Of a DNA stretch of 64,000 nucleotides, positions 1-64,000 are shown one piece after another. The stretch comes from Clostridium sp. (GTDB lineage: Bacteria; Bacillota; Clostridia; Lachnospirales; Lachnospiraceae). The notes below the pieces were generated by a model, which was given only the letters and a program-made list of their open reading frames with translations, did no database searches and was not told the DNA's origin. Each line of letters begins with the position of its first letter. Within the stretch, counting starts at the first letter, position 1. The stretch covers positions 62,227 through 126,226 of the forward strand of contig JAETQD010000010.1 of assembly GCA_021770825.1 (NCBI GenBank), written 5' to 3'. The translations under genes were made by a program, and so were the position numbers.

Positions 1-974
1 GCAATGGCAACTACGATAACGATACCCTGTGCAATGTACTGGTAGTTGGTGTCAACGCCCAGGTACTGTAAGCAGGTCTTTAAGATCTCGAATACAAGAA
101 CACCGATCAATACGCCGGAGATACGTCCGATACCACCGTTTACGGATACGCCGCCGATGGTACAAGCTGCGATGGCCTCAAGCTCCCAGCCCTGGCCCAT
201 GTTTACGGAAGAACCGCCGGACTTGGCGCCTACTAAGAATCCGCCCAGTGCGTAAAGAGCTGCTGCTGTCATGTAAATGATGATTTTGGTCTTCTTTGTG
301 TTTACACCGGAAACCTCAGCAGACTGCTCGTTGCCGCCGATGGCGTACATATATTTTCCGTGTGGAGTCATGTTGTAGATGAACCACATTACAAGACCTA
401 CGGCGATGGCAATTAAGAACAGATACGGAATCAGGCCGAATAATTTACCTTTTGCAACGATGGTATATGCGCCGTGGTAGCCGCCGATGGGAGTTGCGTT
501 GGTGTAAACCAGGCAGACACCGTAAACGATAAGCTGCATACCAAGGGTTCCGATGAATGCCGGAACGTTTAAGTAAGAAATAACGATACCATTGATAAAA
601 CCAAAGAAACAGCATACGGCAACGCAGATAAGAAGAACTGCGATTACCCATAACCACCACATTCCGCCGAAATCCGGAAGTCCTTCATAGAACTTACCGC
701 TGTAATCCGGCTTCTGTAACAGGGTACCAGCCAGGCAGGCTGCGAGACCTACCATACGTCCGGCAGAAAGGTCTGTACCTTTTGTGATCAGACAGCCGGA
801 TACGCCGCAGGCGATGATGAAACGTGGTGCAACGTTTAATGCTACGTTAATCAGGTTGCCGCCGGAAAAGAATGTGGGCTGCATGATACCTGTATAAATA
901 GCCAGTAACACAAGAACAACGATGATTCCATTATTGATAAGGAAATCTTTTACATTAAAATTTTTCGCTTTCAT
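1..974 (-). CDS. Sugar ABC transporter permease, MglC/RbsC-like (BPD_transp_2). N-terminus is in the window; the C-terminus runs off the left edge.
   Basis: Reverse-strand ATG near 974 preceded by AGGAGG. Translation MKAKNFNVKDFLINNGIIVVLVLL... is multi-pass hydrophobic. Sits downstream of the ABC ATPase in an mglBAC-like order. Confidence 0.8.
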   Translation of the reverse strand, partial: MKAKNFNVKDFLINNGIIVVLVLLAIYTGIMQPTFFSGGNLINVALNVAPRFIIACGVSGCLITKGTDLSAGRMVGLAACLAGTLLQKPDYSGKFYEGLPDFGGMWWLWVIAVLLICVAVCCFFGFINGIVISYLNVPAFIGTLGMQLIVYGVCLVYTNATPIGGYHGAYTIVAKGKLFGLIPYLFLIAIAVGLVMWFIYNMTPHGKYMYAIGGNEQSAEVSGVNTKKTKIIIYMTAAALYALGGFLVGAKSGGSSVNMGQGWELEAIAACTIGGVSVNGGIGRISGVLIGVLVFEILKTCLQYLGVDTNYQYIAQGIVIVVAI

Positions 975-999
975 GACTTAACCTCCTCATGTGGCTTCT

Positions 1000-2529
1000 T
1001 TACTTTGATGAACCGCTCAAATCAAACTTTGTGGCAAAGGCCATAATCTTCTCCTGAGTTGCATCCTCACCTTCCACTTCACCGGTAATGCGGCCGTTGC
1101 ACATTACGATGATTCGGTTGGACATACCGATTAACTCCGGCATCTCAGAAGAAATCATAATGATGGATTTTCCCTGTTTTACCAGGTCAATCATAATCTG
1201 ATAAATCTCATACTTGGCGCCCACGTCGATACCACGTGTCGGCTCATCCATGATTAAGATATCAGGATTGTTGGCAAGCCATCTTGCGATAATTACCTTC
1301 TGCTGGTTACCACCGGACAGAGACTGAATCAGAGTCTTTCCGCTGGGTGTCTTGATTTTCAGTTTTGCAATACTTTCTTTTACTACCTTATCAACTTCGC
1401 TCTTGTTGATTTTTCCCATATGGGTGTAATTCTTATAAGAAGCCACGGCGGTATTGTCTTCAATGCTTAAGCAGCCGAAAATACCGTTTCCACGTCTGTC
1501 CTCGGTGATCATACCAACGGAGCTGGTGATAGCATCCTGGGGTCTCTTGATGTTTGTTTTCTTTCCAAGAACCTCCACTTCACCGCTGGCCACATGACGC
1601 ATACCGAAAATTGCTTCCATAAGCTCTGTTCTCTGTGCACCAACCAGTCCGCCGAATCCAAGAATCTCACCGCGCTTTAACTCAAAGGAGCAGTCCTGGA
1701 AAGAATTGGAATGGATACTGGACAGATGGCTTACTTTCAGTACGGTTTCGTCTGTGCGGTAGTCATCCTTGGGCGGGTACACGTTGGTAAGCTCACGGCC
1801 TACCATCTGTCTTACGATCTCATCGTCGGAGATATCTTCCATACGCCAGGTTCCCACATAGGTACCGTCACGCATGATGGTGATATCATCGGAGATCTGA
1901 CGAATCTCAGCCATTTTATGGCTGATATATATCATAGAAACGCCTCTGGACTTTAAGTCCCGGATAATACGGAACAGCGCTTCTACTTCATTATCAGTCA
2001 GGGAGGAAGTGGGCTCATCCAGAATTACCAGGTTGGCACTCTGGCTCACGGCCTTTGCAATTTCCACTGACTGCATCTGTCCAATGGATAAGGTTCCAAG
2101 CTGGGCCTTGGGGTCAAAGTTCATCTTAACGTCCTTTAACCATTTCTCGGCTTCGCTGTTCATAGCTGCATGGTCCACAACCTTGATGGGACCAACTTTC
2201 TTTAACGGATATCTTCCCAGGTACATGTTTTCTGCGATGGAGCGGGCCGGAATCGGCTGAAGCTCCTGATGCACCATGGCAAGTCCTTTGTGAAGGGCGT
2301 CATCGGGGTTTGCAATCTCCGTTTTCACGCCGTCGATGAAGACTTCGCCTTCATCCATTTTGTAGATACCGAACAGGCATTTCATCAATGTAGACTTACC
2401 AGCACCGTTCTCCCCCATCAGTGCATGAACGGTACCGGGGCGTACACGTAAATTTACGCCATCCAATGCCTTAACGCCTGGGAAGGTCTTTTTAATCCCC
2501 TTCATTTCGAGTCTGTACTGCTCTGCCAT
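1000..2529 (-). CDS. Sugar ABC transporter ATP-binding protein with two ABC cassettes (MglA/RbsA-like)
   Basis: 509 aa. Walker A GENGAGKST plus a second cassette. LSGGNQQK signature motif. Typical length of the fused double ATPase. Confidence 0.9.
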   Translation of the reverse strand: MAEQYRLEMKGIKKTFPGVKALDGVNLRVRPGTVHALMGENGAGKSTLMKCLFGIYKMDEGEVFIDGVKTEIANPDDALHKGLAMVHQELQPIPARSIAENMYLGRYPLKKVGPIKVVDHAAMNSEAEKWLKDVKMNFDPKAQLGTLSIGQMQSVEIAKAVSQSANLVILDEPTSSLTDNEVEALFRIIRDLKSRGVSMIYISHKMAEIRQISDDITIMRDGTYVGTWRMEDISDDEIVRQMVGRELTNVYPPKDDYRTDETVLKVSHLSSIHSNSFQDCSFELKRGEILGFGGLVGAQRTELMEAIFGMRHVASGEVEVLGKKTNIKRPQDAITSSVGMITEDRRGNGIFGCLSIEDNTAVASYKNYTHMGKINKSEVDKVVKESIAKLKIKTPSGKTLIQSLSGGNQQKVIIARWLANNPDILIMDEPTRGIDVGAKYEIYQIMIDLVKQGKSIIMISSEMPELIGMSNRIIVMCNGRITGEVEGEDATQEKIMAFATKFDLSGSSK

Positions 2530-2585
2530 CCCAAAACTCCTTTCAGTTGCATTCCCCCCAATTTGGGCGGCTTGTGCAATTTATA

Positions 2586-2625
2586 AAACCGAGTGTGTCA
2601 ATGGAACACACCCGGTTTCAATTAG
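2586..2625 (-). terminator. Intercistronic stem-loop between the binding-protein gene and the ATPase gene. Possible partial terminator or attenuator that raises binding-protein expression.
   Basis: Imperfect inverted repeat ccgagtgtgt...acacacccgg. On the minus strand it is followed by TTTTATAAATT. Confidence 0.3.
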
Positions 2626-2638
2626 TTACAGTTTAAAA

Positions 2639-3775
2639 TTACTTTAACTGATCCAAAATCTGCTGAGCGTTCTCCTGTGTAACCTTGGAGTAGTCAACCA
2701 TGTTTACAGCTTCAACGGTCTCGCCTGCAAGGAATTTAGCAGCGATGTCGCCAGCAGCCTTAGCCTGTGCAAAGTGGTCGTTGAATACGGTACCAGTCTG
2801 CTTGCCGTCGATAACGTTCTGTACAGCCTCTGTCAGAGCATCAACACCAACAAGGTAGATGTCTTCGTTTACGGTGCGGCCAGCAGCCTCGATGGACTGT
2901 AAAGCACCAAGAGCCATAGCGTCGTTGTTACAGAAGATAACTTCGATCTTGTCGCCGTACTGGTTTAAAGCATCCTGAGCGATCTGCTGAGCTTTTGCCT
3001 GATCCCAGTCACCACGCTGTAATAACAGCTCTTCTACTTCCATACCAGCATCTGTAAGAGCCTTAACAGAGAACTCTGTTCTATACTGAGCATCTACGTT
3101 CTCCGGGTCGCCCTGGATCATGATGTAGGAAACTTTGCCGTCGCCGTTGATATCACCCTTTGTGGATGTCTCAAGGATTTCTTCGCCCTGGTAAGTACCG
3201 GACTGTCTTGCGTCACAGCCAACGTATGTAGCAGCGATGCCCTCGGAAGCCCATCTTGCTTCTTCGTCAGCATCCGGCTCACGGTTGATGTAAACAACCG
3301 GGATTCCAGCTTCCTTACACATATCTGTGATCTCCGGAGCGGAGGAAGCCTGTACAAGGTTTAAGATAAGAACATCATACTTCTGAGTGATGAAGTTCTG
3401 AATCTGGTTGGTCTGCTCTGCCTGATCGCCCTTACCATCCTGAACAACTACGTTCTCAGCCTTGAATCCGAGGTCTTCGGTTAAGTAACGAACCAGCTCT
3501 GTTCTGTACAGAGTCATGAAGTTATCATCGAATTTGTAAATGCTGATGCCGACTTTCTTATCGGATACATCTGCAGTTCCTGCTGCTTCAGCGGCTGTGG
3601 TAGCTGCCTCTGCTGCTGCGGTTGTAGCGGCTTCTGTTGCTGCCTCAGTAGCTGCTTCTGTGGCAGCCTCTGTTGCTGCAGCAGTTGTTTCTGCCGGCTT
3701 GCTGGAGCATCCTGCTAAAGACATAGCCATAACAGATGCCAGAGCGATTGCTGTTGCTTTCTTTGCTAATCTCAT
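2639..3775 (-). CDS. Galactose/glucose-binding lipoprotein (MglB-like substrate-binding protein) with a Thr/Ala-rich repeat linker
   Basis: Lipoprotein signal ...SLAGCSS. (TEAA)n linker. DINGDGKVSYIMIQGDPENVDAQYRT resembles the GGBP Ca2+-loop region. The track ORF was trimmed to the MRLAKK start, which has GGGAGG upstream. Confidence 0.85.
   Translation of the reverse strand: MRLAKKATAIALASVMAMSLAGCSSKPAETTAAATEAATEAATEAATEAATTAAAEAATTAAEAAGTADVSDKKVGISIYKFDDNFMTLYRTELVRYLTEDLGFKAENVVVQDGKGDQAEQTNQIQNFITQKYDVLILNLVQASSAPEITDMCKEAGIPVVYINREPDADEEARWASEGIAATYVGCDARQSGTYQGEEILETSTKGDINGDGKVSYIMIQGDPENVDAQYRTEFSVKALTDAGMEVEELLLQRGDWDQAKAQQIAQDALNQYGDKIEVIFCNNDAMALGALQSIEAAGRTVNEDIYLVGVDALTEAVQNVIDGKQTGTVFNDHFAQAKAAGDIAAKFLAGETVEAVNMVDYSKVTQENAQQILDQLK
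3590..3700 (-). repeat. In-frame 12-nt tandem repeats encoding (TEAA)n in the binding-protein linker
   Basis: The protein reads ATEAATEAATEAATEAATTAAAEAATTAAEAA. The DNA shows the corresponding gcagcctctgtt/gctgcctcagta-like repeats. Confidence 0.5.
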
Positions 3776-3970
3776 TGTTTTGAATCCTCCCATTCAAAAT
3801 TAATTATTTGTCACTTTTGGGTACATTTACCTCAATGACAAATTTATTATACTTTCCCTTTGTGCATTTTTCCATACTTTTTTTTATCCAAAATTATTAA
3901 AATTCTTCGATTATGTACAAGAAATCCCGGATTTTCTTCTATTTTCTACATTTTTTTATGAAATGCCCCG

Positions 3971-4978
3971 TCAATCGGTCAATGGTTTCTGGGAACTCCA
4001 GTAATATTTCTCTGCATCCATTTTCTCCCCCATGGAAAGGCCGGCCGCCAGGTCAAAAATTGCCTTGGCATACTGAACCCGGTCCGATTCCACGGTTCCG
4101 AAAAGCTTCCCGGCCTTTAAGGCCTCCTGCCCCACAGGGGTCCCGTCGATTCCCACCACCTTTATGGTCTGAATCAGGTACCCGTTCCGCTCAATGGCGT
4201 CAATGGCGCCTAAAGCCATGTCGTCATTGTTGCAGATCACCAGCTCGATCTGCCCGTCATACTCCTTAAGCCACTGGTCCATCAGCGCAGACGCCTGGCT
4301 CCTCTCCCAGTTGGCGATTCCTCCGGCCAGCTTCTCCAAAGGAACCCCGCCGTCCTTTAAGGTCTGGATGGACCACTCTGTGCGGATTAAGGAGTCCTGA
4401 TGGCTGCTTTCTCCCTCCAAAAGCACATAGCTCACCGTTCCGTCTCCGTCCCGGTCCAGGGTTTCCGGATTTTCTTTGTAGGCATCCACTAAGATCTGCC
4501 CCTGGAGCACTGCCGATTCCTTGGCATCTGCCCCCACATAGTAAAGCTTTTCCCATCGGTTCATGTCCTCCTCCACCGGCTCCCGGTTGAAAAACACAAT
4601 GGGAATGTCCGCCGCCATGGCCTTATCAATCACCACAGAAGCTGCGGACCGGTCCACCATATTGACGCAGAGGGCATCGCACTCCAGGCCGATGAGCCGT
4701 TCCACCTGGTTGTTCTGGGTATTCTGGTTTCCCTTGGCATCCATCACATCCAGAATCACCTTGATTCCCGTCTCCTTCTCATACTCCTTTGCCCGCTCCT
4801 CCAGGGAAAGGCGCAGAGTTCCGATAAAGGTGTCGTCCCCCTGATACAAAAGGACTCCAATCCGCATGGAATTCTTCTTTTCCTCTCCTGCCTTGTCACT
4901 TCCGATTCCGGTAAAAAGCAGGACAGCCCCTGCCAGAAAAAGGACAGCCGCTCCTCCCAAAAACCATTTTTTCTCCAT
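3971..4978 (-). CDS. Membrane-anchored sugar-binding sensor protein (PBP type I / GGBP-like)
   Basis: Start MEKKWFLGGAAVLFLAGAVLLF forms a TM anchor, with GGGAGG 6 nt upstream. DRDGDGTVSYVLLEGESSH resembles the GGBP Ca2+ loop. Lies immediately upstream of mglB and downstream of the HK/RR pair. Confidence 0.6.
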   Translation of the reverse strand: MEKKWFLGGAAVLFLAGAVLLFTGIGSDKAGEEKKNSMRIGVLLYQGDDTFIGTLRLSLEERAKEYEKETGIKVILDVMDAKGNQNTQNNQVERLIGLECDALCVNMVDRSAASVVIDKAMAADIPIVFFNREPVEEDMNRWEKLYYVGADAKESAVLQGQILVDAYKENPETLDRDGDGTVSYVLLEGESSHQDSLIRTEWSIQTLKDGGVPLEKLAGGIANWERSQASALMDQWLKEYDGQIELVICNNDDMALGAIDAIERNGYLIQTIKVVGIDGTPVGQEALKAGKLFGTVESDRVQYAKAIFDLAAGLSMGEKMDAEKYYWSSQKPLTD

Positions 4979-4994
4979 TTCGTTCCTCCCGTTT

Positions 4995-5966
4995 TTATTC
5001 CATGGGATACAGAAGCTTCTCATACCTCCGCTCCCTCAAATCTTCCCCGGTGATATAATAGGATTCCATAAACATCTGTTCCCTGAGCCACATTCCCTGA
5101 ATGGCCTCCACCGCCATGCGGATGCTTAAATATCCCTCATCGTAGTCATTGACGGCCATCAGCCCCTGAATGAGGCCACGGTCCATTTTCCTCAGTATGG
5201 CCGTGTTGTTGCCAATGCCGTAAAGCCCGGTCACATGCTCTGCATATACGGTGCTGCCGCCGATGATATCGGAGGTCTCATCCAGGGATTTGGCATCCAT
5301 GGCGATGACCGTCACCTGCTTGGGATCCGGATATACGGTCTCCTCGATGGCCTGGCGGTAGGTGTCTTCATCTTCCCGCTCCACCAGCCGGTAGGAAAAT
5401 CCCTTCTCGTCCAGAATCGAACGGATTCCGTCATACAAATCTGTATTTCCTGTATAGGAAAGGCCCTCCGTAAAAATCCAGACAGGATGTTCGGGAGATT
5501 CCTCCGCCGCCACCTGGGCAGCCAGTTCCCTTCCGGTTTCATATCCGTTTGCGGATATGGATACAGCCACAGAATCGTTGACTCTGGTGGCACCCAGAAG
5601 AATCACCGGACAGTTGGGGGAAATTTCGTCCAGCCGCATGATGGAGCCGGATTCGTTTACGGGAGCCAGAACCACGGCTCTTGCCCCGTCCTTGATTTCC
5701 CTCTGCACCATCTCCATCTGCTCCTCTTCATCTTCCGCCTTGTAAAGGGTAATGAAGCTCACGTCAGCCTGGTACTTTTCTGCCGCCTTGTCCATGCCCT
5801 TCTTAAAATTCACATAATATTCGTCATTGGCGTCCTCCACAATCACCGAAATCGGATATACTTCCCGCTTCTTCTCCTTAATGATCAAATCCGTGGAAGA
5901 AAGCAGGAACAAAAAAACCAGAAGTCCGGCCGCGATGCACCATATGACTTTTTCCCTATTTGACAC
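4995..5966 (-). CDS. Second membrane-anchored periplasmic-binding-protein-like sensor domain protein
   Basis: N-terminal TM segment CIAAGLLVFLFLL. LacI/PBP-type fold pattern (ISVIVEDANDEYY...VVLAPVNESG...). Overlaps the histidine-kinase stop by about 11 nt. Confidence 0.55.
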   Translation of the reverse strand: MSNREKVIWCIAAGLLVFLFLLSSTDLIIKEKKREVYPISVIVEDANDEYYVNFKKGMDKAAEKYQADVSFITLYKAEDEEEQMEMVQREIKDGARAVVLAPVNESGSIMRLDEISPNCPVILLGATRVNDSVAVSISANGYETGRELAAQVAAEESPEHPVWIFTEGLSYTGNTDLYDGIRSILDEKGFSYRLVEREDEDTYRQAIEETVYPDPKQVTVIAMDAKSLDETSDIIGGSTVYAEHVTGLYGIGNNTAILRKMDRGLIQGLMAVNDYDEGYLSIRMAVEAIQGMWLREQMFMESYYITGEDLRERRYEKLLYPME

Positions 5967-7755
5967 CGCTTATCCCTCCTTCCGAAATTTCCCCATAGGG
6001 GACTGCCCGCAGATGGGCCGTCACACAGGTTCCCTCATCCAATTCCGACTCAATGGCCAGCCCATACTCCTTTCCAAAATAGAGCTTAATCCGTTCATTG
6101 ACATTTCTCACGCCGATGCCGGAACCACGCTTGGACGGCACATGATCGGTCTTTACGAGCATCTGCTCCACCTGCTCCCTGGTCATACCAAGGCCATTGT
6201 CAGAAACGCTCATGTAAAGGTCCTCTCCGTCTCTCCAGACACGGATGCGGATTTCTCCGTCTCCGTCCATGAATTCCATGCCGTGGTAGATGGAGTTTTC
6301 CACCAGAGGCTGAAGCATTAATTTAAGGCTTGCAAGCTCCATCACATCCTCTCCGGCCTCGATCTCATAGGAAAACCTGTTTTTAAACCGCATATGCTGG
6401 ATGGTCAGATAGTTCCTCACGTGCTCCAGCTCATCCCGCACGGTGATGATGCTCTTTCCCTTGCTGAGACTGATGCGGAAGAACCTGGCCAAAGCCGTCA
6501 CGGCCTTCACGGCATCGGCCTGCTTTTCATTCTCGATCATCCACACAATGATATCCAGCGTATTGTAAAGGAAATGGGGATTGATCTGGGACTGTAAAAT
6601 ATCAAACTCATTTTTTCTTTTTGACTCATGCTCCGCCACAATATCTTCCATCAGCTTTTTAATGCGGCTGGCCATGTTCTGGATGGACGTTCCCAGATGT
6701 CTGGTCTCATAGGAGCCCCCGATGTACACCTTTGCATCCAGATTCCCTGCCTCGATCTTATTGACGGATTTTTCCAGCTCCTTGATGGGGTCTGTAATTC
6801 TGGACGAAATGAAGGAGTTGATGATGGAAAGCAGAAAAACCACGAAAGCAATGATGAACACCACCAAAAGTCTGGTTTTTACGGCATTTAAGGTGATTCC
6901 TCCATAGGGTGTCACACCGATGATCTTCCATCCCGTATATCCCACGGTTTTTACGGTAATCATCCGCTTTTCTCCTAAAAATTCCTCTTCATGGTTTCCG
7001 TCCTTATACCCGGCCGCCGCCTTATGGTTTTCCTGGGCCTGCCCGGAATAAATGAGCTGTCCGTCCGGATGGTAGATGATCTCCCCGTCATTTCCGATCA
7101 TGTAAACATATCCGCCGTTTCCAAGGCTGACACCGTTAAAAAGCTGTTCCAAGCTGTCATACCGCACATCGATCATCAGAATACCCTGGGTCGTATAGGG
7201 TCCCTGGGTAATCTCCACCGCCCGGGATACGGAAACCACCCAGTTGTAGCGGTTTTCGCTGTTGTCAAAAATGTACTGGACGTGGGGCATGGAAAAGTGC
7301 TGGTTTTCCGTTTTTTCCAGGGCCGTCACAAACCATTTTTCCCCGGTCACGTCCACGTTCGGCTTTAGCATGGCCGCCGGAACTGCCTCTAAAAGCTCGC
7401 CCTCCCTGGAAAACAGCGCAATCTTTTCAATATTATCCTTATTATTATCGTATAGAAGCGTCATTTCCCTGCTGACTGATTCCTCCGACAGGTTGGCATT
7501 TTTTATGACGCCGTAATACAGCGAATCCGACAGCTTCATGATACTCCGGAGGTAGGAGTCCATGGCCCGGTTCACCTGCTGAATCACAATCTGGTTTTCT
7601 TCCTGGATGGACGCCGACATGATACCGGACAGTCTGGTATATAAGGACAGTCCGATGAAAATGCTGGCCGCCAGGGCGGTCACCGTAAAATAGATGAAAA
7701 TGCTGTACCGGATACTGGTGTTTTCCAGAAATTCCCTCCGCTTCTTAAAAAGCAT
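5956..7755 (-). CDS. Sensor histidine kinase, YesM/LytS family (two TM segments, HAMP, His_kinase, HATPase_c)
   Basis: NPHFLYNTLD H-box. C-terminal HATPase motifs (DNGLGM). N-terminal TM helices flank a periplasmic domain. Confidence 0.85.
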   Translation of the reverse strand: MLFKKRREFLENTSIRYSIFIYFTVTALAASIFIGLSLYTRLSGIMSASIQEENQIVIQQVNRAMDSYLRSIMKLSDSLYYGVIKNANLSEESVSREMTLLYDNNKDNIEKIALFSREGELLEAVPAAMLKPNVDVTGEKWFVTALEKTENQHFSMPHVQYIFDNSENRYNWVVSVSRAVEITQGPYTTQGILMIDVRYDSLEQLFNGVSLGNGGYVYMIGNDGEIIYHPDGQLIYSGQAQENHKAAAGYKDGNHEEEFLGEKRMITVKTVGYTGWKIIGVTPYGGITLNAVKTRLLVVFIIAFVVFLLSIINSFISSRITDPIKELEKSVNKIEAGNLDAKVYIGGSYETRHLGTSIQNMASRIKKLMEDIVAEHESKRKNEFDILQSQINPHFLYNTLDIIVWMIENEKQADAVKAVTALARFFRISLSKGKSIITVRDELEHVRNYLTIQHMRFKNRFSYEIEAGEDVMELASLKLMLQPLVENSIYHGMEFMDGDGEIRIRVWRDGEDLYMSVSDNGLGMTREQVEQMLVKTDHVPSKRGSGIGVRNVNERIKLYFGKEYGLAIESELDEGTCVTAHLRAVPYGEISEGGISGVK

Positions 7756-7773
7756 GCTTCCTCCTGTTTTCCC

Positions 7774-9408
7774 TTACTTACTTCCTCTGAATTTGGTGGG
7801 TGAAACTCCGAATTTCTTTTTAAACACATAGCTGAAATAATTCTGCTCCTGATATCCCACCTTGGAGGCAATCACATAGGTTTTATCGTCCGTTTTATTT
7901 AAAAGCTCCACGGCTTTATTAAGCCGCACATCCGTCAAGTAAGCCACATAAGTCTGCCCGGTGGCCTTTTTAAACATGGTGGAAAAATATGCAGGACTCA
8001 TGTGCAGATACCGGCAGATCTGCTCCACCGAAAGGTCCGGGTCCTGGTAATTATCCATGATGTACTGCTTGGCCCGCTCCATGGTCTGTCTGGCCGCATG
8101 ATCTCTCTCTTCATCCATGGCCCGGTTGATTCGGATGGCCAGGGGCAGAAGCCACTGGGCAAAGTTCTCCTTTTTAAGAATCTGGGGAATCATGGCAAAG
8201 GGATCGCTTCCTCCGGAGCCGGCCTCAAAAATCTGGCCCATGTCCAGATCATACTGCTGAATCAACTGAATCATACAGTTGGAAACACTTAACATGTAGG
8301 CCTGGTACTGTCTGAAATGGACCTTTGCGCCGTTCATCCGGTCCGTGATGTGCTCTACGGCTTCCCTGATCTTCTCATCGGGACCAAATTTTATGGCCAT
8401 GATCAGTTCCGATTCATCCTTTCCGTCAAACAAAAGCTTTCCGCCGTTTACGGGCTCCACGTCATTGATATAAATGGTGCTGCCGCCGCCCACAATGGCC
8501 TTATATCCCAGGGCATCCACCGCCGACTGGAATGAAACGGAAATGTTCTTAAGGGTCAGGGAGCTGTGGCCGATTCCCACGGTCACAGGCACCTGAAGAA
8601 TCTTCCGTATCTCCTTGCAGATATCGCCCAGAATGTTGATTAACCCGGTCTGGGTATTGGACGCATCGATGGCCACAATGCCCGCGATTTCCGTTCCCTC
8701 GCTTCTGGAAAAAGAAAACAGCACATGGCGGTAATAGTCCTTCAAATTGCCCTCCATGATCTGCATGACGGAAATGGGAATCAGCCCCTTTTCCTCATGA
8801 AGCGGCAGCTTTCCGTCCTCCTGCACCTCTTCCTGCTCAATGTCCACCGCCAGGGCAATCCACTTTTTGGCCCCTCCCAGGGAAATCCCGTATTCCGCCA
8901 GGCGGCTGTCCACTAAGGTCTCATCCATGGGACGGCTTATGAGGTCCATCAAAAACTGCTCCTTTAATATCGGCAGGCTCTTCACATAGTTTTCCCGAAG
9001 ACGGTCCACGTTGCGCTTTAACTCAATTTCCTCATCCAGATTTCCCCGAATCCGCTTTAAGATTGCTGTCAGCTCTTCCACATTCACCGGCTTCAAAATA
9101 TACTCGGTGACATTGAGCTTAATGGCCTTTTTTGCGTACTCAAAGTCGTCAAAGCCGGAAAAAATCACGATTTTCATGGACGGATATTTCTGCCGGATTC
9201 TCTCTGCAAGCGTCAGTCCGTCCATATAAGGCATACGGATATCCGTCAGCACCACATCCGGCTCCAGAGCTTCGATTTTTTCCAGGGCATCCTCTCCGTT
9301 TTCCGCATCCCCCACCACGGAAAATCCCACTGCCTCCCAGTCGATTTTCCGGATAATGCTCTTTCTCACTTCTTCCTCATCATCTACCAGAATAATTCTG
9401 TATAATTC
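7774..9408 (-). CDS. Response regulator with a REC domain and C-terminal AraC-type HTH (YesN-like)
   Basis: MELYRIILVDDEEEV...DIRMPYMDG receiver motifs. C-terminal AraC HTH (...ICRYLHMSPAYFSTMFKK...). GAAAGGA ribosome-binding site before ATG. The longer upstream extension in the track was rejected. Confidence 0.85.
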   Translation of the reverse strand, partial: ELYRIILVDDEEEVRKSIIRKIDWEAVGFSVVGDAENGEDALEKIEALEPDVVLTDIRMPYMDGLTLAERIRQKYPSMKIVIFSGFDDFEYAKKAIKLNVTEYILKPVNVEELTAILKRIRGNLDEEIELKRNVDRLRENYVKSLPILKEQFLMDLISRPMDETLVDSRLAEYGISLGGAKKWIALAVDIEQEEVQEDGKLPLHEEKGLIPISVMQIMEGNLKDYYRHVLFSFSRSEGTEIAGIVAIDASNTQTGLINILGDICKEIRKILQVPVTVGIGHSSLTLKNISVSFQSAVDALGYKAIVGGGSTIYINDVEPVNGGKLLFDGKDESELIMAIKFGPDEKIREAVEHITDRMNGAKVHFRQYQAYMLSVSNCMIQLIQQYDLDMGQIFEAGSGGSDPFAMIPQILKKENFAQWLLPLAIRINRAMDEERDHAARQTMERAKQYIMDNYQDPDLSVEQICRYLHMSPAYFSTMFKKATGQTYVAYLTDVRLNKAVELLNKTDDKTYVIASKVGYQEQNYFSYVFKKKFGVSPTKFRGSK

Positions 9409-9482
9409 CATAAAATATCCTTTCTTCTGCGGTCTGCTCTGTTGCATATGTATAGCATACCGCATTCCATTTGTTTTGGCAA

Positions 9483-9528
9483 GCGAGCGGAAAAAGGCCG
9501 CCCGGTTTCATTTCCCGGACGGCCGCAT
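9483..9528. terminator. Bidirectional rho-independent terminator between the regulator and the amidohydrolase
   Basis: GC-rich hairpin ggccgcccgg...ccggacggcc with T-runs on both strands (CATTTTTAC / TTTTTCC). Confidence 0.4.
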
Positions 9529-9543
9529 TTTTACATATTCTCT

Positions 9544-11007
9544 TTACATTTTCTCTCCCGGAACCACAGGAACTGCGCCCTCGGGAACCGGACAGAAATA
9601 TCCGCCGTAGCGTTTCATCTTCTTTTCGTACTCGTCTTTGGCTTCCTTTAATACCTCCGGCTTTTCGATCAGGTCAATGGCTGTGGCCGCAAGAATCTTT
9701 CCTGCTGCCAGCATGCCCTTATGGGCGATGGAGGTATGTCCGCAGGATACATTCTGCCAGGAATGACCAGGTGCCTGGGCCGGATAGGTGGCTGTGTTGA
9801 TCTGGGCTGTGGGAACACACCAGCTCACGTCACCCACGTCAGTGGAGCCCATTCTCTGCTTCTCGGAATAGTGGTAGGGAACCAGGAAATTGTTCATGGG
9901 TGTGGTGCCGTGGCAGGACTTCTCGTCCACAAAGTCATAGATTTCCTGGCTTTCACTGGTGGCCTCTCCCGGAAGGTCTGTGCTCTTCATTTCCACGGAA
10001 TCATAGATGGCCTTGGCATAGGCAAGCTCTTCCTCTGTGTAGGCGGGAAGGCCCACTTCACTGAAGTTCTCCCATAACAGGGATTCCAGCGTCTTGTTGG
10101 GAACGGTGTTGGAGCAGCCGTCGATGAATTTCTTTTCCATCTTTGTATCCGTCATCATGGAAGCTGCCAGAGCGATCTTATCCACTCTCTCCTGAAGTGC
10201 CAGGGCATCCTTGGCCCACACGGAACGCACCATGTAAAGCACCTGGGCTCTCGGCTGTACCACATTGGGGGAATCTCCGCCTGCGTCTGTGATGGAATAG
10301 TGGATTCTGGCGCCGTCCAGCATATGCTCCCGTAAGAACTGCACGCCGATGTTCATAAGCTCCACGGCATCCAGGGCGGAACGTCCCTTATCGGGAGCGC
10401 CTGCTGCATGGGAGGCAATTCCTGTAAATTTATACTCGGTCTGGATACAGGTGTTGCAGGTACCGGAGGTTACCTGGTTCACATTGCCGGGATGCCAGGT
10501 AAGGGCTGCATCACACTCGGCAAACACGCCGTCTCTTGCCATAAAGGCCTTGGTGGCAGCGCCTTCTTCACCGGGACAGCCGTAAAGGATGACCTTGCCG
10601 CTTCCCTCTCCCTTTTCCTCCAGATAGTGCTTAATGGCAAAGGCAGCCGCCATGGAGCCTGCGCCCAACAGGTTGTGGCCGCAGCCATGTCCGTTTCCGT
10701 TGGGAACCAGTTCCTTTCTCTCTGTGGAGCCTGCCACCTGGGAAAGTCCTGTGAGGGCATCGTACTCAGCCAGAATGCCGATCACCGGCTTACCGCTTCC
10801 ATAGGAAGCCCGGAATGCAGTCTCAATGTTGTTGAAGGGGTGCTCCACCTCGAAGCCCTCTTCCTTTAATACCTTCGCGTACAGATCTCCGGATTTATAT
10901 TCTCTTAAGGACAATTCTGCATAGCCCCAGATCTTATCGGATGTATCAATAATCACATCGGCCTTTTCATCAATATAGCCGAGAACCTTTTTCTTTTCCT
11001 CTGTCAT
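9544..11007 (-). CDS. M20 family amidohydrolase/peptidase (AbgB-like aminobenzoyl-glutamate hydrolase subunit B family)
   Basis: 487 aa. N-terminus resembles AbgB/amidohydrolase (…PVIGILAEYDAL…). M20 dimerisation region. GGGAGG before ATG. Confidence 0.7.
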   Translation of the reverse strand: MTEEKKKVLGYIDEKADVIIDTSDKIWGYAELSLREYKSGDLYAKVLKEEGFEVEHPFNNIETAFRASYGSGKPVIGILAEYDALTGLSQVAGSTERKELVPNGNGHGCGHNLLGAGSMAAAFAIKHYLEEKGEGSGKVILYGCPGEEGAATKAFMARDGVFAECDAALTWHPGNVNQVTSGTCNTCIQTEYKFTGIASHAAGAPDKGRSALDAVELMNIGVQFLREHMLDGARIHYSITDAGGDSPNVVQPRAQVLYMVRSVWAKDALALQERVDKIALAASMMTDTKMEKKFIDGCSNTVPNKTLESLLWENFSEVGLPAYTEEELAYAKAIYDSVEMKSTDLPGEATSESQEIYDFVDEKSCHGTTPMNNFLVPYHYSEKQRMGSTDVGDVSWCVPTAQINTATYPAQAPGHSWQNVSCGHTSIAHKGMLAAGKILAATAIDLIEKPEVLKEAKDEYEKKMKRYGGYFCPVPEGAVPVVPGEKM

Positions 11008-11020
11008 AGTCTGCCTCCCA

Positions 11021-11770
11021 TTAATATAATACCTTACTTAAGAATTCCTGTGTACGGGGATTCTGCGGATGGTTAAATACCTCATCAGGGCTGCCTTTTT
11101 CAGCAATGATTCCGCCGTCCATGAAAAATACCCGGTCAGAAATCTCTTTTGCAAATCCCATCTCATGGGTTACGATCACGGTGGTCATTCCGGTCTTCAC
11201 CAGGTCCTTGATAACATGGAGAACCTCTCCTACCATTTCCGGGTCCAGGGCCGATGTGGGCTCATCGAACAGCATCACATCCGGCTCCATGGCCAGGGCG
11301 CGTACAATGGCAAGACGCTGCTTCTGTCCGCCGGACAGCTTTTTGGGATACTGGTTGATCTTATCGTAAAGGCCAACCCGGTCCAAAAGCTCCTTCGCCA
11401 TTTCGTTTGCCTCCGCCTGGGTCTTCTTTCCGAGAAGCGTCGGGGCCAGGGTGATATTTTTTCCAACGGTCAGGTTGTTGAACACGTTAAAGTGCTGGAA
11501 CACCATTCCCATTTTCTGGCGGTGCAGGTTGATATCCACGTTTTTATCGGTGATATCCACCCCTTCAAAATAGATATGGCCGGAATTTGGCACCTCCAAA
11601 AGGTTTAAGCAGCGCAGAAAGGTACTTTTTCCGCCGCCGGAGGGTCCGATTACGGAAACTACCTCGCCTTTGGAAACATGCTCTGTCACGCCCTTTAACA
11701 CATGCAGGCTGCCGAATGATTTATGTAAGTCCTCCACACGGATGATTTCATTATTAGCGCTCACTTGCAT
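11021..11770 (-). CDS. Polar amino-acid ABC transporter ATP-binding protein (GlnQ/HisP-like)
   Basis: Walker [18 protein letters not shown] signature, 249 aa. Confidence 0.9.
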
Positions 11771-12443
11771 TCATCCTCCTTTCAAGTAAAGCAATCAGCT
11801 TGGACAGAACAAATGTCACAAGGAAGTAGATAATGCCGACGATGGTAAGCGGTTCAAGAACACGGAAAGTAATGCCGTTGATGGTCTTGAACTGGGTCAT
11901 CAGCTCGCCGATAAAGAACGTGGAGGCCAGAGATGTCTCCTTGACGATGGCGATGAACTCGTTGCACAGGGCCGGAAGGATATTTTTTATGGCCTGGGGA
12001 ATGACAATATGAAGCATGGTCTGCCGTCCGTTTAAACCAAGGGAACGGGCTGCTTCCGTCTGTCCGATATCCACAGCCTGAATTCCTGCACGGACGATCT
12101 CACAGACATAGGCGGTGGAGTTTACACAGCAGGCGATCATAACACAGGTAAATTCGCTTAAGTCCATGAAGGGAAGCCACTGGGGCAGCATAAAATAGAA
12201 AAAATACAACTGTAAAAGAATCGGTGTGCCGCGGATAATTTCTACATAAACGGCAGCAATGGCGCTTAAGGGCTTAAAGTTTCCGATTCCCCAGTTACTG
12301 CGGCGCATCATTGCCATTAAAGAGCCGGATACGGTACTGATCAGTACGGTCAGGACACCCATGTACAATGTCATGCCCAGACCATGTAAAAACAGGGTGC
12401 TGTACTCGCTCCAGACCTTTCCCATTACCACAAAAAATTCCAT
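11754..12443 (-). CDS. Amino-acid ABC transporter permease (HisM/GlnP family)
   Basis: 229 aa, hydrophobic, EAA-like loop. Overlaps the ATPase start. Confidence 0.85.
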
Positions 12444-12522
12444 CTGGGAGTTCTCCTTTCATTAGCAGACAAAGGTCTTCCCTGGCTTTCGGGGAAGACC
12501 AATGTGTTATGTTTCTTACTTT

Positions 12523-13476
12523 TTAGTTGTTGTTGATGCCAAGCTTTTCAGCAAGAGCCTGAGCCTCTTCGGTCCACTGGAAATAAATACCGGACTCATT
12601 GACTTCTTCGATGATTTCGTTGACTGCATCGATTAACTCGGTCTCTTCCTTAGCCATCAGAACGATGTTTCCGTCATCCTCATGATCAAATTTGAACTCG
12701 GTCATTGCAAGCTCCGGATAAGACTTCATTAACATCTCACCGTTATCCCAGGATACTGCAAGGGCGTCTGCCTTACCTGTAATCAACATCATAACACCGT
12801 CTGTAACGGCTGTTACCGGCTGGAAGGTGATGTCCGACGGAAGCTGTGTGCTTACCAGGTTCTGCTGTAAGGAAGCGTTCTGTGCCAGAACCTTCTTGCC
12901 GGAGAAGTCTTCTGGTGTCTTATAAGCAGAAGCGTTTTCCTTAAGAACCAGACAGGTATGTCCCTTGTCGTCAGGCTGTACGTTGTAGAGAATGGAGGTT
13001 CCATAGCTCTTTGCACGTTCTTCTGTATATGCAAATCCGGAAATACCTGCGTCAATGGTGCCGGAAGCAACGGCCTGCTGGATGGCGGAGAATTCCATTG
13101 CCTTGATCTCCAGCTCTACGCCCAGCTTATCGGCGATATATTTTGCAAACTCCATATCGGAACCAACGTATTCGGTCTTTCCGGAGCTGACATCCTTAAA
13201 TTCCATGGGAGCGAAGTCCGGGGCGGTACCGATTACAAATTTTCCTGCTTTTAAAACCTTTGCAAGGCGGCAGTCCGGATCCAGTTCACCCTCTGCCTCT
13301 GCGGCTGTCTCAGCTTCCTTTGCTTCCTCTGTGGTTGTCTCTGCTGCGGCGGTTGTATCTGCGGCTGCTGTGGTTGCGGCTGCTGTGGTTGCTGCAGCTT
13401 CCTTACTTCCGGAACATCCCGTCATAGCCGCCATGGAAAATGCTGCTGCCATTGCAATAAATACACTCTTTTTCAT
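12523..13476 (-). CDS. Amino-acid ABC transporter substrate-binding lipoprotein with a Thr/Ala-rich linker
   Basis: MKKSVFIAMAAAFSMAAMTGCSGS lipobox. AAATTAAATTAAADTTAAAETTTEE linker. SBP_bac_3-like body. GGAGGAGAG ribosome-binding site. Confidence 0.8.
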   Translation of the reverse strand: MKKSVFIAMAAAFSMAAMTGCSGSKEAAATTAAATTAAADTTAAAETTTEEAKEAETAAEAEGELDPDCRLAKVLKAGKFVIGTAPDFAPMEFKDVSSGKTEYVGSDMEFAKYIADKLGVELEIKAMEFSAIQQAVASGTIDAGISGFAYTEERAKSYGTSILYNVQPDDKGHTCLVLKENASAYKTPEDFSGKKVLAQNASLQQNLVSTQLPSDITFQPVTAVTDGVMMLITGKADALAVSWDNGEMLMKSYPELAMTEFKFDHEDDGNIVLMAKEETELIDAVNEIIEEVNESGIYFQWTEEAQALAEKLGINNN

Positions 13477-13672
13477 AATTCTCTCCTCCGATTTATATAC
13501 TGGATACATCTGTATGTTGTATCTCTGTGATGGTATGCATTATAATGCATAAATATTCTTTTGTAAAGTATTTTTTTTAGTTTTTATACATTTTTATGCA
13601 TCTTTTTACTTTTTTATACAGATGTATCCTGGTTCTTATGCAGTTTTACCATTTTATCGGGGAGAATCATTC

Positions 13673-16600
13673 TTATATCTTTGCAATATCAATGAGCGTT
13701 AATTCCTGGGCGCGGTTTTCCATGCTGGTCACCAGCGCTCTGGCCGTGTCGATGGCCGTGAGAACCGTAACGCCTGTTTCGATGGCGTTTCTGCGGATGA
13801 TGAATCCGTCATGGCTTCTCTCGGCACCCTGGGCCGGAATATCAATGACCAGATCGATTTCATGGCCTAAAATCAAATCCAGAACGTTGGGGGATTCCTG
13901 CTCAATCTTACGGATGGGGATGGTCACCACACCGTTCGCATATAAGTATCTGGCCGTTCCGTTGGTACAGAAAATCCGGTAGCCCTGGGACTTGAATCTT
14001 CTGGCAATGTCCACCATCTCCTCCTTGTCAGAGTCGCGGACTGTGATAATCATATTCTTATACTTGGGAAGCTTGATTCCTGCCCCCTGGAAGGCCTTAT
14101 AAAGGGCTTCGTTGAAGGTCTTTGCAATTCCCAGACACTCTCCTGTGGACTTCATCTCCGGTCCCAGGCTGATGTCGGCGCCGCGGATTTTCTCAAAGGA
14201 GAACACAGGCATCTTGATTGCAAAGTAGTCGGCTTCCTTCTGAAGACCCGGAGTATAACCCAGCTCTCTTATGGTGTGGCCGCAGATGATCTGGGTTGCC
14301 AGAGGTACAATGGGGATTCCTGTCACCTTGCTGATATAGGGAACGGTTCTGGAGGAACGGGGATTTACCTCGATGATGTAAACATCCTCTCCGTCCACAA
14401 TGAACTGGATGTTGATCATTCCCTTTACATGAAGGGCCCGCGCCAGCTTTTCGGTATAGTCCACGATGGTCCGCTTGTTGCCTTCGGTAATACTCTGGGC
14501 CGGATATACGGAAATACTGTCGCCGGAATGGATTCCGGTACGCTCAATGTGTTCCATGATGCCGGGAATCAGGATGTCGGTGCCGTCACAGATGGCATCC
14601 ACCTCGATCTCCTTGCCCATGATATACTTATCCACCAGAATCGGGTGCTCCTGGGCGATCTGGTTGATAATTCCGATGAACTCGTCAATGTCCTCATCGT
14701 TGATGGCAATCTGCATGCCCTGGCCGCCCAGCACGTAGGACGGACGCACCAGAACCGGATACCCCAGCTCTCTGGCTGCTTCCTTGGCTTCCTCGGCCGT
14801 AAAGACCGTATGTCCCTTGGGTCTCGGAATCTCACACTGTTCCAGAATCTTATCAAATAATTCCCTGTCCTCGGCCGCATCCACGTCTTCGGCTGCTGTT
14901 CCAAGAATCGGAACGCCCATCTTCATCAGGGCCTCGGTCAGCTTAATGGCTGTCTGGCCGCCGAACTGCACCACGGCTCCGTCCGGTTTTTCAATGTCCA
15001 CAATGCTCTCCACGTCCTCGGGAGTCAAGGGCTCAAAGTACAGCTTGTCTGCAATGTCGAAGTCCGTACTTACGGTCTCCGGGTTGTTGTTGACGATGAT
15101 GGTCTCATAGCCCTCTTTTTCAAAGGCCCATGTGCTGTGAACGGAGCAGAAGTCGAACTCGATTCCCTGGCCGATACGGATGGGACCGGAGCCTAAAACC
15201 AGCACCTTCTTTCTGTCTGTGGTGCCGTCTGCCTCGTTTTCACTGCCAAAGCAGGAGTAATAATAGGGGGTCTCAGCGGCAAACTCGGCGGCACAGGTAT
15301 CCACCATCTTATAAGCGGCGCGGATGCCGTTTGCATGGCGCATGGCCTTAAGCTCCTCCTGGGAGATTCCGGTGAGACGCGCAATCACATTGTCCGGGAA
15401 TTCGATTCTCTTGGCTTCCTTTAAAAGTTCCGGAGTCAGGTTCTTTCCCGCATCCTTTAAGGCCTGCTCCATTTCCACCAGAACGGCCAGCTTGTCGATG
15501 AACCAGATGTCAATTTTTGTGATGGAGTGAATCAGCTCGTAGTCGAAGCCGCGGCGCAGGGCCTCGGCAATGACCCAGATTCTTCTGTCGTCCACCTTCT
15601 TTAATTCTTCCTTCAACTGGGCTGTGGTAAGTCCGCTGTAATCGTAGGATAAAAGGCTGTCCACATGCTGCTCCAGAGAGCGGATGGCCTTCATAAGGCC
15701 GCCCTCAAAGCTGGTGCAGATACTCATGACCTCACCGGTGGCCTTCATCTGGGTTCCCAGACTCCTCTTGGCGCTTATGAACTTATCAAAGGGCAAGCGG
15801 GGCATTTTCACCACCACATAGTCCAGCATGGGCTCAAAGCTTGCATATGTTTTCTTTGTAACGGCATTTTTAATTTCGTCCAGGGTGTAACCTAAGGCAA
15901 TCTTTGCGGCCACCTTGGCGATGGGGTAGCCGGTGGCCTTGGAGGCCAGGGCAGACGAACGGCTCACACGGGGGTTTACCTCAATGACGCAGTACTCAAA
16001 GCTTTCCGGATGGAGGGCATACTGCACGTTGCAGCCGCCTGTGATTCCAAGCTCGGTAATGATCTTTAAGGCAGAGGTACGGAGCATCTGGTACTCCTTA
16101 TCTCCCAGGGTCTGGGACGGAGCCACCACGATGGAGTCTCCGGTGTGAACGCCCACCGGGTCAATGTTTTCCATATTACAAACGGTAATCACGTTTCCTG
16201 CTCCGTCACGCATTACCTCATACTCGATTTCCTTCCATCCGGCGATGCAGCGCTCCACCAGCACCTGGCCCACACGAGAAAGCCGCAGGCCGTTTTCCAG
16301 GATTTCTGCACACTGCTCCGGGTTTTCTGCAATTCCGCCGCCGGAACCGCCCAGGGTGTAGGCCGGACGGAGCACCACCGGGTAACCGATCTTTGCAGCC
16401 ACAGCCAGGCCGTCCTGGATGTTTTCCACGATCTCGGAGGGAGCCACCGGCTCGCCGATCTTTTCCATGGTCTCCTTGAACATTTCCCTGTCCTCGGCCT
16501 TTTTGATGGTCAGGGCTGTGGTTCCGATGAGACGCACATTGTATTTTTTAAGAACTCCGGCTTCCTCCAACTCCATAGCCAGGTTAAGACCTGCCTGTCC

Positions 16601-16873
16601 GCCTAAGGTGGGGAGGACGCTGTCGGGCTGTTCCTTCATGATTAACCGTTCCACCACTTCTGTGGTCAGAGGCTCGATATAAACCCGGTCTGCAATATCT
16701 TTATCGGTCATGATGGTGGCCGGGTTGGAGTTTAAAAGCACCACCTCAATGCCCTCCTCCTTTAAGGAGCGGCATGCCTGGGTTCCTGCATAGTCAAATT
16801 CTGCGGCCTGTCCGATGATGATGGGACCGGACCCGATCACAAGCACTTTTTTGATATCTGGATTCTTTGGCAT
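13673..16873 (-). CDS. carB: Carbamoyl-phosphate synthase large subunit
   Basis: 1066 aa with duplicated ATP-grasp halves and a C-terminal MGS-like domain. Unmistakable CarB sequence (…GPIIIGQAAEFDYAGTQAC…). Confidence 0.95.
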   Translation of the reverse strand: MPKNPDIKKVLVIGSGPIIIGQAAEFDYAGTQACRSLKEEGIEVVLLNSNPATIMTDKDIADRVYIEPLTTEVVERLIMKEQPDSVLPTLGGQAGLNLAMELEEAGVLKKYNVRLIGTTALTIKKAEDREMFKETMEKIGEPVAPSEIVENIQDGLAVAAKIGYPVVLRPAYTLGGSGGGIAENPEQCAEILENGLRLSRVGQVLVERCIAGWKEIEYEVMRDGAGNVITVCNMENIDPVGVHTGDSIVVAPSQTLGDKEYQMLRTSALKIITELGITGGCNVQYALHPESFEYCVIEVNPRVSRSSALASKATGYPIAKVAAKIALGYTLDEIKNAVTKKTYASFEPMLDYVVVKMPRLPFDKFISAKRSLGTQMKATGEVMSICTSFEGGLMKAIRSLEQHVDSLLSYDYSGLTTAQLKEELKKVDDRRIWVIAEALRRGFDYELIHSITKIDIWFIDKLAVLVEMEQALKDAGKNLTPELLKEAKRIEFPDNVIARLTGISQEELKAMRHANGIRAAYKMVDTCAAEFAAETPYYYSCFGSENEADGTTDRKKVLVLGSGPIRIGQGIEFDFCSVHSTWAFEKEGYETIIVNNNPETVSTDFDIADKLYFEPLTPEDVESIVDIEKPDGAVVQFGGQTAIKLTEALMKMGVPILGTAAEDVDAAEDRELFDKILEQCEIPRPKGHTVFTAEEAKEAARELGYPVLVRPSYVLGGQGMQIAINDEDIDEFIGIINQIAQEHPILVDKYIMGKEIEVDAICDGTDILIPGIMEHIERTGIHSGDSISVYPAQSITEGNKRTIVDYTEKLARALHVKGMINIQFIVDGEDVYIIEVNPRSSRTVPYISKVTGIPIVPLATQIICGHTIRELGYTPGLQKEADYFAIKMPVFSFEKIRGADISLGPEMKSTGECLGIAKTFNEALYKAFQGAGIKLPKYKNMIITVRDSDKEEMVDIARRFKSQGYRIFCTNGTARYLYANGVVTIPIRKIEQESPNVLDLILGHEIDLVIDIPAQGAERSHDGFIIRRNAIETGVTVLTAIDTARALVTSMENRAQELTLIDIAKI

Positions 16874-17946
16874 TAGTTTTTCTCCTCCATCATACGAATA
16901 AAGCGGTCAAAGAGGTATCCGGAATCCTGAGGTCCCGGGCATGCCTCCGGGTGATACTGTACGGTAAAAATATTCTTTCCCACATATTTAAGACCTTCGT
17001 TGGTCCTGTCGTTGACATTGATAAAGGCCGGAACTGCCACCTTCGGATCCAGGCTCTCCTCGTCCACGGCATAGCCATGGTTCTGGGATGTTATGTAAAC
17101 TCTTCCTGTCTCCAAATCCTTCACCGGATGGTTGCCGCCCCGGTGGCCGTACTTTAATTTGTAGGTCTTTGCACCGGTGGCCAGGGCCATAAGCTGGTGT
17201 CCGAGGCAGATGGCAAAAATCGGTACATCGGACTCATAGAGCTTTCTTACTTCCTTAATGATTTCCACATTCTCCGCCGGGTCTCCGGGGCCGTTGGAAA
17301 GCATGATTCCGTCGGGATTTGTCTTTAAAATTTCTTCTGCCGGGGTATCGGCCGGATAAACCGTAACCTCACAGCCCCTCTTTGCCAGATTGCGGGCGAT
17401 GTTGTTCTTTGCACCGCAGTCCAAAAGAGCCACTTTCTTTCCGTCTCCCGGAATCACATAGGGTTCCTTCACAGTTGTTTTTAATACCACGCCCGTCACA
17501 GTGTATTCCCGGATCCGTCTGGTCACTTCCTCCAGGTCATAATTGCCGTTGGTGGTAATCATACCATTCATGGTTCCTTTTTCTCTTAATATTTTTGTGA
17601 GGGCTCTTGTATCGATACCGCTGATACCTGGAATGTCTTGCTCTTCTAAGAAATGATTGATGGTGTCCCCGCTTCTGAAATTGCTGGGAATTCTGGATAA
17701 TTCTCTGACAATATAGCCGTCCGGCCATGCACATTTGGATTCCATATCCTCACGGCAAATACCGTAATTTCCAATTAACGGATAAGTCATTACCACAGCC
17801 TGTCCAGCATAGGACGGATCGGTAAGGACTTCCAAATAACCGGTCATGGATGTATTAAACACAATTTCGCTGATTACTTCCCTGGCAGAACCGATGCTTG
17901 TTCCTTCAAACACAGTTCCGTCTTCCAGTATTAAATATGCCTTCAT
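16873..17946 (-). CDS. carA: Carbamoyl-phosphate synthase small subunit (glutamine amidotransferase)
   Basis: MKAYLILEDGTVFEG… N-terminal CPSase small-chain domain plus GATase (…ICLGHQL…). Its TAA stop overlaps the carB ATG (TAATG). Confidence 0.9.
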   Translation of the reverse strand: MKAYLILEDGTVFEGTSIGSAREVISEIVFNTSMTGYLEVLTDPSYAGQAVVMTYPLIGNYGICREDMESKCAWPDGYIVRELSRIPSNFRSGDTINHFLEEQDIPGISGIDTRALTKILREKGTMNGMITTNGNYDLEEVTRRIREYTVTGVVLKTTVKEPYVIPGDGKKVALLDCGAKNNIARNLAKRGCEVTVYPADTPAEEILKTNPDGIMLSNGPGDPAENVEIIKEVRKLYESDVPIFAICLGHQLMALATGAKTYKLKYGHRGGNHPVKDLETGRVYITSQNHGYAVDEESLDPKVAVPAFINVNDRTNEGLKYVGKNIFTVQYHPEACPGPQDSGYLFDRFIRMMEEKN

Positions 17947-18063
17947 GACGCCACCCTTTCTTTTTTCTCTGCGGGTCCCTCTGATTTTGACCCAAATTTT
18001 CACTATTCTATCATGACTTCCACATTTTTTCAACTGGTATTTTCACTTTTTTTCCGGATGGCC

Positions 18064-18112
18064 TTTAAAAAGGAAGTCGTCCGGCAGACTTTCCGGCTGC
18101 CGGACGGCTTCC
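18064..18112 (-). terminator. Long GC-rich hairpin plus T-run downstream of cotJC
   Basis: Inverted repeat gaagtcgtccggcag...ctgccggacggcttc followed by a T-run on the minus strand. Confidence 0.4.
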
Positions 18113-18121
18113 TCATCCCTG

Positions 18122-18733
18122 TTATGACTTCACAAACTGTTTGTCAAACTCCGGATTGAAATAATAATAGTTATTGGCTGACAGATCCCACTTGATTTTT
18201 TCAAGGGCCTCGCCGAACCGCTGGAAATGGACCACCTCCCTGGCCCGCAAAAACTTAAGGGGTTCCCGCACCTCCGGATTCTCAATAACCCGGATCAGAT
18301 TTTCATAGGTGCTCCGGGCTTTTTGTTCCGCAGCCAGGTCTTCAAAAAGGTCCGTGATGGCATCGCCCTTACTCTGGAATTCACAGGCATTGAAGGGAAC
18401 TCCGGCCGCCGCTGTGGGCCAGAGGCCAGTGGTATGGTCCACGTAATAAGCGTCAAATCCGGCGGTCTTTGCCTGCTCCGGCGTGAGATTTTTGGTTAGC
18501 TGGTAAACCATGGCGCAGATGATCTCCAGGTGTCCCAGCTCCTCCGTGCCGATGTCCGTTAAAAGGCCGCCCACTTCCTTGCAAGGCATGGTATATCTCT
18601 GGGACAGATACCGCATGGAGGCCGCCAGCTCCCCATCGGGTCCGCCAAACTGGCTGATGATGAGGGATGCTGTTTTCGGACATGGTTTCGTGATATTCAC
18701 AGGATACTGAAGTCGTTTTTCATAATTCCACAT
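18122..18733 (-). CDS. cotJC: Spore coat protein CotJC (manganese catalase family)
   Basis: 203 aa with Mn-catalase/ferritin-like motifs (…TEELGHLEIIC…). Last gene of a cotJA-JB-JC arrangement. Confidence 0.85.
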   Translation of the reverse strand: MWNYEKRLQYPVNITKPCPKTASLIISQFGGPDGELAASMRYLSQRYTMPCKEVGGLLTDIGTEELGHLEIICAMVYQLTKNLTPEQAKTAGFDAYYVDHTTGLWPTAAAGVPFNACEFQSKGDAITDLFEDLAAEQKARSTYENLIRVIENPEVREPLKFLRAREVVHFQRFGEALEKIKWDLSANNYYYFNPEFDKQFVKS

Positions 18734-19039
18734 TTAAACAATTCCCCCTTCCCACGGCATCGGTCCGTCTCCCCAGGTGAAATGTTTCTGCCCCGGGTAT
18801 TTCGTGAGACTGTCTGTCCGGTTGTTGGTATCCGGGCAGACGCAGTCCATGGTCAGCGGTTCAAACTCTCCGGCGTAGGCCTCCAAAAGCTTCTTTCTCT
18901 GGTTCATAAGGTTGGAAAAGCACTTTAAGGCCTCCTGGTCCGTGGGATGGGTATCCAGATACAGGGTCAGATCGTTGATGGCGAAGCTGACTTCACCGAT
19001 TTCCTTCAATGACTTTGTGCGGTCAGCCATGGATTCCAC
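18734..19039 (-). CDS. cotJB: Spore coat protein CotJB
   Basis: INDLTLYLDTHPTDQEALKCF matches the CotJB signature (…LTLYLDTHP.DQEA…). The start could be M1 or M4. Confidence 0.75.
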   Translation of the reverse strand: MESMADRTKSLKEIGEVSFAINDLTLYLDTHPTDQEALKCFSNLMNQRKKLLEAYAGEFEPLTMDCVCPDTNNRTDSLTKYPGQKHFTWGDGPMPWEGGIV

Positions 19040-19220
19040 CTCCCGTTCTGTCGTCCGTCACATAAAACGGTTTGTTCAGTCCCGGAAATATGGTTCCCTG
19101 CTTTATGGCTGTTTCCGGCTCATAGGGTTCCTCCCAGGGCTCCATGGGAACTGACGCCATGGCAAGCACCAGAGACTCCGGCGCTTCTTTCTTACATGTG
19201 CAAAAATCCATCGTCAACAC
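19023..19220 (-). CDS. cotJA: Spore coat-associated protein CotJA
   Basis: 65 aa. …VPMEPWEEPYEPETAIKQGTIFPGLNKPF matches the CotJA pattern (VP.Q.W...Y....AL..GT.FPEL..PF). Confidence 0.7.
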   Translation of the reverse strand: MLTMDFCTCKKEAPESLVLAMASVPMEPWEEPYEPETAIKQGTIFPGLNKPFYVTDDRTGGGIHG

Positions 19221-19331
19221 TCCTTTCAGGATTTTTCCCTTTGATGGGCTTCCCTTTCAGTATGTGTCTCTGATGGATTTTCACGCCGGATGGTTTCTGT
19301 AAATGAAACCAGCCGTCTCCTGCTTTTCCTT

Positions 19332-19481
19332 TTATTTTTCGTTTTCTTTCACGATGTCTTCCAGAACGCGAATCAGGTCATGAATGGTGTTGATGGACTC
19401 GCCGCGCTCTAAAATCACTGCCTTCAAGTCTGCGGACAGGGTATCAAATTTATCCTGTACCTTGGGAGAAATATATGACAT
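19332..19481 (-). CDS. Small hypothetical protein (49 aa, helical)
   Basis: MSYISPKVQDKFDTLSADLKAVILERGESINTIHDLIRVLEDIVKENEK with GAGGTGA 7 nt upstream. Family not recognised. Confidence 0.3.
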   Translation of the reverse strand: MSYISPKVQDKFDTLSADLKAVILERGESINTIHDLIRVLEDIVKENEK

Positions 19482-19656
19482 AGCAATCACCTCATCCCAT
19501 ATTGTGTGCCTCATAACTGATTTTATACCTTTTTATACCTGGCTGGACATGTCTTCCTCCGTTTCCAGTTCTTCCCTAGGGCCATGGATGGAATTGTATG
19601 GTATGATTGTTTTGTAACATTTTTGTAATATTTATGTAATCTTAGGAGGAATTGCC

Positions 19657-20412
19657 ATGAAAAAATTATCTATCTATGCCATCACTGCTTTCAGCGCCCT
19701 CACCGTGACCGGAGCCATTCCGTTCCAGTCTTTTGCGGCCCCAAAGGCCATTGTCATCTCCGGCGGAAACTCCGGCAGCTGTCTTTCTGCTTTTGGCATC
19801 TCCAATCCGGACGCCCTGATTCCTGATACTTCCTGTCTGGATGTTTCCTGTCAGGACTCCTTCCCGTGGAGCTGCATTCCGGGGCTTTCCGACCTCTGCA
19901 CATCCAATCTGTGCAGCCCGGACTGTTCGCAGGCTCCCGGCACCTCAACTCCGGACCTTCCACAGCTTCCCGGCACCTCTACTCCGGACCGCCCGCAGCT
20001 TCCCGGTACATCCACTCCGGACACCGATGTGTCTTCTGATGCCTCCGTTGCCCAGGTGCTTTCCCTTGTCAATGAAGAGCGGGCCAAGGCAGGTCTTCCT
20101 GCCCTCTCCTTAAATACCTCCCTGTCCGCTGCCGCTTCCATCCGGGCCGCAGAGATTCAGACCTCCTTCTCCCACACCCGTCCGGGCGGAAAAGATTTTT
20201 CCACGGTTCTCAAAGAATCCGGCATCTCCTACCGTGCCGCCGGAGAGAACATCGCCTACGGCCAGACCTCTGCACAGAAGGTCATGACTGACTGGATGAA
20301 CAGCGCCGGACACCGCGCCAACATCTTAAATACATCCTACACAGAAATCGGCATTGCCCACGTAAAAAACGCATCCGGCACCGATTACTGGGTACAGCTT
20401 TTCATCCGTTAA
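19657..20412 (+). CDS. Secreted CAP/SCP-domain protein (YkwD-like) with an N-terminal Cys-rich region and PGTSTPD repeats
   Basis: Signal peptide MKKLSIYAITAFSALTVTGA. C-terminal CAP domain (…NEERAKAGLPAL…GHRANIL…TEIGIAHV…). AGGAGG ribosome-binding site. Confidence 0.8.
   Translation: MKKLSIYAITAFSALTVTGAIPFQSFAAPKAIVISGGNSGSCLSAFGISNPDALIPDTSCLDVSCQDSFPWSCIPGLSDLCTSNLCSPDCSQAPGTSTPDLPQLPGTSTPDRPQLPGTSTPDTDVSSDASVAQVLSLVNEERAKAGLPALSLNTSLSAAASIRAAEIQTSFSHTRPGGKDFSTVLKESGISYRAAGENIAYGQTSAQKVMTDWMNSAGHRANILNTSYTEIGIAHVKNASGTDYWVQLFIR
19936..20025 (+). repeat. About 2.7 copies of a 33-nt in-frame tandem repeat (PGTSTPDLPQL / PGTSTPDRPQL / PGTSTPDT)
   Basis: Direct DNA repeats cccggcacctcaactccggaccttccacagctt / cccggcacctctactccggaccgcccgcagctt / cccggtacatccactccggacacc. 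Confidence 0.6.
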
Positions 20413-20614
20413 TATTTCTTCGTAAAAGAATCCCGGTTCTCTCCATCAGGGGGAAACCGGGATTTCTCATCCAAAGGTCACACCAGCCGCAGCGTGTTCC
20501 CGGGATAATCATTGGCGAGACCGGACACCTGCGATACGGACATGCCGCACTCCTCCCGGAACTGATGTGACAAAAACATTATATGACAGAATAAAGAAAG
20601 TTTCAACACATGAT

Positions 20615-20959
20615 TCAAAGCTCCTCTTCATGCTCCGACAAATAGGCTACCAGTCCGTCGATGAATTGTCCGTTTCTCGGCTTTGCGTTGACTGGATAGG
20701 GAACGATCTCCTTTAACAGTTTCCTATTTCCCTGCTCCCATATGGTATCCACCACCGTTCGGATGTTCCGCTCCACACAAAAAGGAGTGGTGTTGTAGAG
20801 CTGGGCTACCTCATTGTACAGCCATTTGCACTGGTAAATGAACACTTCGCTTTTCATTACCATTTCAATGGCGCTGGCTGTATAGTAAAAACCCAGATAC
20901 CCTCCGTTGGCACCGAGCTGCCTCAGCAGACGGTGCGCTGCATTCTCTTTTTTAATCAT
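20615..20959 (-). CDS. Stand-alone Spo0A C-terminal (DNA-binding) domain protein with no receiver domain
   Basis: The 114-aa protein aligns to the Spo0A C-terminal domain. [13 protein letters not shown] aligns with [45 protein letters not shown] aligns with [47 protein letters not shown] aligns with KPTNSEFIAMVADKL. Confidence 0.75.
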   Translation of the reverse strand: [114 protein letters not shown]

Positions 20960-21065
20960 TTGTCAACTCTCCATTTCTTCTGTATGTTTTCCCTTCTATT
21001 TTAGTATGGGAAAACCGAGACGAAAACAGAATTGTCGCGACATCTTTCGACATCGTGTAAAATTA

Positions 21066-22295
21066 CTAATTTAACTCGGCAATTCTGGTGATTCCGACAT
21101 AGATATGGGAGATTTTGTACCAGGTGGCAAAATCCACCACTCCCGTGACCGGAAGGCCGAACACCGACTGGAAAGCCTCCACCGCATTTGCCGTGGCCTG
21201 GCCGTAGATTCCGTCGGGACGGATCCTGGGAATTGCCGTATAAATGGTGGCCACCGTATCAAGCTGCTCCTGTATCTGCTGGACCTTGTTTCCGCTGCTT
21301 CCAATGGTCAGGTCCGCTCCCGGCCAGGAAGACGGAATGCCGGAAATCTGTTCCGCCGTATTGATATACATGTCATCCCCGTAAAAATACCGCAGAATCT
21401 CAATGGGACTGTATCCTCTTTCGCCCAAATCACAAGACCCCCACTGAGTCATCCAGCCGGGACAAGTTACCTGTCTGCCGTCACAGTACTGGGTGAGAAT
21501 GGGCTGCTTCACCTCCGGCCTGGACAGGAAATTGTCAAAAATATCATCCACCACCACAGAGATGGACTCATAAATATTCCGCCCGTAAATCCATTTATGG
21601 TCATAGGCCGTGGAGGATGTAATGGTGAAATCGTATCCCTTGTTCCGGTACCATTCCGTGTACACCCGGTTTAGGGTGAAGGACATGATAGCCAGCACAT
21701 TGGCTGTGATGGAGGCCTGGGGCCAGGTGGCATAGATTTCACTGGACGCCACGTTTTTAATGTAATCCCGGTAGGGAACGTAATAGTTTTTTGCAGAGGA
21801 GTTGGAGGGGACCCCGTCATGGACCACCACAGTCTGGGGAACCACAACCCTGGAAAGCACAATCTCCCCGCTTTCCCCCATGGGTTTGATTTCACTCTCC
21901 GCGATTTTCGGAGGGAAGCTCCCATAAAGGGTGTGGTCAGGAATTACAATGTCTTCCTCGGCTCCCTCTGCCTGGGATAAGGGAATCAGCCTGGCCCCCT
22001 GGAGGGAGGTGGCCTCAGCCAGAATTTCCGAGCCGGAAATCACAAGCGGCTCATATCCCGGCGCCACGATGCGGATGGTATACTCTGCATAGGGCCGTAC
22101 CTCCACAGGATTTAAGCTGAGCTCCACCGGAGGCGCCTCCAGCGCCACATTCTCTGTCTGCCCGGAGCTGTTGGTGGTCAGCTCCTCCAAAATAACATCC
22201 GGTTCCTCCGTCTTCGCTATGGAAATTTTTGCATCTGTAATGGGAAAATTGTTGGTGTCAGAAACGACATCCACCTGCAAATAGCCTTGTGCCAT
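21066..22295 (-). CDS. SpoIID/LytB-like domain protein with a C-terminal peptidoglycan-binding domain (PG_binding_1)
   Basis: Central region (…SSEIYATWPQASITANVLAIMSFTLNRV…YDFTITSSTAYDHK…) follows the SpoIID/LytB hydrophobic pattern. The C-terminus GIYGQATANAVEAFQSVFGLPVTGVVDFATW is a classic PG-binding repeat. Confidence 0.5.
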   Translation of the reverse strand: MAQGYLQVDVVSDTNNFPITDAKISIAKTEEPDVILEELTTNSSGQTENVALEAPPVELSLNPVEVRPYAEYTIRIVAPGYEPLVISGSEILAEATSLQGARLIPLSQAEGAEEDIVIPDHTLYGSFPPKIAESEIKPMGESGEIVLSRVVVPQTVVVHDGVPSNSSAKNYYVPYRDYIKNVASSEIYATWPQASITANVLAIMSFTLNRVYTEWYRNKGYDFTITSSTAYDHKWIYGRNIYESISVVVDDIFDNFLSRPEVKQPILTQYCDGRQVTCPGWMTQWGSCDLGERGYSPIEILRYFYGDDMYINTAEQISGIPSSWPGADLTIGSSGNKVQQIQEQLDTVATIYTAIPRIRPDGIYGQATANAVEAFQSVFGLPVTGVVDFATWYKISHIYVGITRIAELN

Positions 22296-22354
22296 AACTG
22301 CCTCATAAAAAGGATGTTATGATAGCATATGGCCGCTCGAAAAAAAATGGAACA

Positions 22355-22400
22355 AAATCGCAGAAAAAACTTGTGGAATCCAGGATTTTGTGATATGATA
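22355..22400 (+). promoter_or_regulatory. Candidate sigmaA promoter for the tRNA pair (TTGTGG-17-TATGAT with TG extension)
   Basis: cTTGTGGaatccaggattttgTGaTATGATacttgcgat, about 9 nt before the tRNA 5' end. Confidence 0.35.
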
Positions 22401-22408
22401 CTTGCGAT

Positions 22409-22481
22409 GGGGCATTAGCGCAGTTGGGAGCGCGTTTGAATGGCATTCAAAAGGTCGTGGGTTCGAATCCCATATGCTCCA
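22409..22481 (+). tRNA. tRNA-Ala (anticodon GGC)
   Basis: Manual fold. Acceptor stem GGGGCAT/ATGCTCC with the G3:U70 Ala identity pair. D-arm GCGC-AGTTGGGA-GCGC. Anticodon loop AT-GGC-AT. T-arm GTGGG-TTCGAAT-CCCAT. Confidence 0.8.
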
Positions 22482-22486
22482 CTTTT

Positions 22487-23164
22487 TTATTTGCAGATAT
22501 GGTTCATCGGTAGAACGCTAGCTTCCCAAGCTGGAAAGGCGGGTTCGACTCCCGTTATCTGCTGACAATATGATTCATGGCATAAATCCTCTGGTTTTCC
22601 AGGGGATTTTTTTAATAGCTCCTCCATCTGCCTCACCCCGCGTTTCTGGGAGGTGATGATAGCGGTGAGAATGGGGACCAGGTCCGGGCAGATGTTCTGG
22701 GACAAGGCATTCTCCGACATGCGGATGGCTCCCATGTGATGGGGAATCATTTCCCGCATGAAATCTGTGTTCAGATCATTGTCCGCGGGCGCCGACCCCA
22801 TCTCGGAAAACATGGTTTTCATGATCGATTCTGTTTTATTCTGGTAAGCCCGCACATCCTGCGGCGGGTTCATAAGCCGCCTGCAAAGGGGAAGGGCCGC
22901 TTCCATGTCAGCAATGCTTTTTGTCTGCTCGGAAATAATCTGGAGGGCAATGTTCTGAAGGGGAATGTTGGTGGTAAACCGCAAAAGATTTTTGGACATT
23001 TCAATGGCTGCCCTGTGGTGGGGAATCATCTGCACAATAAAATTATGGGAGATGCTCTCTGTAAGCGGCGCCCCGGTCATCCCCTCGATGAGTTCTCTCA
23101 ATATCTTCTCATAGGTTCTCAAATATTCGGAAGTAACAAGACTCAGCGTATTCTGGCTGTTCAT
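22487..23164 (-). CDS. DUF305 domain protein
   Basis: Two MIPHHxxAIxMS motifs (MIPHHRAAIEMS, MIPHHMGAIRMS) typical of DUF305. Start trimmed to MNSQN. The last ~25 codons lie antisense to tRNA-Gly. Confidence 0.7.
   Translation of the reverse strand: MNSQNTLSLVTSEYLRTYEKILRELIEGMTGAPLTESISHNFIVQMIPHHRAAIEMSKNLLRFTTNIPLQNIALQIISEQTKSIADMEAALPLCRRLMNPPQDVRAYQNKTESIMKTMFSEMGSAPADNDLNTDFMREMIPHHMGAIRMSENALSQNICPDLVPILTAIITSQKRGVRQMEELLKKSPGKPEDLCHESYCQQITGVEPAFPAWEASVLPMNHICK
22493..22563 (+). tRNA. tRNA-Gly (anticodon CCC)
   Basis: Manual fold. Acceptor stem GCAGATA/TATCTGC. Anticodon stem CTAGC/GCTGG with loop TT-CCC-AA. T-arm GCGGG-TTCGACT-CCCGT. Discriminator U. Confidence 0.8.
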
Positions 23165-23311
23165 GGTTTCTCTCCCTGCTCCATATCCGCAGACGGCCAT
23201 GGCAGTTTTTCCTTCTATCTAAGAATATGCCGAAACGTCCTTCTCTGTCACTTTTTTGCGGGCCGTGTCTGTTGCCCTGCTCCAAACGGCAACAAAAAAA
23301 GAGGAGCGTCA

Positions 23312-24424
23312 CTACTCCTCTTTCCTGAGCTTTTGTATTTCCTTCACCAATAGCTTTACATTGTAAAGAAACGAATCAAAGGCTCCGTATTGATAAAATT
23401 TTATGAAAATCAGTCCCACGGGAACTGCCAGAATCATTCCGGCAATTCCGCGGAATTTAAATCCCAGATACAAAAAGAACAAGGTGGTAAGGGGCGGAAG
23501 TCCCATGCTGTCGCCCACGATCTTGGGCTGGACAATCTGCCGTATGGCCTGGGTCAGGACATAAAGCAAAACCAGTCCTACTCCGTAGGCATATTCTCCC
23601 GTAACCACCTTCACAATGGCCCATGGAATCAGGGCTGTCCCCGTTCCAAACATGGGAAGAAAATCCAGAACGGCAATCCCTATGGCGATGATGAAGCTGT
23701 ACCGGACGCCAAGCAGCAAAAGTCCCGCAAACAGCACCACGGCCACCACGAACATGATCTTGAACTGGGCCAGGAAATATCCGCTGATGAGGGCTTTGGT
23801 GTCCTTTTTTAAGAAAGCGCCGTACTGCTTTATGCTCTCCGGCATCAGCCGCCTGATCTTTTCCACCAGAACATCATGCTCTGCCAGGAACAGATAGGAG
23901 GAAACCAGTGTCACGATCACATTGACAAGCACCTCCGGCAGCGTCCGCGCCACGGCTCCGCCCGCCGATGCGGCCAGGTCCTGCAAAAACTCGCCGATGG
24001 AAGCCCCCACGCTGTCCATGATCTGTCCAAAGGAATTTTCCATGTCCTCCGGTACAAAATTGAAGGTGTGGCTGAGACTTCTGTATGCCTGGGTCACCTC
24101 CTCCTGGATGGTCTCGTACAGTCCGGGAAGGGCCTCCACGAAGTCCTTCATCTCCCTGATGCACCAGCCCACAAGAAAGTATAGACCGAAAACCACCAGG
24201 GCCAAGACAGCCACCAGAAGCACCATGGAGCTGTGCTTTCTGACGATCTTTATTCTCCGTTCCAGAAACCGTACCAGAGGATTGGCAATCATGGCCACAA
24301 TCCACCCGATCACAAAGGGCATGAAAAAGACCAGGAGCCGCACGCCCCAGACGCACACTGCGTATACCGCAAGCACCGGAATCAAAATGTTCAAAAAAAT
24401 TCTCACATAAGTTCTGATATCCAA
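23312..24424 (-). CDS. AI-2E family transporter (UPF0118, PerM/YtvI-like)
   Basis: 370 aa, 7-8 TM segments, characteristic family architecture. Confidence 0.8.
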   Translation of the reverse strand: MDIRTYVRIFLNILIPVLAVYAVCVWGVRLLVFFMPFVIGWIVAMIANPLVRFLERRIKIVRKHSSMVLLVAVLALVVFGLYFLVGWCIREMKDFVEALPGLYETIQEEVTQAYRSLSHTFNFVPEDMENSFGQIMDSVGASIGEFLQDLAASAGGAVARTLPEVLVNVIVTLVSSYLFLAEHDVLVEKIRRLMPESIKQYGAFLKKDTKALISGYFLAQFKIMFVVAVVLFAGLLLLGVRYSFIIAIGIAVLDFLPMFGTGTALIPWAIVKVVTGEYAYGVGLVLLYVLTQAIRQIVQPKIVGDSMGLPPLTTLFFLYLGFKFRGIAGMILAVPVGLIFIKFYQYGAFDSFLYNVKLLVKEIQKLRKEE

Positions 24425-24445
24425 ATCACCATCCCGTTTTGTCTG

Positions 24446-25642
24446 CTATTTTACAAGTCCATACTCCCGGGCGATTTCCTTAAAGGCCGGAAGGGAACGT
24501 TCAATCTGCTCATAGGATACGCAGTAAGAGATTCTCACATACCCCGGACACGCAAAAGAGCTTCCCGGAACCATAAGAACGTGATGCTTTTTAGCTGCCT
24601 CACAGAATTCCTTTTCATCCGCCACCGGGGACTTTAAGAACATATAGAAGGCGCCGTCCGGCTTTGCACAGGTGAATCCATACTCCATCAGGGCATTGTA
24701 GAGAAGATTCCTGTTTTTCTCATAGGCTGCCACATTGACCGTCACATCATGATCGATACAGTACTTGATCACCTTCTGAATTAAGGACGGAGCGTTGACG
24801 CAGCCGAGAACACGGTTTGCAATGGTGGCTGCTGTGATTAACTTTTCACTGTCCTCCACCTCATCGGGAATCACCAGGTATCCGATTCGCTCGCCAGGTA
24901 TGGAGAGGGATTTGCTGTAAGAATATCCCACCACGGAATTACGGTAATACTTCGTCACAAAGGGAACCTCTGCGCCGCCGTAAGCCAGCTCTCTGTACGG
25001 CTCATCGGAAATCAGTACGATGGAAGTTCCGAATTCCTTTTCCTTTTTCTCCATGATGGCAGCCAGTGCCTTTATGGTCTCCTCTGTATAGACCACACCA
25101 CTGGGGTTGTTGGGGTTATTGATGATCACGGCCTTAGTCTTTTCGGTGATCTTCTCCTCAAACTCCGTAAGCTTCGGCATAAAGGTTTCCGTATCCGGAG
25201 AGATCACCACAACGGTTCCGTCGTAGTTTCTCACATATCCGTTATACTCCACAAAATACGGGGCAAACACGATTACCTCATCGCCGGGGTTTAAAATACT
25301 CTTTAAAATCACATTGAGTCCGCTGGCGGCGCCCACGGTCATAATCAGGTTCTTCTGGGAGAAGGCGGTACCGAACCGTTTGTTTAAGGATTCGGCGATG
25401 GTCTGGCGCACGTCCTCATATCCGGCGTTGCTCATGTATCCGTGCAGGGTATTGAAATCCTCTGTCTTCAGGATTTCCATGATGGCCTCGTTGACCTCCG
25501 GCACCGGAACATTGGGGTTTCCCAGACTGAAATCATATACATTTTCCTTACCGTAAATGGCAGCCATCTTCTTTCCTTCCTCGAACATGGCCCGGATTGC
25601 GGAATTGTTCTCCATAAACGGCTTCATTTTTTCTGATACCAT
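24446..25642 (-). CDS. PLP-dependent aminotransferase, class I/II (aspartate/alanine aminotransferase-like)
   Basis: 398 aa. …YDFSLGNPNVP…, PLP-lysine region …SYSKSLSIPGERIGY…. Confidence 0.85.
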   Translation of the reverse strand: MVSEKMKPFMENNSAIRAMFEEGKKMAAIYGKENVYDFSLGNPNVPVPEVNEAIMEILKTEDFNTLHGYMSNAGYEDVRQTIAESLNKRFGTAFSQKNLIMTVGAASGLNVILKSILNPGDEVIVFAPYFVEYNGYVRNYDGTVVVISPDTETFMPKLTEFEEKITEKTKAVIINNPNNPSGVVYTEETIKALAAIMEKKEKEFGTSIVLISDEPYRELAYGGAEVPFVTKYYRNSVVGYSYSKSLSIPGERIGYLVIPDEVEDSEKLITAATIANRVLGCVNAPSLIQKVIKYCIDHDVTVNVAAYEKNRNLLYNALMEYGFTCAKPDGAFYMFLKSPVADEKEFCEAAKKHHVLMVPGSSFACPGYVRISYCVSYEQIERSLPAFKEIAREYGLVK

Positions 25643-27024
25643 AGCTGTTTTCCTCCACTGTCTTTAATTTTCTTTATGATCTCCACATATACTGCCGCAG
25701 CTCCCGTGGACGCAAAGTAGAACCAGGTGGCCGGGTTGGAATACCATGTGGTAAAAAACGAAAGCATAAAATACATGGCAGTCTGTGCATAAAACAACTG
25801 CCAGAACGGATTTCCGGAGCCGGAAACCTTTTTCATCAGCCATGCGGCAAAGACTCCCAGGGCCGCCGCGAAAAAGAACACCCCGGCGGTGCCGAAATCA
25901 TAGTAGGCATCGTAAAACAAGGTCACCGTTGTAAGCTCTTCCTTGGTGGTATAAATGGGATAGGCCACAAGCTCCGGCTTTAAAAACTTAAGTCCCGTGA
26001 GGGCCCAAACCGGGAACAGCCCCTTGATTCCATAGGCATGTGCCGGAAGCTCCTTCACCAGACAGTTGAAATTGTCGTAATTGTTTGCAATATACATGTA
26101 GGGCTGGGTAATGAAGATCGGGGTATTCTCATTCTTCATCTCAAAAATCCCGTTCAGATACGTCACATCATGACTTCTGGCCACCGTAAGCACCACATAT
26201 AAGGGCACAAGTGCTGCCGCCGCCAGAAACAGATACCGGATTTTCTTTTCCCCCGAAATCTGCATAAAGGTGAGCACTGCCAGAATCACTGCAAAAATAA
26301 GCTGGAATCTGGAGACGCACAAAACGGGAATGCCAACTGCAAGGGCTGCCGCCGCTGCCGCAAAGAACTTCTTCTTCCTTCCGGCTTCCCTGCACTTTAA
26401 AAAGTAAATCACTGCCATGGAGGGCACCAGCACACAGGATACGGTGAAATAATGCACCCCGGAAATATGAAAATAAGAATATGCATGGGGAACTCCCCGC
26501 AGGAAAAACGGCACATAGCCAAGCACGGACGCTTCCAGAAGAAAGGCGCCGAAGGAAACGGCCGTCAAAAGAAGAATGGCCGTAAACAGGCCTGTTTCAT
26601 ATCCGGAGTCAACTAAAGTTTCCTCCTGCTTCCCTGTTCCTTCCCGCCGATTCCTTCTTCCCCGAAGCTTCGTCTCTTCCAACCGCTCCGCTTTTTCCCC
26701 GGCTGCTGCCTTCTCCTGTCCCGCCAGCAATTTCTGTGCAAATTCAAACACCGTCCAGAACGCCGCAAGGGCCACGAAGAAACAGGCCCAGGTGGTATAT
26801 TCCCAGTCCGTCTGAAGCCTGCTTAACTTAAAACAGGAGATTCCCTGGCCGCCCACCCAGAAAAGGGAAAACAGGGCCCTTAAATGAAGCGGGTTCCCGG
26901 TTCTTTTGTAATCGTAAACATACAGGTACAGAGCCGCCATGAGAAGACTGACCCCGGACATATAGTAATGGGCGCTGGATGCAAAAAGCATACCGGCGCC
27001 ATAACAAATCAAATAAACCAACAT
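25624..27024 (-). CDS. Polytopic membrane protein, O-antigen/oligosaccharide repeat-unit polymerase (Wzy)-like
   Basis: 466 aa with about 12 TM segments and a large loop. No catalytic motif could be verified. Confidence 0.35.
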   Translation of the reverse strand: MLVYLICYGAGMLFASSAHYYMSGVSLLMAALYLYVYDYKRTGNPLHLRALFSLFWVGGQGISCFKLSRLQTDWEYTTWACFFVALAAFWTVFEFAQKLLAGQEKAAAGEKAERLEETKLRGRRNRREGTGKQEETLVDSGYETGLFTAILLLTAVSFGAFLLEASVLGYVPFFLRGVPHAYSYFHISGVHYFTVSCVLVPSMAVIYFLKCREAGRKKKFFAAAAAALAVGIPVLCVSRFQLIFAVILAVLTFMQISGEKKIRYLFLAAAALVPLYVVLTVARSHDVTYLNGIFEMKNENTPIFITQPYMYIANNYDNFNCLVKELPAHAYGIKGLFPVWALTGLKFLKPELVAYPIYTTKEELTTVTLFYDAYYDFGTAGVFFFAAALGVFAAWLMKKVSGSGNPFWQLFYAQTAMYFMLSFFTTWYSNPATWFYFASTGAAAVYVEIIKKIKDSGGKQLWYQKK

Positions 27025-27030
27025 ATGCGA

Positions 27031-27294
27031 TTATTCTCCAAGCCCGCTCTCCACAAGCTGAACCATATCCGCCAGGGCCCTCTTTTCATCCGGCCCTTCA
27101 CAGATAAACGTAATCTCATCTCCGCTTTTTACGCATGCCCCCAGCACGCTTAAAACGCTTTTTGCATTGGCTGTGGAATGCCCAAACTGAAATTTAACCG
27201 TTGACTGGTATTTGAGGGCTTCCTTGCACAGAATCCCCGCCGGCCTCAAATGCAGGCCGGTGGGATTTTTAATTGTAACCTTTTGACTTACCAT
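27031..27294 (-). CDS. ptsH: HPr-family phosphocarrier protein
   Basis: 87 aa. His15 sits in GLHLRPAG and Ser46 in AKSVLSVLG. It lies 12 nt downstream of cdaR. Confidence 0.75.
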   Translation of the reverse strand: MVSQKVTIKNPTGLHLRPAGILCKEALKYQSTVKFQFGHSTANAKSVLSVLGACVKSGDEITFICEGPDEKRALADMVQLVESGLGE

Positions 27295-27306
27295 ATCGTT
27301 TTCCTT

Positions 27307-28698
27307 CTACTCCTCCGATGCTTCCGAGGTGCTTTCCTCCTGGCTCTCATGAGCACCAGCATTGACCGTCTCAGCCGCTGACCCGTCCTCTGCTTCTGAA
27401 GAAGCCTCCATACTTTCGGCTCCCGGTCCGTCTGCACTGGACGCCTCGGTTTCCGGCTCCTCCTTTTCCACAATAACATTTCCGGCTGTGATGCTGACCA
27501 CTTCATATACCTGATCCAGTTCCAGATTCAACTGAACCTCCGCTGCATATCTGCCTTCTTCCATGGATGATACATCAATGGAAATATCCCGTGCCGTAAG
27601 ATTCAGGCTGTCCAGCTCCTCCTTCAGGGCCCGTATGCGGATCATCACATAATCCGGCTCCGCCTGGTAAATGTATTGGTCATCCTTTCCTTCATAGCAG
27701 CTATCCTCAAGGTCCACCGTATAAACGCGCTCTTCCAACTTCTCCACCGTCAGAATCACGTTGATTTCGTGGCGCCCGGTTCCCGCCAGGGAAACTCCCA
27801 CTGGCAGAAAATCATTTAAGTCGATGGTCTTCACCACATTGGTTCTGGCTCCATCCAGATTCAGGCTGTCCGCCGGAATAGAAATGGTATTTAAGGATGC
27901 CAATACAGACTTTAAGCCAATGACCGGAACGTTCTTCACATCACATTCCACACCTGTAAACCGGAATCCGTCCGCAACCTCACCGGAAACGGCAAAGTCC
28001 AGAGTCAGGTTCTTCACCTTGAGAATCTGAAGCTTATAGGAAACGGAATCGCAGTTGCTTTCAATCCTGCTGCTTAACTCAATCCTGTTTCCGTTGGCGT
28101 CATAATACAGCGGCGCCGTGGTTCCTTCTGCATCGGCCGACAGGCCTTCCAGGGAAATCTCCACTCCCACGCTGCTGATCTGTCCGATTAAGGACTCCGG
28201 ACCTTCCACATACAGATGTTCCGGAGACAGGGTGAGCTCACCAAGCTCGTATCCGTCCTCCAGTTCTCCGTTTAATGTGGATCCGATCTCAAACCGCTTT
28301 CTCTGGAGCGGTTCCGTCTCGATTTTTATGGTTGACACGCGGCTCACCGGATTGGAAACCAGATAATCCCCGTGATTTAAAACCTCTACTTTTACCGGAA
28401 TGGAGCCGGTCACAGACCACAGCTCCGTCATATCCGCATAGGCTCTGAAATCCGCCGGGCGGATTCTGTGGGCATTGGTGGTTTTCACCTCATACACCAC
28501 GGTTGTGGTTTTCTTTCCCACAATTTCATAGGTCAGACCGTTCTTCTCCAAAACTTCTGCATTGACAATCTCAACCGGAACCTCCACGGTGTCTGTCATG
28601 ACCGGGTCGGCCACATTGACAACGCCAAGCCAGACGAGAAAAGCACACAGAAGCGACAGAAGTTTAAGTCCCCAGCGCTTATTCTGTTTTTCTTTCAT
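27307..28698 (-). CDS. cdaR: CdaR (YbbR-domain regulator of diadenylate cyclase)
   Basis: N-terminal TM segment, multiple YbbR-like repeats, acidic C-terminal tail. Overlaps the cdaA stop by 20 nt. Confidence 0.8.
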   Translation of the reverse strand: MKEKQNKRWGLKLLSLLCAFLVWLGVVNVADPVMTDTVEVPVEIVNAEVLEKNGLTYEIVGKKTTTVVYEVKTTNAHRIRPADFRAYADMTELWSVTGSIPVKVEVLNHGDYLVSNPVSRVSTIKIETEPLQRKRFEIGSTLNGELEDGYELGELTLSPEHLYVEGPESLIGQISSVGVEISLEGLSADAEGTTAPLYYDANGNRIELSSRIESNCDSVSYKLQILKVKNLTLDFAVSGEVADGFRFTGVECDVKNVPVIGLKSVLASLNTISIPADSLNLDGARTNVVKTIDLNDFLPVGVSLAGTGRHEINVILTVEKLEERVYTVDLEDSCYEGKDDQYIYQAEPDYVMIRIRALKEELDSLNLTARDISIDVSSMEEGRYAAEVQLNLELDQVYEVVSITAGNVIVEKEEPETEASSADGPGAESMEASSEAEDGSAAETVNAGAHESQEESTSEASEE

Positions 28699-29548
28699 TT
28701 TTATGCCTTCCCTTCCAGAGTTTGAAGCGTCCTCCGTTTACTTCCTCCTTGGATTCCACGGTGAGAGCTGCCCGCAATGCCTCCTGATCGTTCATCCGCA
28801 CCAGCTTTCCGCCCTGTGCCAGGGAAACCCGTCCGGTCTCCTCGGATACCACCACAGTCATGCTGTCTGAGCTTTCGCTGATTCCAAGAGCCGCCCGGTG
28901 TCTGGTTCCCAGGTCTTTACTGATGGTCAGATTGTCAGAAAGGGGCAGATAACAGGTAGCTGCCGTAATTCTGTTTCCGCGGATTACCACAGCACCGTCA
29001 TGAAGAGGCGTATTGTGCTCAAAGATATTGATCAGGAGCTGGCTGGTGACAATTCCGTCCACCGCGATTCCCGTTCTCTCAATTTCCTGAAGGGGCGTCT
29101 CCCTCTCAATGACAATCAGGGCTCCTGTTTTCACCTTTCCCATCTCATAAGCCGCACGGACAATTTCATTGACTGTCTTATCCGTATATCCCTCCGCCCC
29201 GCGGACATCCTCCGTTACGAAAAGATCCGTGAGGATATTTTTGCTTCCAAGCTGTTCCAGGGCTTTCCGCAGCTCCGGCTGGAAAATGATGATAAGGGCA
29301 ATCAAGGCAAGCTGGCCCATATGATTGATCATCCAGGTAATGGTGCTGAGCCGCAGCACAGATGCCATCAGATAAAAGACGATGATCATAAGACCGCCTC
29401 GTAAAAGCATCCAGGCTCTGGTATTCTGCACCCAGGTCAATATTTTATAGATCAGAACGGAGATAATCAGAATTTCAAACAGATTCATCAGCGTAATCTT
29501 CGGAACAAACGCAAACCAGGAATACATGTTTCCGAGAAATTCTGTCAT
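28679..29548 (-). CDS. cdaA: Diadenylate cyclase CdaA (DisA_N/DAC domain)
   Basis: Three N-terminal TM helices and a DAC domain with DGA and RHR motifs (…PLHDGAVVI…GTRHRAALG…). Confidence 0.9.
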   Translation of the reverse strand: MTEFLGNMYSWFAFVPKITLMNLFEILIISVLIYKILTWVQNTRAWMLLRGGLMIIVFYLMASVLRLSTITWMINHMGQLALIALIIIFQPELRKALEQLGSKNILTDLFVTEDVRGAEGYTDKTVNEIVRAAYEMGKVKTGALIVIERETPLQEIERTGIAVDGIVTSQLLINIFEHNTPLHDGAVVIRGNRITAATCYLPLSDNLTISKDLGTRHRAALGISESSDSMTVVVSEETGRVSLAQGGKLVRMNDQEALRAALTVESKEEVNGGRFKLWKGRHKNERKTE

Positions 29549-29577
29549 ATCTTCACCCCCATTCTCTTTTTTATGTT

Positions 29578-30531
29578 TTAATTATTTCTTTCATGCTTTG
29601 TGGATTTTCTGGAATAAATCCGGTGTACCTTCACATCCGGAGCGGAGACGGCAATTTTGGGAACCGCCTTCACATAATAGTAATACTCATCATCCTCATA
29701 CTGAAGGTACTCAGTCCTTGTGTAATCCACCGCAAACACGAAGAACTGATAAATTAACGCCAGAATCACCGACACCAGGATTCCCAGGACCATGGGGCCC
29801 ACGGAAACCGGAAGATTAAAGTTGAAATCTCCGATGAAGATTACCACAAGCTGCGTAATCACTCCGGCGATGATGGCGATGGACCAGGCATAGTCCACCG
29901 ACATGTTTTTGATGATGAACACCACCAGAATGGCGGCTGCAAAGGCTGCCACCATGACCCACATCAGCTCATTTCCAAATACATTTTTCACGATCTGGAT
30001 AAACCGGTCGGCCATCTCCGACATGGAGCTTCCCGCGAGAAGTCCTGCATTCTGCTTTAAGTACATCAGGATGTAATAAATACAGACGCCGCAGCTCACC
30101 GGAACCACAGACACCAGACTCCCGGAAAGGCCCACAAGAAGCGGCACCACATAGGGAATCTTAAGGAAAAACATCATCGGGGTCAATAACAGCAGATATC
30201 CGTCTCCCGGACGGAAGCCGTAATATAACATCATCACTACCAGCATGAATACCAGGATGATCAATGCAATCTCCAGAGATACCTGTGACACATGGGCCAG
30301 GATAAAACAGCCCGCCAAAAAGGCTGTCACTCCATAGGGCACAAAGGAAGCCACCAGCCCCATGACCAGAGGAATCAGAGGATTCTTGAGTCTTGTCATG
30401 AAACCAACGTTTGTGTTAATCAGGTAAAAGGCCGTCGCTCCCACCAGAAACTTTACAAGGGGAGTGATGTACATGTTGTATTTTCCGTAAAATTGTTTCA
30501 GTTTTTCTTTAAAGACCAAAAGCCCCATCAT
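29578..30531 (-). CDS. Polytopic membrane protein of unknown function
   Basis: 317 aa and strongly hydrophobic. Sits upstream of cdaA on the same strand. Confidence 0.4.
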   Translation of the reverse strand: MMGLLVFKEKLKQFYGKYNMYITPLVKFLVGATAFYLINTNVGFMTRLKNPLIPLVMGLVASFVPYGVTAFLAGCFILAHVSQVSLEIALIILVFMLVVMMLYYGFRPGDGYLLLLTPMMFFLKIPYVVPLLVGLSGSLVSVVPVSCGVCIYYILMYLKQNAGLLAGSSMSEMADRFIQIVKNVFGNELMWVMVAAFAAAILVVFIIKNMSVDYAWSIAIIAGVITQLVVIFIGDFNFNLPVSVGPMVLGILVSVILALIYQFFVFAVDYTRTEYLQYEDDEYYYYVKAVPKIAVSAPDVKVHRIYSRKSTKHERNN

Positions 30532-30953
30532 AGATGCCGTTCCTCCTCGCTTTCCTTCTGGCCGGACTGGGATTCATATTTTTTCTCCAGCCGGCGCAGC
30601 TTTGCCTGATAGATTTTCATGCTCTTACTGGCCCGATCATACCGTCTGGAATATACCCAGTACGTCAGTAACAGATAAACCAGAAGTCCTGCTGCGTAAA
30701 AGATCCCGATATGCTTTGCCGATTCCAGAAGTATGGAAAACTCCATGGTATTCAGCAGGTCCTCCAACTGGTAGAGCACCCACAAAGCCAGACATACGGC
30801 ACAGGCAAAGGTATAGGTCAGAAAGGAACGGATCAGATGGCTTCCAATGTAATCGCTCTTAAAATAGCGGCTTGCAGGAAGAATTTCCTTTTTGGCCTTC
30901 TTTTCAAACATGGCGATTCCCGTCATCAGCCTGATTTTTTCCTCATTCAGCAT
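30528..30953 (-). CDS. Small membrane protein of unknown function
   Basis: Start MLNEEKIRLM, two predicted TM helices. The 4-nt overlap with the downstream gene suggests translational coupling. Confidence 0.35.
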   Translation of the reverse strand: MLNEEKIRLMTGIAMFEKKAKKEILPASRYFKSDYIGSHLIRSFLTYTFACAVCLALWVLYQLEDLLNTMEFSILLESAKHIGIFYAAGLLVYLLLTYWVYSRRYDRASKSMKIYQAKLRRLEKKYESQSGQKESEEERHL

Positions 30954-31054
30954 AGCTTTCTCCTTATTTTGTCTGCCACTAATATAACACACTTTCCCAT
31001 CCTTGGCGAGTTGATTACCGGCATTTTATGGAAATGTTAAGGAAATTGAAACAA

Positions 31055-32554
31055 TTAACCGCCGATATGGGTGATGAAACGGCCAAATGCCTCTCTTCCC
31101 TCTTCGGTTCTCTTATAAACTCCGGCATCCTCAAGGACCTGGGCGAACACATGGCCCACTTCTGCCTGCAGAATATCCATGATATTCTCTTTTGTCACAG
31201 ACTCATACTTTGGAAGGAACTCCTCCACCCAGTCTGCATGCTTTTCGATGGACGCTTCGCTGCGGATATCCTTACCTTCTATAATATAGGATGCCAGAAG
31301 TGACAGCTCCTCTTTCAGTCTCGCCGGAAGCACTGCAAGGCCCATGACCTCGATGAGGCCGATGTTCTCTTTCTTGATATGATGCAGCTTCTGGTGGGGA
31401 TGGTAAACGCCCAGAGGATGTTCTTCTGTGGTAATATTGTTTCTGAGAACCAGGTCCAGCTCATAGGCATCGCCGCGCTTTCTGGCAATGGGAGTGATGG
31501 TGTTGTGAGGCTCTCCATCGGTTTCTGCAAAGATGAAGGCTGCTTCATCGGTGTAGCTTCTCCATGCCTTTAAGATCTTATCGCCCAGCTCGATGATTCT
31601 TTCGATGTCTTTGCCGCTCAAACGAATGACAGACATGGGCCACTTGACGATTCCTGCATTCACATCCTCAAAGCCCTCCACAGTGAAGGATTTCTCCACC
31701 GGAGCCTTTGCCATGGCAAACTCATAATGACCGCCCTGGAAATGGTCATGGGTTAAAATGGAACCGCCGACGATGGGCAGGTCCGCATTGGAACCCAGGA
31801 AATAGTGAGGGAAGGTCTTGACGAAATCGAACAGCTTCACAAAGGTGCTCCTGTCAATTTTCATCGGCGTATGGGCCCCGTTGAACACGATGCAGTGCTC
31901 GTTATAGTACACATAGGGGGAATACTGGAATCCGAATTCCTCTTGGTTCATTGTGAGCGGGATAATTCTGTGATTGTCTCTGGCCGGATGATTGACACGG
32001 CCTGCATAGCCCACGTTTTCCATACAGAGAAGACATTTGGGATATCCGCTCTGCTTGGCAAGCTTTGCGGCTGCAATGGCCTTCGGATCCTTCTCCGGCT
32101 TGGATAAGTTCACCGTCACATCCAGAGCGCCGTACTCGGTCTTTGCAATCCATTTCATGTCCTTGCAGACACGGTATCTTCTGATATAGTCGGAATCCTG
32201 GCTCAGCTTGTAAAAATACGCCGTGGCCGCTTCGGGGGATTCCTCATACAGGTTTTTAAAGGTTTTTATCACTTCACTGGGACGCGGCATCAGGCAGTTC
32301 ATCAGCTTGGTGTCAAATAAATCTCTATATACAACGCTGTTGTTTTCGAGGATTCCGTTCTCCGCTGCGTAATCCAAAAGTTCCTTTAATGTTTCCTCCA
32401 GGGAAATTTCTCCCGCAGCCTCACAAGGCTCCTCGTATTCACTAAGTCCCAGCTCCCGTAAGATCTGGTTTCTCGCATACAGCTCGTCTTCCTTTTCAAT
32501 TAAGCCCGCGTTCAGGCCGTACTGCACTAAATTCCGGATTGCTTTATAAATCAT
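31055..32554 (-). CDS. galT: UDP-glucose--hexose-1-phosphate uridylyltransferase, Firmicutes-type GalT
   Basis: About 500 aa. N-terminus MIYKAIRNLVQYGLNAGLIEKEDELYARNQILRELGL matches family-2 GalT (…DELYHRNQLL…). Confidence 0.8.
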   Translation of the reverse strand: MIYKAIRNLVQYGLNAGLIEKEDELYARNQILRELGLSEYEEPCEAAGEISLEETLKELLDYAAENGILENNSVVYRDLFDTKLMNCLMPRPSEVIKTFKNLYEESPEAATAYFYKLSQDSDYIRRYRVCKDMKWIAKTEYGALDVTVNLSKPEKDPKAIAAAKLAKQSGYPKCLLCMENVGYAGRVNHPARDNHRIIPLTMNQEEFGFQYSPYVYYNEHCIVFNGAHTPMKIDRSTFVKLFDFVKTFPHYFLGSNADLPIVGGSILTHDHFQGGHYEFAMAKAPVEKSFTVEGFEDVNAGIVKWPMSVIRLSGKDIERIIELGDKILKAWRSYTDEAAFIFAETDGEPHNTITPIARKRGDAYELDLVLRNNITTEEHPLGVYHPHQKLHHIKKENIGLIEVMGLAVLPARLKEELSLLASYIIEGKDIRSEASIEKHADWVEEFLPKYESVTKENIMDILQAEVGHVFAQVLEDAGVYKRTEEGREAFGRFITHIGG

Positions 32555-32621
32555 ACTGTTACCCTCCCAATAAAAACTTTCATTGTTTATTATAATAAAA
32601 ATGTGCTGACAATACAATCGT

Positions 32622-33137
32622 TTAATTCAGGTTTTTTACGAATTTTCCCAGCCGCTCAGTCAGAATTCCGCCCAGAATTCCGATCACGGTTCCGGCCGCG
32701 CACCCTGCCGCAAGAAGCGCCGGAAGATAGTAATAAAGTCCCGGTGTCTCCACAATGACAGCCGCAAAGGTGATCTGCCCGATGTTATGGAAAACGCCTC
32801 CCAAAATGCTGATTCCCACCTGGGAAAACAGGCGGTATTTTTTCGCAGCCGCCATCACAAAGAGACTTAAAAAACTTCCGGAAAGCCCGTATACCATGCT
32901 GTACGGATTTCCAAAGGTGAGCCCCACAAGTACCACCCTTAAAAGAGTCACGCAGATGGTTCCGGGAATTCCCACCAGATAGAGTCCCGTGATCGTCACC
33001 AGGTTGGCAAGTCCCACCTTCACACCGGGGACCGGGATGGGGAGGGGAATCAGGGATTCCACAAAGCTCATCACCATGGCCAGTGCAATTAAGATTCCGT
33101 ATAGGGCTGTCTGTTTTGCCAAATTTTTTCCTTTCAT
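32622..33137 (-). CDS. Gx transporter family protein (heptaprenyl diphosphate synthase component I-like, PF07456)
   Basis: 171 aa with four TM segments, Gly-rich. Commonly found next to ApbE. Confidence 0.55.
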   Translation of the reverse strand: MKGKNLAKQTALYGILIALAMVMSFVESLIPLPIPVPGVKVGLANLVTITGLYLVGIPGTICVTLLRVVLVGLTFGNPYSMVYGLSGSFLSLFVMAAAKKYRLFSQVGISILGGVFHNIGQITFAAVIVETPGLYYYLPALLAAGCAAGTVIGILGGILTERLGKFVKNLN

Positions 33138-33229
33138 GCTCGTTCCTTTCCTCTTCTTCCCTTTTCTTGACTTTAAAGACCCTGTTTGCTAGAATGGGAC
33201 CAGTAAATCCATAGAAAGACTGGTACATC

Positions 33230-34249
33230 ATGAAAAAACAAACCTGGATTAGCCTGTGCACTGCGGGAGCCTTATTGTTAGCCGGCATGTCTGTCCTCGG
33301 CACCTCCCGCATCAAGGAAAACTCCACAGAGCCCATTCACAAAAGCAGCTTTCTTTTAAACACCTTTGTGGACGTGACCCTCTATGACACCGATGACACT
33401 GCTATTTTAGACCATGCCCTGGACATTTGTAAAGACTATGAGGCCCGTTTCAGCAGGACCATGGAAACCAGCGAAATTTATAAGCTGAACCACCGGGGCC
33501 CCGATGAGACCACCTTCACCCTGTCGGAGGAGACGGCTGACCTGCTTTCTGAAGCCCTTCGCTATTGTGAGCTTTCAGACGGTGCCTTCGATATCACCAT
33601 AGAGCCCTTAAGCTCCCTGTGGGATTTTTCCGGCGGCAAAAATGAAATCCCCCGGCCGGAGGCAATTGCCCGGGCCGTCCAAAAGGTGGGATATGAAAAT
33701 CTCCGGCTGGAGGGAAATACCCTGACCTTCTTATCACCTGACACCACCCTGGATCTGGGCTCCATCGCCAAGGGCTACATTGCGGACAGAATCAAGGATT
33801 ACCTGGTGGAAGCCGGAGTCAAAAGCGCCATCATCAATCTCGGAGGCAATGTGCTGTGTGTGGGCGGGCGCCCCGATGGCTCTCCCTTCCAGATCGGACT
33901 CCAGAAGCCCTTTGCAGAGCGCCAGGAAACGGCGCAAATCCTGGCGGTGACCGACTTATCCGTGGTTACTTCCGGTGTTTACGAAAGGCATTTTATCATA
34001 GACGGAAAAAATTATCACCATCTTTTAAATCCCGAAACGGGATACCCCTATGAAAACGGCCTGATTTCCGTCACCATCCTGTCTTCTTCCTCCTCCCAGG
34101 GCGACGGCCTTTCCACCGCCTGCTTTTCTCTGGGATTAGAGCGGGGAATGGAGCTAATTAATTCCATGGACGGCGTTTACGCCTGCTTCATTGATGAGGA
34201 TTACAACTTCTACTATTCCGATGGAATGGAAGATTTTATCAAAAAATAA
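33230..34249 (+). CDS. apbE: FAD:protein FMN transferase (ApbE family lipoprotein)
   Basis: Lipoprotein signal MKKQTWISLCTAGALLLAGMS. ApbE core (…DLGSIAKGY…). Confidence 0.85.
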   Translation: MKKQTWISLCTAGALLLAGMSVLGTSRIKENSTEPIHKSSFLLNTFVDVTLYDTDDTAILDHALDICKDYEARFSRTMETSEIYKLNHRGPDETTFTLSEETADLLSEALRYCELSDGAFDITIEPLSSLWDFSGGKNEIPRPEAIARAVQKVGYENLRLEGNTLTFLSPDTTLDLGSIAKGYIADRIKDYLVEAGVKSAIINLGGNVLCVGGRPDGSPFQIGLQKPFAERQETAQILAVTDLSVVTSGVYERHFIIDGKNYHHLLNPETGYPYENGLISVTILSSSSSQGDGLSTACFSLGLERGMELINSMDGVYACFIDEDYNFYYSDGMEDFIKK

Positions 34250-34254
34250 CCCGC

Positions 34255-34300
34255 CAGTCATATCCATTTTCGGATATGTCCGGCGGGTTTATCCGCTTTT
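34255..34300. terminator. Composite hairpin terminator between convergent apbE and the HD gene
   Basis: Nested inverted repeats cccgccag / catatcc...ggatatg / ccggcggg followed by TTTATCCGCTTTT. Confidence 0.4.
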
Positions 34301-34305
34301 ATGAC

Positions 34306-34908
34306 TTATACGCTGAGTCCCATGGCTTCCATTTCTTCGCCTATGGAATCCTCGCAGGAACGCATGGCGAGAATGGTCATTTCCATTAACTTCGGAAGTT
34401 CCCATCCCAGCTTTTCAGCGCCCAGAGTGATAATGTCTCTGGAACATCCTGCGGCAAACCGCTTATCCTTGAATTTCTTTTTAAGGCTGGATACCTCCAT
34501 GTCCTTGGTGCTCTTGGACGGACGCATCTTGGCTGCCGCCCAGATTAAGCCTGTCAGCTCGTCTGCCGCATAGAGGACCTTTTCCATCTCATGATCGGGG
34601 CTTGCGGTCACGGCCTCATGGTGTCCGTAGCCATGGCTGCACACCGCATGAATCACTTCCTCCTCGGCTCCGCCTTCCTTTAACAGTCTCGGAGCCACCA
34701 GGCAGTGCTCATCGGGATATTCCTCAAAGTCGATATCATGAAGAATTCCGCAGATTTCCCAGAAGTCTGCTTCCTCTCCGTATCCCAGCTCGTTGGCGTA
34801 CCACTTCAATACGCCGCCCACGGTCAATCCGTGGAGCACATGGAACGGTTCCTTATTATGTTCTCTTAAAAGCGCAATGGCTTTTTCTCTTGTAAGTGCT
34901 GTCTGCAT
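34306..34908 (-). CDS. HD domain (HDIG) phosphohydrolase
   Basis: HGLTVGG…ILHDID…H..H motifs in a 200-aa protein. Confidence 0.75.
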   Translation of the reverse strand: MQTALTREKAIALLREHNKEPFHVLHGLTVGGVLKWYANELGYGEEADFWEICGILHDIDFEEYPDEHCLVAPRLLKEGGAEEEVIHAVCSHGYGHHEAVTASPDHEMEKVLYAADELTGLIWAAAKMRPSKSTKDMEVSSLKKKFKDKRFAAGCSRDIITLGAEKLGWELPKLMEMTILAMRSCEDSIGEEMEAMGLSV

Positions 34909-34935
34909 GTCACATACCTCCTCGTTTGTTTCAGC

Positions 34936-36174
34936 CTATTCTGGATTATAGCAGAAGAGAAACCTGTTTAAAAGAGTTTTTGCACAAAAATCCAGATTCC
35001 ATTTTCGGACCCGCCTGGTGGTTTTTATGGGGAAGCTGGCGATCAAGTCGTCTCCCACATAGTAGTCCACCTGTCCTGCCGCCATGCCGGGCTCCACCGG
35101 AGCTTTCAGAGTCTTAGCCACCTTCTTTTTTATGGTCACGGGATCGTCCTTCTTCATCAGGACCTTCAAAGACAGCTCGTCGGGGTACTCCACCAAAAGT
35201 CCCGTATCCGCCTCAATCCCATCGGTTACGGGAATATCCGGGAACTCGATCCTTTCTTTCAGAATCTCATAATAGTCAAAGGTTTCGTTTCCGTAGGAAA
35301 TTAACTTCCTCATGTCCTGCCACTTATAAGTCTTATGGGGCGGCCAGCCGCATCCCAAAAGAGCAGCGATGAAGGTCTTTTCCCCTTTCTGCACGGCTCC
35401 CACATAGCAGTATCCGGCTCCGTTGGTGAATCCCGTCTTACCGGACACTGCCCCCTCCATGGTGGTCAGCAGGGCGTTGTGGTTGATGCAGGAAAAGGAG
35501 CGGGTTCCCTCTGCATTGGAGAACGCATGGGACGGGGCTCTGGTGATTTCTAAAAATTCTTCCTTTTGGGGGGACAAAAACAGGCAGTACCGCATGATCA
35601 GAGCCAGTTCCTTTGCCGTGGTGGAGTGGATTTTTTCTCCGCCCTCCTCCTTCGCATCCAGGCCGTTGGGGGTGATAAAGCAGGTGTTGGTACATCCGAT
35701 ATCCCTGGCCTTCTGGTTCATCATGTCTGCAAAGGCCTCCCTGGATCCCGCCACATGCTCGGCGATGGCCACGGCCGAATCGTTGTGGGACTCTAACATC
35801 AGGGAATACAGAAGGTCCTTTAACCGATAGGTCTCCCCCTCCCGGATGCCAAGCTGCACATCGGGCATGGATGCTGCATAGGAAGATACGGAAACGATGT
35901 CCTCCGGCGAGGCGTATTCCAGAGCCAGAATGCAGGTCATGATTTTCGTGGTGCTGGCCATGGGATGAATCTGGTCCTCGTTTTTCCCCAGAAGGACTCT
36001 TCCGCTTTCCCCGTCCATAAGTACCGCCGCCTGGGCCATGAGATTTGGCTCCTCAGAAGCTGTCCCAGCCCATGAAACCATGATCTGCCCCAGTACCATC
36101 CACACGCTTAAAACTGCCGCCCTCCAGATCATTTTTCTTCTATTTCCTGTTCCCATCCTGAAACTTCCGCACAC
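34936..36174 (-). CDS. D-alanyl-D-alanine carboxypeptidase (serine-type; DacB/DacF-like PBP5)
   Basis: SxxK (ASTTKIM), SxN (ESHNDSA) and KTG (SGKTGFT) motifs. Signal peptide. C-terminal PBP5_C domain. Confidence 0.85.
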   Translation of the reverse strand: MCGSFRMGTGNRRKMIWRAAVLSVWMVLGQIMVSWAGTASEEPNLMAQAAVLMDGESGRVLLGKNEDQIHPMASTTKIMTCILALEYASPEDIVSVSSYAASMPDVQLGIREGETYRLKDLLYSLMLESHNDSAVAIAEHVAGSREAFADMMNQKARDIGCTNTCFITPNGLDAKEEGGEKIHSTTAKELALIMRYCLFLSPQKEEFLEITRAPSHAFSNAEGTRSFSCINHNALLTTMEGAVSGKTGFTNGAGYCYVGAVQKGEKTFIAALLGCGWPPHKTYKWQDMRKLISYGNETFDYYEILKERIEFPDIPVTDGIEADTGLLVEYPDELSLKVLMKKDDPVTIKKKVAKTLKAPVEPGMAAGQVDYYVGDDLIASFPIKTTRRVRKWNLDFCAKTLLNRFLFCYNPE

Positions 36175-36245
36175 ATTTTGTTACAAATATATGCGGTTTC
36201 GTTTCTTTCTTGCCAGCTTTCTGAACCTGTGGTAAAATTCCCTCT

Positions 36246-37187
36246 ATGAAAACCACATTTACTTATCTTGTCAATCAAACGGAACACGGTATGACTATCT
36301 CCCGTTTTCTCCTGTCCCATGGATATTCCAGCCGCCTGGTGGTTCATCTTCGGAATACGCCCGGAAGCTTTTATGTGGGAACGGTTTTGGTCTTTTCCAA
36401 CCACTGCCTGCGGGAGGGCGATCTTTTAACGGTCCATCTTGTGGAGAAAAAAGGCTCTGAGGCCATTGCCCCGGTTCCCATGGAGCTTTCCATCATTTAT
36501 GAGGATGAACACCTGATGGTGGTCCATAAGCCTGCGGGAATGCCGGTCCATCCCTCCCAGGGCAATTACGGCAATACCCTTTCCAACGGCATCGCCTGGT
36601 ACTTTAAGGAAAAGGGCCAGGACTTTGTATTCCGGGCGGTCAACCGTCTGGACCGGGATACCTCCGGTCTTCTTCTGGTGGCCAAGCATATGTTGAGCTC
36701 CTGCATCCTCTCTGGGCAGGTGATGCACCATGAAATCCACCGGGAATATGCCGCCATCGTCTCCGGAAAAACGGAGCCCTCCGGCACCGTCTCCGTCCCC
36801 ATTGGGAGAAAGCCAGGCTCTGCCATTGAGCGGATCCCTGACCCCCACGGAGACCCGGCCGTGACCCATTATAAGACACTTTCCTACAATAAAGACACGG
36901 ACCTTTCGTTCCTTCGCCTGCTCCTTGAGACAGGGAGGACCCACCAGATCCGTGTCCATATGAATTATATCGGCCATCCCCTCCCCGGGGATTTCCTCTA
37001 CCATCCCGACTATCGTTTCATCAGCCGCCAGCCGCTCCATTCCGCTTACCTTTGTTTCGTTCATCCGATCACCAAAGAAACCATGGAATTTGAAGCACCC
37101 CTGCCGGAGGATATGAAACGGCTGTTTCCGGAGCTTAAAACCTCCGGTCCATGTTTTCCCTATGGTCTTCGCAGTCCCTTGGGGTAG
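36246..37187 (+). CDS. RluA-family pseudouridine synthase
   Basis: NRLDRDTSGLLLVAKH catalytic Asp motif. Length 313 aa. Confidence 0.85.
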   Translation: MKTTFTYLVNQTEHGMTISRFLLSHGYSSRLVVHLRNTPGSFYVGTVLVFSNHCLREGDLLTVHLVEKKGSEAIAPVPMELSIIYEDEHLMVVHKPAGMPVHPSQGNYGNTLSNGIAWYFKEKGQDFVFRAVNRLDRDTSGLLLVAKHMLSSCILSGQVMHHEIHREYAAIVSGKTEPSGTVSVPIGRKPGSAIERIPDPHGDPAVTHYKTLSYNKDTDLSFLRLLLETGRTHQIRVHMNYIGHPLPGDFLYHPDYRFISRQPLHSAYLCFVHPITKETMEFEAPLPEDMKRLFPELKTSGPCFPYGLRSPLG

Positions 37188-38593
37188 TGGTTCTTTAAGG
37201 TTCCCCGGTCAGCCTTTCCAAAGCCCAGGGAATATCCGCCACAGGTCACTAAAACCCACCCCTTTAAGGTTTCCTCACAGGGAAGGGATTCTCCCCGTAA
37301 ATATTTTTCCGCCAGCTCCCCGGTTCCGATTTCCACCGTCCTGAGGGCCTGGTCTTTCTTTAAAAACAGCGCCAGCGCATGGGACGGCTCCATCCGTCCC
37401 TTTTTTACGGTTCCCAGATGAAGTCCGGCCCGCAGTACCTTAAGGCCGGAAAGGTCCGGCATTTCCTCCGGAATCAGATACAGGTTGTCGCCAAAGGTCA
37501 CAAACCGTCTGCCCTCTGTGATACCCTCTGCGTGGAGCAGGTTTTCTTCAAAAAAACTGTGAAATTCTTCCAGTCCCACAGGTTTTCGTTTCCCTTTTCC
37601 CTTTTCTCTGGTTTTCTCCCGGCTTTTTTCTTCTTCCGGGCATCCGTTCTTCACAAAAAGGGCCATGAAATGGCCTTCTCCCCTGGTACGGTGGGGCCAT
37701 ACCCTGACGGTCTTTTTCACCTCTTCTTCCCCTCCGGCCCATTCCGGTCTTCCCTCGGAAAAGAATTGGGCGCACGCTGTATGTTCCAGATGAAATTCCG
37801 GGTGCCTCTTTAAAAACCGCACGGCAGTCCCCTCATTTTCCTCCGGGGAAAAGGTGCAGGTGGAATACACCATGCGCCCGCCGGACTTCACCATGGCCGC
37901 AGCACAGTCTAAAATTTCATCTTGTCTGCGGGCACAGAGGGTCACATGGTCCGGGCTCCACTCCTCTCTGGCATTTTCGTCCTTCCGGAACATTCCTTCC
38001 CCGGAACAGGGCGCATCCACCACAATTCCGTCAAAAAAGCCGGAAAACACAGGCACCAGCCCGGCCGGTTCCATGTTGGTCACCACCGCATTTCCGATTC
38101 CCATGCGTTCCACATTCTGGGAGAGGATTTTTGCCCTGGCCGGATGGATTTCATTGCAGACTAAAAGGCCTTTCTGCCCCATTTTCCCGGCCAGATGAGT
38201 GCTTTTACCGCCGGGAGCCGCACAGAGATCGAGAATTTTCTCTCCCGGCTTTGGTTTTAAAGCCTCCGCACAGATCTGGGCGCTGGGTTCCTGAATATAG
38301 TAAAGTCCTGCCTCATGAAAAGGATGTTTTCCCGGCCGCATGGCCTCCTCATAATAGTATCCCTCTTCGCTCCAGGGGATGTTCTCAAGACCTCTTAAAA
38401 ACTCCGGCAGCTCTCCTGATATCTTTAACGGATTGATTCTCAATCCAAAAGACCGCTCCCTGTCATAACTTTCAAAAAACTCTGCCGCTTCTTCGCCCAG
38501 AAGTCCCTGCATTTTTTCCACAAACGCTTCCGGCAGCCCTTTCATGTCTGTATTTTCCTTGTTTTTCATTGTATCGTTTCCTGCCTTTCGCAC
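37160..38593 (-). CDS. RsmB/RsmF-family rRNA cytosine-C5 methyltransferase
   Basis: SAM-binding motif LDLCAAPGGKS. Catalytic DAPCSGEG. C-terminal RsmF-type extension. Confidence 0.8.
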   Translation of the reverse strand: MRKAGNDTMKNKENTDMKGLPEAFVEKMQGLLGEEAAEFFESYDRERSFGLRINPLKISGELPEFLRGLENIPWSEEGYYYEEAMRPGKHPFHEAGLYYIQEPSAQICAEALKPKPGEKILDLCAAPGGKSTHLAGKMGQKGLLVCNEIHPARAKILSQNVERMGIGNAVVTNMEPAGLVPVFSGFFDGIVVDAPCSGEGMFRKDENAREEWSPDHVTLCARRQDEILDCAAAMVKSGGRMVYSTCTFSPEENEGTAVRFLKRHPEFHLEHTACAQFFSEGRPEWAGGEEEVKKTVRVWPHRTRGEGHFMALFVKNGCPEEEKSREKTREKGKGKRKPVGLEEFHSFFEENLLHAEGITEGRRFVTFGDNLYLIPEEMPDLSGLKVLRAGLHLGTVKKGRMEPSHALALFLKKDQALRTVEIGTGELAEKYLRGESLPCEETLKGWVLVTCGGYSLGFGKADRGTLKNHYPKGLRRP

Positions 38594-38616
38594 ACCATAA
38601 CACCAGGAGGCGACAT

Positions 38617-39201
38617 ATGATTACACTATTTTCCTGGTTTCTCATCCCCTGTGTCACCTTTTTTGCGGCAGGCGGCACAGGCTATCTCACATCCAATTTT
38701 TCCGTGACGGCCAGCCTGGCTCCGGGAAGCTGTCTGCTGCTCGCATGGGCCGCCCTGACCGGGGGATTTTTCCATTTTCTCATAAAGCGCATCATCGGCC
38801 AGGCCAGTTTCTTTCTTTCCGTTGGAAAGGAACCGCGCCTGACCGATCTTGCCGTATTTCTTTTAATGTTCTCTGTTTTGCTTCCCTACACTCCGGAAAA
38901 GCGTCCCGGCATTTCAGCCCTTCATGTGATGTCTGCGTTCACAGCCACCGTACTCTTTTATGTGGTCATCACCATGCTGGACTTAAAGCTCTATTTTCAA
39001 TACCCGGACCATTTTTCTTTCTTAACCGGGCTTTTGGTCCTTGCCATCGCCGGGACCTTCAGTCTCCTGATCCTGGCAGATTTTCTCATTTCCAGCGCCC
39101 TGGAAATCTTTCTAACGGTTTTTGCAAGTCTCTGGCTGGATACATTTTATAAAAAGGTATTGCGCCTTTCCAAGAAACTATCGGCCAAAGAGGGTATCTA
39201 A
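38617..39201 (+). CDS. Hypothetical membrane protein (194 aa)
   Basis: AGGAGG before ATGATTACAC. Six hydrophobic segments. Confidence 0.4.
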   Translation: MITLFSWFLIPCVTFFAAGGTGYLTSNFSVTASLAPGSCLLLAWAALTGGFFHFLIKRIIGQASFFLSVGKEPRLTDLAVFLLMFSVLLPYTPEKRPGISALHVMSAFTATVLFYVVITMLDLKLYFQYPDHFSFLTGLLVLAIAGTFSLLILADFLISSALEIFLTVFASLWLDTFYKKVLRLSKKLSAKEGI

Positions 39202-40728
39202 CAGTCCGCGGCCCAGGGCAGCCCCCACGTTTCCGCCCAGGCGTTTTCCAAAGGAACCGCCCACCTTTTTTCCGATTTCATTTCCAAGCTCTCTTCCAAT
39301 GGTGCCGGAAGCGCTTCTGGCCACCCGCCCGATGGCGGCTGTCTGCTTCTTTTTGGCCTTTTCCTTCTGCTTGTCCTCTTCCTTTTTGGCCTCGGCCCGT
39401 TCCTTTTCCTCTTCCTTTAAGTTCTCCTCTTCCAGATTTTTTCTCTGTAAGAACTCGTATGCGGAATCCCTATCCACCATCTCCCCATAGCGCACAGACA
39501 ATGGACTCTCCCCGGTCTTCTGCTTTCTGAGACTGTCCTCAATGGCTCCCATTTTACTCTGGGGCGGCAGAATACTGCCCTTTTCCACCATGGACGGCCG
39601 CCCTTCTTCATCCAGAAAGGAAATCAGGGCCTCGCCAATTCCAAGGTTTGTGATGGCCTCCAGAGTGTCAAAGGCCGGATTTGGCCGGAAGGACTCGGCC
39701 GCTGCCTTCACCTTCTTTTGCTCCGCGGGAGTGTAGGCATGAAGGGCATGCTGCACCTTATTTCCAAGCTGGGCCAGCACATCGTTGGGGATATCGGACG
39801 GATTCTGGGTGATAAAATAGATTCCCACACCCTTGGACCGGATTAACTTCACCACCTGCTCAATTTTCTGGAGCAGGGCCTTTGGCGCATGGTCAAAAAG
39901 CAGATGGGCCTCGTCAAAAAAGAACACCATTCTGGGCTTTTCCAGGTCCCCGGCTTCCGGCAGCGTCTCAAAAAGCTCCGACAGCATCCAGAGCATGAAG
40001 GTGGAATACATCACCGGAGTGTTGATTAAGCTCTGGCAGTCCAAAATGTTGATGGTTCCCCGGCCGCTTGTGTCCGTGGAAAACCAGTCCCTGATATTTA
40101 AGGCCGGCTCGCCGAAAAACTGATCGCCTCCTGCATCCTCCAGCGCCACCACAGCCCTTGTGATGGCTCCCAGGCTCTGCTTACTCATATTTCCGTACCG
40201 GGCCGAATATTCCTTGTTGTTTTCGTACACATACTGAAGCATGGCCCGGAGGTCCTTGGTATCAATCAAAAGCAGTCCGTCGTCGTCTGCAATCTTAAAG
40301 ACCACCCGCAGGATGTCGCTCTGGGTGGGATTTAAGTCCATTAGTCTGGCAAGCAGTGTGGGCCCCATTTCGCTGATGGTGGTCCGCAAAGGAATTCCTG
40401 ACTTTCCGAAAATATCCCAGAAGCAGACCGGATAAGCATGGAAGGAAAAACCGGATTCCGAAAGGCCAAACCGCTCCATCCGTTTCTTCATGTCCTCCGT
40501 CTCGGTTCCGGGCTCGCACATGCCCGCCAGATCGCCCTTTACGTCCGCTAAAAATACAGGAACTCCGCAGTCACTGAAGGACTCCGCCATGACCTTTAAG
40601 GTGATGGTCTTTCCTGTGCCTGTGGCTCCCGCGATGAGTCCATGACGGTTTGCCATCCGGGGAAGCACGGAGATTTTCTTATCCCCTGCAAGCGCCATCC
40701 AGATTTCATTCTTTACATACATAACCAA
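39178..40728 (-). CDS. DUF853 / HerA-like P-loop ATPase (YjgR family)
   Basis: Walker A GATGTGKT. Walker B MVFFFDEAH. A Lys/Glu-rich coiled region followed by a Gly-rich C-terminal tail (…GGSFGKRLGGNVGAALGRGLLDTLFGR), typical of YjgR. Confidence 0.7.
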   Translation of the reverse strand: MVMYVKNEIWMALAGDKKISVLPRMANRHGLIAGATGTGKTITLKVMAESFSDCGVPVFLADVKGDLAGMCEPGTETEDMKKRMERFGLSESGFSFHAYPVCFWDIFGKSGIPLRTTISEMGPTLLARLMDLNPTQSDILRVVFKIADDDGLLLIDTKDLRAMLQYVYENNKEYSARYGNMSKQSLGAITRAVVALEDAGGDQFFGEPALNIRDWFSTDTSGRGTINILDCQSLINTPVMYSTFMLWMLSELFETLPEAGDLEKPRMVFFFDEAHLLFDHAPKALLQKIEQVVKLIRSKGVGIYFITQNPSDIPNDVLAQLGNKVQHALHAYTPAEQKKVKAAAESFRPNPAFDTLEAITNLGIGEALISFLDEEGRPSMVEKGSILPPQSKMGAIEDSLRKQKTGESPLSVRYGEMVDRDSAYEFLQRKNLEEENLKEEEKERAEAKKEEDKQKEKAKKKQTAAIGRVARSASGTIGRELGNEIGKKVGGSFGKRLGGNVGAALGRGLLDTLFGR

Positions 40729-40858
40729 TTCCCCCTGTCCGCTTCTTTTCCATAGATTCTGCCCCTATTATATACGGGATTCCATGAAATCACAAGACAA
40801 AAAGAGCATGGGATCCATCGCAGATTCCATGCTCTCTCCTTACCTTCCTGAAACGAAA

Positions 40859-41254
40859 TTAAAGCTCGATCTTATACTGGTCAGAGCCCTCGCCGTTTAC
40901 CACATAGTAAGCGGCGCTCTCCTCCGGCTTCACATAAACGTCCAGAGTCTTAATGTCGGAAGCCTTGTTTCCAAGGGCCACATAAGCCTTCTTTGCAGCG
41001 TCCACCAGATCTTTCTCTGCGAACTCTTTTCCTGCAAACTGTACATATACAGCACTCTTAACGGTCTTTGTGGCTCTCTTTGCCGGAGCCTTTGTCTCCT
41101 TAAGAGTCTCATCGGCCTTTTCAGCCTTGGTTTCAGTCTTCTTTGTGGTCTTTGCTTTGGAAGTCTTTGCAGCTTCCTTCTTATCAGCAGCCAGTGCTGC
41201 AGCAACAGTCTTTGTCTCAACAGCATCAGCAGTGGTCTTCTTTGTACCTGCCAT
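40859..41254 (-). CDS. Lys/Ala/Thr-rich (histone H1-like) N-terminal region plus a conserved C-terminal domain. Hypothetical.
   Basis: AGGAGG before ATGGCAGGT. The N-terminal 80 aa are low-complexity basic (KKEAAKTSKAKTTKKTETKAEK…). The C-terminal region is …VYVQFAGKEFAEKDLVDAAKKAYVALG…. Confidence 0.45.
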   Translation of the reverse strand: MAGTKKTTADAVETKTVAAALAADKKEAAKTSKAKTTKKTETKAEKADETLKETKAPAKRATKTVKSAVYVQFAGKEFAEKDLVDAAKKAYVALGNKASDIKTLDVYVKPEESAAYYVVNGEGSDQYKIEL

Positions 41255-41432
41255 AATTTCTCCTCCTAAAAAAAACATTTCCAAATTCTGTCGAATCCCC
41301 TGTTGTCTCATTCTTTAGTAATCATGGTGTTATTTTCATTGGTTGAGGGAATTATAAGCCTTGAAGCGGATTTTGTCAATAAAATCACATACTTTCCACA
41401 TTTTCCACAATTTTCGGGAGGATTGTTTTCAA

Positions 41433-43094
41433 TTATTGTTCCAATTTGAACCCTGGAATCACCTCGCTCCAGTTTGAAATCCCTATAATTTCCTTGGCAA
41501 ATTCCGTATACTTTAAGGACTGCTTGGTATCAATATATTTGAAAACATTGTAAATATTCTTCGGCATGACGGCAACCACCTTGTCATTTCTCGTCATATC
41601 CACGGTCCATATTCCAAAGGCGCAGGACGTATTGACCTCCACCACGGAATCCACCTGGCGGTTTAAGATAAAGGCGTCAATATAGGGGTTGGCATCCACC
41701 AGGTAGTAGGCGTACGCATAGGCCGCCGCCTGAATGTCATAAACCTTTCCTCTTGTGGCGCTGTCCGATGTGAAGCCCTCCTCCGACAGGATAATATGGC
41801 GGACCTCACCGTTTGCCGTACGCATATGGGACTGCTGGAAGTAATCGGTCAGCACATTTAAATTCTTAAAGTTTACTACCGGGGAGTCATAGGTATCATT
41901 GACCGCTCCTGTCTGGTCATCGTCCCAGAATTCCGGTTCTGTCAGCGGATGGGGGTAGGGATGGTAGGCAAGGCCCCAGTCGATATTTCCCTCAGCCCGG
42001 ATTCCCGCATTGAAAAGATCAATGAAATCCCTGGCCCCGTACATCAGCGTACTGTTGGCCCGTCTCCACTCGTAGTCGGTGGAAAAGAAGACGCGGGCAT
42101 TCTTGCTGTGGCTCTTGATGGCCGTGTAGGCCACACGGAAACATTTCTCATAGAGCTTCGTGTAGGGAGCCAGATCCATGGGTCCCACATAGTTCCAGTT
42201 CTTATTGTTGTTGACCTCATTTCCCACAATCCAGTTGGACACCCGGCCATGGTTGTAATTGGCGCCGGAATACCGTTCCGCCATGAAGGATAACAGCGCC
42301 CTTGTGGTCTCATATCCCTCTTTTGTGGATACATTAAAGCCATAGTAGAAGGCGCCGGAGGTCTTTTGCACGCCAGCCTCATGGAGCTCCGGGAAGGACT
42401 CGTTCCAGCCGTTTAACAGAATGGCCGTTACGATGATTCCCTTATTGGAAAAGGAGCTGATCATCTTATCATAGCTCTCAATCAGTTCTTTGTTGAAATG
42501 ATAGGTCACTCCATTGTAGTTGTATTCCAGCTCCCCGCCGATTAAGTGATGGTAGGGGATATTAATGGTGGTGTGTTTTACGCCGAGGTTCAGGGCGTCT
42601 CCCAGCATATCCAGCTCAATGAGCAGGCCCTTTTTACTCATGGCATCCGGATATTCTTCCGTAAAGGAGGCCATGTCTCCGGGGTTGGTGATATAAATGG
42701 GGTTACTGATGGCCCGGTATGTATTTCCTGTCTTTAAAGCCACCACAAACCGGGAGTACAGCATGGAATCCGCCACATCTCCGGAATACGGCAGACTGAA
42801 TTTCAGTTCGCTGCCCTTGTTGCACCAGGAAATATAGTCGGTCCTGGATCCGATTTCCGATTCATAGGGATGAAGCTCGAAGAGATAATAGTATCCGTCA
42901 TCCGGCGTCTCTCCCTCATTTAAAGCCCCTGAAGCGGCCGCTCCGGTCACCACAACGGTGTTTCTGTTTTCCACTGTACATGTTGTAAGGGATGCGCTGT
43001 CATAAGCAAAGCTTGTGAAGCATCCAAAAACCGCTGCCGTAAGAAGTCCCAATAAAAGAACTGCCCCGGCGCGGAATTTTTTTCCTTTTCTCAT
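41433..43094 (-). CDS. Secreted TIM-barrel glycoside-hydrolase-like protein (DUF5722-like)
   Basis: Signal peptide. IVGNEVNN motif resembles the clan GH-A acid/base NE(P) motif. Confidence 0.45.
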   Translation of the reverse strand: MRKGKKFRAGAVLLLGLLTAAVFGCFTSFAYDSASLTTCTVENRNTVVVTGAAASGALNEGETPDDGYYYLFELHPYESEIGSRTDYISWCNKGSELKFSLPYSGDVADSMLYSRFVVALKTGNTYRAISNPIYITNPGDMASFTEEYPDAMSKKGLLIELDMLGDALNLGVKHTTINIPYHHLIGGELEYNYNGVTYHFNKELIESYDKMISSFSNKGIIVTAILLNGWNESFPELHEAGVQKTSGAFYYGFNVSTKEGYETTRALLSFMAERYSGANYNHGRVSNWIVGNEVNNNKNWNYVGPMDLAPYTKLYEKCFRVAYTAIKSHSKNARVFFSTDYEWRRANSTLMYGARDFIDLFNAGIRAEGNIDWGLAYHPYPHPLTEPEFWDDDQTGAVNDTYDSPVVNFKNLNVLTDYFQQSHMRTANGEVRHIILSEEGFTSDSATRGKVYDIQAAAYAYAYYLVDANPYIDAFILNRQVDSVVEVNTSCAFGIWTVDMTRNDKVVAVMPKNIYNVFKYIDTKQSLKYTEFAKEIIGISNWSEVIPGFKLEQ

Positions 43095-43179
43095 CCAGTA
43101 TTCCTGCCTTTCCAAATTTTGTCTTATTCATTATACTATGCTAACCTTAAATTACACTTATAATATTTTTACATTTTGC

Positions 43180-43809
43180 TTAAGAAAGTAAGGCAAATTT
43201 CACGACAATCAGGGCCGCCAGATTGGCCGCTCCATGAATCAGCACCGGAGCCTTCACCGTCCGGCAGACCTCCATGGAGTACGCCAGAATAAGCCCCATA
43301 AGGAAGCCGTAAATGCCCTGGCTTACGTTTCCATGGTACAGGCCAAAGAAAACGGCGGAAAGAAATCCGGCCGTCCCCGCTGAAAACAGCTCTTTCAAAC
43401 GCATGTAGAGAACTCCCCGGAAAAACAATTCCTCCAGCAGGGGGGATGCAAGAAGAAGTACCAGGGCCTGAAGCCAGAAAGCCCCGGACAGAAGGGCTCC
43501 TTCCGCCTGTCCGTAGTCCATATTCCCCATGGCTGCCGCCAAAAACCTGGAAAAAAGCGACAGGAGAAAGCCGGCCATGACGCAGAGCGCGGCCCGTTTT
43601 AAGTTCCAGCACTCCTCTCCCCGAAACACTGCATCTTCCTTATAAAAATACATCAGCACGGGAACTGCCAGGATTGCCCGAAACAGCGTATCCCACAAAA
43701 CGGCCGCTTCCCCAAATAACGTGGTCTGTCCCATGGGAATTTCAATCAGGCAGGCCACGGAAAGGCAAAAAAACACCGGAATCAAAATTCTTCGTATTCG
43801 TATTTTCAT
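43180..43809 (-). CDS. CPBP family intramembrane metalloprotease (CAAX protease / Abi)
   Basis: EELFFRG…FFGLYHG…HGAANL motifs. The start was chosen at MKIRIRRIL; the longer upstream extension was rejected. Confidence 0.7.
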   Translation of the reverse strand: MKIRIRRILIPVFFCLSVACLIEIPMGQTTLFGEAAVLWDTLFRAILAVPVLMYFYKEDAVFRGEECWNLKRAALCVMAGFLLSLFSRFLAAAMGNMDYGQAEGALLSGAFWLQALVLLLASPLLEELFFRGVLYMRLKELFSAGTAGFLSAVFFGLYHGNVSQGIYGFLMGLILAYSMEVCRTVKAPVLIHGAANLAALIVVKFALLS

Positions 43810-43937
43810 TGGTTTTCCATCCCTTTCTCTTGACTTCTGCCATCTTACCACAATTTCTCCGCCGCTTCCACCATTTTCCGTCATGGGACAATTTGCCGCC
43901 CCATATGCTTTATAAAAAAAGAAGAAGCAAACATCCC

Positions 43938-44771
43938 ATGTCAAAACTCAAGCACTGGAAGGCGGCCGCTGCCGTCCTTCTCCTTTTCAATTTCGCCTTC
44001 GGAGCCGGAACCCTGGCGGCCGCCGTCACCCAGAAGTTTTCAGGGACCACTGCCACTGCCGCTTCCGCCTCCGCCGACGGAAACTGGGGCTTAAGCTTCC
44101 AGACCGAGGGAAAGCCGCCGGTGGCCAACGCCACAGCGGACCAGCTAAAGGCCTACAATGCCAGCTATGCAGAAATGACCGAAGAAAAGGTGATCTATCT
44201 GACCTTTGACGCAGGGTATGAAAACGGAAATACCCCGGCCATCCTGGATGCCCTGAAAAAGCACCAGGTGCCTGCGGCCTTTTTCGTGGTGGGAAACTAC
44301 CTGGAAACCAGCCCGGACCTCATAAAACGCATGATTGCAGAAGGCCACATTGTGGCAAACCATACCTATCACCACCCGGACATGTCGAAAATCGCGTCAA
44401 AGGAGGCTTTTTCAAAGGAACTCACAGACCTGGAGACCCTGTATACGGAGATCACCGGACAGACCATGCCGAAATACTACCGCCCTCCCCAGGGGAAGTA
44501 CAGCGAAGCCAATTTACAGATGGCAAAGGACCTGGGATACCATACCTTTTTCTGGAGCCTGGCCTATGTGGACTGGTATCAGGATAAGCAACCCTCAAAG
44601 GAGGAGGCCTTTAAAAAGCTTCTGGGCCGCATCCACCCCGGCGCCGTTGTGCTGCTCCACAGTACCTCCTCCACCAACGCCGCCATTCTGGATGAACTGC
44701 TGACCAAATGGGAGGAGATGGGCTACACCTTCAAATCCATTGACGCCCTGGCGGCTTCCGATACGGTGTAA
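43938..44771 (+). CDS. pdaA: Polysaccharide deacetylase PdaA-like (delta-lactam-biosynthetic de-N-acetylase)
   Basis: Signal peptide MSKLKHWKAAAAVLLLFNFAFGAG. The NodB core VIYLTFDAGYENGNTPAILDALKKHQVPAAFFVVGNY…HTYHHPDM aligns closely with Bacillus subtilis PdaA. Confidence 0.8.
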   Translation: MSKLKHWKAAAAVLLLFNFAFGAGTLAAAVTQKFSGTTATAASASADGNWGLSFQTEGKPPVANATADQLKAYNASYAEMTEEKVIYLTFDAGYENGNTPAILDALKKHQVPAAFFVVGNYLETSPDLIKRMIAEGHIVANHTYHHPDMSKIASKEAFSKELTDLETLYTEITGQTMPKYYRPPQGKYSEANLQMAKDLGYHTFFWSLAYVDWYQDKQPSKEEAFKKLLGRIHPGAVVLLHSTSSTNAAILDELLTKWEEMGYTFKSIDALAASDTV

Positions 44772-44780
44772 TAAAAACGA

Positions 44781-44818
44781 ACCGCCGCCCTTTTTGCATC
44801 CACCGGGCGGCGGTTCTT
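44781..44818. terminator. Bidirectional rho-independent terminator
   Basis: 12-bp GC-rich stem gaaccgccgccc...gggcggcggttc with T-runs on both strands. Confidence 0.45.
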
Positions 44819-44823
44819 CTTTC

Positions 44824-45531
44824 TCAATCTGGCTCCACAATTCTGTACCCCACTCCCACTTCCGTGAAAATATACTGGGGCTCTGCCGGATTTTTTTCAA
44901 TTTTTCTCCGGATATTGGCCATATTGACCCGGAGAATCCTGTTGTCATTTTTCATGTTGGGGCCCCAGATTTCCTTGATAATGTAATCGTAAGTCATAAC
45001 CTTTCCGGCATACTTGCCAAGAAGACTCACAATCTTATACTCATTCTGCGTAAGCCCAACGTCCCTGCCTTCCACATACACCCTGTGCTTGTCATAATCG
45101 ATGGTCAGGTCTCCGGACACGAACAGGCCGCTTGCAGCCCCGTTCTGGTTCAAACAGGCGGTGCGGGTATGGCGGATGGCGGTGCGGATTCTGGCCAGCA
45201 GTTCCGATGTGCCGAAGGGCTTTGTGATATAATCGTCAGCTCCCAAATCCAGCGCCTCCACCTTATCCTTTTCATGGGTTCTCGCTGACACCACAATCAC
45301 CGGCATGGTGGACCATTCCCTGACGCTTTTCAGTATCTTCATACCGTCCATGTCCGGCAGTCCCAAATCCAGAAGCACCACATCAGGACACTGGGAGGTG
45401 ATCAGGCTGTACGCCTCCGCTCCCGTCTGTGCCATAATCACATCATAGTGATTGGCCTCCAGCACGGTCTTGAAAAAATTGCTGATTCTTCTGTCGTCCT
45501 CCACCACCAAAACTCTGTCTTTGATTTCCAT
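44824..45531 (-). CDS. OmpR-family response regulator (KdpE-like)
   Basis: REC domain (VLVVEDD…DLGLPDMDG) plus winged helix (…YIFTEVGVGYRI). Confidence 0.85.
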   Translation of the reverse strand: MEIKDRVLVVEDDRRISNFFKTVLEANHYDVIMAQTGAEAYSLITSQCPDVVLLDLGLPDMDGMKILKSVREWSTMPVIVVSARTHEKDKVEALDLGADDYITKPFGTSELLARIRTAIRHTRTACLNQNGAASGLFVSGDLTIDYDKHRVYVEGRDVGLTQNEYKIVSLLGKYAGKVMTYDYIIKEIWGPNMKNDNRILRVNMANIRRKIEKNPAEPQYIFTEVGVGYRIVEPD

Positions 45532-45541
45532 ATCCTGTTCC

Positions 45542-46639
45542 TCACTTCTTCGGAAGCCAGAACATCATTCTGGCGCCGCCTGCTTTTCTGTTTTCCGCTT
45601 TCATATTGCCCTTGTGGGCTTTTACGATACTCATACAGACAGAAAGCCCGATTCCCATGTTGCGCTTGGAATCGCTTTCTTCTCCGTCCTGGGGCTGAAG
45701 ATTCCCCTCAAACATTTTCGGAAGTATATTTTCCCGGATTCCCAGTCCGTTGTCGTCCACAAAAAACTGTACTCTGTCCTCCTGCTCCACAACCGTAATC
45801 GTAATCTGCGACGTTACCTTTCCGTGGAGCACGGAATTTTCCAGAAGATTCACCAGCAACTGTTCAATGAGAATTCCGTCCATGGGAACCAAAAGCAGCT
45901 CCTGGGGCAGATTCACAGACACCTCCACATCGGGAAATCTCTTCTTAAATTTTAACACGGCGCTTCCTATAATTTCCTCCACCAGCTCTTCCTGTTTGTC
46001 AATTCTGGCGTTTTCTCCGCCCATCCGTGTGATGGAGAGAAGATTTTCCACAATCCGGATTAACCACTGGGCCTCTGCCCGGATGTCCTTCACGAAAGCC
46101 ATCCGTTTTTCCTCAGTCAGGGCGTCATGGTTGTCGATGATGACGGAGGCGGCGCCGACAATGGAGGTTAATGGAGTGCGGATATCATGGGAAACGGCCC
46201 TCAAAAGATTTCCCCGCATTTTTTCCTTCTCCACCTCCAGCCGAATCTGCTCCTGCTTTTTAATTCTGGTGGTCATGGCGCTGACACTGCACGCCACAGC
46301 CAGCATGGCCACAAAGGTTAAGGGATAGCCTGTGATTGTAAAATTTATTTCAAAATAGGGATAGGTGAACACATAGTTGACTCCCACCACGGCAATCATG
46401 GACGCCAGAATCCCGTATACATACCCCTCGGTCAGCCTGGAGACGAAGAGCACGGCCAGCACAAACAGCAGGGGAACGTGGGTGTCAGATTCGGAAAAAG
46501 GCTGAATCAGAAAGCAAAACGAGGTTACAAACCCTAAGATTCCCAGGGTAATGGCAATGTTTTTTATGATATTCCACTTTTTAGAGGGCATTAAAATTTC
46601 ATCCTTACTTTTGCATATATCTGGTACACAGTATATCAT
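45542..46639 (-). CDS. Sensor histidine kinase with a DUF4118-type membrane domain (KdpD C-terminal-like)
   Basis: Four TM segments. HisKA SHDIRTPLTSI. HATPase DNGLGI…GIGLSVC. Confidence 0.85.
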   Translation of the reverse strand: MIYCVPDICKSKDEILMPSKKWNIIKNIAITLGILGFVTSFCFLIQPFSESDTHVPLLFVLAVLFVSRLTEGYVYGILASMIAVVGVNYVFTYPYFEINFTITGYPLTFVAMLAVACSVSAMTTRIKKQEQIRLEVEKEKMRGNLLRAVSHDIRTPLTSIVGAASVIIDNHDALTEEKRMAFVKDIRAEAQWLIRIVENLLSITRMGGENARIDKQEELVEEIIGSAVLKFKKRFPDVEVSVNLPQELLLVPMDGILIEQLLVNLLENSVLHGKVTSQITITVVEQEDRVQFFVDDNGLGIRENILPKMFEGNLQPQDGEESDSKRNMGIGLSVCMSIVKAHKGNMKAENRKAGGARMMFWLPKK

Positions 46640-46726
46640 ATTTTTCTGTTAAGATTCCGCTAAATTTGAAAAAGGATGGGCCTTCGCGCATTCCCGCGCC
46701 GAACGCAGCTTCTCCGGTATACAGAA

Positions 46727-46763
46727 AAAAGCCCCCTGACGGTCTTGTCAGAGAGCTTTTTCC
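46727..46763 (-). terminator. Rho-independent terminator (minus strand)
   Basis: Hairpin ctgacggtcttgtcag. The minus strand reads ...GGGGCTTTTTTC after the stem. Confidence 0.4.
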
Positions 46764-46766
46764 TTC

Positions 46767-46979
46767 CTAGTAATATAAGGAATACCCGTATTTCAATTTG
46801 CGGTAACATTTCCATGCGATCATAACCGGAATACATGCGGTAATCGCGATGGTCGGAAGTCCTCCCACCAAGGCAATGAGAATCATCATAATTACACTGA
46901 CTGCGCTGCCCATATTTATGCCCTTCTTTCTTCTTTTTGAAATTTCGTTTAGCATGATACCATACAATATGCGTTCCAT
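46767..46979 (-). CDS. Small hydrophobic membrane protein (48-70 aa depending on start)
   Basis: GSAVSVIMMILIALVGGLPTIAITACIPVMIAW… makes two TM helices. Followed by a terminator. Preferred over the overlapping 107-aa basic ORF. Confidence 0.3.
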   Translation of the reverse strand: MERILYGIMLNEISKRRKKGINMGSAVSVIMMILIALVGGLPTIAITACIPVMIAWKCYRKLKYGYSLYY

Positions 46980-47131
46980 CCATGGTTCTCCCCCCTTTTT
47001 AGCCGGGGCTTTATTTCCGATTTGATTTTTTTAACAGGAATTTTACAAAAATGGACAAAATTCTTGAAGGACTGGCCCTATGATGCTATAATATTATGCA
47101 TAAAATCCGCAAGATCACGGAGGAATTCTAA

Positions 47132-48607
47132 ATGGATAAAAGCCGCGCCAGTAATAGTCAGATAATTAATGGAGTTGCATTCTTCTTCTCCGCATTTTTT
47201 CTTCTCTCCGCTCTGGTGGCTGCCTTTTATACCGGTGAGCTGGGGAGCGTGTTTTACGACTGGTACCTGATCATGATTTCCCCATGTCCCCTGGTGACCG
47301 ACTACCTGGCCATCGGCGGTCTGGCCAGCGCCATGCTAAATGCCGGGGCCTGCGGCATGACCTGTTTTCTGTTTATGATCCTTTTAAAAGGGGAGTCCCA
47401 TGCCAACACCCTGGCAGGCTATTTTCTTGTGGTGGCCCACTGCTTTTACGGCCTGAATTTTCTCAACATGTGGCCCTGCTTTCTGGCTCCCTTTCTCTAC
47501 TTCAGACTGAAACAGCTGGACTATAAAAATAATCTCCATGTCTGCATGTTTGCCACCTCCTTCGGGCCCTTCATCAGTGAATTCCTGTTCCGTTATACCC
47601 AAAAAGAGCCCCACGTCTTCGGCCAGGCCAACCTGACCTTTTCCGGAGTTCTTCTGGCCCTTTTATTCTCTATTATACTGGGCTTTGTGATTCCGGCCAT
47701 TCTGCCCGGCGCAAGGGCCTGGCATAAGGGCTACAATCTTTATAACGGCGGCCTGGCCTTCGGCATTTTCGGATTTCTGGTTTTCAATTTCATGTACAAA
47801 ACCATGGGAATCGAACCGCCCGCAAGCCCCCAGTACATCAACCCCATTTATGACAGCTTCGGCCATTCCTACCGGGTCTACGGCACGGTTTTCTTCCTGA
47901 TTTTATTTTCTGTCTGCATTCTTTCCGGCTTTTACTTAAACGGCAAAAGCTTCCGGGGCTACATGCATCTTGTGAAGGATACGGGATATGTCAGCAACTT
48001 TGCAGAAAAATACGGAATGCCCCTCTGCCTCATCAACATCGGCATTTACGGGCTTTTCTTCCTTCTCTATATCAACCTGGTGATTCTTTTTACGGAAGGC
48101 GCAGGCTTCACGGGACCAACCATCGGTGTCATTTTAGCAGCACTGACCTTCACGGCCATGGGACAGCACCCAAGGAATGTATGGCCCATCCTGGCCGGCT
48201 ACCAGCTTTTATACATCACCACGATCTTCTTCTGCTCGGCCAATGAGCGGGAGCTGACCTGGTCCATTTCCACCCAGGGCTACATAAACGGCGTGGCCTT
48301 CGCCACCGGGCTCTGTCCCATTGTGGGGCGGTACGGAATCCGGGCCGGACTTGCCGCCGGGTTCATGTGCGCCTCCATGTGTACGGCCACCAGTGCGCTC
48401 CACGGCGGTTTTGTCCTCTATAACGGCGGCTTCACCGCAGGAATCACAGCCTTAATCCTGCTGCCGATTTTGGAGCACTATGTCCCCACCGTCCGGGAAC
48501 AGATGAAGAGCCAGTCTACGCTCTTAAAAAACATGATCGCCCTGGACGAAACCTCGCCAGGCAGAAAAAAACAGAGCCAGGATTTCCATGGCTCTGCCGG
48601 ACATTGA
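47132..48607 (+). CDS. Polytopic membrane protein, probably DUF1576 family
   Basis: 491 aa and highly hydrophobic with many Gly/Phe/Tyr. Ribosome-binding site GGAGGAATTCTAA…ATG. Confidence 0.45.
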   Translation: MDKSRASNSQIINGVAFFFSAFFLLSALVAAFYTGELGSVFYDWYLIMISPCPLVTDYLAIGGLASAMLNAGACGMTCFLFMILLKGESHANTLAGYFLVVAHCFYGLNFLNMWPCFLAPFLYFRLKQLDYKNNLHVCMFATSFGPFISEFLFRYTQKEPHVFGQANLTFSGVLLALLFSIILGFVIPAILPGARAWHKGYNLYNGGLAFGIFGFLVFNFMYKTMGIEPPASPQYINPIYDSFGHSYRVYGTVFFLILFSVCILSGFYLNGKSFRGYMHLVKDTGYVSNFAEKYGMPLCLINIGIYGLFFLLYINLVILFTEGAGFTGPTIGVILAALTFTAMGQHPRNVWPILAGYQLLYITTIFFCSANERELTWSISTQGYINGVAFATGLCPIVGRYGIRAGLAAGFMCASMCTATSALHGGFVLYNGGFTAGITALILLPILEHYVPTVREQMKSQSTLLKNMIALDETSPGRKKQSQDFHGSAGH

Positions 48608-48609
48608 TT

Positions 48610-49305
48610 CTATTTATTTTTCTCGATACTTTTTACCGTGAGGACCTGGTTCTTCACGGTAAATTTAATTTCGTACCCTGCAAACTCCATTCCATACACC
48701 CGCTCGGGGTCATTCTGGTAGGAGGGCCTGGGATCATGGGCCAGGACGGCCATGAGGGAGGCTCTCTTTTCTTCCTCCACAAGCTCCATCCACTGCTCCC
48801 CAATCTCCACCGTAAGCCCATACTCCCTGGTGCGGTCGGTAAATCCCCCGGCGGCTTCGGGATGGCTGTCCACAAAGGGCAGATACGGCTTGATGTCAAA
48901 GATGGGAGTTCCATCCATCAGATCGGCACCGGACACATGGAGCACAGGGCCCCGGTCCGTATGGAGCTCCACCGAATCCAGCCGGACGCAGGATAATCCC
49001 ACGGCATTGGGCCTGAACGGCGAGCGGGTGGCGAACACGCCCTTTCTTATGTTTCCGCCCAGCCTCGGAGGCCGCACCGTTGCAGACCATCCGTCCCGCA
49101 CGGCTTCTGAAAATTCCCAGATCAGCCAGATATGGGAAAACTCCTCAATTCCCCTTAAGGCCTCGGGATTTCTGTATTCCTTTTCAAATACAATTTCTGC
49201 TTTCAGATCTTCAATGAGACCGCTCTGCCGCGGAATCCCAAATTTTGTTGGGAAATCCGTATGGATCCTGGCGATCACATGGAAATATCGTCCCCGCTCT
49301 TCCAA
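48610..49305 (-). CDS. trmO: tRNA (adenine37-N6)-methyltransferase TrmO/TsaA (YaeB-like)
   Basis: FATRSPFRPNAVGLSCVRL matches the TsaA signature (SRSPFRPNPIGLS). Confidence 0.8.
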   Translation of the reverse strand: MEERGRYFHVIARIHTDFPTKFGIPRQSGLIEDLKAEIVFEKEYRNPEALRGIEEFSHIWLIWEFSEAVRDGWSATVRPPRLGGNIRKGVFATRSPFRPNAVGLSCVRLDSVELHTDRGPVLHVSGADLMDGTPIFDIKPYLPFVDSHPEAAGGFTDRTREYGLTVEIGEQWMELVEEEKRASLMAVLAHDPRPSYQNDPERVYGMEFAGYEIKFTVKNQVLTVKSIEKNK

Positions 49306-50255
49306 TTTTCTGCCACCCGCTTATATTTTCTCTTGAACTGGTACATGGCTGTATCCGCCTGTTCCAGTATTTCTTCCAGTGTCTGCGTTTCTTTCCCGTC
49401 TCTGTTCACCTCTGCCACTCCAAAGCTGAAGCCAATGGGGTACATCTCACTGCTTCCTGCCATGAAGTGCTGCCTTGCCTCCTTAAGCTTTCTTTCGGCA
49501 AACTCGCTGGGACAGTTCTCCATAATAATGCAGAACTCATCGCCTCCGATTCTGGCAAATACGTCAGAGATTCTGAAATGGGACCGAATGGTATCGGTGA
49601 ACTTGCGGATGTATTCATCTCCTGCCAAATGTCCGTAATGATCGTTAACATACTTGAGGTCATCCAGATCCATATAGCAAAGGGCCGCTTTCCTGCCCGA
49701 TTCCAGAATATCCTTCATGGTTTCCTCAAAAAACAGGCGGTTGTAGATTCCGGTGGAGGCATCATGATAGGCCTTGTTGGTAAGGCGTCTGGTCTTCTGT
49801 CTCTCATTGGTAATATCGTCAATGACATGGGCACAGGCATGTTTTCCCCTCCATTCCATCTGAAAGGAGGTGACGTGATAGACCGTATTGTCCTTGCTTT
49901 CCGCATCCCATTCCTTAACCTGTTCAAAATTCTGTACATCCAGGATTCTGTCCAGACAGGGCAGACGTTCCGTACAGGTATCGCAGTAGGATACGCCGTC
50001 TTCCTGTACCTTTTCCCGGTTGCAGTAAAGAATGTCTCTGGTCTCCATGTCGGCCACCAGAATCCATTCCTGTCTCTTTTTTGTGAGCTCTGTCAGAAGC
50101 TCCATCTTTTGGATGGCGTTCTGTAACTCCATGAGTCCCTGTCCCAGACATTTATGTTCTTCGTCCAGGGATTCCAAATCTATGGCTGTAATATGGGAAT
50201 CGTAAAGGATGCTTTGTATATACTCAAGTAAAATTCTGCAGCTTTCATTTTCCAT
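49275..50255 (-). CDS. GGDEF-domain diguanylate cyclase with an N-terminal sensory region
   Basis: …YNRLFFEE…CYMDLDDLKYVND…RIGGDEFCII… (GGDEF motif present). Confidence 0.8.
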   Translation of the reverse strand: MENESCRILLEYIQSILYDSHITAIDLESLDEEHKCLGQGLMELQNAIQKMELLTELTKKRQEWILVADMETRDILYCNREKVQEDGVSYCDTCTERLPCLDRILDVQNFEQVKEWDAESKDNTVYHVTSFQMEWRGKHACAHVIDDITNERQKTRRLTNKAYHDASTGIYNRLFFEETMKDILESGRKAALCYMDLDDLKYVNDHYGHLAGDEYIRKFTDTIRSHFRISDVFARIGGDEFCIIMENCPSEFAERKLKEARQHFMAGSSEMYPIGFSFGVAEVNRDGKETQTLEEILEQADTAMYQFKRKYKRVAENWKSGDDISM

Positions 50256-50276
50256 ATTCGAGTCTCCAAGTCTTTT

Positions 50277-51338
50277 TTAATTAATTTTTTCTAAAATTGC
50301 ATCGCCGACCTGTGAAGTGGATGCTGTGCCGAAAAGGTCCGGTGTCAGGTACCTGCCATCCTCCAGTACGGCCTCGATGGCGTCCAACACCTTCTTTCCC
50401 CAGTCCTCATGACCGAAGAAGTCTAACATCTGGGAAGCTGCCCATACGGATGCCATGGGGTTTGCAATTCCCTTCCCTGCAATATCAGGTGCAGAGCCGT
50501 GAATGGGCTCAAACATGGACGGATACTTCCGCTCCGGATTTAAGTTTGCTCCGGCTGCCAGACCCATTCCGCCGGAAATGGCGGCACCCAGATCGGTCAG
50601 GATATCTCCGAATAAATTGCTGGTCACCACCACCTCAAACCGCTTGGGGTCCTTTACCATGAACATGCTGGCGGCGTCCACCAGATAGGAATGGGTTTCC
50701 ACATCCGGGTACTCCTCGCTCACCTCTTTAAAGATCTGGTCCCAGAAAACCATGGAATAGTTGAGAGCATTTCCCTTGCTGATGCTGGTCAGACTGCGTT
50801 TTTCCTTTCTTGCGGTCTCGAAGGCATAGCGGATAATCCGCTCACATCCCACTCTGGAAAAAACTCCGTCCTGGATGACCACCTCATTGGGCTTATTTTT
50901 AAACAGCCAGCTTCCGCTTCCGGCATATTCTCCCTCGCTGTTTTCCCGAATGAAGGTCATATTGATATCTTCCCGGGCCACATCCTTTAAGGGACAGGGA
51001 GCGCCCTTTAAAAGCTTCACCGGGCGCAGGTTCACATACTGGTCAAAATTCTTACGGATCGTCAGCAAAAGGTCCCAGAGGGAAATATGGTCCGGCACTC
51101 CGGGATATCCCACTGCCCCCAGGTAAATGGCATCAAAGCCCTTTAAAATTTCGATTCCGTCCTCCGGCATCATACGGCCGTTTTTCAGATAGTATTCACA
51201 GCCCCAGGGAAACCAGGTATCTTCAAACCGGAACTGGCCGGAGAGCTCCGACACCCGCTTTAACACCTTCATTCCCTCGCGCAGCACCTCTGGTCCCACG
51301 CCGTCACCGGGAATCACTGCAATTTTATATGTATCCAT
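50277..51338 (-). CDS. Tartrate dehydrogenase/decarboxylase family (isocitrate/isopropylmalate dehydrogenase superfamily)
   Basis: MDTYKIAVIPGDGVGPEV… N-terminus and overall length match TtuC/D-malate dehydrogenase. Confidence 0.75.
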   Translation of the reverse strand: MDTYKIAVIPGDGVGPEVLREGMKVLKRVSELSGQFRFEDTWFPWGCEYYLKNGRMMPEDGIEILKGFDAIYLGAVGYPGVPDHISLWDLLLTIRKNFDQYVNLRPVKLLKGAPCPLKDVAREDINMTFIRENSEGEYAGSGSWLFKNKPNEVVIQDGVFSRVGCERIIRYAFETARKEKRSLTSISKGNALNYSMVFWDQIFKEVSEEYPDVETHSYLVDAASMFMVKDPKRFEVVVTSNLFGDILTDLGAAISGGMGLAAGANLNPERKYPSMFEPIHGSAPDIAGKGIANPMASVWAASQMLDFFGHEDWGKKVLDAIEAVLEDGRYLTPDLFGTASTSQVGDAILEKIN

Positions 51339-51358
51339 TCTTCGCCCCTCCATCCTCT

Positions 51359-52093
51359 TTAGTTTTCTTCGATATTGTGCAGCGACCAGGCGCGGATGTT
51401 GATGGTCTCCATCGCCAGACCGCAGTACTCACAGAATTTGGCCCCCAGATTTTTTAAGGGCGCTCCACAGTTGGGACAGTTGACACCGAACGCCTTCATC
51501 TTTTCCGGCAGCTTTTCCACATCCTGGACATATACCCACTCCATATCATAGCGGGTCTGCTTCTTTTTAAGTTCCGGCTCCTTTTCCTCTTTCTTCCATC
51601 TGGCATACCGGTACTCCACCGCCGACTGGAACACCACCGTACAGCACCCGGCAGCCTTTTCGTATCTGGAAATGGCTGACTGGTGAATCCTTATGTTCTG
51701 GAATTTTTCCCGGATTCCCTGCCTCTTATCATCCTCAATCCACAGGCGGATCTGATTTTTCAAATCCGGGGACGGATTCTTTAAACAGGCCATATCCTGG
51801 TTTTCCACTGCAGCAAGGGCTTCTTTTAGCTGGTTTTCCGATTTTTGGAGAAATTCCTCATAGGAAAACTCCGGAAAATCTTTGATGATTCTCGGAAGGC
51901 AGAGCTTTGTCATTCCCGATACGGATTTTGGCCTTTCTGCCGCCAGCTCCTCCTGCTTTTTTATCCCCTCGATCAGGGAATCCGTTCCAAAGGCAGCCCT
52001 GGAAATCCGTTTCAGTTTCTGCTGAATATAAAACACACTGATTCCGGCCCCGATCACCAGAACCAGAATAACGATCAGAATGACTTCCTTCAT
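51359..52093 (-). CDS. Membrane-anchored protein with a C-terminal zinc-ribbon (CxxC…CxxC)
   Basis: N-terminal TM segment MKEVILIVILVLVIGAGISVF. C-terminus NCPNCGAPLKNLGAKFCEYCG. Confidence 0.4.
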   Translation of the reverse strand: MKEVILIVILVLVIGAGISVFYIQQKLKRISRAAFGTDSLIEGIKKQEELAAERPKSVSGMTKLCLPRIIKDFPEFSYEEFLQKSENQLKEALAAVENQDMACLKNPSPDLKNQIRLWIEDDKRQGIREKFQNIRIHQSAISRYEKAAGCCTVVFQSAVEYRYARWKKEEKEPELKKKQTRYDMEWVYVQDVEKLPEKMKAFGVNCPNCGAPLKNLGAKFCEYCGLAMETINIRAWSLHNIEEN

Positions 52094-52962
52094 ACGGCCT
52101 CCCCCGAACCGGACGCATACCAGGAAATCAGCTCATCCAGACAGCTTTTTGCATCCTGATATCCGGTTTCGTACGTTCCAATAATCTCGTTCCCATCGTG
52201 GGACATTCGCCCGATGGTCAGGGCCTTTGACGGGCGGATTACAAAGATTTTCCCCTCCGCCTCCAGCCGCTCAATTTCTTTTATGGTCTCATTGTATACT
52301 CTCGGACGGCTTTCCAGGGTTTTTGCAAACTCCGGATACCTGCGGTAAAACCGCCTGGCCATGGCAGAGTGTCCCTCTTTTTTCATATAGCCCTTTTCCC
52401 TGGTGAGGACCACCACATTTCTCTCGAACCCCATGTCCATAAAAGCCTTTACGGGGATACTGTCAGCGCAGCCGCCGTCCAGAAGCTTTTTCCCCTCCGC
52501 TTCCACGATCTTTGACACATAGGGAAGAGACGCCGAGGCCCGCATACAGTCGATCTGGGTCCTCATGTCCTCCATTTTAATATATTCCGCCTTCCCGGTC
52601 TCCACATTGGTACAGGTCACATAGAACTCTGTTTTGGACCTTTGAAAGGCATCGTAATCATAGGGATCCAGCACCTCCGGCAGATCATGGTAACAAAACT
52701 TCTCATCTACAATGTTTCCGGTGCGGAAGAAATTCCAATAGCTCATGAACCGCTTATCCCGGTAATATTTTTTATAGTAGCGGATACTTCTTCCCTTCTG
52801 GTTGGAAACAAAAGAGCACCCGTGGATGGCTCCGGCGGAAACCCCGATGACACCATCAAAGGTAATCCGGCGTTCCATAAATGCATCCAGAACTCCGGCC
52901 GTATAAATGCCCCGCATGCCGCCGCCTTCCAGCACCAGACCTGTCTTTTTTCTGTTTTCCAT
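52090..52962 (-). CDS. Patatin-like phospholipase
   Basis: GGGMRG oxyanion motif and GVSAG nucleophile motif. Confidence 0.8.
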   Translation of the reverse strand: MENRKKTGLVLEGGGMRGIYTAGVLDAFMERRITFDGVIGVSAGAIHGCSFVSNQKGRSIRYYKKYYRDKRFMSYWNFFRTGNIVDEKFCYHDLPEVLDPYDYDAFQRSKTEFYVTCTNVETGKAEYIKMEDMRTQIDCMRASASLPYVSKIVEAEGKKLLDGGCADSIPVKAFMDMGFERNVVVLTREKGYMKKEGHSAMARRFYRRYPEFAKTLESRPRVYNETIKEIERLEAEGKIFVIRPSKALTIGRMSHDGNEIIGTYETGYQDAKSCLDELISWYASGSGEAV

Positions 52963-53072
52963 CGCTGTCTTTCACTCCTTTGCCAGTCTGATTCCCGTGT
53001 GTTTCTATTCTATCCTATTCTCTCCTTCAAGTCAAGGAACCGCAAAGAAGGGCCGGCATAATGCCAGCCCTT

Positions 53073-54185
53073 TTATGTCTCTGCTCCGGAAGTCCCCATA
53101 AGCTCCGAAAGCTGCTCCAGGATTCCTGTTCCGCCATGGAGGGAAATGGTTCCCACCTTGTCACAGATTTTCTCCAGATACTCAAGCTCTTTTAACTTAA
53201 ACAGGGTTTTGTTCTCCTCCATGAGTCTTGCCGTATTCAAAAGGCTTCTGGTGGAGGCCACCTCTTCCCGCCTCATGATCACGTTGGCCTGGGCCTTTTT
53301 CTCAGCCACCAGCACCGTATTCATGATGTCGCGGATTTCACCGGGAAGAATGATGTCCTTGATGCCGCCGCCTGTCACCTCCACACAGAGCTCCTCCTGC
53401 TTTTCTCTCATTTTTTCTAAGATATAGCGCCCGATTTCCTCCTTCTGGGCCAACAGCTCATCCAGACGGTACTTTCCCACATACTCCCGGATAATCAGCT
53501 GGGCCGTGGTATAAAGCTGGGTGGAAGCTCCGTCTACATTCTGTACCAGGCGCTCCGGGTCTGTGATCCGGTACTGACAGATGACGTTGAGTCTCACGCC
53601 CACCTTATCGGCTGTCAAAATCTCCTGGCCGGAAATTTCAAGCTGCTGAATCTTCATGTTGAAGATTTTCGCAGTTACCTCCACTCCGTAATTCCAGAAA
53701 TACCAGGTTCCCGGCCCCAACTGCTTCTCAAACCGGTTATCAAAATACAAAAGTCCAAGTTCTCCGTCCTTTACCACGATCTTTTTATAGAACTTCACCG
53801 GAAGCAAATCCATATACATTCTCGGAATGTTCTGGTCCATATACGGATTTGTGATATTCAGAATCCGGAACTCATTCTTCTCATACACATTCCAGAACCA
53901 GGTTTCCGCCTCTGTCAGCACCTGGCGGTAGGCACCGTTTACAAAGTGCAGGGCAATGGAAGTATCGGGAAGCTTCGCCGCCGTTACCCTGGAGGCGAAC
54001 TCCGGGCACTGCATCAAAACATCCATGGGTATGTCCTTAGTGTCCACCTTTCCGGTCATGGGAACGATCAGAACCTCATAACCGAGATTTTTAAAATATG
54101 TATGCTTTCCAGCCAAAAGGAGTGTCACAAAGCGGCCGTTTTTCATGAGATAGCCGCATTCCTGCTCTTTAATCATCCATTTCAT
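53073..54185 (-). CDS. SPFH/Band-7 (slipin-like) domain protein with no obvious TM anchor
   Basis: The C-terminal 200 aa fit the SPFH domain plus coiled coil (…RLNVICQYRITDPERL…AEKKAQANVIMRREE…). Start chosen at MKWMIKEQ, which has AGGAGG 8 nt upstream. The track's 85-aa extension was rejected. Confidence 0.6.
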   Translation of the reverse strand: MKWMIKEQECGYLMKNGRFVTLLLAGKHTYFKNLGYEVLIVPMTGKVDTKDIPMDVLMQCPEFASRVTAAKLPDTSIALHFVNGAYRQVLTEAETWFWNVYEKNEFRILNITNPYMDQNIPRMYMDLLPVKFYKKIVVKDGELGLLYFDNRFEKQLGPGTWYFWNYGVEVTAKIFNMKIQQLEISGQEILTADKVGVRLNVICQYRITDPERLVQNVDGASTQLYTTAQLIIREYVGKYRLDELLAQKEEIGRYILEKMREKQEELCVEVTGGGIKDIILPGEIRDIMNTVLVAEKKAQANVIMRREEVASTRSLLNTARLMEENKTLFKLKELEYLEKICDKVGTISLHGGTGILEQLSELMGTSGAET

Positions 54186-54543
54186 TTCGCATTTCCTCCT
54201 TAAATTCTTTCCTGTTCCCGCTGGTCTCCCGGCTTCCTGACGGCCGCATACAGATGGTGCAGGCGGTATCCAATCCGGTGCAGGCTTTTTTGGAAGTGCC
54301 CGACGGCCGGAAACCGGACTCCATACGGTCGTTTGGTTGTAAATCATCTCTTTTTGAACATCCGGTCCGGTATACCGCCCGGCATCGCCGCCGGCACCCC
54401 AAGGGCCGCCCCTATGGCATCCCTCCGGTTCTGGAGCCATCTGTTCCTTTGTCTTTCGACACCTACATCCTACCGTTTTTTTCCAGAAAAATCATTTAAA
54501 AAAAGTTGCGAACCTGCTCATACTATCCTTGGAGGTGATAACA

Positions 54544-54684
54544 ATGTGCCATAAACCGCGTAAAACCAATTCTGACCGCTACGGCGATGGTGATATTCCG
54601 AAGGTGGATACAGACCCGTACAAAAATGTGGAACCGCTTCCCGAATCCAAACGGGAACGCCGCGATGGCCCCGGAGGAGAGTAG
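54544..54684 (+). CDS. Small hydrophilic protein (46 aa), not in the ORF track
   Basis: GGAGGTGATAACA before ATG. Translates to MCHKPRKTNSDRYGDGDIPKVDTDPYKNVEPLPESKRERRDGPGGE. Confidence 0.3.
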   Translation: MCHKPRKTNSDRYGDGDIPKVDTDPYKNVEPLPESKRERRDGPGGE

Positions 54685-54728
54685 AGGCTTTATGCCTCTA
54701 TTTTTCTCCGGACAGGATTCTTCCTTGT

Positions 54729-54757
54729 CACCTCTTGTCCGTTTCCTACATATCATA
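54729..54757 (+). promoter_or_regulatory. Candidate sigmaK-type sporulation promoter (AC-17-CATATCATA) upstream of the Cys/Pro-rich peptide gene
   Basis: tcACctcttgtccgtttcctaCATATCATAtagc matches the Bacillus subtilis SigK consensus AC-N16/17-CATANNNTA. It lies about 33 nt upstream of the ATG. Confidence 0.25.
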
Positions 54758-54789
54758 TAGCATATCAAATATTTAAATGGAGTTATCCC

Positions 54790-54972
54790 ATGCCAGATAA
54801 TTATAATAATCTTTTTCAAAACAATCCCATGCAGGAACAGCAAAACCACCGCCCCTGGGGCTGCCCGCCATGTCCACCCTGCCCGCCCCCCCGCTGCCCC
54901 GGCGACCGTTGGGACAACAGGCCCGGAAATCGCTGGAACAATCCAGGCGGCAGCAACTGGCCCTGGAGATAG
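54790..54972 (+). CDS. Small Cys/Pro/Asn/Trp-rich protein (60 aa). Candidate spore coat/crust or metal-binding peptide.
   Basis: MPDNYNNLFQNNPMQEQQNHRPWGCPPCPPCPPPRCPGDRWDNRPGNRWNNPGGSNWPWR. Ribosome-binding site AAATGGAG. Followed by a double-hairpin terminator. Confidence 0.5.
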   Translation: MPDNYNNLFQNNPMQEQQNHRPWGCPPCPPCPPPRCPGDRWDNRPGNRWNNPGGSNWPWR

Positions 54973-55009
54973 AAACAGAGCCGGGAGCTGCTTTCGCAGC
55001 TCCTGGCTC

Positions 55010-55046
55010 CGACTCCGGCAGCCCGTAAGGCTGCCGTATTTTCTCG
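55010..55046 (+). terminator. Rho-independent terminator. A further upstream hairpin at about 54976-55008 also serves the convergent histidine kinase gene.
   Basis: Hairpin gagccgggagctgc-tttc-gcagctcctggctc, then cggcagcc-cgtaa-ggctgccg followed by TATTTTCTC. Confidence 0.45.
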
Positions 55047-55102
55047 AATTCCATTCACTCTCTCTGCCAGTTTGCGCCCGGGCAGGCAACATCTTGGCAT
55101 TA

Positions 55103-58090
55103 TTATTTAGCGGTTACCTTTTTCAAAGCGGTGGGATTGCCCATCCACCGCTCCATGCAGTTCAGCAGCAGCTCGACATTCAATGGTTTCGTCAGATGTT
55201 CATTCATCCCCACCATTTTACTGCGCTTGATGTCTTCTACAAAAGCGTCCGCCGTCATGGCAATAATCGAAATTTCCGATGCATCTCTCCGGTCAAGATT
55301 CCGGATTGCAGACGCTGCATCATATCCATTCATGACCGGCATCTGAATATCCATAAAAATCAGGTCATAGTAGTTCTCGCCCATCTGCTCAAATCGCTCC
55401 ACGGCTTCCCGGCCATTGGACACACTCTCCACAATAACGCCGGTCTGACCGATCAGCTCCTCCGCAATCTCCTGGTTCAATTCATTATCTTCCGCCAGGA
55501 GAACGCGTCTTCCCTGCAATTTCTTTTCCGCTATAAGATTCCCACCGCGCTTTTTCGGGATTTTATCCTCTCCGACAATCTGATTAAACAAATATACCAG
55601 CCTGGACTTAAAAAGTGGTTTTGAGATAAAACCATTGACTCCGGCACTGCGGGCTTCCTCCTCCACGCTGCTCCAATCATAAGCTGACAGAATAATAATC
55701 GGAACATCCGGACCAACCTTCTTGCGGATTGCTCTGGCAGTCTCAATCCCATCCATCTCCGGCATCTTCCAATCCAAAATTACGGCAAAAAAGTCTTCCC
55801 CTGCCTGATGCTGTTCCCAAACTCTCCTCACAGCATCTTTGCCGCACAGTACATATTCTCCCTTCATGCCGATATTTTCCAGAATCAGGCAAGTCATCTC
55901 ACTTGCCTCCTGATCATCGTCCGCAACCAGTATCGGCAGGTCCAGTAAATGTTCCGTACACGGTTCTGCAGTATCCGCAAGCCGGAAAAACAGCGATACT
56001 GAAAATTGTGTTCCTTTTCCAATCTCACTTTCCACTGTAATATCGCCATTCATCCTTCGGGCAATATTTCTCGCAATGGTCATTCCCAGACTGGTTCCTT
56101 CTATCTTACTGATCCGCGAATCCTCCGCCCGGCTGAAGGGCTCAAACATTCTTTCCTGGTATTCCCGGCTCATACCGATTCCCGTATCCCGGAAAACAAA
56201 CTCATATCTGCCATATCCATAGGTGTTTGAATGCTTTTCCGTAATATCCATATCAATTCTTCCGCCTGAAGGAGTGTACTTTACGGCATTGCTCAGTATA
56301 TTCATAAAAATCTGCTGCAGCCTCATAGAATCACCGATCACGCACTCATGCGTGACATTTCCGATATGCACAGAAAATTCATGGTTCTTCTCCTCCATGG
56401 ACGGCCGGATCATCGTTACCAGATTTCCAATCAGATCAAACAGATTGATTTCCTCTTCCGCAAGATCAATTTTTCCGGATTCTATCTTGCTCATATCAAG
56501 GACCTCGTTAATCAGCGACAGAAGATGTCTGCTGGATACGGTAATCTTCCCAAGACAATCCTCCACGCGGTCCCTGTCATCCAGATATTTTCCTGCAATG
56601 GCAGTCATACCAATAATCGCATTCATTGGTGTTCTGATATCATGGCTCATTCGCGACATGAACTCACTCTTGGCCGCGTTTGCATGATTAGCCGCCTCAC
56701 AGGCTTCCTTGAGAGCCTGATGTTCCTTTTCTTCCTTCAATTTGCTGTCTGTCACGTCCTGGGCAACGTACAGGGCACGCTTCGGTCTACCGTCATAAGT
56801 CGTCTCAGCCAGTATAATGGTCGCACGGATCCATGCTTTTTCTGTATCCCTGTCGGTCTGTTTCCTGTATTCAATAGCAGTCAGAGGCTGTTCGCTGCTC
56901 AGCATTTTAAGAAGCTTCGGGTACGCAATATGATCCAGATACGCCTCCTGGTCATCCGGGTGAACAAAGCACTTTGCATACATCTGGATTCCCTGTTCGT
57001 AATTTCTCTCATCTCCCAGGACGCTGCCAACTTCCGCCTTCTGCGTGATCGGCCGAAATGTGTTCTTTTCCAGATCAATATAGTAGGTTGCAAAAAACAT
57101 ACTGCTGAGACAGCTGATGATCGATCTCTTTTCCATCGAATCCCTGAGGGCATGCTCCTCCGCAAGCTTTTCTTTTGTGATATCACGGCCCAGTATGTTG
57201 ACATTGATATCGGTTCCCTGCCGTATGTATAATATATGCTCTTCCGTCCACAGGATCGGATTTCCTTTGTGGCGGTATTGTACGACTTCTTCTTTAAATT
57301 CCTGTACACCGGCAGCATTCTCCCGGAGCTTATCAAACGATAAGGCATTCCAGAACCGCTCTTTGTCCGCATCCACCACCGCATTCTCCAAAGCCTGACG
57401 GATATAAATGGAGTAATCGCCGACCACTGCTCTGTCGGAATCGGTCTTTCTCAGATAAAGGCGTTCACACAATCCCGTTTCCAGATCAACTGTGTTCAAA
57501 ATGCTGTAACCTGATTTTATAATAGCAGCCATCCTTTTATCATTCCGGGACTGCCTCATATCCTTCTTCGTCTGCTCATCTACGTCCTGAAATGCCAGAA
57601 TCACATACGGATCGCCATTATACTTCTCCTTAAAATGGGCAGTTACCAAAACATACCGCCATTGCCCCTGTACCAAGGCCCTGCATACCAGTGTCTTCTT
57701 TTCTCCTGCCTTCCATGCCGTCCGCATCCCTTCCATGGAGAACATATTACTATACATTTCCCGGTCTTCTGATGCGATATAACGAATTCCTCTGTTAAAA
57801 AAGCTGCTGTCCCAAAGAAAAATATCCGACTGGAAAGTCTCTTTGACTAACGGTGTTGTCCGAACGATACTGACACCGCCGGTACTTAAATCCACAACAT
57901 AAACAGCGAAATTGTCTTCTCCAAGCGCATTGATGATTTCCTGATTGCGGATATTGATTTCTTCTCTTTCCAGGCCCTCAATCAGAATGTCATGTACATC
58001 CTTCAAATAAACCATGACACTTTGATTATCATCCGCATAATCAAAGGCCGGAACAATCTCCAGGGTATGCCAGCGAAATCTGTCCCCCAT
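55103..58090 (-). CDS. Soluble hybrid sensor histidine kinase with a ~470-aa N-terminal sensory region (PAS-like), HisKA, HATPase and two C-terminal REC domains
   Basis: HisKA SHDIRTPMNAIIGM. HATPase DTGIGM…GTSLGM. REC1 ILVADDDQ…DWKMPEMDG. REC2 VLLAEDNELN…DIQMPVMNG. No TM segments. Visibly more AT-rich than the upstream core. Confidence 0.85.
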   Translation of the reverse strand: MGDRFRWHTLEIVPAFDYADDNQSVMVYLKDVHDILIEGLEREEINIRNQEIINALGEDNFAVYVVDLSTGGVSIVRTTPLVKETFQSDIFLWDSSFFNRGIRYIASEDREMYSNMFSMEGMRTAWKAGEKKTLVCRALVQGQWRYVLVTAHFKEKYNGDPYVILAFQDVDEQTKKDMRQSRNDKRMAAIIKSGYSILNTVDLETGLCERLYLRKTDSDRAVVGDYSIYIRQALENAVVDADKERFWNALSFDKLRENAAGVQEFKEEVVQYRHKGNPILWTEEHILYIRQGTDINVNILGRDITKEKLAEEHALRDSMEKRSIISCLSSMFFATYYIDLEKNTFRPITQKAEVGSVLGDERNYEQGIQMYAKCFVHPDDQEAYLDHIAYPKLLKMLSSEQPLTAIEYRKQTDRDTEKAWIRATIILAETTYDGRPKRALYVAQDVTDSKLKEEKEHQALKEACEAANHANAAKSEFMSRMSHDIRTPMNAIIGMTAIAGKYLDDRDRVEDCLGKITVSSRHLLSLINEVLDMSKIESGKIDLAEEEINLFDLIGNLVTMIRPSMEEKNHEFSVHIGNVTHECVIGDSMRLQQIFMNILSNAVKYTPSGGRIDMDITEKHSNTYGYGRYEFVFRDTGIGMSREYQERMFEPFSRAEDSRISKIEGTSLGMTIARNIARRMNGDITVESEIGKGTQFSVSLFFRLADTAEPCTEHLLDLPILVADDDQEASEMTCLILENIGMKGEYVLCGKDAVRRVWEQHQAGEDFFAVILDWKMPEMDGIETARAIRKKVGPDVPIIILSAYDWSSVEEEARSAGVNGFISKPLFKSRLVYLFNQIVGEDKIPKKRGGNLIAEKKLQGRRVLLAEDNELNQEIAEELIGQTGVIVESVSNGREAVERFEQMGENYYDLIFMDIQMPVMNGYDAASAIRNLDRRDASEISIIAMTADAFVEDIKRSKMVGMNEHLTKPLNVELLLNCMERWMGNPTALKKVTAK

Positions 58091-58141
58091 TTTTCGCCGG
58101 TACGAACAGGTCAGGACTTTTGTCCCCTTTTTAAACTCCTT

Positions 58142-58820
58142 CTACAGCTTCGATATCTGTATAAAATGGAGATATCGCTCCAAATCCTCCTTATAGATAT
58201 ATTTCCGGCTGGCAATTCCTTCCATCCACGCAGAAAACGAATCCATATACTCTCTCATATCCAGCATTTCCGCTTCATCCACGTTGATGATGTCAAACGT
58301 ATCGCTGCTTAAGTTGGCCCGCAGCACTTTGTGATATACCTGATTCGACACCTCCGCGTGCGGCGTTACTGTGATCAAAAAAGCGAGAATCTCATCTTCC
58401 CAACAGATTCTCGTTGCAGCAATCTCCACGGCCTTTCCGAAGGGATCATCATAACTGAACGAACGGGCCTTATCCCCGTTGCCAATATAGAGCAATGGAC
58501 AGTTCCCGCATGTTCCTTTCCATAGCTCATGACAGACCATACCTATTTGTATGTTCGGTGCCACATCTTTTACCCGCTTGTTATAATATAAAATCAAGTT
58601 TTAAAAGTTTGTTATATGTTAAATACAGGATCTTTTTATCTTGAGGTATCAACTCACACAAATACTGAATTGCTGTAGTTTTTCCGCTTCCTATACATGC
58701 CTCCACAAGAATATTCCCACCTTTTAGAGCAAATTCAATGAACTCTCTTTGCTCTTCAGACAAGCTGAATTCACTATTTCTTATCTTCATGTGTTCATAC
58801 CCCCCCTCTTTCGCTATCAA
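58142..58820 (-). pseudogene. Frameshifted and 3'-truncated UvrD/PcrA-like helicase remnant (N-terminal ~225 aa only)
   Basis: The 58820-58581 fragment carries Walker A (NILVEACIGSGKTTAI). A +1 frame at about 58590 continues with IGMVCHELW (motif Ib-like TFHSFC) and FDIINVDEAEML (motif II-like). A stop follows about 40 aa later and motifs III-VI are absent. Confidence 0.5.
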
Positions 58821-59152
58821 TCAACATTTCTAAGCATTCCTTAAATCTCCCATCATGCTCTTACGTAGCACTCTTGCTTCGTTCATAAATGTCTGCCGAA
58901 CATCTTTTAATAAATCAATGTAATTTTTTCGTTTAAAACATCAAGCTCATTACTGCCATACAGCACTTCCTACTTGCCGAAAAAGTATTCTTACACCCAA
59001 AAATATTTCTTCACTTTAGGCTGCCTATCCCCCTAGGTAAATCAATTCCCTCATACCCATTCTACGGAAACTTAAAACACACATCCATATTTGCCCCAAA
59101 TCACCCAACCGCTTTGATTTAGCGGGCTTTCCTCGACAGCAGAGCGACTGTC

Positions 59153-59254
59153 TCAACATGTGTGGTTACCGCAGTTGAAACACATATCCTCTGCCTCGTG
59201 TCCTGAAAAAGAACACATATCGTTATCATTCAACAAGTCGTGATTATCGCTCAT
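59153..59254 (-). CDS. Small Cys-rich ORF (33 aa) immediately downstream of the recombinase, not in the ORF track
   Basis: Perfect AGGAGG 9 nt upstream. Translates to MSDNHDLLNDNDMCSFSGHEAEDMCFNCGNHTC (C-x10-C-x2-C-x4-C). Begins 24 nt after the recombinase stop. Confidence 0.3.
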   Translation of the reverse strand: MSDNHDLLNDNDMCSFSGHEAEDMCFNCGNHTC

Positions 59255-59277
59255 TTTAAAGCTCCTCCTTGTTGTTT

Positions 59278-60969
59278 TTATACTGCCTGCTTATGAAGAT
59301 TTTTGTACCTGTCCTTTGCATGCGGCACACTACAGTCATCCATACCCTTTAATACAAAAGTAAGCTTGTATGGGTCAGTACTGCCATCCTCTGCAATCTC
59401 TCCGACAATCACCTTCTCCACAATGCTTTCAAATACCAGTCTGTCAAATTCATCCGTCACATCGGCATTCTTAAGCTTTGCTCTAATGATTTTCATACGG
59501 CTTGCAATATTCTTTTGGGACATAGCATTCTCGGAAAACAACAGCTTTTCTTCCTCACACTTGTCCAGTTTGTGATTCAATTCACTGTATTTTTCTTCAT
59601 AAGCCTCTTTAGAAATTTTATCATCCAGATACATGTCGGTCAATTTCTTTCTCTTTTTTTCAAGAGTCGAAATTTCCTTCTCCACCCGCTTTAGCTTCTC
59701 AGTGCTGTCATCCTTTGAAATAGCAGCTTCCAATGATGAAAGCACCGATTCCAGCACATCATCAAAATTCTCAGCCAGTAGCCGAAACATCTCCAGAAAT
59801 GCATTCTCTATGATAACCTCATCAATTGCCTTGCTGTGCGGACAGTTTTCAATTCCTTTATTGGCTGCTGTCCTGCATTTCCATACAGGCTTTTTATGCT
59901 GTGTATCCTGATGATGGGAACGCCTTGTAAGATTCGTTCCACAGAAACCACACTGACACATACTGCTGAATGCGTACTTCCTTGCAAACTTGGTTCTTGC
60001 CCCATCGGACACATTCTCATTGGTACGATATCTACTCTCGCGAATCTCCTGTGCCTTGTTCCATATTTCCTCCGAAATAATGGGCTCATGATGGTTCCTT
60101 GTATAATATTTATTGGATTCCCCACGATTATCAAGCCGCCTCTTGGAAATCGGATCAACGGTATAAGTCTTACCCATAAGCAGGGCGCCCTTATACTTCT
60201 CATTCTTTAGAATGCCCCGGATACCGCTATCCGTCCACTTAACCTCGCCCTTCTTATTCACTTTGCCCCGCCTCGTAAGTTCCTTGGCAATGGTATAAGC
60301 ACCATATCCCTGCACATACAAATCAAAAATCATATGGACTGTCTCAGCCTCTTTTTCATTGATGGTAATGCTTTTGTCTTCCGGGTGATAATCATATCCG
60401 AGACAACCATTGAACCCCATCAGCTCCCCTCTGGACATCTTCATCTGAACGCCCAGGGAAACATTCTGTGACAGAGATTCCACCTCATTCTGCGCCAGTG
60501 CTGATAGAAGTGATAACTGCATTTCACTCTCCATGGTGGAAGTGTCAATATTTTCTTTCTCAAATATGACTGTCACTCCCTTTGCCTTCAACATTCTTGT
60601 ATAAGAAAGCACATCCACAAGATTTCTCGAAAATCTGGATACCGACTTGGTAATGACAATATCCACCAGACCGTTCATACAGTCATCAATCATGCGCAAA
60701 AACTCATCTCTCTTGGTGGTCTTAGTTCCCGTTATGCCCTCGTCCGCATAAATGCCTACAAGCGCCCACTCCTTATTTGCAGAAATTTTGTCCTGATAAT
60801 ACTCCTTCTGAGACTTAAAACTCTGCAACTGCTCCTCTGCATTTGTACTGACACGCACATATGCCGCCACTCGTTTTCTTGTGATGGTAAGTGGCTTCCC
60901 CACCAGTCTTCGGTCCCTGATAACAGGACCTTCAACTTTCTTAATTACTTCTACTTGTCTTTCTTCCAT
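59278..60969 (-). CDS. Large serine recombinase (resolvase/invertase catalytic domain, recombinase domain, zinc ribbon, coiled-coil)
   Basis: N-terminal catalytic domain AAYVRVSTNAEEQLQSFKSQKEYY (Ser nucleophile). Recombinase domain. Zn ribbon C…CGFCG…C. Long C-terminal coiled coil. 563 aa. Confidence 0.9.
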   Translation of the reverse strand: MEERQVEVIKKVEGPVIRDRRLVGKPLTITRKRVAAYVRVSTNAEEQLQSFKSQKEYYQDKISANKEWALVGIYADEGITGTKTTKRDEFLRMIDDCMNGLVDIVITKSVSRFSRNLVDVLSYTRMLKAKGVTVIFEKENIDTSTMESEMQLSLLSALAQNEVESLSQNVSLGVQMKMSRGELMGFNGCLGYDYHPEDKSITINEKEAETVHMIFDLYVQGYGAYTIAKELTRRGKVNKKGEVKWTDSGIRGILKNEKYKGALLMGKTYTVDPISKRRLDNRGESNKYYTRNHHEPIISEEIWNKAQEIRESRYRTNENVSDGARTKFARKYAFSSMCQCGFCGTNLTRRSHHQDTQHKKPVWKCRTAANKGIENCPHSKAIDEVIIENAFLEMFRLLAENFDDVLESVLSSLEAAISKDDSTEKLKRVEKEISTLEKKRKKLTDMYLDDKISKEAYEEKYSELNHKLDKCEEEKLLFSENAMSQKNIASRMKIIRAKLKNADVTDEFDRLVFESIVEKVIVGEIAEDGSTDPYKLTFVLKGMDDCSVPHAKDRYKNLHKQAV

Positions 60970-61078
60970 GCAAAAACTCCTTTCAAAAATCTGTCTGTAT
61001 ACGTTAAGTAGGCAGCAACAAAATATCTGCTACTGCCTACACTATAAATCATAATGAAAATGTTAACGAATGTGCGGA

Positions 61079-61222
61079 TTATGCAGTCATAAAACTGATA
61101 ACATCATATTCGCCCATAATATGAATTCTTGTTCTGTTGTACTCATCTTCCGTAATCAGTCCCTTACGAAAAATCCATCCCAACACCGCAAGCTTCTTAC
61201 TCAACTCCAGCTCCTTCGTCAT
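61079..61222 (-). CDS. Small ORF (47 aa) upstream of the recombinase on the same strand. Hypothetical, possibly a recombination directionality factor or XkdX-like.
   Basis: Translates to MTKELELSKKLAVLGWIFRKGLITEDEYNRTRIHIMGEYDVISFMTA. AGAGGGG about 6 nt before ATG. Not in the ORF track. Confidence 0.3.
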   Translation of the reverse strand: MTKELELSKKLAVLGWIFRKGLITEDEYNRTRIHIMGEYDVISFMTA

Positions 61223-61417
61223 AAGCTAACACCCCTCTTTCCTAATAATCTGACTTATCACCTTCTTTCTGCATAAATGCTGTGATAATACACGAATTGC
61301 TGATAAGATAAAGTTCTTTTGGCTTCCATTCGTATCCTATGCCGTCAGCGTTACAGCTGACCTTTAGCTCATTGCCTGCGGGCTACTCCTGCTCGAGTTC
61401 CTTTCCCACCTTTATTC

Positions 61418-61437
61418 AAGAATGCCTCGGCATTCTT
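61418..61437. repeat. Perfect 20-bp palindrome AAGAATGCC-TC-GGCATTCTT (9-bp arms around a non-palindromic TC dinucleotide)
   Basis: Read directly from the sequence. No T-run follows on either strand, so it is not a classic terminator. Confidence 0.6.
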
Positions 61438-61439
61438 GT

Positions 61440-61524
61440 GGCAAAACGCACACCGTGTGTAACACGGTAATTTCCTTGTGCGTTTCTGCCATCCGCCGGA
61501 GGCTTCTTTATGTGAATAAAGAAG
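61440..61524. repeat. Nested inverted repeats. 13-bp arms GGCAAAACGCACA/TGTGCGTTTCTGCC enclose a CCGTG-tgtaa-CACGG hairpin. A perfect 9-bp stem CTTCTTTAT-gtga-ATAAAGAAG (GNRA-like loop) follows.
   Basis: Read directly from the sequence. Together with the palindrome they fill the divergent intergenic region between the recombinase operon and the STAND gene. Confidence 0.5.
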
Positions 61525-61645
61525 TGTCTTCCCTCGCTCCTCCTAACTTCTCAGTTCTCCTCGCAAGGTCTGTTGGCATAAGATACAGCTCATGAATCCG
61601 TTTCCGGATTGTTTATCAAGGTTCAAAATACAAAAAGATTTAGTA

Positions 61646-61672
61646 GAACATTTGTTCTTTTTGTGTTATAAT
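61646..61672 (+). promoter_or_regulatory. Extended -10 promoter (TGtTATAAT) with an overlapping LexA/Cheo box GAACATTTGTTC, upstream of the STAND gene
   Basis: tagtaGAACATTTGTTCtttttgTGtTATAATc. GAAC-N4-GTTC is the Firmicutes LexA operator core. The -10 is consensus with a TG extension, about 110 nt upstream of the ORF. Confidence 0.5.
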
Positions 61673-61781
61673 CTTCTTGTAGCCAAGCCATTTCTCTCAT
61701 GGCTTCTGGTGGCTACGTTTTCATGGGTTAATGATACGAAATTTTGTCTTGGATTATCATTGACGGAAAGTTGACCGGAAG

Positions 61782-63845
61782 TTGACGAAAAAGTTAGGAA
61801 GTGATGAATTGCAGAACCGCATTACCTTCTCCAACGTAATCGGAGTGTTATTGGAAAATAAAAAGAAAACTTATGCACAGTACCAGATGATTGAAGACAT
61901 CTTCTACGACTGCCTGGGCAACATGGATTTATTTGAAAAAGAGGATTTTGAAAAAAATGTTACCTACAGCAGATGGTGTACCGGAGAGCGCCCGATACCC
62001 AAGGAAATATTATCCTTTTATGACAATTGCGGATTTGACGGCATTCAGGATAATATTCAGGATGATGTAATTCCAAACCTTATCAATGTGCCAGCCACAA
62101 GGAAACTGCTTTTAGAATTGGTTATGGACAGTGTGGATGTAATTGGTACAAAAAAGGCGGATGAATTTGCCCAGATAACCGATGATGCAGAGCTTATCAC
62201 TGCCCTTATCCGCTACGCCATATTAAATGACCATGACAGCAGACACACCCTGTTATCACCTAATTTATCGGATATTCTTCTGAGTAACAAGCTTCCTTCT
62301 GTAAACCGCTATTTTCTCGGAAGAAAAGAGGAAATAAAGGTCGTTAGCAAAGCTTTGCAGGAAAACAATCTTGTATTTATCACCGGCACTGCCGGTATGG
62401 GTAAAAGTGAACTGGCAAAGGTCTATGCCAAAAAGAATGAAAAGAAATACACCAACATCATTCACTTATTTTACGATGGTGATTTAAAGAAATGTGTTGC
62501 TCAGATGGAATTTAGTGATGATACCGCGGACATGAGCGAAGATATGCTCCTAGACAGACATATGAAACTATTAAAAAAGCTCCACTCTGACAGTCTCATT
62601 ATCATTGACAACTTCAATGTTCTGCCAAAAGAGGATGCTTTCTTTAAGGAATTTATAAAAATGAACTGTAAGATACTGGTTACCAGCCGGTGCAATATCT
62701 CTCAGTTTAAGACGGTAAAAGTTTCTGAAATGGACGCAGATACAGAGCTTGTAGAACTGTTTTATAAGCATTGCCCTTCTGCAAAGAGTTCTGAAGATGT
62801 GGTAAAGGACATTATCCAGACGGTGGGCTGTCACACCCTTACTGTATGCCTGTCTGCATTATCCCTGACAGCCAGCGGCATGGAACCGGAAGAACTGCTT
62901 GCTGAACTGAGAACTTGTGGGCTGAATATCGCCTCCGGGGAAGATGTGGAACTGTATAAAGATGATGATTTTACTGACGGACTGATGATCGAGCATTTAC
63001 GCAAACTGTTACAACTTGGCAAATTGTCCAATCAGCAATTGGACATTCTTTGCAATCTGTCTCTGCTACCAGTTGCCGGCATATTAAAGAACAGCTTCAA
63101 GAACTGGATGAGACTTGATAACCTTGCGGATGTAAACCACCTTATTAAATACGGATTTATCAACGAAGATACAGATAACAAGAAAATCAGCCTGCATCCA
63201 CTGTTACAGGAAGTGATTTCCATTGAAACCATACCAACCATAACTGCCTGCCGGACTCTGCTTAATAGCCTCCACCTTGTCTGCCTGGCACATGGCTTGG
63301 AACTTCGCAGGCCGGAAAATATCATTGCTTCCCTTATCAGTGTATCAGAGCGCATTATAGTAGATGATGGTGCATATTTCTTACTGTTTTTACAGGATAT
63401 GTTCCCATATCTGGACAAATACCTTGTATCGGATTACCTGCCGAAACTAACTGATAGAATCAGCTATCTTATGGAAGAATACAAGCTGGAATCTCCATGT
63501 GACAGGGCATTGCTACTGGATTATAAGGCAGAGTGTTTTCTGTTGAAAAAGGATTACGCAAATGCAGTTAAGGAACGTGAAAAGGCAATCAACATCATGG
63601 AAAAGATGCATACAAAAGATGCAGATATGCGAACTGCAAACCTGCTATCCAATCTGTACAACAACCTTTCCAACACTTATCTGCTGATGAAGCGTGGAAA
63701 TGAGGCAGCCAATGCACTCCGTACAGCCTTTGATATCCGTATGGAATATACACACTTGGGACTTACCGAATCCCATGATTCCCTGCAACAGATGATGAAC
63801 CTTATCAATATACTGTTGCTGGCAAAGTATACGGTAAATAGCTAG
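61782..63845 (+). CDS. STAND-class NTPase with an N-terminal ~190-aa (possibly HTH-like) domain, an NB-ARC-like P-loop ATPase and C-terminal TPR-like helical repeats
   Basis: Walker A FITGTAGMGKSELAK. Walker B SLIIIDNFN. ILVTSRC (hhhTSR/TTR-like). GCHTLTV at the GxP position. C-terminal ~300 aa are helical repeats. WCTGERPIPKEIL resembles the XRE-HTH W-x-x-G-x-R-x-P pattern. The start is uncertain: TTG at 61782, or more likely TTG at about 61809 with AGGAAG 7 nt upstream. Confidence 0.8.
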   Translation: MTKKLGSDELQNRITFSNVIGVLLENKKKTYAQYQMIEDIFYDCLGNMDLFEKEDFEKNVTYSRWCTGERPIPKEILSFYDNCGFDGIQDNIQDDVIPNLINVPATRKLLLELVMDSVDVIGTKKADEFAQITDDAELITALIRYAILNDHDSRHTLLSPNLSDILLSNKLPSVNRYFLGRKEEIKVVSKALQENNLVFITGTAGMGKSELAKVYAKKNEKKYTNIIHLFYDGDLKKCVAQMEFSDDTADMSEDMLLDRHMKLLKKLHSDSLIIIDNFNVLPKEDAFFKEFIKMNCKILVTSRCNISQFKTVKVSEMDADTELVELFYKHCPSAKSSEDVVKDIIQTVGCHTLTVCLSALSLTASGMEPEELLAELRTCGLNIASGEDVELYKDDDFTDGLMIEHLRKLLQLGKLSNQQLDILCNLSLLPVAGILKNSFKNWMRLDNLADVNHLIKYGFINEDTDNKKISLHPLLQEVISIETIPTITACRTLLNSLHLVCLAHGLELRRPENIIASLISVSERIIVDDGAYFLLFLQDMFPYLDKYLVSDYLPKLTDRISYLMEEYKLESPCDRALLLDYKAECFLLKKDYANAVKEREKAINIMEKMHTKDADMRTANLLSNLYNNLSNTYLLMKRGNEAANALRTAFDIRMEYTHLGLTESHDSLQQMMNLINILLLAKYTVNS

Positions 63846-63920
63846 TACCGTGCCAGTTTCGCTAAAATCTGAGATAATCAACTTTGAAAAAACTAAGTTT
63901 TTATAGAGGAGGACTATCTC

Positions 63921-64000
63921 ATGGATAAATCAACCCATCAGATCCGGCGTGAACAATGGACTCAGATCATCAATAACTGCCTTGCCAGCGGCCAGTCTAA
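63921..64000 (+). CDS. 5' end of an ORF running off the window. Possibly an HTH-containing transposase or regulator N-terminus.
   Basis: AGAGGAGG ribosome-binding site, then ATG. Translates to MDKSTHQIRREQWTQIINNCLASGQS… Only 26 codons are visible. Confidence 0.25.
   Translation, partial: MDKSTHQIRREQWTQIINNCLASGQS

What the first reader, a model, noticed from the sequence alone, without database searches (positions are those of the whole stretch)
20615..20959. Receiver-less Spo0A C-terminal domain protein
The 114-aa ORF aligns along its length with the DNA-binding C-terminal domain of Spo0A, including the 0A-box recognition helix region (…[23 protein letters not shown]…). It lacks the phospho-receiver domain. 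In Bacillus subtilis the isolated Spo0A-C domain activates transcription constitutively. A stand-alone copy could act as a phosphorylation-independent activator or as a competitor at 0A boxes. It lies among sporulation genes (cotJ, YkwD, SpoIID-like).
Basis: partly seen in the sequence, partly recalled or inferred. Interest (0 to 1): 0.5.

Follow-up and report, generated by a model that had tools for sequence, protein, structure and literature searches.

The report
Stand-alone Spo0A DNA-binding domain gene
This is an intact, conserved gene for a small protein made only of the DNA-binding half of the sporulation master regulator Spo0A, with Spo0A-type binding sites in its own promoter; such genes are already annotated and common in gut Clostridia, but none has been tested experimentally.

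Summary
Window 20615..20959 (minus strand) encodes a 114-aa protein that matches Pfam Spo0A_C end to end (E=3e-26) and models onto the Spo0A-DNA crystal structure 1LQ1 (TM 0.79). It has no receiver domain and is not the 3' end of a longer gene. It is under strong purifying selection (dN/dS about 0.05). It sits in a conserved chromosomal neighbourhood in Lachnospiraceae.

The recognition-helix residues E63, R64 and R67 (B. subtilis E213, R214, R217) are invariant in 37 homologues. The positions equivalent to the sigma-A-contact residues S233 and V240 vary.

New here: all 19 orthologous loci keep a promoter block with two direct 0A-type boxes 10 bp apart, a third inverted box over the -35 region, and a TAnAAT -10. 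More distant stand-alone homologues, including prophage copies, often carry similar boxes.

Best reading: a phosphorylation-independent occupant of 0A boxes. It is switched on through those boxes by Spo0A~P and/or itself, and is more likely a repressor or competitor than an activator.

The kind is known: NCBI names it, truncated spo0A has been reported in phages, and about 8,500 clusters match. This is a new member of a known kind, of moderate interest. Side finds: an unannotated ~100-nt structured RNA just downstream, and prophages that split the upstream gene.

The parts
20615..20959 (-). Coding sequence of the 114-aa stand-alone Spo0A_C protein (stop codon included). The helix-turn-helix is about residues 44-76. 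Recognition-helix residues E63, R64 and R67 correspond to B. subtilis E213, R214 and R217.
20967..20972 (-). Ribosome-binding site GGAGAG, 7 nt before the ATG. It lies inside a conserved block ACAAAAGAAAnGGAGA.
20998..21003 (-). Putative sigma-A-type -10 hexamer TAAAAT. It reads TAnAAT in all 12 aligned orthologous upstream regions. No good -35 lies 16-18 nt upstream. The promoter assignment is inferred, not shown.
21018..21024 (-). Box 3: TTCGTCT, an inverted 0A-type box (reverse complement AGACGAA, 6 of 7 to TGNCGAA). It overlaps the expected -35 position and sits within the near-invariant TTTTCGTCT.
21036..21042 (-). Box 2: TGTCGCG, a direct 0A-type half-conserved box. The TGTCG core is kept, and it starts exactly 10 bp after box 1.
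21046..21052 (-). Box 1: TGTCGAA, a perfect 0A box on the sense strand, 87-93 nt upstream of the ATG. GTCGAA is invariant in nearly all orthologues.
20997..21054 (-). The whole conserved promoter footprint (boxes 1-3, the conserved ATTCT, and the -10).
   Evidence: (E=1.7e-16 in the window)

Best explanation
The gene encodes a receiver-less paralogue of the Spo0A effector domain. I propose it binds 0A-type boxes (core GTCGAA) through an unchanged recognition helix. Binding is probably as head-to-tail pairs on boxes one helical turn apart, and needs no phosphorylation.

Its own promoter has a weak -35 region overlapped by an inverted box, and two direct boxes about 45-60 nt upstream of the inferred transcription start. 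So I propose it is switched on by Spo0A~P at the onset of sporulation and is then subject to its own binding. Because the canonical sigma-A-contact surface is not kept, its most likely action is occupancy: repression of, or competition at, 0A-box promoters, including autoregulation. It would reproduce the repressor half of Spo0A's function independently of the phosphorylation state.

Shown: domain identity, fold, invariant recognition residues, purifying selection, a conserved chromosomal position, and the conserved box architecture. Inferred: actual DNA binding, which protein occupies the boxes, the promoter and sigma assignment, and the sign of regulation.
For: The domain and fold are those of Spo0A_C.

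E63, R64, I66, R67, T57 and V62 are invariant across both stand-alone and canonical Spo0A sequences. T58 and K45 are also kept in nearly all of them. By my recollection of the 1LQ1 paper, E213, R214 and R217 are the base-contacting residues. PMC3485338 states that the contacts are to G2, C4 and G5 of TGTCGAA, and that the isolated DNA-binding domain binds true targets without phosphorylation.

In the promoter footprint exactly those bases are the conserved ones. GTCG-AA of box 1, TC (mostly TGTCG) of box 2 and TT-TCG-C of box 3 are invariant or nearly so in 12 orthologous upstream regions. Synonymous sites in the same comparisons are saturated, with pS 0.72-0.84. The block travels with the gene when the upstream neighbour differs (L001, L018). 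It occurs nowhere else in about 0.5 Mb of related loci.

The 10-bp spacing of boxes 1 and 2 matches the tandem-dimer arrangement named in the title and description of 1LQ1 (the details are from memory).

Four of 13 independent groups of more distant stand-alone homologues have a perfect TGTCGAA in the 200 nt upstream of their start codon, in three of them 73-88 nt upstream. About 0.024 per region is expected by chance, giving a binomial P of 2e-4. Several have tandem GTCG cores 9-10 bp apart, including viral copies.

The positions equivalent to B. subtilis S233 and V240 are variable, with entropy 2.5 and 3.4 bits. Only 4 of the 14 residues of region 227-240 are identical.
Against: Identity to canonical effector domains is only 26-31%, against 38-54% among canonical ones. 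Neighbours of the contact residues differ: S210 is F, R211 is C and H218 is T. Affinity or specificity may therefore have shifted.

The boxes may be bound only by canonical Spo0A, or only by this protein; sequence alone cannot tell. Helix alpha-E is still well conserved within the subfamily (GNRxLLxEIIPYP), so some partner contact, possibly with RNA polymerase, cannot be excluded.

No terminator-like site lies between the upstream gene and this one, so read-through transcription is possible. No expression or binding data exist. The presence of a canonical spo0A in the same genome was not checked.
Confidence: 0.5

Rival explanations
1. It is a constitutive activator that forms a positive-feedback latch. 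Once induced by Spo0A~P, the receiver-less protein activates Spo0A-dependent promoters, including its own, without phosphorylation, and so locks in commitment to sporulation.
For: Engineered receiver-less Spo0A forms are constitutively active in B. subtilis (Grimsley 1994 and Ireton 1993, as cited in PMC10294663 and PMC3485338). G227, N228 and Y238 equivalents are kept, and alpha-E is conserved within the subfamily. The boxes lie about 45-60 nt upstream of the inferred start of an activator-type promoter with a weak -35.
Against: The equivalents of S231, S233 and F236 are changed, and those of S233 and V240 are variable among orthologues. That is not expected for a conserved sigma-A contact. 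The role of these residues comes from my memory of B. subtilis genetics.
Confidence: 0.2
2. It is a local regulator with a shifted specificity. The conserved boxes would be its own operator, and it would control neighbouring sporulation genes (the 409-aa PG-binding protein, cotJABC, ykwD) rather than the Spo0A regulon at large.
For: The pairing with the upstream 409-aa gene is conserved in most orthologous loci, and cotJ or ykwD are often adjacent. The protein is only 26-31% identical to canonical domains.
Against: The promoter profile finds no second copy of the box block near any neighbouring gene. In L001 and L018 the neighbours are rearranged yet the gene and its promoter persist. The base-contact residues are unchanged.
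Confidence: 0.12
3. It is a domesticated prophage gene that still serves phage-host conflict, for example blocking or mimicking the manipulation of sporulation by related prophages. It would not be a part of the host's developmental circuit.
For: phrog_24603 matches at E=5.5e-46. Homologues 44-46% identical sit at prophage ends beside lysis and tail genes, and three prophages in one genome each carry a copy. The upstream neighbour gene is a recurrent prophage integration site.
Against: The orthologues are chromosomal and syntenic across several genera. No phage genes flank them in the window or in L001-L019. They are under strong purifying selection. The two 'viral' contigs that carry orthologues do so in host flank.
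Confidence: 0.1
4. It is a decaying remnant of a spo0A duplication with no function.
For: None beyond its small size and the lack of a receiver domain.
Against: The frame is intact in all orthologues. dN/dS is about 0.05, the synteny is conserved, and so are the promoter and the ribosome-binding site. The exact protein sequence is found on 30 contigs in public data.
Confidence: 0.02

Closest known systems
Effector (C-terminal) domain of Spo0A (B. subtilis and G. stearothermophilus, PDB 1LQ1 and 1FC3; C. difficile Spo0A-DBD)
   Same: It has the same Pfam domain over its full length and the same six-helix fold with a helix-turn-helix (TM 0.77-0.79). The VERxIR recognition helix, the TT motif before it and the KPxN motif are identical. 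0A-type boxes are present in its own promoter, as is known for spo0A itself (PMC3485338).
   Different: There is no receiver domain or linker. Identity is only 26-31%. The loop before KPxN has a 3-residue deletion. H218 is T, R211 is C and S210 is F. The sigma-A-activating region has diverged, and there is an acidic C-terminal tail (SEHEEEL).
Phage-carried truncated spo0A homologues (Schwartz et al. 2023, mBio, PMC10294663); PF08769 enriched on gut mobile elements (PMC6907783); phrog_24603
   Same: The architecture is the same single domain. Relatives 44-46% identical are true prophage genes. GTCG-core boxes also lie upstream of several viral copies.
   Different: This copy and its orthologues are chromosomal, with conserved non-phage neighbours across genera. 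Phage records in GenBank are at most 32% identical.
Engineered receiver-less Spo0A (the Spo0A DNA-binding fragment; the sad67 allele)
   Same: It is an effector domain freed from receiver inhibition, so DNA binding should not need phosphorylation (as cited in PMC3485338 and PMC10294663).
   Different: Those constructs keep the native sigma-A-contact surface and activate transcription. Here that surface is not conserved.
GerE of B. subtilis (a stand-alone effector-type HTH regulator in sporulation); an analogy from my own knowledge, not tested
   Same: It is a small protein consisting only of a response-regulator-type output domain that acts during sporulation.
   Different: It belongs to a different fold family (LuxR/FixJ-type). 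No homology is claimed.

Membership tests
Spo0A_C domain family (Pfam PF08769) | Match to the family HMM above the gathering score, over the full domain | tested here: met
   91.9 bits against a cutoff of 25, E=3e-26, profile positions 2-104 of 104
Spo0A_C domain family (Pfam PF08769) | Six-helix effector fold with a helix-turn-helix, as in 1LQ1 and 1FC3 | tested here: met
   AF2 model with pLDDT 88.9 and six helices. Foldseek TM 0.77-0.79 to 1LQ1 and 1FC3; the next hits are insignificant
Spo0A_C domain family (Pfam PF08769) | Recognition-helix residues that read the 0A box (B. subtilis E213, R214, R217) | tested here: met
   E63, R64 and R67 are invariant in 37 homologues and in canonical sequences. 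The assignment of these residues as base contacts is from memory of the 1LQ1 paper
Spo0A_C domain family (Pfam PF08769) | Actual binding to TGNCGAA boxes | not testable with these tools
   Only indirect evidence: conserved 0A-type boxes in its own promoter
Canonical Spo0A (NCBIfam TIGR02875 equivalog) | N-terminal receiver domain with the phospho-acceptor aspartate | tested here: not met
   The protein is 114 aa and only model positions 149-251 are matched. The score is 55.1 against a cutoff of 200. No receiver similarity lies adjacent. It is therefore not a Spo0A orthologue
Canonical Spo0A (NCBIfam TIGR02875 equivalog) | Conserved sigma-A-activating region (B. subtilis 227-240) | tested here: not met
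   4 of 14 residues are identical. The equivalents of S233 and V240 vary among orthologues. The residue roles are from memory of B. subtilis genetics
Phage- or mobile-element-borne truncated Spo0A | Single Spo0A_C domain without a receiver | tested here: met
   phrog_24603 at E=5.5e-46
Phage- or mobile-element-borne truncated Spo0A | Located within a prophage or other mobile element | tested here: not met
   The flanks are carAB, cotJABC, ykwD, the PG-binding protein, an AI-2E transporter, an aminotransferase and cdaA-ybbR. This order is conserved in L001-L019 with no phage or mobility genes

The most novel reading that the evidence does not exclude
A formerly phage-derived, phosphorylation-blind Spo0A mimic has been fixed in the chromosome of a group of Lachnospiraceae. 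It is wired into the Spo0A circuit through three 0A boxes in its own promoter. There it would act as a built-in brake, timer or memory element (or, less likely, a commitment latch) for sporulation in gut anaerobes. By extension, the thousands of stand-alone Spo0A_C proteins would be a general, unstudied layer of control over 0A-box promoters.
Probability: 0.25. Interest if true: 0.65.

Novelty: new member of a known kind. Interest (0 to 1): 0.4.

Why it matters
Spo0A is the universal entry switch to endospore formation, and sporulation drives the transmission of many gut Firmicutes. Receiver-less copies of its DNA-binding domain are very common: a profile of this subfamily hits 8,518 clusters at 50% identity, mostly proteins of 110-180 aa. 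Yet I found no experimental study of one in the literature held; there are only genomic notes on phage and mobile-element copies. This locus offers a clean, chromosomal, strongly conserved example from cultured relatives. It comes with an explicit, testable cis-element: three 0A-type boxes and a -10. That makes it a practical entry point for asking what these proteins do to the Spo0A regulon.

Tried and rejected
- **3' end of a longer spo0A, or a frameshifted gene:** rejected. The frame is closed, the upstream gene is a PG_binding_1 protein, and no receiver similarity is adjacent.
- **Pseudogene:** rejected.
- **Cargo of a mobile element at this locus:** rejected on synteny. The two IMG/VR contigs with orthologues carry them in host flank.
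- **Full-length Spo0A in the window:** there is none.
- **Redox or disulfide role for the conserved C44 and C61:** dropped. C61 also occurs in canonical receiver-containing homologues (L033, L037, L041). The two positions lie at the N-terminal ends of the two helices of the helix-turn-helix, so a disulfide between them looks unlikely from typical HTH geometry; I did not measure the distance in the model.
- **The 21-aa ORF downstream as a peptide gene:** rejected. Its ATG is not conserved, but the RNA structure is.
- **Rfam, for the promoter region and the downstream RNA:** nothing.
- **Metagenome scan with a 17-mer from the RNA:** about 110 of the 120 hits were chance matches, as expected for a collection of that size. 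Only 9 passed the covariance model.
- **The 1LQ1 paper:** not held. Residue-level contact statements therefore rest on memory plus PMC3485338.
- **Perfect TGTCGAA boxes across the whole window:** not enriched, 6 found against 7.5 expected. The argument rests on conservation and position, not on counts.

Full report
**1. What is there**

Window 20615..20959 (minus strand) is a 114-aa ORF with an ATG start and a GGAGAG ribosome-binding site 7 nt upstream.

- It matches Pfam Spo0A_C (PF08769) at E=3e-26 over profile positions 2-104 of 104.
- It matches only the C-terminal part (positions 149-251) of NCBIfam's Spo0A equivalog, at 55 bits against a cutoff of 200.
- It hits the Spo0A effector-domain crystal structures 1FC3 and 1LQ1 by sequence.
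- An AlphaFold2 model built on 37 homologues (pLDDT 88.9, six helices) superposes on 1LQ1 and 1FC3 with TM 0.77-0.79. No other fold matches significantly.

The frame cannot be extended. The upstream gene on the same strand (21066..22295) ends 106 nt before the ATG. That gene is a 409-aa protein with a confident PG_binding_1 domain and only a sub-threshold SpoIID hit.

Receiver-domain similarity in the window lies only in three unrelated genes, far away.

**2. Is it a working gene?**

The exact protein is in public data on 30 contigs. [quoted passage not shown]

A tight family of proteins of about 112-118 aa, 65-96% identical, occurs in Lachnospiraceae isolates and metagenome-assembled genomes from mouse, human, chicken, rabbit and deer gut.

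- Against the closest relative, dN/dS is 0.05 at dS 0.45.
- Against the others, synonymous sites are saturated (pS 0.72-0.84) while pN is 0.14-0.21.

The chromosomal order is conserved: cdaA-ybbR-HPr-x-aminotransferase-AI-2E transporter-[409-aa PG-binding protein]-Spo0A_C-(ykwD/cotJABC). There are two rearranged variants and no mobility genes. It is not a pseudogene, and at this locus it is not mobile-element cargo.

**3. DNA-reading residues**

I aligned stand-alone and canonical, receiver-containing sequences. The positions invariant in both sets include T57, V62, E63, R64, I66 and R67, which correspond to B. subtilis T207, V212, E213, R214, I216 and R217. G77 and the KPxN motif are also invariant.

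From my recollection of the 1LQ1 paper, E213, R214 and R217 are the base contacts. PMC3485338 confirms three points:

- The contacts are to G2, C4 and G5 of TGTCGAA.
- Clostridial Spo0A reads the same box.
- The isolated DNA-binding domain binds targets without phosphorylation.

Overall identity to canonical effector domains is only 26-31%, whereas canonical domains from Bacilli and Clostridia share 38-54%. This is an old or fast-evolving paralogue, not a recent copy.

In the region equivalent to the sigma-A-activating helix (B. subtilis 227-240), only 4 of 14 residues are identical. Among 34 orthologues the equivalents of S233 and V240 are variable. The role of these residues is from memory of B. 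subtilis genetics.

**4. The new piece: its promoter**

On the sense strand the 106-nt intergenic region reads:

...GA**TGTCGAA**AGA**TGTCGCG**ACAATTCTGTT**TTCGTCT**CGGTTTTCCCATAC**TAAAAT**AG...

- Box 1 (21052-21046) is a perfect 0A box.
- Box 2 (21042-21036) starts exactly 10 bp later and keeps the TGTCG core.
- Box 3 (21024-21018) is an inverted box (AGACGAA on the other strand). It lies where a -35 element should be.
- A TAnAAT hexamer (21003-20998) follows.

In an alignment of 12 non-redundant orthologous upstream regions, the conserved positions are GTCG-AA of box 1, TC (mostly TGTCG) of box 2, ATTC, TT-TCG-C of box 3, TA-AAT, and the block around the ribosome-binding site. These are invariant or nearly so, while the sequence between them is scrambled. 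That is the pattern expected for selected sites, given that synonymous sites are saturated.

A profile of the block hits all 19 orthologous loci held at that point (E from 1e-12 to 1e-17) and nothing else in about 0.5 Mb of related DNA. It also hits the two orthologues found later in IMG/VR contigs. The block stays with the gene where the upstream neighbour is different (L001, L018).

Perfect TGTCGAA boxes are not enriched in the window as a whole, 6 against 7.5 expected. The case therefore rests on position and conservation.

The feature generalises. Among 13 independent groups of more distant stand-alone homologues, 4 have a perfect box within 200 nt upstream of their start codon, in three of them 73-88 nt upstream. 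About 0.024 per region is expected, giving P=2e-4. Several groups, including viral ones, have tandem GTCG cores 9-10 bp apart.

**5. Mechanism**

The most economical reading is a phosphorylation-independent reader of 0A-type boxes whose own expression is governed through such boxes. The promoter has a weak -35 overlapped by a box, and two boxes about 45-60 nt upstream of the inferred start. That looks activator-dependent, which points to Spo0A~P as the inducer.

The product has the same recognition helix, so it should then compete for the same sites. Because the canonical sigma-A-contact positions are not kept, I favour occupancy (repression, competition, autoregulation) over activation. Repression by Spo0A needs only binding.

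All of this is inference from sequence. The sign of regulation, the sigma factor and who occupies the boxes are all open. Read-through from the upstream gene is not excluded, since no terminator-like site was found between the two genes. The rivals are a positive-feedback activator, a local regulator, a phage-conflict role and a dead remnant; they are weighed in the rivals section.

**6. Comparison with what is known**

Stand-alone Spo0A_C proteins are not new as a kind.

- NCBI annotates them.
- PF08769 was reported as enriched on gut mobile elements (PMC6907783).
- Truncated, effector-only spo0A genes were reported in gut phages, with the same 'no need for host signals' hypothesis (PMC10294663).
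- The window protein matches phrog_24603 at E=5.5e-46.
- Relatives 44-46% identical sit at prophage ends beside endolysin, holin and tail genes, and three prophages in one genome each carry a copy.
- GenBank phage records are at most 32% identical.
- A profile search of 1.84 billion representatives finds 8,518 clusters (2,056 at E<=1e-10). The best 150 are mostly proteins of 110-180 aa.

I found no experimental characterisation in the literature held.

What is added here is a chromosomal, syntenic, strongly constrained orthologous group with a conserved three-box promoter. The verdict is a new member of a known kind, of moderate interest.

**7. Seen in passing**

*(a) A structured RNA just downstream.* A strong sigma-70-like promoter (TTGAAA-17-TATAAT, 20606..20578) drives a structured RNA of about 100 nt (20472..20573, minus strand). 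The 21-aa ORF inside it is not conserved, but a four-helix structure is.

- The closing stem has six pairs with changes on both sides.
- 98.8% of cells are paired, against 35-49% when the partners are slid.
- No shuffle reaches the observed covariation.

A covariance model finds 19 copies. Nine of them are in unrelated gut-metagenome contexts, each with its own promoter and a U-run. Rfam 15 has no match.

*(b) The upstream gene is a prophage integration target.* In one IMG/VR contig the 409-aa PG-binding gene is split inside its CPGWM|TQWGSC motif by about 39 kb of prophage, with imperfect terminal inverted repeats. Other viral contigs end in fragments of the gene that start at residues of about 196, 216 and 282. 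This resembles the prophage-like elements that interrupt sporulation genes in Bacillus.

*(c) Multi-domain Spo0A_C polypeptides.* Polypeptides with 2-5 tandem Spo0A_C domains exist.

Noticed in passing
window 20472-20573 (minus strand), promoter 20578-20606, hairpin and T-run about 20425-20465: An unannotated, free-standing structured RNA of about 100 nt lies directly downstream of the Spo0A_C gene. It has its own TTGAAA-17-TATAAT promoter, a four-helix junction, a covarying closing stem (6 pairs with changes on both sides) and nearly invariant inner helices. Covariance model R1 finds 19 copies, 9 of them in unrelated gut-metagenome contexts without Spo0A_C nearby. There is no Rfam 15 match at E<=10. 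The apparent 21-aa ORF (MSVSQVSGLANDYPGNTLRLV) is not conserved..
   Followed up: partly
L179:2669-3520 and L185:3001-3384 (IMGVR_UViG_3300029305_004024); also L180-L184; window homologue 21066-22295 (minus strand): The conserved 409-aa PG_binding_1 gene upstream of Spo0A_C is split by prophages in other genomes. Residues 1-282 and 282-409 lie about 39 kb apart in one contig. The cut is inside the CPGWM|TQWGSC motif, the element ends in imperfect inverted repeats, and a holin and a CHAP endolysin sit at the prophage end. Other viral contigs end in fragments starting at residues of about 196, 216 and 282. This resembles the sporulation-gene-intervening elements skin and SPbeta..
   Followed up: partly
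L168:2670-3011 and neighbours; L165, L167, L169, L171: Prophage-borne 113-aa Spo0A_C homologues (44-46% identical) lie at prophage ends beside endolysin, holin, tail-fibre and baseplate genes. Three prophages in one genome each carry a copy. Their upstream regions contain an inverted pair ACGACA...TGTCGT..
   Followed up: partly
proteins P0089, P0090, P0093, P0094 (representative library): Single polypeptides carry 2-5 tandem Spo0A_C domains (439 aa with 4 domains; 849 aa with 5 by Pfam). They could be natural single-chain arrays that read several 0A boxes, or gene-call fusions..
   Followed up: partly
window 22409-22482 and 22493-22563 (plus strand); ORF 22487-23200 (minus strand): tRNA-Ala(GGC) and tRNA-Gly(CCC) lie between the PG-binding gene and a DUF305 ORF, and the 3' end of that ORF call overlaps the tRNA-Gly. 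The DUF305 gene and the tRNAs are absent from this position in most orthologous loci, where the AI-2E transporter directly precedes the PG-binding gene..
   Followed up: no
L014 and L035 (both from 'Bacterium 1XD42-76', QZDW01): One isolate genome carries at least two different stand-alone Spo0A_C genes: the orthologue of the window gene, and a 115-aa paralogue about 46% identical over residues 11-84..
   Followed up: no
window 54455-54461 (minus strand): A perfect TGTCGAA box lies about 15 nt upstream of the start of the 455-aa ORF 53073..54440 on the same strand. Its significance is unknown, and box counts in the window are at the chance level..
   Followed up: no

What the first reader, a model, noticed from the sequence alone, without database searches (positions are those of the whole stretch)
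59153..61222. Large serine recombinase module with two unannotated flanking mini-ORFs
A 563-aa serine recombinase with a zinc ribbon and coiled coil is preceded by a 47-aa ORF (WIFRKGLITEDEY…) and followed, 24 nt after its stop, by a 33-aa four-Cys ORF. Both carry good Shine-Dalgarno sequences. Neither is in the six-frame track (both are under 60 aa). Small partners of serine integrases are the usual candidates for recombination directionality factors. The Cys-rich peptide (C-x10-C-x2-C-x4-C) could be a zinc-ribbon accessory factor.
Basis: partly seen in the sequence, partly recalled or inferred. Interest (0 to 1): 0.6.

Follow-up and report, generated by a model that had tools for sequence, protein, structure and literature searches.

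The report
Integrase module at a rumA insertion junction
The window holds the right-hand end of a mobile element inserted in the tail of a ribosomal-RNA methyltransferase gene (rumA): the 33-aa "four-Cys" ORF lies across the recombination site rather than encoding a zinc-ribbon factor, while the 47-aa upstream ORF is a real, widely conserved but uncharacterised partner gene of this integrase family.

Summary
All three ORFs exist as described.

- **Recombinase.** A 563-aa large serine recombinase (LSR) lies at 59278-60969 (-). Its closest annotated relatives are streptococcal "_rum" elements (46% identity).
- **33-aa ORF (59153-59254, -).** It crosses the element/host junction.
  - Its stop codon TGA contains the GA crossover dinucleotide of rumA codon GAG.
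  - The next 11 codons in another frame (ETVALLSRKAR*) are the rumA 3' remnant. This is the insertion point published for vanG/ICE-r elements.
  - Elsewhere the same ORF is 30-130 aa long, with unrelated tails (74 clusters).
  - Only two of the four Cys are conserved, and those codons sit in conserved DNA motifs (TGTGTTC, CATGT).
  - In distant relatives this stretch is the C-terminal tail of the integrase itself, so here it is a split-off tail ORF. The zinc-ribbon reading is not supported.
- **47-aa ORF (61079-61222, -).** It is a genuine gene.
  - It is found directly upstream of the LSR in nearly all of 80 genome loci, down to 52% LSR identity, and in Streptococcus, Erysipelothrix and Anaerococcus elements.
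  - dN/dS is 0.04-0.14, and there are 813 protein clusters.
  - It is SHOCT-like and predicted as a confident helical hairpin.
  - A role as a directionality or regulatory cofactor is plausible but untested.

The parts
59278..60969 (-). Large serine recombinase (integrase), 563 aa, with its own TAA stop
   Evidence: Pfam Resolvase, Recombinase and Zn_ribbon_recom. The catalytic-type motif AAYVRVST is visible in the sequence. It is 46-47% identical to the recombinases of Streptococcus '_rum' elements, Erysipelothrix phi1605 and Anaerococcus pAPRE01.
61079..61222 (-). 47-aa SHOCT-like helical-hairpin protein (p47), a conserved partner gene of this LSR clade
   Evidence: 46 close clusters and 813 clusters with the profile. 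Present directly upstream of the LSR in nearly all genome loci and in annotated elements. dN/dS 0.04-0.14. 20 of 26 family members hit SHOCT and 18 of 26 hit SHOCT_2. AlphaFold2 predicts a two-helix hairpin with pLDDT 89.9.
59153..59254 (-). 33-aa ORF: a split-off homologue of the integrase C-terminal tail, reading across the att junction. 32 codons are element DNA, and the TGA stop overlaps the crossover.
   Evidence: The homology break lies at the same point in 8 R. porci-type loci with 5 different right flanks. 74 clusters share only the N-terminal 27-33 aa. The same CS..CS..DTC motif forms the C-terminal tail of the LSR ORF in L096-L101 and in phi-SgaBSJ31_rum.
59153..59154 (-). Inferred GA crossover dinucleotide, the first two bases of rumA codon GAG (59154-59152)
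   Evidence: Homology to related elements ends at window 59147-59152. The junction alignments share the core CATGT(G/T)GAGAC. GA in the 11th codon from the rumA 3' end is the published target (PMC4120198). The exact dinucleotide is inferred, not shown.
59119..59154 (-). [quoted passage not shown]
   Evidence: The ORF 59119-59229 (-) reads MITICVLFQDTRQRICVSTAVTTHVETVALLSRKAR. 33 of 50 junctions in related loci end in similar 10-18-codon remnants such as HVETVCLLSRKAR*. An annotated S. suis RumA ends ..FPNTHHVECVALLVKA*.
59155..59225 (-). Element-side arm of the attachment site (attR, P-type arm), with conserved motifs GATATGTGTT (x2, 33 nt apart) and AACCACACATGT
   Evidence: Direct repeat D3. 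TGTGTT(C/T) at about -28 and GAC(A/G)CATGT next to the core are kept across lineages with 52-100% LSR identity. Synonymous-site divergence is lower here (pS 0.27) than in p47. Binding by the LSR is inferred.
60970..61078 (-). p47-LSR intergenic region, with an invariant 16-nt element ACATTCGTTAACATTT (61073..61058) and a hairpin (61008-61040)
   Evidence: The 16-mer is identical in 8 lineages whose coding synonymous sites are saturated. Inverted repeat I1. Its function, promoter or operator for the LSR, is inferred.
61782..63845 (+). Divergently transcribed STAND-type NTPase/TPR gene, cargo of the same element. Truncated at its 3' end (about 63830) relative to 767-776-aa relatives.
   Evidence: Pfam AAA/nSTAND/TPR weak hits. 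Synteny STAND(-)-p47-LSR in L001-L010 and L020-L028. Homology to the full-length genes stops at window 63830.

Best explanation
The region 59153-61413 is the integration/excision module at the right-hand end of an integrative element. The element sits in the 3' end of a rumA-type 23S rRNA (uracil-5) methyltransferase gene and extends beyond the high-coordinate end of the window.

Recombinase and crossover:
- The 563-aa large serine recombinase recombines at a GA dinucleotide inside rumA codon GAG (motif H-V-E-T-V), 11 codons before the rumA stop.
- The DNA just downstream of the recombinase gene is therefore attR. It consists of an element-derived arm (59155 to about 59225), the GA core (59154-59153), and the last 11 rumA codons (to 59119).

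The 33-aa ORF:
- It is the detached counterpart of the integrase C-terminal tail. In more distant relatives that tail is part of the integrase ORF and runs through the att core.
- Here the integrase has acquired its own stop, and the tail is re-initiated from a strong Shine-Dalgarno sequence.
- Its end is set by whatever DNA lies across the crossover. In this window GTT-GAG reads as TGT-TGA and gives 33 aa. At GTG-GAG sites the ORF reads on.
- Three of its four Cys codons (Cys14, Cys25, Cys33) are the TGT triplets of conserved att-arm motifs (TGTGTTC twice, and CATGT at the core). Cys28 (TGC) lies outside those motifs and is confined to the window's sub-lineage.
- The ORF is probably translated, but there is no evidence that it is a metal-binding factor.

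The 47-aa ORF:
- It is a conserved two-helix SHOCT-like protein encoded immediately upstream of the LSR throughout this integrase clade.
- The most likely role (inferred, about 30%) is a cofactor that binds the integrase and modulates its activity or directionality. Otherwise it regulates the module in some other way.

Shown: the junction, the rumA remnant, the variable tails, the homology to integrase tails, and the conservation and selection on p47.
Inferred: the exact crossover, LSR binding to the arm, translation of the small ORF, and any function of p47.
For: Junction:
- Eight loci with an identical p47 share TrkA/TrkH, STAND, p47 and LSR on one side, but diverge abruptly at ...GACGACGCATG|T(G/T)GAG into five different flanks.
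- Window homology to relatives with 97% LSR identity ends at 59147.
- 74 representative clusters share only residues 1 to about 32 of the small ORF.

rumA target:
- The +1 frame reads TTH|VETVALLSRKAR*.
- 5522 protein clusters are fusions at H|VETV. Diverse RumA C-terminal parts (Pfam PF05958), or other element ends, are joined to a nearly identical tail of about 100 aa. This is the left end of such elements.
- L102 shows RumA, then the tail, TnpV and further on MobA_MobL.
- 33 of 50 junctions are short rumA remnants, and at least 10 are tandem elements.
- The literature describes the same GA target in the 11th codon from the rumA 3' end, a terminal serine recombinase, and Roseburia relatives (PMC4120198). 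It also places attR inside the integrase gene, with reciprocal exchange of the 3' ends (PMC4701971).
- The best annotated relatives are '_rum' elements.

Split tail:
- LSR ORFs in L096-L101 and MN270259 end ..LCSHTTDEAKEMCSYHSDDTCGDNL*, with the same motif and spacing as the small ORF.
- The frame is kept open in 15 lineages.

p47.
Against: - No empty attB and no circular attP junction was found for this particular insertion.
- The rumA 5' body and the element's left end lie outside the window, so integration into an intact rumA is inferred from relatives.
- The small ORF keeps a strong Shine-Dalgarno sequence. Across lineages it shows synonymous changes at conserved residues (LLND, CSF) and in-frame indels. 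An independent peptide function cannot be excluded.
- p47 lies on the same strand directly upstream of the LSR. If the two are co-expressed constitutively, that is not what is expected of a classical RDF.
- p47 has no similarity to any solved structure or known RDF.
Confidence: 0.85

Rival explanations
1. The 33-aa ORF encodes an independent small protein, such as an RDF or a zinc-binding accessory factor, that acts in trans on the recombinase.
For: - It has a strong Shine-Dalgarno sequence and an ATG 23 nt after the LSR stop.
- The frame is maintained open in many lineages.
- The conserved N-terminal motif xDLLNDxxxCSF shows some synonymous substitutions and codon-sized indels between lineages.
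- Gene finders call it.
Against: - The C-terminus and length vary with the insertion site, from 30 to 130 aa.
- Only Cys14 and Cys25 are broadly kept (Tyr in some lineages). Cys28 is lineage-specific. Cys33 is part of the crossover core.
- pN/pS is 0.5, with no third-position excess within the lineage.
- The Cys codons coincide with DNA motifs that are conserved whether the stretch is a separate ORF or part of the integrase ORF.
- There are no Pfam hits.
Confidence: 0.1
2. The 47-aa protein is the cognate recombination directionality factor of rumA-targeting serine integrases. It binds the coiled-coil/zinc-ribbon region and permits attL x attR excision.
For: - It is co-inherited with the LSR over 31-100% (p47) and 52-100% (LSR) identity, across Lachnospiraceae, Streptococcus, Erysipelothrix and Anaerococcus.
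- It is under strong purifying selection.
- Its size and all-helical fold are in the range of known small RDFs such as SprB (PMC5499854 for the role of SprB; the size comparison is from my own knowledge).
- An invariant element between p47 and the LSR suggests the two genes could be expressed separately.
Against: - It lies on the same strand immediately upstream of the integrase, so co-transcription is likely.
- It has no sequence or structural match to known RDFs.
- The function of SHOCT domains is unknown (PMC3581485).
- p47 persists in loci where the LSR has decayed.
- Some LSR transposons, such as those with TnpX, need no RDF (my own knowledge).
Confidence: 0.3
3. The constant side (STAND, p47, LSR) is a chromosomal platform that captures different cassettes at an adjacent attachment site, in an integron-like manner, rather than being the end of a mobile element.
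For: In eight R. porci-type contigs the left side, including the TrkA and TrkH genes, is constant while the right side varies at one precise point.
Against: - The same module lies in unrelated left contexts: TrkH, AbiD with an LmuA-like gene, an acyltransferase, or an IS.
- The variable right flanks are either rumA 3' remnants or the left ends of other elements that elsewhere are fused to RumA bodies.
- L066 shows a compact element of about 8.6 kb bounded by a tail gene and the junction.
- The published elements have the same ends.
Confidence: 0.04

Closest known systems
vanG and ICE-r elements inserted in rumA (Srinivasan et al. 2014, PMC4120198), including vanG-like elements of Roseburia intestinalis
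   Same: - A single large serine recombinase lies at the right end and reads towards the junction.
- Insertion is after GA in the 11th codon from the rumA 3' end.
- 11 rumA codons follow the junction.
- The left end carries an ORF of about 100-115 codons that becomes fused to the rumA 5' part. This is seen here in relatives.
   Different: - In those elements the recombinase gene has no stop of its own and runs into the rumA remnant. Here the LSR stops 117 nt before the core, and a separate ORF preceded by a Shine-Dalgarno sequence covers the junction.
- The cargo seen here is a STAND NTPase, plus AbiD or an LmuA-like gene in close relatives, rather than vanG or conjugation genes. The rest of the element is outside the window.
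Streptococcal ICEs with a single serine integrase targeting rumA (Ambroset et al. 2016, PMC4701971), and the '_rum' elements of S. suis and S. gallolyticus (MN270259 and others)
   Same: - The integrase clade is the same (46% identity).
- attR overlaps the coding sequence of the integrase tail.
- Integration changes the C-terminus and the frame.
- A p47 homologue is present upstream of the integrase, unannotated in MN270259.
   Different: The tail is fused to the integrase in those elements (584 aa, ..KLCPQNSDEDKKMYSQGPDNTR*) and split off here. The host range is Lachnospiraceae gut bacteria.
Small RDFs of large serine integrases (for example SprB of SPbeta, PMC5499854)
   Same: They are small accessory proteins encoded within the same element as a large serine integrase. 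p47 is comparably small and is strictly linked to its integrase.
   Different: - p47 has no detectable homology to them.
- p47 is SHOCT-like and sits directly upstream of the integrase on the same strand.
- No functional data exist for it.
SHOCT / SHOCT_2 domains (PF09851, PF20612; Eberhardt et al. 2013, PMC3581485)
   Same: Two amphipathic helices, with the conserved G-(L/M)-I-(S/T)-E-x-E-Y core. Many p47 family members match the models.
   Different: SHOCT is typically a C-terminal appendage of larger proteins. Here it is a stand-alone protein of 40-60 aa tied to an integrase. The window's copy scores below the curated thresholds.

Membership tests
rumA-targeting single serine-integrase elements (vanG / ICE-r / ICE_rumA type) | Large serine recombinase (Resolvase + Recombinase + zinc ribbon) at the element end, reading towards the junction | tested here: met
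   (Pfam). (orientation, and the junction 117 nt downstream of the stop). 46% identity to '_rum' element recombinases.
rumA-targeting single serine-integrase elements (vanG / ICE-r / ICE_rumA type) | Insertion after the GA dinucleotide in codon GAG, the 11th codon from the rumA 3' end, with the rumA remnant following the junction | tested here: met
   Window minus strand reads ...CACACATGTT|GA|GACA.., and ETVALLSRKAR* is 11 codons plus the stop. The target is as described in PMC4120198. The exact cleavage position is inferred.
rumA-targeting single serine-integrase elements (vanG / ICE-r / ICE_rumA type) | attL: the rumA 5' part fused to a left-end ORF of about 100-115 codons | not testable with these tools
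   The left end lies beyond window position 64000. It is shown only for relatives.
rumA-targeting single serine-integrase elements (vanG / ICE-r / ICE_rumA type) | att site inside the integrase gene, so that the integrase ORF lacks its own stop and runs across the junction | tested here: not met
   The LSR has a TAA at 59278-59280, and a separate 33-aa ORF covers the junction. The fused state is seen in L096-L101 and MN270259. This window is therefore a structural variant.
rumA-targeting single serine-integrase elements (vanG / ICE-r / ICE_rumA type) | Excision to a circular form and re-integration | not testable with these tools
   No empty site or circular junction was found for this insertion.
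SHOCT / SHOCT_2 domain (p47) | Match to PF09851 or PF20612 above the curated threshold | tested here: inconclusive
   Window copy: 16.5 bits against a cutoff of 27, and 14.9 against 24. 20 of 26 and 18 of 26 family members match at E < 0.1, with a best E of 3.7e-7. Several homologues carry precomputed PF20612, and one is named 'SHOCT domain-containing protein'.
SHOCT / SHOCT_2 domain (p47) | Two amphipathic alpha-helices joined by a short loop | tested here: met
   AlphaFold2 predicts H3-19 and H25-38 with mean pLDDT 89.9. This matches the description in PMC3581485.
Recombination directionality factor (p47 or the 33-aa ORF) | Binds the cognate integrase and switches attL x attR recombination on | not testable with these tools
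   No complex prediction or assay is available. Only genetic linkage was shown.
Four-Cys zinc ribbon (33-aa ORF) | Four metal-ligand Cys conserved among homologues | tested here: not met
   Cys28 is S, K or N in sister lineages. Cys33 is Y, L, R, G or A at other junctions. Cys14 and Cys25 are Y in some lineages. There is no Pfam hit.

The most novel reading that the evidence does not exclude
The stand-alone SHOCT-like protein of 40-60 aa encoded immediately upstream of the integrase is an overlooked, clade-wide cofactor of rumA-targeting and related Firmicutes large serine integrases. It would act as an RDF or as an activity or expression switch. It forms 813 clusters, is unannotated in some published elements, and has weak SHOCT-like counterparts even upstream of triplet LSR systems. 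A further possibility is that the split-off tail peptide, whose C-terminus differs between the integrated and excised states, reports the integration state to the integrase in trans.
Probability: 0.25. Interest if true: 0.55.

Novelty: new member of a known kind. Interest (0 to 1): 0.3.

Why it matters
- **It removes a false lead.** The Cys-rich mini-ORF is a by-product of an attachment site lying under a translated integrase-tail frame. It is not a new zinc-ribbon factor.
- **It places the window.** The window falls in a known and very widespread class of gut-Firmicutes integrative elements that use rumA as a landing pad and often pile up in tandem. Here the cargo looks like defence genes: a STAND NTPase, and AbiD or an LmuA-like gene in close relatives.
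- **The useful residue is p47.** It is a strongly conserved small protein tied to a whole clade of large serine integrases. Cognate RDFs are the missing part for using such integrases as reversible genome-engineering tools. This makes p47 a cheap, well-defined candidate to test.

Tried and rejected
1. **Empty site or extension of the window.**
   - An exact look-up of the STAND protein found nothing.
   - Look-ups of the LSR and of the 151-aa flank ORF returned only occupied sites from one study.
2. **rumA body in fetched loci.** The regex D.FP.T.H found none within 10 kb of any LSR or in the window. The attL evidence therefore comes from protein clusters and from L102.
3. **Integron-like capture platform.** I considered this after and rejected it.
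4. **Search with the 33-aa peptide.** I used the representative library instead.
5. **Searches that found nothing useful.**
   - Rfam scan of 58800-61800: one sub-threshold chance hit.
   - PDB sequence search with the p47 profile: nothing below E = 0.48.
   - Foldseek of the p47 model against the PDB: only generic helical hairpins, E > 1.
   - NCBIfam: no meaningful hit for p47.
   - Literature search for SHOCT together with serine recombinase: zero papers.
   - The virtual-pulldown RDF paper had nothing on adjacent small ORFs.
6. **Promoter and terminator scan.** It did not flag a promoter for p47 or for the LSR.
7. **RNA structure between p47 and the LSR.** A consensus fold of the intergenic region gave a weak hairpin with no real covariation.
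8. **Dyad symmetry around the core.** I inspected it by eye and by the repeat finder. No convincing symmetric half-sites were found.
Full report
**1. Observation**

- A 563-aa ORF lies at 59278-60969. It has Pfam Resolvase (8e-30), Recombinase (3e-25) and Zn_ribbon_recom (4e-12) domains, plus a coiled-coil-like stretch.
- A 47-aa ORF ('p47') lies at 61079-61222. It has a Shine-Dalgarno sequence and sits 109 nt upstream of the recombinase.
- A 33-aa ORF lies at 59153-59254. It starts 23 nt after the recombinase stop, behind AAGGAGGAG.
- The Cys spacing is as described.

**2. The downstream ORF sits on a recombination junction**

- I looked up contigs that encode a p47 identical to that of Roseburia porci. 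This gave eight loci with the same left side: TrkA, TrkH, a 776-aa TPR protein, p47 and a 563-aa recombinase. They had five unrelated right sides.
- The DNA is identical up to ...GACGACGCATG and then diverges inside the small ORF. The ORF becomes 33, 42, 47, 48 or 104 aa.
- The window's homology to relatives with 97% recombinase identity also ends at 59147-59152.
- A search of 1.84 billion representative proteins with the 33-aa peptide returned 74 clusters. They share only residues 1 to about 32 and then have unrelated tails of 30-130 aa in total length.
- The four-Cys pattern is not conserved.
  - A sister family reads MSDNHDLLNDKDVCSFEEHEAENVCSNKDAVA, with two Cys.
  - Another has Tyr at positions 14 or 25.
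  - Position 33 is C, Y, L, R, G or A depending on the flank.

**3. The junction is in the 3' end of rumA**

- In the +1 frame the junction reads TTH|VETVALLSRKAR* in the window (ORF 59119-59229). In most related loci it reads H-V-E-T-V-x-L-L-S....
- Many right flanks continue as an ORF of about 100 aa (VETVVLLSQQKPDD...KYFAMI).
- Searching with that ORF gave 5522 clusters. Their sequences are fusions at H|VETV. They join very diverse RumA C-terminal parts, which carry precomputed Pfam PF05958 (for example ..VSCDPATLARDL..VDQFPETVH), or other element ends, to the nearly identical tail.
- The tail is therefore the left end of mobile elements that insert at this point.
- One such locus shows a split RumA gene, the tail, TnpV and further on a MobA_MobL relaxase.
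- An annotated S. suis RumA ends ..FPNTHHVECVALLVKA*.
- Of 50 junctions recognisable in 80 genome loci, 33 are followed by a short rumA-like remnant of 10-18 codons. At least 10 are followed by the tail ORF of another element, meaning a tandem insertion.

**4. This architecture is published**

- Srinivasan et al. (PMC4120198) described vanG and ICE-r elements, including relatives in Roseburia intestinalis.
  - The rumA 5' part is fused to about 115 left-end codons.
  - The 11-codon rumA remnant follows a terminal serine recombinase gene that lacks its own stop.
- Ambroset et al. (PMC4701971) showed that attR lies within the integrase gene in streptococcal ICEs with a single serine integrase targeting rumA. 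Integration exchanges the 3' ends of rumA and int and changes the frames.
- The window fits.
  - On the minus strand the sequence is ACA TGT TGA GAC.
  - GAG is 59154-59152, and E-T-V-A-L-L-S-R-K-A-R is exactly 11 codons before the TAA at 59121-59119.
  - The TGA stop of the small ORF (59155-59153) contains the GA.
- With the commoner GTG-GAG target, the same frame reads TGT-GGA-GAC (C-G-D) and continues. This explains the variable lengths.
- The recombinase's best annotated relatives are Streptococcus phages or elements named '_rum', Erysipelothrix phi1605 and Anaerococcus pAPRE01, at 46-47% identity.

**5. What the 33-aa ORF is**

- In distant relatives (L096-L101, 52-53% identity; Bariatricus, Anaerotruncus, Pisciglobus) and in phi-SgaBSJ31_rum, the recombinase ORF itself runs to the junction. 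Its tail reads ..LCSHTTDEAKEMCSYHSDDTCGDNL*.
- The split small ORFs have the same motif and spacing ([LMV]-C-S-x9-[CY]-x6-[TA]-C). The window has DMCSFSGHEAEDMCFNCGNHTC.
- The 33-aa ORF is therefore a split-off homologue of the integrase C-terminal tail.
- Three of its Cys codons coincide with DNA motifs kept in every lineage. These are TGTGTT(C/T), present twice 33 nt apart, and GAC(A/G)CATGT next to the core.
- Within the window's lineage there is no codon-position bias. Variable sites fall 9/9/11, and pN/pS is 0.5 in frame 0 against 0.56 in another frame. Synonymous divergence (pS 0.27) is much lower than in p47, which points to constraint on the DNA itself.
- Even so, the frame is kept open from the recombinase stop to the junction.
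  - Nine of 15 lineages have zero stops, each with a shuffle probability of 0.006-0.045.
  - The other frames have 2-10 stops.
  - Start codons abut or closely follow the recombinase stop.
  - Between lineages there are synonymous changes at conserved L-L-N-D and C-S-F, and codon-sized indels.
- I conclude that it is probably translated, as the tail is in the fused forms. It is not a zinc ribbon, and its C-terminus is context-dependent.

**6. p47**

- Homologues lie directly upstream of the recombinase, on the same strand and 40-310 nt away, in essentially every locus that has upstream sequence. p47 identity falls from 100% to about 31% as recombinase identity falls from 100% to 52%.
- A profile built from 26 members finds an ORF immediately upstream of the recombinase in several annotated elements:
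  - pAPRE01 (1.4e-12, annotated as hypothetical);
  - phi1605 (5e-11, annotated as hypothetical);
  - phi-SgaBSJ31_rum (2e-9, unannotated);
  - weak SHOCT-like matches upstream of triplet-LSR systems.
- Pairwise dN/dS is 0.04-0.14.
- A profile search finds 813 clusters. Almost all are unnamed. Several have PF20612, and one is named 'SHOCT domain-containing protein'.
- 20 of 26 members match SHOCT and 18 of 26 match SHOCT_2. The window's own copy is below threshold.
- AlphaFold2 predicts a confident helical hairpin (H3-19, H25-38, pLDDT 89.9), which matches the SHOCT description (PMC3581485).
- No solved structure or fold match is informative.
- The function remains unknown. A role as an integrase cofactor or RDF is plausible from the linkage but untested.
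- The gene's position directly upstream of the integrase, and its persistence next to decayed recombinases, argue for caution.

**7. Context**

- The conserved module runs from about 61413 to the junction.
- An invariant 16-mer (ACATTCGTTAACATTT) follows the p47 stop in eight lineages.
- The divergent STAND/TPR gene belongs to the same element.
- In close relatives the shared block is AbiD(-), STAND(-), p47, LSR and the small ORF.
- L066 shows a compact element of about 8.6 kb bounded by the tail ORF and the junction.
- In the window the STAND gene is truncated at about 63830. An ORF starting at 63921 runs off the window, and the metagenome contigs L009 and L010 stop at about 63855. This suggests an IS insertion.
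- The DNA on the other side of the junction looks chromosomal: a hybrid histidine kinase, SPFH, patatin, an isocitrate/isopropylmalate dehydrogenase-family gene (Pfam Iso_dh) and GGDEF.

**8. Verdict**

- The module is a member of the known rumA-targeting serine-integrase elements, with a split integrase tail.
- The only open lead is p47, a conserved and largely unrecognised partner of this integrase clade.

Noticed in passing
window 63830-64000: The STAND/TPR gene (61782-63845, +) loses homology to its full-length 767-776-aa relatives at about 63830. An ORF starting at 63921 (+), MDKSTHQIRREQWTQIINNCLASGQS..., runs off the window, and the metagenome contigs L009 and L010 stop at about 63855. 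This is probably an insertion sequence that truncates the gene.
   Followed up: partly
window 61058-61073 (minus strand) and 61008-61040: A 16-nt element, ACATTCGTTAACATTT, directly after the p47 stop is identical in eight recombinase lineages whose synonymous sites are saturated. A 13-nt-arm hairpin follows it. It may be a promoter or operator for the recombinase. No covariation supports an RNA structure.
   Followed up: partly
window 61417-61438: A perfect 10-nt palindrome, CAAGAATGCC / GGCATTCTTG, with a 2-nt spacer lies exactly at the upstream edge (about 61413) of the DNA block conserved with related elements. It looks like an operator.
   Followed up: no
L001 8081-8413; L028 11811-12116; L102 10001-10498 (not in the window): The left ends of these elements carry an ORF of about 100 aa (VETVVLLSQQKPDD...KATYxEIKxYV...YIAQVKRKCGI...KYFAMI). 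It forms 5522 clusters and has no Pfam match. On integration it becomes a C-terminal extension of the host RumA. Its function is unknown.
   Followed up: partly
L011-L019: A p47 variant that is 81% identical to the window's copy, and identical in sequence across all these loci (listed in 63 index blocks), is kept next to a PemK-type toxin and HTH genes. The recombinase downstream has decayed to an 87-aa fragment, or is replaced by an IS or a HAD hydrolase gene.
   Followed up: no
L066 249-8806; L020, L022, L024-L026, L028: Close relatives (92-98% recombinase identity) share a block AbiD(-), STAND(-), p47, LSR, with variable cargo to the left (an acyltransferase, a 1341-aa LmuA-like protein, IS66 TnpB). 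In L066 the whole element is only about 8.6 kb and has no conjugation or mobilisation genes. It looks like a small defence-carrying integrative island, often in tandem with other rumA elements.
   Followed up: partly
window 58142-58820 (minus strand): Just downstream of the rumA remnant lies a 79-aa ORF that matches only the N-terminal Walker-A part of UvrD/DEAD-type helicases. It is followed by an overlapping 151-aa ORF with no family match. This may be a degraded or frameshifted gene.
   Followed up: no
L113 (Streptococcus phage Javan105) about 1043-1384; L112 (Clostridium phage CWou-2020b) about 1248-1500: Weak SHOCT-like matches to the p47 profile (E 5e-4 and 3e-3) lie immediately upstream of the first gene of serine-recombinase triplets (about 36% identity to the window's LSR). 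The small-ORF-plus-LSR arrangement may therefore be wider than the rumA clade.
   Followed up: no

What the first reader, a model, noticed from the sequence alone, without database searches (positions are those of the whole stretch)
61280..61600. Cluster of perfect inverted repeats in the 500-bp divergent intergenic region
Three strong symmetric elements lie within about 110 bp. The first is a 20-bp perfect palindrome AAGAATGCC-TC-GGCATTCTT (61418-61437). The second is a 13-bp-arm inverted repeat around a 5-bp hairpin (61440-61490). The third is a 9-bp perfect stem with a GTGA loop (61503-61524). Serine-recombinase att and crossover sites are characteristically about 40-50 bp of dyad symmetry around a non-palindromic central dinucleotide, and the palindrome has TC at its centre. 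Alternatively the cluster is a structured leader or antisense RNA, or a set of stacked operators controlling the divergent recombinase and STAND promoters.
Basis: seen in the sequence. Interest (0 to 1): 0.5.

Follow-up and report, generated by a model that had tools for sequence, protein, structure and literature searches.

The report
Hairpin repeat inserted in recombinase leader RNA
The three inverted repeats are real, but they are not a recombination site: they form one small hairpin-rich repeat element sitting in a tolerant loop of a previously uncatalogued, strongly conserved structured RNA that precedes a serine-recombinase operon in gut Lachnospiraceae mobile elements.

Summary
Two of only four perfect hairpins (arms of 9 bp or more) in the 64-kb window lie within about 110 bp here.

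The att-site and operator readings fail. The whole cluster (about 61411-61520) is absent from elements whose recombinase is 97-98% identical. The element/host junction lies at about 59150, roughly 2.3 kb away.

The cluster is an insertion into the apical loop of helix P4 of a conserved RNA-like element of about 175 nt (window 61316-61595, minus strand). That element:
- has 28 of 40 base pairs with compensatory changes;
- has GNRA loops, and 75 G.U cells against 17 A.C cells, which places it on the minus strand;
- has no Rfam 15 match;
- was found in 48 loci, always upstream of and in the same sense as a large serine recombinase, usually with a SHOCT-like small ORF and a divergent STAND gene.

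As RNA the insert folds as a coaxial extension of P4 and leaves the core intact.

The insert belongs to a small dispersed family of modular repeats (palindrome, long hairpin, ATCC..CCGGAGGCT) found at four or more unrelated loci in gut viral-catalogue contigs.

The functions of both the RNA and the repeat are inferred, not shown. The most likely reading is a cis-acting leader carrying a largely neutral mobile hairpin element.

The parts
61316..61595 (-). Conserved structured RNA-like motif (core about 175 nt; 280 nt here because of the insert). Helices are P1, P2, P3/P3a, P4, P5/P5a, a variable P5b, and P6.
   Evidence: The covariance model R1 hits it at 179.6 bits over the full length. On 38 distinct sequences 95.1% of cells pair, 28 of 40 pairs show compensatory changes, and 0 of 500 shuffles reach this. 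On the MAFFT-only alignment the figure is 20 of 40 pairs. The unconstrained MFE fold reproduces the consensus, z = -7.5. G.U cells number 75 against 17 A.C cells, so the minus strand is the structured one.
61411..61520 (.). Segment absent from most relatives; this is the 'cluster of inverted repeats'. It replaces the 4-7-nt P4 loop (CTTGACG on the + strand) of the short form.
   Evidence: blastn homology jumps from 61413 to 61521 in more than 20 loci. Sequence comparison confirms it, as does the P4 table.
61416..61505 (.). Alternative minimal limits of the inserted element: modules A (IR1), B' (IR2) and C (ATCCGCCGGAGGCT). It is flanked by the 6-bp direct repeat CTTTAT at 61410-61415 and 61506-61511.
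   Evidence: The homologous A-B-C modules are aligned.
61417..61438 (.). IR1 / module A: the perfect palindrome CAAGAATGCC-TC-GGCATTCTTG.
   Evidence: The central 20 nt of IR1 (61418-61437) have 8 exact matches in IMG/VR, and TTCAAGAATGCCTCGGCATTCTTG (24 nt) is invariant in the five aligned copies: this window and four IMG/VR loci (L147, L150, L151, L152).
61440..61490 (.). IR2 / module B': a long hairpin with a 13-bp outer stem (one bulge), an inner 7-bp hairpin at 61452-61468, and a 3' bulge of about 8 nt.
   Evidence: It has the same architecture but a different sequence from module B of L147, L150, L151 and L152.
61503..61524 (.). IR3: CTTCTTTAT-GTGA-ATAAAGAAG. Its right arm belongs to the P4 helix and the conserved core, so it competes with the P4 pairing.
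61410..61418 (.). One arm of the extended P4 stem (CTTTATTCA). It pairs with 61513-61521 (TGAATAAAG).
   Evidence: repeat I14. It is used in the minus-strand MFE folds. L062 has the same CUUUAU/AUAAAG stem with a UUUCG loop.
61256..61269 (-). Conserved Shine-Dalgarno-like box GAAAGAAGGUGAUA. No start codon lies at SD distance.
   Evidence: Present 30-60 nt after P1 in 30 of 35 distinct loci (161 nt in L047, which carries an extra insert). Compare STAB-SD (PMC4113751).
61079..61222 (-). 47-aa SHOCT-like small ORF, the first gene after the RNA motif.
   Evidence: Ten of 12 homologues hit SHOCT_2 weakly (best E-value 7.6e-5).
59278..60969 (-). Large serine recombinase, 563 aa.
   Evidence: Pfam domains Resolvase, Recombinase and Zn_ribbon_recom. 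NCBIfam gives CcrB/CcrC/XisF-like matches below the cut-off.
59145..59170 (.). Junction between the element and flanking DNA; this is the att region actually used by the element.
   Evidence: The flanks of the window, L001, L002, L003, L004, L007, L008, L009, L012, L045, L082, L083 and L119 differ up to here, and the sequences are homologous from ...ACATGTGTGG onward.
61644..61672 (+). Promoter-like site for the STAND gene: TAGAAC, 17 nt, TGnTATAAT. The conserved palindrome AGAACATTTGTTCT (61645-61658) overlaps it.
   Evidence: Read from the sequence. Conserved in all lineages in the alignment.
61782..63845 (+). STAND NTPase/TPR gene, divergent from the RNA. In this window it is cut at 63827/63828.

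Best explanation
The three inverted repeats are one unit: a hairpin-rich accessory element of about 90-110 bp. It consists of palindrome A, long hairpin B' and the box ATCCGCCGGAGGCT.

It lies inside the apical loop of helix P4 of a conserved structured RNA of about 175 nt. That RNA is encoded on the minus strand, upstream of and in the same sense as a SHOCT-like small ORF and a large serine recombinase.

The element belongs to a small dispersed family of modular structured repeats of gut Firmicutes. It entered, or was recombined into, this RNA in one sub-lineage of the mobile element.

When the leader is transcribed, the insert folds as a long coaxial extension of P4 and leaves every conserved core position and helix intact. 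It is therefore tolerated and probably close to neutral.

The host RNA most likely acts in cis as a regulatory leader of the small-ORF/recombinase operon.

Shown: the presence/absence polymorphism, the position in P4, the covariation, strand and gene association of the RNA, related copies of the repeat at unrelated loci, and the location of the element/host junction elsewhere.

Inferred: transcription, the cis-regulatory role, mobility of the repeat, and its neutrality.
For: 1. Insertion polymorphism. In more than 20 loci homology runs 61000-61413 and resumes at 61521, with only about 4 nt between. The short form reads CCCACC-CTTGACG-GAAGTG. The short-form loci include L002, L004, L005 and L006, whose recombinase is 97-98% identical. 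The insert-bearing copies are the window, L001, L003, L045 and L118-L122. Five of them (the window, L001, L003, L045 and L119) were compared at the left junction and each has a different flank, so that variant still moves.

2. Host RNA.
- RNAalifold on a MAFFT alignment finds compensatory changes at 21 of 41 pairs.
- A fixed 40-pair structure gives 95.8% of cells paired and 20 covarying pairs on the MAFFT alignment. On the 38-sequence alignment it gives 95.1% and 28 pairs. In both cases 0 of 500 shuffles reach this, and slid controls pair 32-47% of cells.
- Loops are GNRA on the minus strand. G.U cells number 75 against 17 A.C cells.
- The covariance model gives 48 hits, one per locus, each in the same sense as the recombinase gene of its locus and upstream of it (checked against the mapped recombinase positions).
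- A motif-based (not recombinase-based) scan found L125. There the motif precedes three tandem recombinases only 21-26% identical to this one.
- No Rfam 15 family matches, even at E <= 10.

3. Position in P4. Short forms have a 2-3-bp P4 capped by GAAA, GCAA or GUCAA. The stem covaries (CC/GG, CCG/CGG, AC/GU). L062 has an extended CUUUAU-UUUCG-AUAAAG stem. The unconstrained MFE fold of 61316-61595 (minus) reproduces the consensus and stacks the insert on P4, z = -7.5.

4. Repeat family.
- The 20 nt at the centre of IR1 have 8 exact hits in IMG/VR.
- L146-L152 carry A, B, C and usually a further module D, with different flanks at four or more loci. One example is the carB / aroE-like spacer in L152.
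- An alignment of the window insert with four of them shows 24 invariant nt and the same B architecture with different stem sequences. The box ATCC-GCCGGAGGCT is shared with three of them; L150 ends at ATCCTA and lacks it.
Against: - The B' hairpin 20-mer occurs only at this locus: 0 hits in IMG/VR and 5 in the metagenome collection, all in the same context.
- No second copy of the insert exists in the 64-kb window or in about 1.2 Mb of related loci. High copy number, typical of MITEs, is therefore not shown.
- The nearest empty alleles have a different P4 sequence (CC-GUCAA-GG). The event was thus not a simple insertion into an observed allele. The 6-bp CTTTAT 'duplication' could be the remains of an L062-like stem.
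- No transposase was linked to the repeat.
- No transcription data were available. No clear promoter for the minus-strand RNA was found near 61600-61680; the only consensus hit lies at 61731-61760. No terminator-type expression platform follows the motif.
- The RNA co-occurs with the STAND gene at least as tightly as with the recombinase type. Its functional partner is therefore not settled.
Confidence: 0.72

Rival explanations
1. The insert is a lineage-specific functional expansion domain of the leader RNA. It might add a protein-binding rod, an alternative pairing (IR3 against P4) that switches the fold, or a pause/terminator hairpin. On this reading it is not a selfish or neutral repeat.
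For: - All stems are perfect, and the segment is 96-99% conserved in the nine copies.
- IR3 and the P4 stem are mutually exclusive pairings of the same bases.
- The inner hairpin followed by UGCGUUUU is flagged as terminator-like on the minus strand.
- L045 has a change that gives U.G on the minus strand but C.A on the plus strand.
Against: - It is absent from nearly all lineages of the RNA, including 97-98% identical elements.
- The nine copies are too similar to one another to show selection.
- Related A-B-C modules occur in unrelated intergenic regions, outside this RNA and in both orientations relative to neighbouring genes.
- The U-run is paired in the outer stem and is shortened in L001, L003 and L045.
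Confidence: 0.18
2. The palindromes arose in place by template switching or fold-back replication errors within an L062-like extended P4 hairpin. No mobile element was involved.
For: - The arms are perfect.
- AUAAAG/CTTTAT is duplicated at both borders.
- Other loci show independent perfect-stem hairpin insertions in the same intergenic region: L053/L049/L050, L047, L064 and L125.
Against: Template switching cannot explain 24 identical nucleotides, the same B architecture and the same C box at unrelated loci in other contigs.
Confidence: 0.08
3. The 22-bp palindrome is the att or crossover site (or a pseudo-att site) of the adjacent large serine recombinase.
For: It shows dyad symmetry around a non-palindromic TC dinucleotide, next to a recombinase operon.
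Against: - It is missing from elements with 97-98% identical recombinases.
- The homology breakpoints of 12 or more independently integrated copies lie at about 59150.
- The same palindrome occurs in loci with no such recombinase nearby, for example the carB / aroE-like spacer of L152.
- It is internal to the conserved element, which continues on both sides.
Confidence: 0.02
4. The cluster is a set of operators, or a cruciform, that controls the divergent STAND and recombinase promoters.
For: It lies in a divergent regulatory region, and palindromes are typical repressor sites.
Against: - It is not conserved among relatives that keep both genes and the rest of the region.
- The cluster lies 120-230 bp from the STAND promoter-like site.
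- Conserved operator-like elements exist elsewhere: 61645-61658 and 61760-61792.
Confidence: 0.04

Closest known systems
Small dispersed structured repeats of bacteria: BOX (boxA-boxB-boxC) and RUP of Streptococcus pneumoniae, REP/BIME of enterobacteria, Correia elements, and IS200/IS605-derived palindrome-associated elements (from general knowledge)
   Same: - Length around 100 bp, non-coding, and built from hairpin modules.
- Mosaic composition: modules A, B and C, with or without D. L150 has A and B only, and L149 has an extra hairpin.
- Related copies lie at unrelated intergenic sites.
- There is a presence/absence polymorphism at this site.
- The segment is bracketed by a short inverted repeat and a possible short direct repeat.
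   Different: - There is no sequence similarity to any of these families.
- Copy number per genome is unknown and looks low.
- The central hairpin is replaced by a different, compensated sequence rather than merely mutated.
- No cognate transposase was identified.
- This copy sits inside a structured RNA rather than in plain spacer DNA.
Palindromic element insertions into functional RNA or protein genes (Rickettsia palindromic elements; variable peripheral stems of RNase P RNA, cobalamin riboswitches and group I introns) (from general knowledge)
   Same: A self-folding insert lands in an apical loop, or extends it, so that the core fold survives. The host RNA shows other variable-length stems (P3a, P5b, P6).
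   Different: The host RNA here is itself uncharacterised, and tolerance is inferred only from continued mobility of the insert-bearing elements.
attP/attB sites of large serine recombinases (phiC31, Bxb1, SPbeta SprA; PMC12412911 for the SPbeta complex)
   Same: Dyad symmetry around a central dinucleotide, close to a large serine recombinase gene.
   Different: The palindrome is perfect and only 22 bp, is internal to the element, is absent from sister elements, and is present at loci without this recombinase. The real junction is at about 59150.
Riboswitch-type or other cis-acting 5' leaders, and the STAB-SD mRNA stabiliser of Bacillus thuringiensis cry3A (PMC4113751)
   Same: For the host RNA:
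- a multi-helix junction with invariant unpaired nucleotides;
- always upstream of and in the same sense as one gene class;
- followed by an extended SD-like box (GAAAGAAGGUGAUA) that has no start codon at SD distance, as in STAB-SD.
   Different: There is no Rfam family, no ligand, no recognisable terminator or antiterminator, and no transcript mapping. The SD-like box has one mismatch to the canonical GGAGG, and its role has not been tested.

Membership tests
Large-serine-recombinase att site | Lies at the boundary between the element and host DNA (attL/attR), or at the joined ends (attP) | tested here: not met
   Homology between copies with different flanks starts at about 59150, and the cluster is 2.3 kb inside the conserved element.
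Large-serine-recombinase att site | Conserved among elements that encode the same recombinase | tested here: not met
   Absent from L002, L004, L005 and L006, whose recombinases are 97-98% identical, and from all more distant relatives.
Large-serine-recombinase att site | About 40-50 bp of imperfect dyad symmetry around a non-palindromic central dinucleotide | tested here: inconclusive
   The palindrome is 22 bp and perfect, around TC. That is shorter and more perfect than known sites, and symmetry alone is not diagnostic.
Large-serine-recombinase att site | Strand exchange at the central dinucleotide | not testable with these tools
   This needs junction PCR or reads, or an in vitro recombination assay.
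Dispersed small repeat (MITE / BOX / REP-BIME-like) | Related copies at unrelated genomic sites | tested here: met
   A-B-C(-D) copies occur with four or more different flanks in IMG/VR contigs, plus this locus. Twenty-four nucleotides are invariant in the five aligned copies; the C box is present in three of the four IMG/VR copies in that alignment (L150 lacks it).
Dispersed small repeat (MITE / BOX / REP-BIME-like) | Presence/absence polymorphism at an otherwise identical site | tested here: met
   L005 has a scaffold gap exactly at the insertion point.
Dispersed small repeat (MITE / BOX / REP-BIME-like) | Terminal inverted repeats | tested here: inconclusive
   A 9-bp perfect repeat CTTTATTCA/TGAATAAAG brackets the segment. 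However, the same stem exists without the insert in L062, so it may belong to the host RNA.
Dispersed small repeat (MITE / BOX / REP-BIME-like) | Target-site duplication | tested here: inconclusive
   CTTTAT occurs at 61410 and 61506. The observed empty alleles have a different P4 sequence, so the pre-insertion site has not been seen.
Dispersed small repeat (MITE / BOX / REP-BIME-like) | Many copies within one genome | tested here: inconclusive
   There is no second copy in the 64-kb window or in 1.2 Mb of loci. The B' 20-mer occurs only at this locus in the metagenome collection. Whole genomes could not be scanned.
Dispersed small repeat (MITE / BOX / REP-BIME-like) | A cognate transposase that recognises the ends | not tested
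   No candidate was sought systematically.
Any Rfam 15 RNA family | Covariance-model match at or near the gathering score | tested here: not met
   Only chance-level hits at E up to 10 for the window region and for the short form L004. Nothing reached the gathering score for L145-L152.
Cis-regulatory leader / riboswitch-like RNA (host RNA) | Conserved secondary structure supported by covariation | tested here: met
Cis-regulatory leader / riboswitch-like RNA (host RNA) | Constant position upstream of and in the same sense as one class of genes | tested here: met
   All 48 hits are in the same sense as the recombinase gene of their locus and upstream of it where its position was mapped, including the divergent triple-recombinase locus L125.
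Cis-regulatory leader / riboswitch-like RNA (host RNA) | Expression platform (terminator/antiterminator, or an SD-sequestering helix) | tested here: inconclusive
   No terminator follows the motif. A conserved SD-like box with possible AUCAC partners is present, but the pairing is not proven.
Cis-regulatory leader / riboswitch-like RNA (host RNA) | Ligand or protein binding that changes gene expression | not testable with these tools
   This needs in-line probing or reporter assays.
Intrinsic terminator | G+C-rich hairpin directly followed by a U tract | tested here: not met
   IR1 and IR3 have no U tract. Only the inner IR2 hairpin is flagged on the minus strand, and its U-run is paired in the outer stem.

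The most novel reading that the evidence does not exclude
The structured RNA of about 175 nt (61316-61595, minus strand) is a new class of ligand- or protein-sensing leader, or a ribozyme. It would gate expression of a SHOCT-like protein and a large serine recombinase, and hence integration or excision of a family of Lachnospiraceae mobile elements. It may work together with the divergently encoded STAND NTPase. On this reading the hairpin repeat in P4 marks a naturally permissive site for engineering.
Probability: 0.25. Interest if true: 0.75.

Novelty: new member of a known kind. Interest (0 to 1): 0.5.

Why it matters
- Palindromes next to a recombinase gene are easily mistaken for att sites. 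Comparison with sister elements shows that this one is not, and it places the real junction about 2.3 kb away.
- The work exposes a strongly covarying RNA motif that is not in Rfam and is tied to large-serine-recombinase operons in abundant human and animal gut bacteria. It is a testable candidate for RNA-level control of mobile-element integration and excision.
- It shows a modular hairpin repeat family that can settle inside a functional RNA without destroying its fold. That bears on how structured RNAs acquire expansion segments. It also matters for annotation, because covariance models lose about 30 bits on such copies.

Tried and rejected
- Rfam scans found nothing relevant. They covered the region at E <= 1 and E <= 10, the whole window at the gathering score, the short form L004, L125 and L145-L152.
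- blastn of the intergenic region against phage and plasmid collections gave no match. The insert alone against plasmids gave one chance-level 33-nt hit. The L151 repeat against phages and plasmids gave one partial hit in an unannotated fecal phage record.
- A degenerate core pattern in IMG/VR gave 22 hits, but only the already known loci carry the motif. The rest scored 14 bits or less with the covariance model.
- I searched for a promoter for the minus-strand RNA just upstream of P1. There is no convincing -35/-10 pair, and the conserved TTGnAC does not keep its spacing to any -10 across lineages. The only consensus hit is ATGATA-18-TATCAT at 61760-61731.
- I tested a pseudoknot between the SD-like box and the core GACACUUCC, and between the box and the upstream GAACCUUGA. 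Both partners are invariant or are not maintained in L081, so this cannot be tested.
- A conserved upstream ORF after the SD-like box was rejected. The reading frames and start codons are not conserved.
- Literature searches for a described recombinase-associated RNA motif found none.
- The first working idea, that the insert is unique to this locus and therefore not a repeat, was revised after the IR1 scan.
Full report
**Observation.**
- IR1 is CAAGAATGCC-TC-GGCATTCTTG (61417-61438), 10-bp perfect arms.
- IR2 (61440-61490) has 13-bp outer arms with one bulge. They enclose a perfect 7-bp hairpin (61452-61468) and a 3' bulge of about 8 nt.
- IR3 is CTTCTTTAT-GTGA-ATAAAGAAG (61503-61524).
- A fourth, bracketing repeat was missed: CTTTATTCA (61410-61418) against TGAATAAAG (61513-61521).

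Only four perfect hairpins with arms of 9 bp or more exist in the whole 64-kb window, and two are here. Shuffles give 1.2 per 64 kb. The 119-nt segment folds with z close to -7 on either strand.

**Setting.**
- 59278-60969 (minus) encodes a 563-aa large serine recombinase with Resolvase, Recombinase and Zn_ribbon_recom domains.
- 61079-61222 (minus) encodes a 47-aa SHOCT-like protein.
- 61782-63845 (plus) encodes a STAND NTPase with TPR repeats.
- No Rfam family matches anywhere in 58000-64000 at E <= 1, or in 61200-61800 at E <= 10.

**The cluster is an insertion.** I fetched 117 loci through the recombinase protein and compared them by blastn.
- In more than 20 loci homology runs from 61000 to 61413 and resumes at 61521, with about four bases between.
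- The common form reads CCCACC-CTTGACG-GAAGTG. The window, L001, L003 and L045 read CCCACC-TTTATTCAAGAATGCC...GTGAATAAA-GAAGTG.
- The short form occurs in L002, L004, L005 and L006, whose recombinases are 97-98% identical to the window's, and in all more distant lineages.
- L005 has a scaffold gap exactly at this point, as expected if both alleles were present in that sample.

**Not an att site.**
- Among copies with different flanking DNA (the window, L001, L002, L003, L004, L007, L008, L009, L012, L045, L082, L083 and L119), homology begins at about 59150, some 130 bp past the recombinase stop codon. The sequence there reads ...(A)CCGTCTC(C/A)ACATGTGTGG.... That is the element/host junction.
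- The cluster lies 2.3 kb inside the conserved element.
- Five of the insert-bearing copies (the window, L001, L003, L045 and L119) were compared at that junction and each has a different flank, so that variant remains mobile.
- The same palindrome also occurs at loci that have no such recombinase (see the repeat family below).

The att reading and the operator reading both fail on conservation.

**What the insert sits in.** The surrounding non-coding DNA is more conserved than the recombinase. For example, 61318-61410 is 94-98% identical in loci whose recombinase is 56% identical.

A MAFFT alignment shows hairpins that keep their pairing through different sequences. Their loops are GNRA only on the minus strand: GAGA, GGAA, GCAA and GUAA, and U-GNRA-C in P6.
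- RNAalifold on 21 sequences predicts 41 pairs, 21 of them with compensatory changes.
- With a fixed 40-pair structure, the sequence-only alignment gives 95.8% of cells paired and 20 covarying pairs. No shuffle out of 500 reaches this. Slid controls give 2-7 covarying pairs and 32-45% of cells paired.
- On 38 distinct sequences aligned with covariance model R1, the figures are 95.1% and 28 of 40 pairs.
- G.U cells outnumber A.C cells 75 to 17, so the structured strand is the window's minus strand, the sense of the small ORF and recombinase.
- Model R1 finds one copy per locus in 48 loci, each in the same sense as that locus's recombinase gene and upstream of it where the gene's position was mapped. 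The window hit is 61316-61595 at 179.6 bits over the full length. There is no second copy in the window.

The architecture is as follows. P1 and P2 close a junction that carries P3/P3a (GNRA loop), a short P4, P5/P5a, a variable P5b and P6. The junction has long invariant single-stranded stretches: CAACAG, GGAGCGAGGGAAGACACUUC, GGGAAAGGAACUCGAGCAGGAGUAGCCC, CUAAAGG and ACGAAUGGAAGCCAAA.

A motif-based scan of IMG/VR, which does not depend on the recombinase, recovered the known contigs plus L125. In L125 the motif (91.9 bits) precedes a 62-aa ORF and three tandem serine recombinases only 21-26% identical to this one.

The motif co-occurs with the divergent STAND gene in 39 of 47 motif-bearing loci. 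The small ORF and recombinase occur without the motif in more than 20 loci.

About 30-60 nt after P1 (161 nt in L047, which has an extra insert), 30 of 35 distinct loci carry GAAAG(A/U)AGGUGAUA (window 61256-61269). This is an extended Shine-Dalgarno-like box with no start codon at SD distance. The true SD and ATG of the small ORF follow 9-19 nt later. It resembles the STAB-SD stabiliser (PMC4113751). That is a resemblance, not a test.

**Where the insert lies in the RNA.**
- In short forms P4 is a 2-3-bp stem capped by GAAA, GCAA or GUCAA, and it covaries (CC/GG, CCG/CGG, AC/GU).
- L062 has an extended P4, CUUUAU-UUUCG-AUAAAG.
- In the window the same CUUUAU...AUAAAG stem is lengthened to CUUUAUUCA/UGAAUAAAG and encloses the rest of the cluster.
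- The unconstrained minimum-energy fold of 61316-61595 (minus) reproduces the covariation-supported helices. It stacks the insert as one long branched rod on P4, z = -7.5. The short form L004 gives the same core.
- IR1 and IR3, taken as local hairpins, compete with this rod.

The core is untouched, which agrees with the continued mobility of insert-bearing elements.

**What the insert is.** My first searches suggested a unique sequence.
- There is no second copy in the window or the loci.
- The IR2 20-mer is absent from IMG/VR.
- It occurs five times in the metagenome collection, always at this same locus.

The 20 nt at the centre of IR1, however, have eight exact matches in IMG/VR. Seven of them (L146-L152) carry a modular element:
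- TTCAAGAATGCCTCGGCATTCTTG (module A);
- a long hairpin with an inner hairpin and a 3' bulge (module B);
- ATCCTGCCGGAGGCT (module C);
- usually a further composite hairpin of about 85 nt (module D).

These copies have four or more different flanks. Examples are the spacer between carB and an aroE-like gene in L152, a divergent spacer upstream of a response-regulator gene in L151, and a spacer between two same-strand ORFs in L147. L150 has A and B only. L149 has an extra hairpin between B and C. A scan for the C-D junction adds one more contig.

Aligned with four of these copies, the window's insert shares the 24 invariant nucleotides of A. It has the same B architecture with a different stem sequence. 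It shares ATCC-GCCGGAGGCT with three of the four; L150 ends at ATCCTA and lacks the box. None of these loci matches an Rfam family.

The cluster is therefore a member of a small, dispersed, mosaic family of structured repeats. In kind it is comparable to BOX, RUP, REP/BIME or palindrome-associated elements, with no sequence relation to them.

Its limits here are ambiguous. Either it is 61416-61505, flanked by the direct repeat CTTTAT (61410 and 61506), or it is 61411-61520 with a 9-bp terminal inverted repeat. The nearest empty alleles have a different P4. A simple insertion into an observed allele is therefore not demonstrated, and recombination with an L062-like P4 cannot be excluded.

Copy number per genome and the mobilising enzyme are unknown.

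**Mechanism.**
- Shown: the polymorphism, the position, the structure and strand of the host RNA, its gene association, the repeat family, and the junction elsewhere.
- Inferred: the RNA is transcribed as the leader of the small-ORF/recombinase operon and acts in cis. The insert is co-transcribed, folds on itself as a P4 extension, and is tolerated.

A functional role for the insert remains possible but has no comparative support. Candidates are an alternative pairing of IR3 against P4, or the terminator-like inner hairpin flagged.

**Other observations.**
- The STAND ORF is cut at 63827/63828 relative to all relatives. Unrelated DNA follows, and a new ORF starts at 63921.
- A 33-aa Cys-rich ORF (59153-59254, minus) ends exactly at the junction.
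- A conserved palindrome (61645-61658) overlaps a promoter-like site for STAND.
- Three 11-nt direct repeats lie at 61760-61792.
- A conserved box, CGCACATTCGTTAACATTT (61058-61076), together with a hairpin, precedes the recombinase gene.
- Several other lineages carry independent perfect-stem hairpin insertions in this intergenic region.

**Verdict.** The att-site reading is refuted and the operator reading is not supported. The 'structured leader' alternative is right for the region but not for the repeats themselves.

The cluster is a new member of a known kind: a small dispersed hairpin repeat. The more valuable result is its host, an uncatalogued, strongly covarying RNA motif tied to serine-recombinase operons of gut Lachnospiraceae mobile elements.

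Noticed in passing
window 61316-61595 (-); 48 loci, e.g. L004:3477-3653, L059:2654-2830, L083:383-578, L063:3450-3626, L125:7021-7214(-): A structured RNA motif of about 175 nt that is not in Rfam 15. Twenty-eight of 40 pairs covary and the loops are GNRA. It always lies upstream of and in the same sense as large serine recombinase genes, and 39 of 47 motif-bearing loci also have a divergent STAND gene.
   Followed up: yes
window 63827-64000: The STAND ORF is cut at 63827/63828 relative to all relatives, whose ORF continues GGATGTGGACAATGCC.... Unrelated DNA follows, and a new ORF starts at 63921 (MDKSTHQIRREQWTQIINNCLASGQS...) and runs off the window. This is probably another inserted element.
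   Followed up: partly
window 59145-59254: The element/host junction lies at about 59150-59160. A 33-aa Cys-rich ORF (59153-59254, minus) stops exactly there in the window and in L012. In L045, L007 and L083 it reads on into flanks that encode similar peptides (GDG(C/L)(F/S)..). This suggests integration into a conserved coding target.
   Followed up: partly
window 61256-61269 (-): An extended Shine-Dalgarno-like box, GAAAGAAGGUGAUA, is conserved in 30 of 35 distinct loci. It has no start codon at SD distance, resembles STAB-SD, and has possible AUCAC pairing partners in the linker or the core.
   Followed up: partly
window 61644-61672 and 61760-61792: A promoter-like site for STAND (TAGAAC, 17 nt, TGnTATAAT) is overlapped by the conserved palindrome AGAACATTTGTTCT (61645-61658). 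Three 11-nt direct repeats, TTGAC(G/C)G.AA., lie just before the STAND ribosome-binding site. A likelier start codon for STAND is the TTG at 61809.
   Followed up: partly
window 61058-61076 and 60975-61057: The conserved box CGCACATTCGTTAACATTT follows the small ORF. After it come a -10-like hexamer and a hairpin (GTAGGCAGTAGCAG...CTGCTGCCTAC) before the recombinase start codon. The arrangement is kept in all lineages with different hairpin sequences.
   Followed up: no
L053/L049/L050 (about 70 nt near the STAND promoter), L047 (about 140 nt after P1), L064 (about 200 nt between the small ORF and the recombinase), L125:6960-7010: Independent insertions of perfect-stem hairpins occur in the same regulatory region in other lineages. 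The L053 and L064 inserts share CTTGCAAGCAAG.
   Followed up: no
L152:5225-5505: In the carB / aroE-like spacer, a segment of about 255 bp that holds the repeat (modules D-C-B-A) and a terminator is flanked by a 14-20-nt direct repeat, GCATTCTTGAAAGT.GAAAA. This repeat includes half of palindrome A.
   Followed up: partly
L005:3460-3560: A scaffold gap of 100 N lies exactly at the insertion point, with a duplicated flank. This is consistent with both alleles being present in that metagenome.
   Followed up: no
L060:3472-3633; L014 and L015: There are natural deletions. L060 lacks the 3' part of the RNA (from CUAA to the SD-like box). L014 and L015 keep STAND and the recombinase with no detectable RNA motif.
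   Followed up: no
window 58142-58820 (-): Two short adjacent ORFs lie in the flank next to the junction. The 79-aa ORF has weak hits to P-loop helicase N-terminal domains (DEAD, UvrD, AAA_30); the adjoining 151-aa ORF matches no Pfam family. They may be the remnant of a disrupted gene.
   Followed up: no
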